53,938 nt of DNA, taken from the NCBI GenBank assembly GCA_964423525.1, contig CAYRFU010000005.1, forward strand, positions 1 through 53,938. The letters are read 5' to 3'. Positions 1-53,938 of the stretch are shown in pieces. The DNA is from an uncultured Burkholderiales bacterium (GTDB lineage: Bacteria; Vulcanimicrobiota; Xenobia; Xenobiales; JADMJV01). The notes beneath the pieces are model-generated. The model was given only the letters and a program-made list of their open reading frames with translations. It did no database searches and was not told where the DNA came from. Within the stretch, counting starts at the first letter, position 1; the number at the start of each line of letters is the position of its first letter. Both the position numbers and the translations under genes were made by a program.

Positions 1-32410: not shown

Positions 32411-34807
32411 ATGGTTAGCTTTCCCAGTCGCTGCGCAGCGCTAGCCTTTTTGACCGCCTTCGTAACCCTGGCGGCCCAGATCTTGATTCACCGCATGGTG
32501 TCGATCAAGCTGGTCAACAATTATGCCTTCCTCGTGATCTCTTTGACTCTTCTGGGGTTCGCCCACTCTGGGGTCATTCTGACCCCGCTGCTGGAGCGCT
32601 TCGAGCAGCGCTTCGGTGATGCTATCAGCTTCTGTACATCGGGTTTTGGGGTGGCCATGGTGCTGACTTCGGCCCTCTTCTACCGGGCCGGTATAGACTG
32701 GTTGCATCCGTTTTCGCGAACAGAATTTGTCGCTTCTTTCTGGCGCTTCATTCCTCTGGCTCTCCTCTATGCCGTTCCTTTTGTTTTCACCGGACTGATC
32801 CTGGGGGCTCTCCTCTCCCTACCGACTCTGAAAGCTCCCAGGATCTACTGTTACGACCTGGTAGGTTCGGCGCTGGGCGCGCTGGCGGCCTTACCTCTCA
32901 TCACCCAGGTGGGCGTAGAGACTTCGGTGATGCTGCTTTGTTTGTTTCTTTTAGTCGGAGGGCTGGCGCTGGTACGCCCTGACTCGGGCGCCGGTTGGTC
33001 GGCCCTGGTCTGTGGGCTGCTCTTGACTGGATTCGCGCTAGCCAAGCCCAACGCCATCTTCGCCATGAATTATGCTCAGGGAACGATCCTTGGTCGGGCT
33101 CAGATCCCGGATAACGGCTTCGAGCTAGAGCACCTGGCCTGGGACCCGCTAGCACGCATCGAGGTCACCCGGGTCCCGGTGCCTGAGCCGAAGAGCTTCG
33201 CCTACCCGGCTTTCATCGGGGGTAACGAGAAATTTCGCCAGGGCTTTCAAAGGATCATCACCCAGAACAATACCGCCTTCACTTTCGCCTATCGCTATTC
33301 GGGTGAGCCTGAAAGCCTCAAGGGCATCGAAGAGACAATCTATGCGGCCGCCTATGTGGCCAGTGATGTGGCCGAGCCGAAGGTATTGGTTATCGGCGTC
33401 GGAGGCGGATTTGACCTGCTCAACGCCCTCTACTTCGGGGCCCGAGAGGTCACGGGAGTGGAGGTCAATCCAGCCACCATCAAGATTCTCAAGAGGGACC
33501 TGAGGGACTATTTTCGCGGCTGGGTCGAGGACCCCCGGGTCCGGCTGGTCTTGGGAGAGGGGCGCTACTTTCTGACCAGCACTGAGGAGCGCTACGACGT
33601 CTTGCAGCTGTCTGGAGTCGACTCTGCTAGTGGCACCCCGGCGGCCGCCCATGTTTTTTCCGAGAACTTCCTCTATACCGAGGAGGCCTTCGATGAACAT
33701 CTGTCTCGGCTCACCGACGACGGGGTCTTGAACATGATGCGACTAGAGTGGAGCCCTCCGCGCGAGATGTTGCGCGCTCTGGCGACGGCGGTGGGGGCTC
33801 TGCGCCGGAGAGGGGTCAAGCAACCGGCTCAGCACATAGCCATAATCACGACCATTGAGGGGAACTTCACGGCTCTCCTGGTCAAACTGAAACCTTTTGA
33901 CGAGGCAGCCGTCGAGCGTCTGAGAGAGTGGACCGAGGCCAACCCCTACTTCTCCCTCTCGGCCGTTCCCGGCGAAAAGCCCGATCAGTCCAACGCCTAT
34001 CGGCACTTCTTGAGTCTGGGTGACCCCCTCCTCGAAAAAGCTTTTTTGGCCAGCTATCCTTTCGATATTCGTCCGGTGACCGATGACCGCCCCTTCTTTT
34101 TTCGCTTCTCCTACTGGTGGCACCTGACCAGTTCCAACCCTCTCGCGGCCTCGACCATTCCCGTCCTGGAACTCAGCGTCTTGCTGTTGTTGCTGACCTG
34201 CCTGTTGGCGGTAGCTCTGTGCGTTTATCTGCCGCTGAAGCTACTCTCTGAGCCGGTGGCTATTCCGTGGAGATACACCGTTTACTTTGGCGCCATCGCT
34301 CTCGGTTACCTGGCCGCAGAGATCGGCTTTATCCAGAAGTTTTCCCTGTTCCTTGGCCATCCCTATTACGCCCTCTCGGTCGTTTTAGCCGGACTGCTTT
34401 TCTTTACCGGAATAGGTTCTTTACTCTCAGAGCGATGGGCTTCTACCCCCGCAGCCCTCTTGAAGGTCAGCCTCTTGTTAGCGGTAGTGCTGGCCCTGCT
34501 GAGCCTGGCTACGTCCGGCTGGTTGACCGCCAACCTCACCCTTCCGTTTGCTGCTCGTTGCCTGATCGTGATGATGATGTTGGCCCCGGTGGGCATGTTG
34601 ATGGGCACTTTCATGCCTTCTGGTCTAGAACTGCTCAAAGCTGAGCAGCCCGCTCTAGCACCTTGGGGATGGGGCATTAACGGAATCTTCTCAGTGCTGG
34701 CGCCCATCGTTGGGATCGCCATTGCCACCACCTACGGCACCACCGTGCTCTTGCTAGCAGCGATACCGATCTATCTGCTAGGTGCGGCCGCTCTCCAAGG
34801 ACGCTAG
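32411..34807 (+). CDS. Polytopic membrane protein with a central spermidine/spermine-synthase-like domain
   Basis: 798 aa with N- and C-terminal multi-TM blocks. Central SAM-fold motif VLVIGVGGGFDLLNALYFGAREVTGVEVNP. Confidence 0.85.
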   Translation: MVSFPSRCAALAFLTAFVTLAAQILIHRMVSIKLVNNYAFLVISLTLLGFAHSGVILTPLLERFEQRFGDAISFCTSGFGVAMVLTSALFYRAGIDWLHPFSRTEFVASFWRFIPLALLYAVPFVFTGLILGALLSLPTLKAPRIYCYDLVGSALGALAALPLITQVGVETSVMLLCLFLLVGGLALVRPDSGAGWSALVCGLLLTGFALAKPNAIFAMNYAQGTILGRAQIPDNGFELEHLAWDPLARIEVTRVPVPEPKSFAYPAFIGGNEKFRQGFQRIITQNNTAFTFAYRYSGEPESLKGIEETIYAAAYVASDVAEPKVLVIGVGGGFDLLNALYFGAREVTGVEVNPATIKILKRDLRDYFRGWVEDPRVRLVLGEGRYFLTSTEERYDVLQLSGVDSASGTPAAAHVFSENFLYTEEAFDEHLSRLTDDGVLNMMRLEWSPPREMLRALATAVGALRRRGVKQPAQHIAIITTIEGNFTALLVKLKPFDEAAVERLREWTEANPYFSLSAVPGEKPDQSNAYRHFLSLGDPLLEKAFLASYPFDIRPVTDDRPFFFRFSYWWHLTSSNPLAASTIPVLELSVLLLLLTCLLAVALCVYLPLKLLSEPVAIPWRYTVYFGAIALGYLAAEIGFIQKFSLFLGHPYYALSVVLAGLLFFTGIGSLLSERWASTPAALLKVSLLLAVVLALLSLATSGWLTANLTLPFAARCLIVMMMLAPVGMLMGTFMPSGLELLKAEQPALAPWGWGINGIFSVLAPIVGIAIATTYGTTVLLLAAIPIYLLGAAALQGR

Positions 34808-34826
34808 CGGGAGCGAGTACGACACC

Positions 34827-35621
34827 CTAAAGACCCAGTGCCTTCTCGAGGTCGGGATGCCAACGGGGCTTTCGTTTATCCAAAAAGGCTCCCAGGCCTT
34901 CGCGCCCCTCATCGGAGCCGCGGGCTTGGGCGGTTGCTTGGGCGGTGATGGCGGTCTGTTCGGCGTGGGGAGTCTCCCAAATCTGACGCATGAGCGACTT
35001 GGTGGCGGCCTGAGCCCCGGTGGCTCCAGACAGCAACGCCCTGACCGTCTTGTCGACCTCCTCGTCGAGATTGTCGGCCACGGCGTGAACCATTCCGATG
35101 CGAAGCGCCTCCTCGGCCCCGAAACGGCTGCCCGTCAAGAAGCGAGCCCGAGCCTCGGAAAACCCGAGCCGACGCATCACGAAGGGGGAGATCACCGCGG
35201 GAACGATGCCCAAGCGCACCTCGGTAAAGCCGAAGAGAGCTTTGGGGCCGGCGATGGCCAGGTCCACACTGCAAACTAAGCCGCTTCCTCCTCCCAGAGC
35301 TGCCCCCTGAACTCTGGCCACCACAGGTTTGGGGCAACGGTCGATGGTCTCAAAAAGATTGGCCATGCGTCGGCCAGAAGCGCGGTTCTCGTCATCACTG
35401 GCGTGAGCCTGAGAACGCATCCAATCGATATCGGCCCCAGCTGAAAAAGATTTTCCCTCGCCAGCCAGCACGATCACTCGGGCGGCCGGGTCCTGAGCCA
35501 GGTTCTCGAAGGTTTGATTGAGTTCCTCAATAACGGTGGCGTTGAAGGCGTTGTGGACTTCCGGTCGATTGAGGGTCACCCGGGCCACACCCCGGTCGAT
35601 AGCGATTTTGATGGTTTCCAT
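34827..35621 (-). CDS. Enoyl-CoA hydratase/isomerase (crotonase) family protein
   Basis: VTLNRPEVHNAFN and LAGEGKSFSAGADIDWM motifs. Confidence 0.9.
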   Translation of the reverse strand: METIKIAIDRGVARVTLNRPEVHNAFNATVIEELNQTFENLAQDPAARVIVLAGEGKSFSAGADIDWMRSQAHASDDENRASGRRMANLFETIDRCPKPVVARVQGAALGGGSGLVCSVDLAIAGPKALFGFTEVRLGIVPAVISPFVMRRLGFSEARARFLTGSRFGAEEALRIGMVHAVADNLDEEVDKTVRALLSGATGAQAATKSLMRQIWETPHAEQTAITAQATAQARGSDEGREGLGAFLDKRKPRWHPDLEKALGL

Positions 35622-35699
35622 CGCCGGAGCTTTTGCCCCCTCGGCAGGAATCCTTCCAGGAAGGTCCGAGTTCGGCCAGAGCAGAAGCAGCTTGGATAT

Positions 35700-37004
35700 A
35701 TGAAGACAGAAAACAAGCGATATGGAATTCTAGTGGGTGGTGGACCAGCCCCTGGAATCAACTCGGTGATCAGCTCCGTGACCATCGAGGCGACCAAGCG
35801 CGGCCACACGGTGATCGGAATCTACGACGGCTTCCGACACCTGATGGACGGTAACACCAAGATCGAGTTCCTGACCATCCCCAAAGTGACTCGAATCCAT
35901 CGCCTCGGCGGCAGCATTCTGCACACCTCACGAGCCAATCCCACCAAGAACGAAGTCCATCTCCGCAATACCGTCGAGACCCTCAAAGACATCGGGATCA
36001 CCCACCTGGTCACGATCGGCGGCGACGACACCCTCTTTTCAGCTACCACAGTAGCCGAGTATTCGCGGAAATACCTCAACCACGAGTTGTCCTTCTGCCA
36101 CGTGCCCAAAACGATCGACAACGACCTCCCGCTGCCGGCGGGCATCCCTACCTTCGGATTCGAGACGGCTCGAGCCGAAGGAGCCCGAATGATCTCCACC
36201 TACTTCACCGATGCACGCGCTACCGGCCGCTGGTTCGTGGTCGTGGCCATGGGCCGAAAGACCGGCCATCTCGCTCTGGGAATCGGCAAGTCAGCCTCGG
36301 CCACCTTGACGCTCGTGCCCGAGGAGTTCCCCAACCGGCTCAGTCTGCCCCTGATCGTAGACACCATCGCGGGCTCGGTGATCAAGCGGCTGGCCCTGGG
36401 TCGCCCTCACGGCGTGGCTATCGTGGCCGAGGGATTCCTGGAATTCCTCGACGAGGGAGAGCTGAAAAAGCTCCTGACCAGCCACCAATTCCTGGAGCAC
36501 GACGAGCACGGCCACCTGAGGCTGGCTGAGCTCAATTTCTCGGACATCCTCAAATTCTCCCTGCGCAAGCGCCTGGCCGAGTTCGGTATCGACCTCCGTA
36601 TCATCGACCAGGAGATCGGCTACGAGCTCCGCTGCGTCCCCCCCTGTGCCTTCGACATCGACTACACGCGCAATCTCGGCTTCGGGGCGGTCGACTTTCT
36701 TGAGAACGGAGGGACGAGCGCGATGATCACCATTCAAGGCGACCGCTTTGTGCCCATGACCTTCGCCGATCTTCAGGACGAGAGCACTGGCAAAACCCGG
36801 ATCCGAGCCGTTGATATCCGGTCTCTTTCCTTTCGCATCGCTCGCGAGTATATGATTCGCTTAAACAGGACCGATGTCGAAAACGAAGAGACCCTTCGTC
36901 GCTTGGCCTCGGTCGCTCACCTCTCGCCCGAGCAGTTCCGTCAAGAGTTCGACCACGTCCTGACCGACTACGTCCCGGTCGACCCAGTCCCGATTCAAGC
37001 CTGA
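35700..37004 (+). CDS. pfp: 6-phosphofructokinase, PPi-dependent-type signature
   Basis: Start taken at ATG 35700 (MKTENKRYGILVGGGPAPGIN). GGDDT replaces the GGDGS of ATP-dependent enzymes. PKTIDNDL is present. Confidence 0.85.
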   Translation: MKTENKRYGILVGGGPAPGINSVISSVTIEATKRGHTVIGIYDGFRHLMDGNTKIEFLTIPKVTRIHRLGGSILHTSRANPTKNEVHLRNTVETLKDIGITHLVTIGGDDTLFSATTVAEYSRKYLNHELSFCHVPKTIDNDLPLPAGIPTFGFETARAEGARMISTYFTDARATGRWFVVVAMGRKTGHLALGIGKSASATLTLVPEEFPNRLSLPLIVDTIAGSVIKRLALGRPHGVAIVAEGFLEFLDEGELKKLLTSHQFLEHDEHGHLRLAELNFSDILKFSLRKRLAEFGIDLRIIDQEIGYELRCVPPCAFDIDYTRNLGFGAVDFLENGGTSAMITIQGDRFVPMTFADLQDESTGKTRIRAVDIRSLSFRIAREYMIRLNRTDVENEETLRRLASVAHLSPEQFRQEFDHVLTDYVPVDPVPIQA

Positions 37005-37443
37005 ACGGGACCCTGTAGTGTCGGCTCCTGTTGGAGCGAGCGAATGCCCGGCCTGCGAGAGTGAACCAAAAGCTTAAGAAGTTGTAAACTTTTTCGCAAA
37101 GAGTCCAATCGGAGAGGATCCTCGCACGGCGCCGTTGTAGAGGTTCAACAACCGCCTATGTCTTCTTAAGGACCACCATGCACGAGGCTCTTAAAAAATC
37201 AATCTCGGTGGAGTTGGTCTCGTTCGTCGGAGAGAAAACCGATTCTCTACCGAAGACCAGACCGCTGCCACGTCTGCAAGTGACACCCAGCCAATTGACG
37301 AAGCATCGATCACTGAGGACGACCCAAGGGTCATTGCTGAGGCTAAGGGGAAGCCCAAACGAGAAAGTCGCGAGACTGGGACAACCCCGCCCCCGGCTTC
37401 CGAACCAAGCCCGACGGAAGTAGCCACCGGCATCGACGGCATC

Positions 37444-38487
37444 GTGCGAACGGTCGAAACGACCGCCCGTGGGAGCTTGGTAGAACTTGAACCGACCACC
37501 TCTTTGGTGGCCCCGGCCGGTCGCAATCCCTTCGCTGCCCACCTCAAGGCGGAACGTCCTCCCACCAGCCTGAGGACTGAAAGCTTCAATCTTTTTCAGC
37601 ACGATAGCCAAGGAGAGTTCGTTTGGAAGAAAGACGGGCCTCCCTCATCAGGCCACATTCACACCCACCCGATCGGGGTCCACGTTCACAGCGAAACGGG
37701 CGAGAGAATTCTTGTTAAGGGTGGCCCCAGCCACACCTTACGCGCGGATTTCGCTACCTCCAGATTCATGGAGATCGCTGATTTGGAAGCTCCCAGGTCT
37801 AGTCTCATCAAAGATGAAAAAGGGTTGCTCCTAGGGATCGAATTCTTGGAGGGCTACGAAGGAGGCATGGAGCTCCCCGAGCGCTTCCACGATGACGAGC
37901 GAATCCAAAAGGGTCTCCTAGTTCAGACCATGGTCTTCAACTACGACTGTGTCCCCTGGAACTTTATGTGGGAGAAGGAAGGCGGCCAGGGAGTTTCCTT
38001 CATCGACTTTGGCGCGAGTTGTGGTTCCCGAGCCCAGGGCGGTTTTAACGGTTTCCCCGACAAAGTGGACGCCGAGCAGCTCAGGCACGTCTTGACTAAT
38101 CCGCAGTTTGGCGGGCCCGCCAACCCGGCTTTTGACAACCTCGTTCCTCTTGCCCAGGTAGAGAAAGGCCAAATTGTCGTCAAGAAACCTGAACTGATGC
38201 GGGAAATGGTGACAACTCTCTCAAGAATCACTGACGAGTCTATCGATACAGTCGTTAGAGAAGCCTGGGAAGACATCCCTCGCGAAGAATCCCTAGCAGA
38301 TCTGCAAGGCCGACTTGCGAAGCTGGACTCGAAAAGTGAGTACAAATCCTCGTTGGCGCGACAGACCATTCAGGTCATTCTCGACGACTTCGAAGGAGAC
38401 CAGGCCGCCTATTTTGCTCACGCCCTCAAGGGCCGGCGAGACAGCCTTCTGGAAATGTTCAAACCCCATACGAGATCCGACTCATGA
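37444..38487 (+). CDS. Atypical protein-kinase-fold protein (hypothetical)
   Basis: GTG 37444 is the first canonical start in a frame open from 37195. Motif order is ILVK(92)G, E110, NYD(168)CVPWN(173)FMW, then FID(188)FG, with kinase-like spacing. Confidence 0.65.
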   Translation: MRTVETTARGSLVELEPTTSLVAPAGRNPFAAHLKAERPPTSLRTESFNLFQHDSQGEFVWKKDGPPSSGHIHTHPIGVHVHSETGERILVKGGPSHTLRADFATSRFMEIADLEAPRSSLIKDEKGLLLGIEFLEGYEGGMELPERFHDDERIQKGLLVQTMVFNYDCVPWNFMWEKEGGQGVSFIDFGASCGSRAQGGFNGFPDKVDAEQLRHVLTNPQFGGPANPAFDNLVPLAQVEKGQIVVKKPELMREMVTTLSRITDESIDTVVREAWEDIPREESLADLQGRLAKLDSKSEYKSSLARQTIQVILDDFEGDQAAYFAHALKGRRDSLLEMFKPHTRSDS

Positions 38488-38524
38488 GAATCCTTCCTAG
38501 AAACTCACCGAGTTTAGACCGACC

Positions 38525-39067
38525 ATGAACAGCGAAGTGAAAGCTCTTATTTCCAGGCTACAGGCCTGCGAGAGGTATAACGATACCACGATGATACTTC
38601 AGAATCTGACTGAAGACGCCAGTGGAGCACGGCTCGCTAAAGGAGTGAGAATCGAGGTCGGACCGATAGGTCGGATCAAGAGAGAGTCGGAAGCCCTTTC
38701 TCGAATCGAAGCCCTAGATTTGAGCTTCGCTCCGAAGCTGGTAGAAGTCATCGAAAAGGACGACTTCGGAGTTCTGGTGACACGGCTCGGAACTCATGAC
38801 GACCAATCTGTTCGCCAGGAGGAATTTGGCTACGAACCAGATTTCCGACTTTCGGTGCAAGCCAAACAACGACTCTACCGTGACGTGGACATGCTGACAA
38901 ACGCAGAACTCTACAATGGCGCCGTCCACAGATATGGGTGTTGGTATGTTCACAATGCTACTGACCAACTAGTCGTCTTGCCCTGGTTCCGCCTGACCGA
39001 GGACGAGTCGCTCGAAGAGCGGGAATCCTGTCGACAGGACTTCAAGCGAATGGTGGAGCTATCCTGA
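38525..39067 (+). CDS. Hypothetical protein (180 aa), possibly a degenerate small kinase-like fold
   Basis: The ORF fills the gap between its neighbours. RESEALSRIEALDLSFAPKLVEV resembles the N-lobe of APH/RIO-type kinases. No catalytic motif and no strong SD. Confidence 0.55.
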   Translation: MNSEVKALISRLQACERYNDTTMILQNLTEDASGARLAKGVRIEVGPIGRIKRESEALSRIEALDLSFAPKLVEVIEKDDFGVLVTRLGTHDDQSVRQEEFGYEPDFRLSVQAKQRLYRDVDMLTNAELYNGAVHRYGCWYVHNATDQLVVLPWFRLTEDESLEERESCRQDFKRMVELS

Positions 39068-39109
39068 ATCAGCAGTTGATGTGCTGAGAAGGAGCTGCTG
39101 GAGGCCGAG

Positions 39110-42100
39110 ATGTTCAACAAGCTCAACCAAATAGCCGGACAGAAGTTCCAACCGGCTCCCAAGCTCGCTAGTAGCAATCCACTCTCAGTGGAACCGGCCC
39201 TGCCAGAGCCGCTAGACGAGAAATCAACTCCCACCCTGAAGCCTTTTTCGGTCTACAGTAACAAAGAGTTTAAACCCCTGCCACTAGTCGAGGGTCTAGA
39301 CTACAAGCCTGCATATTCCAGTATTGAGAGCTTCTCAGAAGAGGAAACCTCTTCTGAGGAAAAGGAATCGTTTACCCACCAACCTGCCCATCTCTTTCCC
39401 CCCCCGCCCAAGTTACTGGTAGACTTAGATGAACCTCTTTCGAACTTCACGTCTTTTAAAGCGCACTCCCTCTCCACCGCCTTTATGACTGCAAGCCTTC
39501 GGAGTATGGTTGATGGGTCAAATTCCAACTACAAGGGTCTGGCCAAAGCCCACGGAGTAAAATCAGACATGCACGTTGGCGTGGAGCTTGAACCAGCTCT
39601 CGGTCAAGGCGCCGCCGAGAAGAGACTAATAGAATGGCGAATGGGTCAAGTCATCTCTCTCCTCGACGGGGGGCATCACGAAGTTGCCAAAGCAGTCGCT
39701 GAAGGTAAGCATGATCAACTTCTGGGGAAGTCTGTCCTAGAATCGAAGACCTCGGCTCAGAAGTCACCAGTGGCCAAAGTCAAAGCCTGGTTTGGCAAAG
39801 TGATTGAAGCCTTAACAAAGACGACGAAAGACCCGAGTTTCGCCCTGGCCGTTTCGATGACAACCGGCACTACTGGACCCGTCCTCTCATCAACCTCGGA
39901 AGCACTCAAGACACCTGATGAGACTGCTGAAGGCCCCTCGCCAACCAGCCCACCATCTGAAAAGGTCCTCGTTCCCCCCCTGTGGGGGAACAAAGTGACC
40001 TCGTCTACCCAATTAAACGAGTTGCTGGACGAGGTGGTGGAGATCCTTCTCAAGCCTACGCCCAGAAAATTCCGAGACGAGAGTGATTCAGTCGACCAAG
40101 AAACTTCATCGACTCAGCCAGTTACCAGACCCGAAAAGACCGAGGTCAAGACCGGCCAACTTTGCCTTGACCTGGGCCGATTGGGGCCGAAGTTCGGTGA
40201 CCGTTTGCCGGAGCCAGATACAGCAGAAACCAGTCAACCCGAATCGGCACCATCCGATCACAAAGATCAGTTCAAGCTGGACCTCTCACTCTACCAAAGC
40301 ACCCGGGACTGGCCGGGTGCTGAAATTGATTGCCATGAGTGGTCCTTAGAACTTGCCCGTGACCCAGATTATCGAGCAGAAACTGTTCCAGAAAACCTGA
40401 GAGCCGTCCGGGTCGGCATTCCTGGTCGGATTCGAACGGCAGCCGAGCTCAACGATCAACAGGTCACCGAGGTTCTCAATGCCCAACTCCAACCCGTCTC
40501 CATAGCCGCTGTCGGCGAGTTACTAGACCAGTTTCCCCACGATAAAAGGCCGCTAGCAACCGCTGCTCTGGAAGTGCTTTCCCGTTCTGCTAGTCTGGAC
40601 CACTATCAAAGCTTGGCCGACCACATTGAACTTAGGGGCAAGCCAGAAGAGGAAAACGGCAGTCACAAACCCGTAAAACTCTACTCAGAAGCTGATGGCT
40701 CGCTCGCCGACGCCTTACGCTACACCGTTTCGCGCAAGAGACTGTTCGATTGCAAAAGCCCTATCGAGTTGACTAATTGCAAAGACGAAGAACCCTGTCT
40801 TCTCCTCGATCAGGCCATGGTCAAACGACTAGAAGACAGCCCAGAGCTGGTCGATGAATTCGTGAAGGCCAAATCGCCGGTCCTCTGCCCTTCCATTCAG
40901 ATCGCAGGATGCAACCCTTCCACCGTAGCGAGTGCGGAGAGCCTACAGCCGAAACTGTCATCAATTGTAGCCGCAGCTGAGAAGGCGAAAGAAGCTGGCG
41001 TCAAGGCCTCATCGGATACCGATCTAGTCGAGCAGGTCCTCGACAGTTTGGCACGTGAGCGCCTGGCAGCGATCAACCCAGCCCTGCTTGACCGTTACGA
41101 AACAGTTCCGATCAAGCCGTTGAAAACCGATGAAAGCGCAGGAGAACTAGACACTCAGGCCCGGATCGCCTACCAGCTTAACGGAAGCCAGGCCATTACT
41201 CTCGAACAAACGACAAAGATACTCGACAAAGTCCCAGAAGAGTGGAGGTCAATGGCTCGTGAATTGGTCAGCCAAAATTCCGAGGTCCAAAGCCCGAGGG
41301 CGATGTCCCAACTAGCCCGTACACAACTTCGCCGAATCCACGAGTTTGCTAAAACCGTTGGAGTCGAAGCTGAGGACATCCGTTTCGTTGTATACGACTC
41401 CAAAAAGAGCTACGGAGTTTATAGTCACCTTTTTAAGGAAGCCAATCTGAACCAGCTACGACCTTCGCAATTTGTAAGCCAAGGGGCACTCCCGGACGTT
41501 CGCGAAAACCTCAAAGGCAAAAAGCAACTCTATGTAATTTTGGATGACTATGCCGGCTCAGGCGAAAGCCTCTTAATTGACGCCCGTCGTAGGGTCCGTA
41601 ACCTGGTCGGAAAGGATCCTCAAATCGTCTGCGCCCCTTCAATTTCAACGACGCAAGCTTTTGAGGCGCTCAACAGAGCTCGGAGGCCAACGATCGACCC
41701 CAACTGCCAGCTGATAGCAGGTCGGGTTATCGCTTGTGTCGAGGATAGCCCCCTGGCTATTGAAGGCGACAGAGCCTACCGATCAGCTGTCATCGGCGGA
41801 CTTGGCGATGACTGCGGATGGAGTCGGACTGGTTCCTGCGTCTCCCTACCTTACATGGGCCCGGATAACAACGGCTCCCTCTTCGGGGGAGACATGTTTA
41901 ACCCTTTCTTCGTCATCAATGGCAATACGTCCGCCTGTAAATCGGCAGGGCAGGTGAGGCCGATCACCGACCTTCTTGAGCCTGTCGCGCGGGGGGAACT
42001 TCAAGCGCTCGGTCACGACCTTGAACAAAGGCCGAGTCTCAAAGGAGAGGATGTGGAGCCGCTCGGTGACCGCGTCATCGAAGTTCTCGCCTTAGCCGAA

Positions 42101-42373
42101 AAAACCGGCGGTATCTCAAGAATTCATGAGCAAAGCATTCCATCCTCCGTCTCCCGAACGGTCGTTGAGCGGCACGGAGAGAGAGCCAAACAACTCGCGG
42201 ACCGATGTCGAGAGGCTCGTGAAAAGACCTCACCAGGTTCCGCTGAAGAGCTTTTAGGACTGGCTCATGAAGTTCTGGTCCGAAACAGAAAGGAAATTGA
42301 AACAATTACGCAGGCTCAAGCCAACAACGACAGACCACTTGACAGAGCAGGCAGCGCCGGCAACACCTCCTAG
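39110..42373 (+). CDS. Large hypothetical protein (1087 aa) with a C-terminal PRTase-like PRPP-binding loop
   Basis: GGAGG lies 5 nt upstream of the ATG. The N-terminal ~400 aa are Pro/Ser/Glu/Thr-rich and look disordered. LYVILDDYAGSGESL (nt 41528-41572) fits the type I phosphoribosyltransferase loop. Confidence 0.7.
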   Translation: MFNKLNQIAGQKFQPAPKLASSNPLSVEPALPEPLDEKSTPTLKPFSVYSNKEFKPLPLVEGLDYKPAYSSIESFSEEETSSEEKESFTHQPAHLFPPPPKLLVDLDEPLSNFTSFKAHSLSTAFMTASLRSMVDGSNSNYKGLAKAHGVKSDMHVGVELEPALGQGAAEKRLIEWRMGQVISLLDGGHHEVAKAVAEGKHDQLLGKSVLESKTSAQKSPVAKVKAWFGKVIEALTKTTKDPSFALAVSMTTGTTGPVLSSTSEALKTPDETAEGPSPTSPPSEKVLVPPLWGNKVTSSTQLNELLDEVVEILLKPTPRKFRDESDSVDQETSSTQPVTRPEKTEVKTGQLCLDLGRLGPKFGDRLPEPDTAETSQPESAPSDHKDQFKLDLSLYQSTRDWPGAEIDCHEWSLELARDPDYRAETVPENLRAVRVGIPGRIRTAAELNDQQVTEVLNAQLQPVSIAAVGELLDQFPHDKRPLATAALEVLSRSASLDHYQSLADHIELRGKPEEENGSHKPVKLYSEADGSLADALRYTVSRKRLFDCKSPIELTNCKDEEPCLLLDQAMVKRLEDSPELVDEFVKAKSPVLCPSIQIAGCNPSTVASAESLQPKLSSIVAAAEKAKEAGVKASSDTDLVEQVLDSLARERLAAINPALLDRYETVPIKPLKTDESAGELDTQARIAYQLNGSQAITLEQTTKILDKVPEEWRSMARELVSQNSEVQSPRAMSQLARTQLRRIHEFAKTVGVEAEDIRFVVYDSKKSYGVYSHLFKEANLNQLRPSQFVSQGALPDVRENLKGKKQLYVILDDYAGSGESLLIDARRRVRNLVGKDPQIVCAPSISTTQAFEALNRARRPTIDPNCQLIAGRVIACVEDSPLAIEGDRAYRSAVIGGLGDDCGWSRTGSCVSLPYMGPDNNGSLFGGDMFNPFFVINGNTSACKSAGQVRPITDLLEPVARGELQALGHDLEQRPSLKGEDVEPLGDRVIEVLALAEKTGGISRIHEQSIPSSVSRTVVERHGERAKQLADRCREAREKTSPGSAEELLGLAHEVLVRNRKEIETITQAQANNDRPLDRAGSAGNTS

Positions 42374-42439
42374 AGCTGCGGAAGCAAGTTCCGCCACCCA
42401 TGGTCGGACGTTCTCGCGTGACTTGTTGGGCATCGCTCT

Positions 42440-42470
42440 GCCGGACCCCATTGTCAATGGGGCTTCCGGC
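42440..42470. terminator. Hairpin between convergent genes (possible bidirectional terminator)
   Basis: GCCGGACCCCAT-TGTCA-ATGGGG(CT)TCCGGC gives 12 bp with one 2-nt bulge. There is no U tract on either side. Confidence 0.45.
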
Positions 42471-42477
42471 CTAGCTC

Positions 42478-44049
42478 CTAGAGAGGGATGTTGCCGTGCT
42501 TGCGAGCGGGAGCGGTGACCCGTTTGCCCTCGAGAGTGCGCAGAGCTTCGATCAACCGCACACGAGTCTGGGCCGGCTCGATGATGTCGTCGATGTATCC
42601 GCGAGAAGCGGCCACGTAGGGCGAGGCAAAGCGGGCCGTGTAGTCGTCAACAAGTTCTTGCCGCTTCTGCTCCGGGTCAGCCGCTTCCGCTAGTTCGCGC
42701 CGGAAAATGATATTGATGGCCCCCTGAGGACCCATCACGGCGATCTCAGCGGTGGGCCAGGCGAGGTTGAGGTCGGCCCGGATATGAGAAGAGCACATGA
42801 CGTCGTAGGCCCCGCCGTAGGCTTTCCGAAGAATCACCGTCACTTTGGGAACAGTGGCTTCGCAAAAGGCATAGAGGAGCTTGGCACCGTGCTTGATGAT
42901 ACCACCGTGCTCCTGTTGAACGCCGGGCAGAAAGCCCGGCACATCGACCAACGTGACCAGAGGGATGTTAAAAGCGTCACAGAAGCGCACGAACCGAGCT
43001 CCTTTGATGGAAGCTTCAATATCGAGCACTCCGGCCAGCGTCTGAGGGTTATTCGCCACCACGCCGACAGGGGCTCCGTCGAGCCGGCCAAAGCCGACCA
43101 CGATGTTGCGAGCCCAGTCAGAGTGAATCTCGAGAAACTCGTTCTCGTCGACTAGCTCAGTGACCACCTCCCGCACGTCGTAGGGTTTGTTGGGGTCGGA
43201 AGGGACCGTTTTTTCCAAGGCAGGGCACAGTCGGTCGGCGGTGTCTTGGGGAGTTTTGCGAGGGGGTTGCTCCAAGTTGTTGGAGGGCATAAAAGAGAGC
43301 AACTGACGCAGGGCCTCGAAACAATCCTGCTCGTCTTCGGCCGTCAAGTGGGCCACGCCCGACACCGATGAGTGGGTGCCTGCCCCTCCTAGACGTTCGA
43401 AGGTCACCTCTTCATTGGTCACCGTCTTGATAACATCGGGTCCCGTGATGAACATGTGGGACTTCTCTTCCACCATCACGATAAAGTCGGTGATGGCGGG
43501 AGAATAGACGGCTCCGCCGGCACAGGGACCGAGAACGGCTGAGAGCTGGGGCACCACTCCCGAGGCCTTGGTGTTGCGGTAGAAAATCTCGGCATAGCCT
43601 CCCAAGGAGACGACCCCCTCCTGAATCCTGGCTCCGCCGGAGTCGTTCAGACCGATAATGGGAGCCCCGTTCTGAACGGCCAGATCCATCACTTTGCAGA
43701 TCTTGGCGGCGTGCATTTCCCCCAGAGAGCCCCCAAACACCGTGAAATCCTGAGCAAAAAGATACACCAGACGTCCGTCGATGGTGCCGTGTCCGGTGAC
43801 CACGCCGTCTCCCAGAAACTTCTTGTCTTCCATCCCAAAGTCTGAGCAGTTGTGGGTAACGAATCGGTCGAGTTCTCGGAAACTACCCGGGTCGAGCAGC
43901 TGCTCCATTCGCTCTCGAGCGGTCAGCTTGCCTCGCTTGTGCTGGGCTTCAATACGGGATTCACCGCCCCCGAGAGCGCTCTTTTCACGTTGCTCTCGAA
44001 GCCGTTCGATTTTCTCGTCCATGGTGGCTAAGCGCGTTTTCGTTTTCAC
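42478..44049 (-). CDS. Acyl-CoA carboxylase carboxyltransferase (beta) subunit, propionyl-CoA carboxylase-like
   Basis: [37 protein letters not shown] and GGAYDVM motifs. Confidence 0.93.
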
Positions 44050-44060
44050 AAGTCCTCCGG

Positions 44061-44708
44061 CTAAAAAAAATGGGATAGCTGAATGATTTCGGGATGCTGA
44101 TCGAGTTGATCCAGATCCAGCTCAGAGCTTCTGAGCCGAGTCACCCTTCCGGCCTTTTCTAAAAACTTCTCCACTCCCTCGATTTCCAAACGGCTGCGAT
44201 CGATGAAGGGGGTGGCGTAGTGCATCGGAATGGCCAAGCGAGGCTGGACTGCTTGAATCACCTCCACGGCAGCTGCGCCGTCGAGGGTGTAATCGCCTCC
44301 CCCACAGGGCACTAGCAAAACATCGACCGAGCCCAGCCAGGAGACTTCCTCATCGGTTAGACCCCGCCCCAGGTCCGACAGATGGGCCACGGTCAGGCCC
44401 TCGGCCTCGAGCCGGAAAGCCACCACTTTACCCAACCGTCGCCCCTCTTCGCGGTCGTGGTCGAGGACCAATCCCCGGCATTCAACCAAGCCAAGCTTTC
44501 GGGGTGCTGCCCCTCGAACCACCGTGGTCGGCCCCGTTACGGCCCCGACGTGGTTGTGGTCAAAATGATCATGACTGACCAGCGTATAATCAGCCGGCCG
44601 CAGTGGCTCCTGGTAGCCCACCGAGGGATGGTAAGGATCGATGACCAAACGAATCCCGCCCCGAGTAGTGAGCGCGAAACAGGAATGACCGTAATAATCC
44701 AGCCGCAT
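44061..44708 (-). CDS. MBL-fold metal-dependent hydrolase (UPF0173-like)
   Basis: [13 protein letters not shown] and [11 protein letters not shown] motifs. Confidence 0.88.
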
Positions 44709-44742
44709 AGCCCGGGGTTACACTCTCACCAAGAAGTTCCTG

Positions 44743-44771
44743 TTGACACCTTTGCAGTTAAACTGTAATAT
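44743..44771 (+). promoter_or_regulatory. Near-consensus sigma70-type promoter placed for a leaderless transcript
   Basis: TTGACA (44743-44748), a 17-nt spacer, then TAATAT (44766-44771). The ATG of the downstream ORF starts at 44778, 7 nt after the -10 box. No SD is present. Confidence 0.55.
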
Positions 44772-44777
44772 TGTTTT

Positions 44778-45344
44778 ATGAGAACCAGCTGTCTGACCAT
44801 TCAAGACCTTGTTCTTTCTCTTGACGACTCGGGTCGTTGCCGAGACCACGATGGCCTGTGCCAACTCTTTCAACGGTGTGACAGCCAAGATCCTCAAGTC
44901 TGGGCGACCTGGCACCAGTATGACCAAGAAGGCTTTCTGGGCTGTCGGCAACTGGCGAGGCTCTCGGAGTTGGTGGTCCAAGACTCGACTTATTCTGGAT
45001 TCTGTCCGAGCTGCCGTCACCCGGTGGAGCATTTGCCTTGGGATCCGCTCACCTGCTACCGACCTGACCAAAGCCCTCGTTTGCGCTACTTACCACGACG
45101 CTTGCTCGGGTTGGTGACCCTTTTACCGCTGCTCTTCGTCGTGCCCACGGTGGCCCTGGGCTGGCACTTTCTAAGGCTCACCTTTGTGCCCGCCAAAAGC
45201 CCGCCCCTGAAGCTTGGGCAGCTGGTCGAAAAGACAAGTCGATTTGTTTTTCTCCAGGATTTTGGGTGGATTCATTTGGTGGTCTGCTTGCTGACTCTGG
45301 GCGGGGGAGCAGTGTGGCTCGGTCAAGCCCTCTATTGGTTCTGA
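44778..45344 (+). CDS. Cys-rich hypothetical membrane protein (188 aa)
   Basis: The N-terminal part has 8 Cys, including CPSCRHP. Two C-terminal TM helices. Supported by the promoter directly upstream. Confidence 0.6.
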   Translation: MRTSCLTIQDLVLSLDDSGRCRDHDGLCQLFQRCDSQDPQVWATWHQYDQEGFLGCRQLARLSELVVQDSTYSGFCPSCRHPVEHLPWDPLTCYRPDQSPRLRYLPRRLLGLVTLLPLLFVVPTVALGWHFLRLTFVPAKSPPLKLGQLVEKTSRFVFLQDFGWIHLVVCLLTLGGGAVWLGQALYWF

Positions 45345-45577
45345 AAAAAGGCCGCGTTGCGGTCGGCGAAATCAGCTTGATCAGAAGGCAACTCGTCCTC
45401 AGCGAAGATAGCCGCCACCGGACAGACCGGCACGCACGCTCCGCAATCGATACACTCGACCGGGTCGATGTAGAACATCGGCTCGTCTGGTCCGGTATGA
45501 ATGCAGTCCACCGGGCAATACTCTACGCAAATCCCGTCTTTGACCCCAAGACAGGCTTCTCCGATGATATGGGTCAC
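45332..45577 (-). CDS. Ferredoxin with two Cys clusters (7Fe/8Fe type)
   Basis: Likely GTG start at 45577 (VTHIIGEAC), forming a GTGA overlap with the regulator stop. CLGVKDGICVEYCPVDCI and CIDCGACVPVCP clusters. Confidence 0.88.
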   Translation of the reverse strand: MTHIIGEACLGVKDGICVEYCPVDCIHTGPDEPMFYIDPVECIDCGACVPVCPVAAIFAEDELPSDQADFADRNAAFFQNQ

Positions 45578-46452
45578 AGGTTCTCCAAAGCCTCTCGCTG
45601 ACAAATTTTGATGGAACGGCCGTGGCGCTCCAGTAAACCGTCTCGCTCAAGACGGATCAACGCCCGACTCAGACTCTCTCGGGCCGCTCCTAAAAGAGAG
45701 GCCCACTCGGCGTGAGTGAAGGGAAGTCGAACGGTGTGCTCATGGTCTTGCTGGCGCGACCACTCTAAAAGGTTGCGAGCCAGCCTTTGCTCCAGGCTGA
45801 GGAGCCCGAGTTCCTCGATACGAACCTCGAGACTCTCGATGCGACGAGTAAACTCTCGCAAGAACGCTTGGGCGAGATGGGAATGCTGGAGGGTCAACTG
45901 ACGCACTCGCACCAGAGGCAAAATCAAGACCGTCGAACTTTGTAGACAAGAGGCAAAGGAGCCATGCCGTTCGTCTCTCTGAAAGAGCACGGCTTCATCG
46001 AGGGTATGAAAAGGCTCTTCCACCGCCAGCGTCTGCTCTCGTCCCTCAGGGGAAGTCCGAAAGATTCGCACTTTGCCCTTCACCAGAATATGAAGGCCGT
46101 TGGCCCGGTCTCCGGCTGAGAAGAGTCGCTGCCCCGCCAACAAGCCTTGAAAGCGGGCGCAACGGGCCAGATCGTCGAGAACAGCCTCAGGTAAACGACG
46201 AAAAGACGGCACCCTCCGCAAGTAAGTACGCAGCCGCTCTCGGCGGCGCTTCTCCTCGGGCGACTCGGTGGCGGCCACCGTTTCTCCTAGTTCGCGTCGA
46301 ATGCGATCGATGTCGGTGGCCAAAAACCGTCGCCAGCCTCGATGGTCGCGCGAGGCGGAGCTGATTCGTCCCTCTCGAAACCAACGCAATAACGTGCTGC
46401 GACTGACCCCTAAAGCCTGGGCCGCCTCGGATGAGGAAAGAAAAGTCTCCAT
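45574..46452 (-). CDS. Crp/Fnr-family cNMP-binding regulator with an extra N-terminal excisionase/MerR-type HTH
   Basis: N-terminus LSSSEAAQALGVSRSTLLRWFREGRI (HTH_17-like). cNMP-binding core LFSAGDRANGLHILVKGKVRI. C-terminal Crp HTH HAEWASLLGAARESLSRALIRLERDGLL. Confidence 0.85.
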   Translation of the reverse strand: METFLSSSEAAQALGVSRSTLLRWFREGRISSASRDHRGWRRFLATDIDRIRRELGETVAATESPEEKRRRERLRTYLRRVPSFRRLPEAVLDDLARCARFQGLLAGQRLFSAGDRANGLHILVKGKVRIFRTSPEGREQTLAVEEPFHTLDEAVLFQRDERHGSFASCLQSSTVLILPLVRVRQLTLQHSHLAQAFLREFTRRIESLEVRIEELGLLSLEQRLARNLLEWSRQQDHEHTVRLPFTHAEWASLLGAARESLSRALIRLERDGLLERHGRSIKICQREALENL

Positions 46453-46506
46453 CGCTGCTATCCTATCGAGAGCAGGCCTTCAGCACAAGGCCGAAAAGAG
46501 AAGACC

Positions 46507-47532
46507 ATGGTGGTCATCGATGGGTCGTATGAAGAAGGTGGAGGTCAGATCCTGCGGAATTCCCTGGCCCTTTCGGCTTTGACGGGAAGGCCTTTTCGTC
46601 TTGAAAGGATCCGCTCTCGTCGCCCTCAACCTGGGTTGAAAGCCCAACATCTCGCGGCTGTCCAGCTGTTAGCTCGAATGACGACAGCCGAGGTGGAGGG
46701 AGACCATCTCCACTCTACCGAGCTCAGCTTCTCTCCCCAGTCCCTCCAGCCCGGCCACTATTCCATCGATGTCGGCACAGCCGGCTCGGTAACGTTGTTG
46801 CTGCAAGCTGCCCTCTTGCCCGCTCTCTTCGCCGGTGGTAAGGTCGAGCTGGAACTGGTAGGAGGCACTGACGTGCGCTGGGCCCCACCCGCCAACTACC
46901 TCAGCGCCGTCTTACTCCCGTTTTTCCGAAAGCTGGGCACGATCTGGGACGAGGTCGGCCCCAGGGGCTTTTTCCCGAAAGGGAAAGGCCGCTTCTCGTG
47001 CTCGGTTCAAGGGCTCTTTACCAACTGGCAAAAGCTCGCTCTTCCCTCTCTTGAGTGGGTTGACCCGATCAAGCCCAGCAGAGTCCGGGTGCACTCGCTC
47101 TGTAGCCATCAGCTAAGAAAGCGAAAGGTGGCTGAGCGTCAGGCCAACTCTGTCCTTGAGCCGTTGTCCGACCTTTCACCCCAGGTGGTGACCGAGGTCG
47201 CCAAGAGTCTCAGCCTCGGTTCCTCGATCACGGTCTGGGCCGAAGCCGAAGGGGACGACTGGCCCTGGCGGTTAGGGGCGGACCAACTCGGCGAAAAGGG
47301 TCTTCCCGCCGAGAAAGTTGGCCTCAAAGCGGCCCGTCTGTTTCGCTCGCGTCTTGAGCACCCTCATCCGATCGAAGAACATCTGGCCGACAACCTGGTG
47401 CCCATCTTAGCTCTGGTCGGGGGCAGACTGAACTGCCAAGAGGTGACCCCTCATACCCGAGCCAACTGCTACGTTTCCGAAAAATTCCTGGGGCGCCGGG
47501 TAGAAATCCGAGGCTCACAACTTGTGGTATGA
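46507..47532 (+). CDS. rtcA: RNA 3'-terminal phosphate cyclase
   Basis: IDGSYEEGGGQILRNSLALSALTGRPFRLERIRSRRPQPGLKAQHL is the typical RtcA N-terminus. Confidence 0.92.
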   Translation: MVVIDGSYEEGGGQILRNSLALSALTGRPFRLERIRSRRPQPGLKAQHLAAVQLLARMTTAEVEGDHLHSTELSFSPQSLQPGHYSIDVGTAGSVTLLLQAALLPALFAGGKVELELVGGTDVRWAPPANYLSAVLLPFFRKLGTIWDEVGPRGFFPKGKGRFSCSVQGLFTNWQKLALPSLEWVDPIKPSRVRVHSLCSHQLRKRKVAERQANSVLEPLSDLSPQVVTEVAKSLSLGSSITVWAEAEGDDWPWRLGADQLGEKGLPAEKVGLKAARLFRSRLEHPHPIEEHLADNLVPILALVGGRLNCQEVTPHTRANCYVSEKFLGRRVEIRGSQLVV

Positions 47533-48226
47533 ACCGCATCGTCCCTTCCTGACGGCTCGTTGGAGCCAGCTTTGCCTGGTGAATTTCGAAGTCAATCCCA
47601 CCTGGTTGGAGTCCTTCGTGCCGGCCGGCCTTCAGCTGGAGGTGGTCGATGAGAGCGCCTTCGTCTCTCTGGCGGCCCTTCACTTTCGGGAGGTAAGAGT
47701 GTTGGGAGTCAGTTGGCCCGGCTACCGAAGTTTTCCCCAATTGACTTTAAGATTCCAAGTCCGAAGCCAAGAACGGCGGGGGGTCACCACGGTCCGAGAC
47801 TTCGCTCCCTCAAAGCTCCCTTGTTGGGTGGCTCGCCAGCTTTATGGCCAGCCATACAAAGCGGCTGAGCTGAGCAGCCGGAGGAGGAGCGATGAAATCG
47901 CTTGGACTCTCCTTTGGGGTGGTGAGGAGAATCGGCTGGAATTTACTCTAGCCAAGACCGTCCAAGCCCCCACCAGCGAGGACTCCTTCTTTCTCGAACA
48001 CAAATGGGGCTACTCGGTCCTCCCCGACGGAAGGCTCCAAGAATCCAAAGTCTTGCACCCACCCTGGACCACCCGCCGGGTGCTCGACTGGAATCTTCAC
48101 TTTGATTTTGGCAAAGTCTACGGGCCGGAGTGGACCTTTCTAGACCACCTGTCGCCCCGCTCCTGCTCTTTCGGGGTCGACTCTCAGGTGGCTATTTTCC
48201 CTCCTCGGCTCAGTCCTGAACGTTGA
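47522..48226 (+). CDS. DUF2071-like (COG3361) uncharacterised protein
   Basis: PFLTARWSQLCLVNFEVNP..L..FVPAGLQLE pattern. The start (TTG 47522) overlaps the rtcA stop. Confidence 0.65.
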   Translation: MWYEPHRPFLTARWSQLCLVNFEVNPTWLESFVPAGLQLEVVDESAFVSLAALHFREVRVLGVSWPGYRSFPQLTLRFQVRSQERRGVTTVRDFAPSKLPCWVARQLYGQPYKAAELSSRRRSDEIAWTLLWGGEENRLEFTLAKTVQAPTSEDSFFLEHKWGYSVLPDGRLQESKVLHPPWTTRRVLDWNLHFDFGKVYGPEWTFLDHLSPRSCSFGVDSQVAIFPPRLSPER

Positions 48227-49757
48227 CGCTGTGGTCACCAACGGTCACAAGCTCGAGGTCCTGTTCGAAGAATCCCGCTTCCGCCTGCGAAGAAAAAAGG
48301 TCGAATCTCTCCCTGAGGGTCTCCTCGAACCGGTCCGGTGGAGTAGTTTCCCCCAAGCCGATGTAGAGAAAGGCCGCCTCCTCAGGATGGCCGTCCATCT
48401 GTTGACAGCGAAGAAGAGTTGAATAAAGACCTAGTCGCCGCTCAAGATCGTCAGGACCGAAACGAAGAAAGGCCTCAAGATCGCGGGCCAGGCCGTCGTG
48501 CTCGGGGCCGCCGGCTCGGAGCAAAGTGGTGGCCACCGAAGCTTGGTGCGTCTTTGGCAGCGCCACCGTCAAAAGAGGAAGAGCGGCCTCTGCCTGCTTG
48601 ACCGAGGCTCCCCCCGCCAAGAGGGTGACCACCAGGTCCCCGCGGTGACGTCGACCGTCGGGAGTCGAACTCATCTGACGAGCTCTGAGGAGCAACCCGA
48701 CTCCCTCCTTCTGGCTTCCGGGCGTGGCCGCGAAAAGACGGACAGCCGTGTCGAGGAGAGGTCCAACTTCCTGGTCATCGGCGCTCTCTACGAGCTTCGA
48801 ATAGAGCTCTACCAGACTCCGCACGCTTTGCTCGGGAGCCCAGCTCTGGGCCAGGCCGTCAAACACCTCGAGACGATCTTGAAGACTAAGGGGGCCTGCT
48901 GGTCGAGCGACAGCCTCAAACAGTTCGCCTTGCTCCCAGGCGTTGGGAGCGAGACGTTCCAGCAGGTCATCCAAGCCCAGTTGAAGGGCCTGCCTGGCCT
49001 GCAAAGCTTCCTGGTGGCATTCTTCCAGGTCGTGAGCTGATCCCACCCCTGGATTTTTGACCAGAGTCTGCCCGTTCCACCCTACCGAGATCCAGTTAGA
49101 AACTCTGGCTACCTGGGCGTAGGCCTTCCAGGGGCCGTCGAACTGAAAGGTCCCGACCTCAAAACCGTCAGCCAGCATCGCCTTGATCCGTCGTCCAGCT
49201 TCGGGCTTGGCCAGAACCTTCTCATCGCCGCTCGCATAGAAGAAGTCGACCCCTTCAAGTTGGTGAGGCTCGTAGGTGTGAAACTCTTCCCCATCGGGCG
49301 AACGAAGGACAATGTGGTCCCCGGAACTCGACCAGGTTTTGCGCGCGGGGTCGGTAGCCATCTCGTAGGCAGGAACCGTCCCACAAGAACGCTCCTCCCC
49401 GTCTCGAGGACGCACCGAAATCTCCCAGCCGTGACGGCGAAAATTCTTTAAGGCCCGGACGACCGTCTCGTTCTCACACTGCTCAGGGGCAATCAAGTCC
49501 AGCAGAGCTGCGACACCGTAGAGGTCCTCGTCACTGCGAACCTTCTGGGTTCCTTCCGGGGTTACCACCCAGAGGGCCCTGTCACGGTTGGCCTCCTGAA
49601 ACGCCAGGGGCTGACGCGATTTCACTAGCCAGCCCTGCTCGGCTTCAAAATGCACCCCACTCCGCTCTAGCTTGTCGACCACTTCGGGAACAGTGGGCCG
49701 GGATTTCATCATCTGTTGGCCAGCCTTGGCCACGGCGGGTTGTTGACCTATCCTCAC
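48210..49757 (-). CDS. Hypothetical cytoplasmic protein (515 aa)
   Basis: A long ORF with coding-like composition. The N-terminal third shows three apparent ~65-aa repeats, and the C-terminal half looks helical. No known motif recognised. Confidence 0.65.
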   Translation of the reverse strand: MRIGQQPAVAKAGQQMMKSRPTVPEVVDKLERSGVHFEAEQGWLVKSRQPLAFQEANRDRALWVVTPEGTQKVRSDEDLYGVAALLDLIAPEQCENETVVRALKNFRRHGWEISVRPRDGEERSCGTVPAYEMATDPARKTWSSSGDHIVLRSPDGEEFHTYEPHQLEGVDFFYASGDEKVLAKPEAGRRIKAMLADGFEVGTFQFDGPWKAYAQVARVSNWISVGWNGQTLVKNPGVGSAHDLEECHQEALQARQALQLGLDDLLERLAPNAWEQGELFEAVARPAGPLSLQDRLEVFDGLAQSWAPEQSVRSLVELYSKLVESADDQEVGPLLDTAVRLFAATPGSQKEGVGLLLRARQMSSTPDGRRHRGDLVVTLLAGGASVKQAEAALPLLTVALPKTHQASVATTLLRAGGPEHDGLARDLEAFLRFGPDDLERRLGLYSTLLRCQQMDGHPEEAAFLYIGLGETTPPDRFEETLRERFDLFSSQAEAGFFEQDLELVTVGDHSVNVQD

Positions 49758-49776
49758 CCGGACAGGCTAGACCGTG

Positions 49777-53938: not shown

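Follow-up and report, generated by a model that had tools for sequence, protein, structure and literature searches.

What is the function of three adjacent genes that lie between PFK and enoyl-CoA hydratase genes upstream and a carboxyltransferase gene downstream, the latter convergent with the last of them? The locus was analysed within a stretch of 53,938 nt, here called the window. The initial annotation read the three genes as one unit, possibly a horizontally acquired effector, conflict or nucleotide-modification module. Its three co-directional ORFs were reproduced in coordinates and strand:

37444-38487, plus strand: P1, ORF of 347 aa as called, GTG start
38525-39067, plus strand: P2, ORF of 180 aa
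39110-42373, plus strand: P3, ORF of 1087 aa

The gaps measure 37 nt between P1 and P2 and 42 nt between P2 and P3. The unit had been taken to begin at 37178, where an ATG exists, but in a frame that differs from that of P1. The P1 frame itself is open back to 37196 and contains no ATG, GTG or TTG there. Codon log-odds favour the ATG frame for 37178-37250 (+9.5 bits vs -6.5 and -6.0 in the other frames) and the P1 frame for 37251-37443 (+7.7 bits vs -13.8 and -29.9). At the other end, the hairpin said to close the unit at 42440-42470 is present, but it lacks a T tract and was not listed in the terminator scan. The two boundary features are:

37178-37443, plus strand: probable 5' extension of P1, which has an ATG at 37178 and putatively shifts by 1 nt, near 37230-37250, to the frame of P1
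42446-42462, no strand assigned: palindrome CCCCATTGtCAATGGGG, perfect over 8 bp, part of a longer GC-rich stem between the convergent P3 and carboxyltransferase genes

Around the locus, neither tRNA genes nor flanking repeats nor mobility genes were found, the last as stated in the initial annotation, and Rfam yielded no match within 36500-43000.

The composition of the three genes is atypical. GC amounts to 0.553, 0.523 and 0.537 in P1, P2 and P3 vs a mean of 0.590 (sd 0.017) in the 36 other window genes, and GC3 to 0.629, 0.575 and 0.556 vs 0.674 (sd 0.041). This bears out the A/T-richness relative to the flanks that had been noticed by eye, and the difference is modest. The codons reported as more frequent are all used more often among their synonyms: GAA rises from 0.38 to 0.58, ATT from 0.23 to 0.38, AAA from 0.43 to 0.49 and TTA from 0.04 to 0.07. 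Codon-fit z-scores are -1.2, -2.1 and -2.8 for P1, P2 and P3. Two other window genes (10660-11454 and 20394-21233) are about as atypical. P1, P2 and P3 probably belong to the same laterally acquired operon, for which the lower GC3 and the atypical codons count.

P3 is built from the following parts, all on the plus strand:

39110-40333, plus strand: N-terminal region (residues 1-408), rich in S, P, E, K and T
39494-39739, plus strand: helical element (residues 129-210), common to the proteins P0102, P0136 and P0142
40334-41293, plus strand: N-terminal half of the conserved module (residues 409-728), helical and alpha/beta, defined by the alignment and by an AF2 model with pLDDT >90
41294-41959, plus strand: PRTase-CE domain (residues 729-950), defined by Pfam PF24390, PDB profile hits, Foldseek and motifs
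41402-41422, plus strand: KSY motif of the PRTase-CE domain
41531-41572, plus strand: PRPP loop YVILDDYAGSGESL (residues 808-821), motif intact
41846-41875, plus strand: LPYMGPDNNG motif of the PRTase-CE domain
41960-42373, plus strand: helical tail at the C-terminus (residues 951-1087) plus the stop codon; the model shows helix as far as residue 997

Judged from its sequence, the N-terminal region is probably largely disordered. No Pfam domain, signal peptide or transmembrane segment was seen in it, and a secretion or trafficking domain was not recognised anywhere in P3; the earlier statement that signal peptides are missing holds for the whole protein, which also lacks transmembrane segments. 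P0102, P0136 and P0142 each carry two copies of the 129-210 element and no module. The 137-aa tail is common only to the closest relatives P0004-P0007.

Residues ~409-950 constitute a conserved two-domain module of ~520 aa. A phosphoribosyltransferase-type loop had been recognised in the 1087-aa protein before, and this observation was confirmed by the intact loop and by a match of residues 729-865 to the Pfam PRTase-CE family (27.2 bits, E = 4.3e-6), which is borderline relative to the gathering cut-off of 27.0; relatives score 20-25 bits. PADLOC PRTase_III-A matches weakly (6e-4). PDB profile hits of the module are weak (E 0.004-0.1), all to type-I PRTases, and aligned at the PRPP loop. All 25 sequences compared in the module alignment have D812, D813 and G818, and P3 retains all family-invariant residues of the PRTase-CE domain. 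G903-x14-P918-D-N-N is a variant of the Gx14PNNxP motif of retron PRTases (PMC12746101), with the G, the P and the second N (nearly) invariant. The AF2 model of the module has a pLDDT of 91.2 and a pTM of 0.91. Using Foldseek, the C-terminal half, with its Rossmann-like parallel beta-sheet core, was matched to OPRT, UPRT, HGPRT and PyrR (TMt 0.36-0.46, probability 0.75-0.99), and also to a viral 'PRTase-CE domain-containing protein' in BFVD (probability 1.0, rmsd 4.7 A). By sequence and model, this half is a PRTase-CE-type phosphoribosyltransferase of the type I superfamily, with predicted PRPP catalysis. In the N-terminal half, Y538, D567 and G600 are invariant in the family alignment, and Foldseek detects weak SIS/GlmS-like two-Rossmann similarity. 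SIS/GlmS was rejected as a close structure of the whole module; these matches reflect only the generic two-Rossmann layout because TM is <=0.25 and rmsd >12 A against the PDB, where Foldseek found no close structure to the whole module. PHROGs and NCBIfam were uninformative for all three proteins.

Word-indexed homologue searches returned zero P3 relatives; the exhaustive HMMER scan alone revealed the family, with 192 module relatives and 146 database representatives. In 103 of 138 representatives the module ends <=30 aa from the C-terminus; it is preceded by more than 300 aa in 40 representatives and by more than 800 aa in 25. Carrier proteins reach 4222 aa, and their N-termini vary: eCIS_core/DUF4157 is present in seven, annexin repeats in four, and a transmembrane segment or signal peptide in some others. 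By these alignments, the module is usually a cassette at the extreme C-terminus, behind variable N-termini, as in polymorphic toxins. Its distribution is patchy and lineage-restricted (Myxococcota, Bdellovibrionota, Vampirovibrio, Melainabacteria), and on the sequences retrieved the family is largely undescribed and enriched in predatory bacteria. Module relatives were not found on viral contigs, and P1- or P2-like domains were not found fused to module proteins among 149 representatives. For the neighbourhoods, 75 module-bearing loci were examined, i.e. 73 genome loci from a census drawn on the single pattern PYM[ASG]PDNN plus the loci L077 and L078. The module is not always linked to a putative immunity gene, since P2 is missing beside ~50 stand-alone paralogues of ~550 aa from Gastranaerophilales and Vampirovibrio.

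P2 had been suspected to be a degenerate kinase-like partner. This was not borne out: hhalign against the P1 family gave a probability of 0.3%, none of 19 members matched a kinase Pfam family, the PDB profile search contained no kinase, and P2 has no Pfam or PDB match at all. Instead, tblastn with P2 detected relatives in L002 (1.5e-24) and L003 (2.7e-15), and the P2 family turned out to occur in 22 further loci, spread over three phyla, always directly downstream of the module gene and on the same strand. These comprise 15 of 16 Myxococcota/Bdellovibrionota loci, five Melainabacteria loci, L077 and L078. Often the P2-family ORF overlaps the module gene by 4 bp. Only in the window is the order inverted, with P2 upstream of P3 (downstream in 22/23 cases). 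Leave-one-clade-out profiles recovered P2 at 1.8e-10 and 3.7e-9, with no further match among 3132 ORFs. The alignment contains zero invariant polar residues. In sequence terms, the P2 family is an undescribed one, defined by strict adjacency to the module, and P2 is most likely the cognate immunity protein.

P1 is of another kind. It contains four motifs:

37711-37734, plus strand: kinase-like VKGGP Lys
37936-37962, plus strand: kinase-like NYDCVPWN (in FNYDCVPWN)
37999-38019, plus strand: kinase-like IDFGAS (in FIDFGAS)
38023-38055, plus strand: GSRAQGGFNGF

P1 has two relatives only: P0003 (TARA), which is 42% identical, and a protein of 1917 aa in L075, whose C-terminal 285 aa are related to P1; the word-indexed search had returned a single fragment. 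Across the three sequences, invariant residues are spaced D-x4-N-x14-D. The motifs behind the kinase-fold signature of the initial annotation are present, but the signature lacks statistical support: the best kinase matches are APH (E = 0.02-0.03 over 25 residues) and DYRK2 (E = 0.7), and the P1-family profile retrieved no kinase from the PDB. The sole PDB profile match, the adhesin UafA (E = 0.003), is short and local and was judged spurious. A single-sequence AF2 model has a pLDDT of 33. Only the motifs suggest a kinase fold.

P1 relatives occur in none of the 75 module-bearing loci, and neither of the two P1 loci (L001, L075) contains P2 or the module. By this census, P1 is a cassette domain of its own, extremely rare, and no obligate partner of P2 and P3; it probably serves as a second effector or accessory in the same operon. 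The initial annotation was right in part only, as its three genes do not make up a conserved system. Homologues of the 347-aa and 1087-aa proteins were never side by side in the loci examined, the proposed pairing of a kinase with a PRPP enzyme has no comparative support, and of the functional categories offered the effector or conflict module stands, while a joint nucleotide-modification pathway is not supported.

With a probability of about 0.6, we favour the reading that P3 is a toxin (effector) of the polymorphic type and P2 its immunity protein, with P1 as a cassette of its own. The identity of the domains, the architecture of the family, the adjacency of P2 to the module and the atypical composition are shown by the analysis; toxicity, neutralisation by binding, PRPP chemistry, export and the role of P1 are inferred. 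By analogy with studied PRTases, the toxin is likely to act by transferring phosphoribosyl groups from PRPP or by draining PRPP, and P2 to block this. The module would bind PRPP and transfer the phosphoribosyl group to an essential acceptor. This transfer could drain PRPP, make a toxic phosphoribosyl adduct, or both, and would therefore poison the cell that receives the putatively exported protein, either in its nucleotide metabolism or at a target molecule. P2, which is small, cytoplasmic and without conserved catalytic residues, would bind the module and keep it inactive in the producer.

Some features of the locus and the family count against a toxin-immunity pair. P3 has no recognisable delivery domain, and no secretion genes, let alone an apparatus, were found in the scanned parts of the 54-kb window. 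P2 precedes the toxin gene here, and the tail follows the module. In addition, the ~50 paralogues lack P2, the Pfam score only just passes its cut-off, and the matches to PDB sequences are weak.

Several rival explanations share parts of this evidence. An intracellular TA or abortive-infection defence system, in which a self-directed PRTase toxin is held by P2, released by phage and never exported, is unlikely yet deserves the most weight among them. The closest studied PRTase-CE-like proteins, ShosTA and retron type III-A, are defence effectors, a PRTase and a NADAR hydrolase together make up the defence system DS-32, and P3 has no secretion signal. However, neither RT nor ncRNA nor a further PADLOC component lies nearby, and the PADLOC match itself is weak. 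The relatives sit on proteins of 1000-4000 aa with eCIS_core, annexin, transmembrane or signal-peptide N-termini, which is not the layout of TA or abortive-infection systems. Moreover, the module was not found on viral contigs, and no defence island was seen in the examined neighbourhood. It is rather improbable that P2, instead of conferring immunity, is a chaperone, adaptor or activator that the module needs in order to fold, be loaded or be active. Strict co-inheritance with the module would agree with such a role, as would the place of P2 upstream of P3 in the window, a common position for adaptors. Against this, the position downstream of the toxin cassette in all other cases, often translationally coupled, is the canonical one for immunity genes; P2 co-varies with the cassette and not with the variable N-terminal delivery regions, and in relatives it is found beside or fused to putative detoxifying enzymes.

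Slightly less probable again is a three-enzyme nucleotide-modification pathway composed of a P1 kinase, a P2 pseudokinase and a P3 PRTase. The tight, co-directional arrangement of the genes and the kinase-like spacing in P1 speak for it, and an ADP-ribosylglycohydrolase (ARH) gene near the P1-like protein of L075 as well as in several module loci hints at a shared ribosyl theme. The separate occurrence of P1 and the module argues against this pathway, as do the non-significant kinase assignment of P1 and the lack of relationship of P2 to P1 or known kinases. By far the least probable is that P3 is just a housekeeping or salvage PRTase, beside two hypothetical genes, and that the GC dip arose by chance. 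The dip is indeed modest and matched by two other window genes. However, no NCBIfam equivalog or salvage-PRTase family was matched, the architecture is that of a 1087-aa protein with a probably disordered N-terminus, and the family is patchy, lineage-restricted and found on giant multidomain proteins. In agreement with the initial annotation, the region is not housekeeping.

Also counting against the favoured immunity-toxin reading, simple PRPP depletion does not account for the accessory enzymes of the relatives. A DraG/Tri1-like ARH gene follows P2 in the four closest relatives of P3 and in two Melainabacteria loci (L002, L003, L077, L078, L048 and L055); the window contains none. This linkage of ARH to P2 and the module appears undescribed in searchable literature. 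In Myxococcota, a BtpA-like or TIM-barrel-like domain is fused to P2. Its assignment to BtpA fell below the threshold (19-21 bits vs 30) and was not adopted; the PDB profile was uninformative. Tentatively, and with the odds clearly against it, the module may be a PRPP-dependent 'phosphoribosylating toxin', an analogue of ADP-ribosylating toxins that places ribose-5-phosphate onto a protein, nucleic acid or essential metabolite and serves as a weapon of predatory bacteria. Self-protection would then be twofold, with P2 binding and blocking the enzyme and a second enzyme clearing the adduct. In Bdellovibrionota and Melainabacteria the second enzyme would be an ARH-type glycohydrolase, in Myxococcota the phosphate-binding, BtpA-like barrel to which P2 is fused. 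P1 could be part of this ribosyl-centred set as well, since the only relative with known context, that in L075, has ARH nearby.

The locus points to a PRTase module of two domains that is much larger than these defence effectors and is carried by giant proteins as an exchangeable C-terminal cassette, mainly in predatory or host-associated lineages (Myxococcota, Bdellovibrionota, Vampirovibrio, Melainabacteria). It yields a defined trio of candidate toxin, immunity protein and hydrolase, and in addition a kinase-like P1 cassette with three known members. ARH, which accompanies the module in many cases, makes it testable whether certain PRTase toxins form phosphoribosyl adducts that can be taken off again.

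The initial annotation knew of no described system with this architecture. In searchable literature, this appears to hold for the module with its two domains, for the P2 family and for the linkage to ARH. The PRTase-CE domain is known, however, as are toxins of the PRTase kind (Retron-Eco11 effector, ShosT) and the layout of polymorphic toxins with immunity genes. Searchable literature contained no published description of the module toxin domain or the P2 immunity family, and queries for 'PRTase-CE', or for DUF4157 with phosphoribosyl, returned nothing. To our knowledge, PRTase-fold toxins such as the Retron-Eco11 effector and ShosT were recognised recently, and until now solely as defence effectors that act inside the cell.

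The type III-A retron effector shares with the P3 module the PRPP loop L-[DT]-D-x-x-G-S-G (LDDxAGSG in the P3 family), the G-x14-P-[DN]-N motif, and the Pfam PRTase-CE and weak PADLOC matches; by motifs, both belong to the same PRTase sub-clade. The Retron-Eco11 effector depletes PRPP (PMC12746101), and the PRPP-consuming chemistry proposed for P3 is taken from this relative. Unlike the retron, the P3 locus has neither RT in its flanks nor an msr/msd ncRNA (no Rfam match in the region searched). The P3 module differs further by a fused N-terminal domain of ~320 aa, which makes up the 520-aa module, by its place as a C-terminal cassette on giant proteins, and by a P2-family partner in place of RT-msDNA. 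ShosT, like P3, is a PRTase-fold protein; it disrupts purine metabolism (PMC11961720) and acts as a toxin that arrests growth by disturbing nucleotide metabolism. ShosT is a compact intracellular toxin, unlike P3, and its type IV antitoxin ShosA is DprA-like and binds DNA, whereas P2 has no domain of that type. In Tre1-Tri1, an ADP-ribosyltransferase (ART) toxin is paired with an ARH-type immunity protein, which recalls the DraG/Tri1-like ARH behind P2 in the six relative loci. There, however, the fold is PRTase and not ART, and ARH is a third gene beyond P2. DS-32, a defence system composed of PRTase and NADAR, resembles the P3 relatives in pairing a PRTase with a ribosyl-glycohydrolase. Polymorphic toxins, including eCIS cargo with a DUF4157/eCIS_core N-terminus, differ from the window in that here the immunity gene precedes the toxin gene and P3 has no recognised delivery domain. 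The module family as a whole shows their layout: a C-terminal toxin cassette, variable N-termini, an adjacent small cognate gene and a patchy distribution among lineages.

P1, P2 and P3 occupy the positions assigned to them in the initial annotation and are transcribed in the same direction:

37444-38487, plus strand: P1, 347 aa, GTG start
38525-39067, plus strand: P2, 180 aa
39110-42373, plus strand: P3, 1087 aa

The genes are separated by 37 nt (P1/P2) and 42 nt (P2/P3). They are preceded by the genes for phosphofructokinase (PFK) and enoyl-CoA hydratase (minus strand) and followed by a convergent carboxyltransferase gene. At 35514-35700, the PFK ORF as listed has a TTG start and a ≈108-nt overlap with the opposite-strand enoyl-CoA hydratase gene. 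Since its Pfam match starts only at residue 70, the true start is probably an ATG near 35700 (MKTENKRYG...). The lower GC content and the altered codon choice noticed by eye were borne out by measurement, with a modest effect size. GC content of P1/P2/P3 is 0.553/0.523/0.537 compared to 0.590 ± 0.017 for the 36 other window genes, and GC3 is 0.629/0.575/0.556 compared to 0.674 ± 0.041. Codon usage is shifted for GAA (0.38 to 0.58), ATT (0.23 to 0.38), AAA (0.43 to 0.49) and TTA (0.04 to 0.07), and leave-one-out codon-fit z-scores are -1.2 (P1), -2.1 (P2) and -2.8 (P3). Two other genes, 10660-11454 (minus strand), encoding a class I methyltransferase, and 20394-21233 (minus strand), are about as atypical in GC3 (0.58 and 0.55) and codon fit. 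As initially described, no mobility gene was found around the unit, nor were a tRNA, a flanking repeat or an Rfam family. The predicted hairpin at its end exists (42446-42462, part of a longer stem) but lacks a T tract. The remaining scanned window comprises ordinary chromosomal genes, among them MoxR/DUF58/BatA/VWA, glycosyltransferase and RtcA genes. The ordinary-looking Bat-like cluster (193-10451; MoxR AAA+, DUF58, BatA, multi-VWA) has no apparent relation to the unit.

P3 carries the phosphoribosyltransferase (PRTase)-type loop that had been proposed for it. Residues 729-865 match Pfam PRTase-CE (PF24390) with 27.2 bits, barely above the cut-off of 27.0 bits, and PADLOC reports a weak match to retron type III-A PRTases. 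A word-indexed search of 5.8 billion proteins returned no relatives of P3; an exhaustive HMMER scan yielded 192, 27 of them with E below 1e-30, and all align with residues ≈425-950, a module of ≈520 aa. In an alignment of 25 module sequences, Y538, D567, G600, S767, D812, D813, G818, M916, P918 and N921 (P3 numbering) are invariant and the motifs KSY, vvLDDxAGSGxSL and FPYMxPDNNN recur. P3 retains all of these residues and motifs, and its PRPP loop is intact. A PDB profile search matched only type-I PRTases, aligned at the PRPP loop (1wd5, E = 0.004; OPRTs; purine PRTs). The AF2 model of the module built with this alignment reached pLDDT 91.2 and pTM 0.91. Over its full length, the module has no counterpart among solved structures (TM at most 0.25). 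Its C-terminal half in the predicted model matches OPRT, UPRT, HGPRT and PyrR; in a viral structure library, it matches a 'PRTase-CE domain-containing protein' (probability 1.0, rmsd 4.7 Å) as well as proteins of giant viruses.

In 103 of 138 representatives, no more than 30 aa separate the module from the C-terminus. N-terminal to it, 40 representatives have more than 300 aa and 25 more than 800 aa, and the proteins are up to 4222 aa long. Seven representatives have eCIS_core/DUF4157 zincin-like N-terminal domains (confirmed by Pfam for P0026 and P0035), and four, including a Bdellovibrionota homologue from L002, have annexin repeats. Other N-terminal regions contain Gly/Ala-rich hydrophobic stretches, and one module protein (P0007) has a signal peptide. 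This architecture is that of polymorphic toxins and cargo effectors. P3 itself has no recognised delivery domain; its S/P/E/K/T-rich N-terminus is probably disordered. A helical element at residues 129-210 (window 39494-39739) is duplicated in three module-less proteins of ≈620-720 aa (P0102, P0136, P0142), where a beta-rich segment with a terminal 'EFNNN' motif comes after each copy. The genomic context of P0102 (L076) offers no informative neighbours.

With a single peptide pattern, PYM[ASG]PDNN, and one genome for each species, a scan identified 73 module-encoding loci. The closest belong to Bdellovibrionota (38-39% identity). Others were found in Myxococcota (Kofleriaceae, Haliangiales, Polyangia), Vampirovibrio chlorellavorus, many Melainabacteria/Gastranaerophilales and single bins of Fusobacterium and Brachyspira.

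P2 had been regarded as a possible degenerate kinase-like partner, which is contradicted by the absence of any Pfam or PDB relative of its family and by an hhalign probability of 0.3% against P1; the two proteins are unrelated. Instead, tblastn with P2 detected ORFs directly 3' of the module gene in L002 (1.5e-24), L003 (2.7e-15), L011, L013 and L006. Iterative profile searches extended the family to 20 genome-scan loci and, with L077 and L078, to 22. In all of these, the P2-like ORF lies directly 3' of the module gene on the same strand, and the two frequently share a 4-bp stop/start overlap. Of 16 Myxococcota/Bdellovibrionota loci, 15 have this ORF, as do five Melainabacteria loci whose module proteins are N-terminally extended. 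As a control for iteration artefacts, clade-restricted profiles were built. Both the Myxococcota-only (1.8e-10) and the Melainabacteria-only profile (3.7e-9) recovered the window P2, with no further match at E ≤ 10 among 3132 ORFs. Only A69, P70, L124 and W154 are (nearly) invariant, a pattern that suits a binding protein rather than an enzyme. Because of the strict adjacency to the module, this conservation pattern and the lack of relation to P1, we read P2 as the putative cognate immunity protein. In the window, the gene order is inverted: P2 lies upstream of P3, in relatives downstream of the module gene. About 50 stand-alone module paralogues, many of them in tandem, lack P2. Tandem arrays of two or three such ≈550-aa paralogues occur in Vampirovibrio and gut Gastranaerophilales (L015, L016, L031, L033-L035, L037, L046, L049, L057, L063, L071). 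These paralogues either use a different immunity or are not self-toxic.

In the four closest relatives of P3, an ADP-ribosylglycohydrolase (ARH) gene overlaps the 3' end of the P2-like gene. Its product matches PF03747 and has family-level likeness to DraG and Tri1. Two Melainabacteria loci have a convergent ARH gene:

L002, 10572-11585: ARH, directly 3' of P2-like gene
L003, 7555-8563: ARH, directly 3' of P2-like gene
L077, 5727-6737: ARH, directly 3' of P2-like gene
L078, 10802-11797: ARH, directly 3' of P2-like gene
L048, 3147-4067, minus strand: ARH, convergent
L055, 2584-3204, minus strand: ARH, convergent

The window contains no ARH gene. Five Myxococcota loci (L005, L007, L008, L012, L020; e.g. 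L007 10211-10921) encode fusions of the P2-like domain to a conserved C-terminal domain of ≈240 aa with the motifs RVLLPVIHP, GVFLIDQG and TSGxGTG, whose likeness to BtpA/SgcQ TIM barrels is sub-threshold only. The P2-like proteins of L006 (471 aa) and L013 (518 aa) are near the length of the fused forms and may carry the same domain.

P1 does not belong to a conserved unit with P2 and P3: It is encoded in none of 75 module loci, and neither P2 nor the module was found at its two relatives' loci. All collections searched contain only these two relatives, a truncated TARA protein (P0003, 42% identity) and the C-terminal region (285 aa) of a 1917-aa protein encoded on a metagenome contig of 157 kb (L075), the only relative with genomic context:

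L075, 3177-8930: 1917-aa protein, N-terminal TM or signal segment; P1-like part 8001-8852

This contig has 35% GC, and the neighbouring genes for Nop5 and an archaeal-type L3 suggest that it comes from an archaeon. An ARH gene (L075 10102-11061, minus strand) lies ≈1.2 kb downstream, and a PHP protein is also encoded just downstream. The P1 domain, too, thus serves as the C-terminal cassette of a giant protein in L075. The VKGGP Lys, NYD-x4-N, ID-x-GA and GSRAQGGFNGF are invariant in the three P1-type sequences, and the spacing D-x4-N-x14-D is as in protein-kinase-like enzymes. Matches to APH (E = 0.02-0.03; 25 residues, window member only) and DYRK2 (E = 0.7) are not significant, a profile search returned no kinase and the AF2 single-sequence model has pLDDT 33. 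A kinase fold is plausible but unproven. Upstream of its GTG, the P1 frame contains neither a stop nor a start codon as far as 37196. Since codon log-odds favour the frame of an upstream ATG over 37178-37250 and the P1 frame over 37251-37443, translation probably starts at ATG 37178 with a 1-nt frame change close to the A-run at ≈37230-37250. P1 would thereby gain a leader of ≈89 aa rich in S/T/P/E; the frame change may stem from an indel in the assembly or be a genuine frameshift.

The best-supported reading is that P3 is an effector or toxin that was acquired laterally and has a module that would use PRPP, that P2 would neutralise it in the producer cell by binding and that P1 would be a cassette of its own within this operon. 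We infer the PRPP-based chemistry from the intact loop and from the Retron-Eco11 effector and ShosT, two PRTase toxins studied in experiments; the putative export of P3 is deduced from the architectures of its relatives only. The main rival, an intracellular toxin-antitoxin or Abi defence module, is at odds with the giant proteins in which the module occurs and with the non-defence neighbourhood; moreover, no retron parts were found at the locus and no module relatives on viral contigs.

According to the initial annotation, no system with this architecture had been described. This holds in part: the PRTase-CE domain, toxins of PRTase type and cassettes of a toxin with its immunity protein have all been described before. 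A literature search found no published description of the two-domain module (520 aa) in the role of a polymorphic cassette, of the P2 family, of the ARH or TIM-barrel linkage or of the predator-biased distribution. Retron PRTase effectors are defined by the PRPP motif VVILTDTIGSGNQ and Gx14PNNxP (PMC12746101). The module family has LDDxAGSG and G-x14-PDNN and, unlike retron PRTases, a fused N-terminal domain of ≈320 aa. The correspondence of these motifs places it in the same PRTase sub-clade. The Retron-Eco11 effector reduces PRPP by about 50% (PMC12746101), and ShosT disrupts purine metabolism (PMC11961720). PRPP depletion alone does not account for the accessory enzymes such as ARH. The accessory hydrolases accompanying the module in relatives suggest that it might make a removable ribosyl-linked product. 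Similarly, in the published defence system DS-32, a PRTase is paired with a NADAR (DarG-like) hydrolase.
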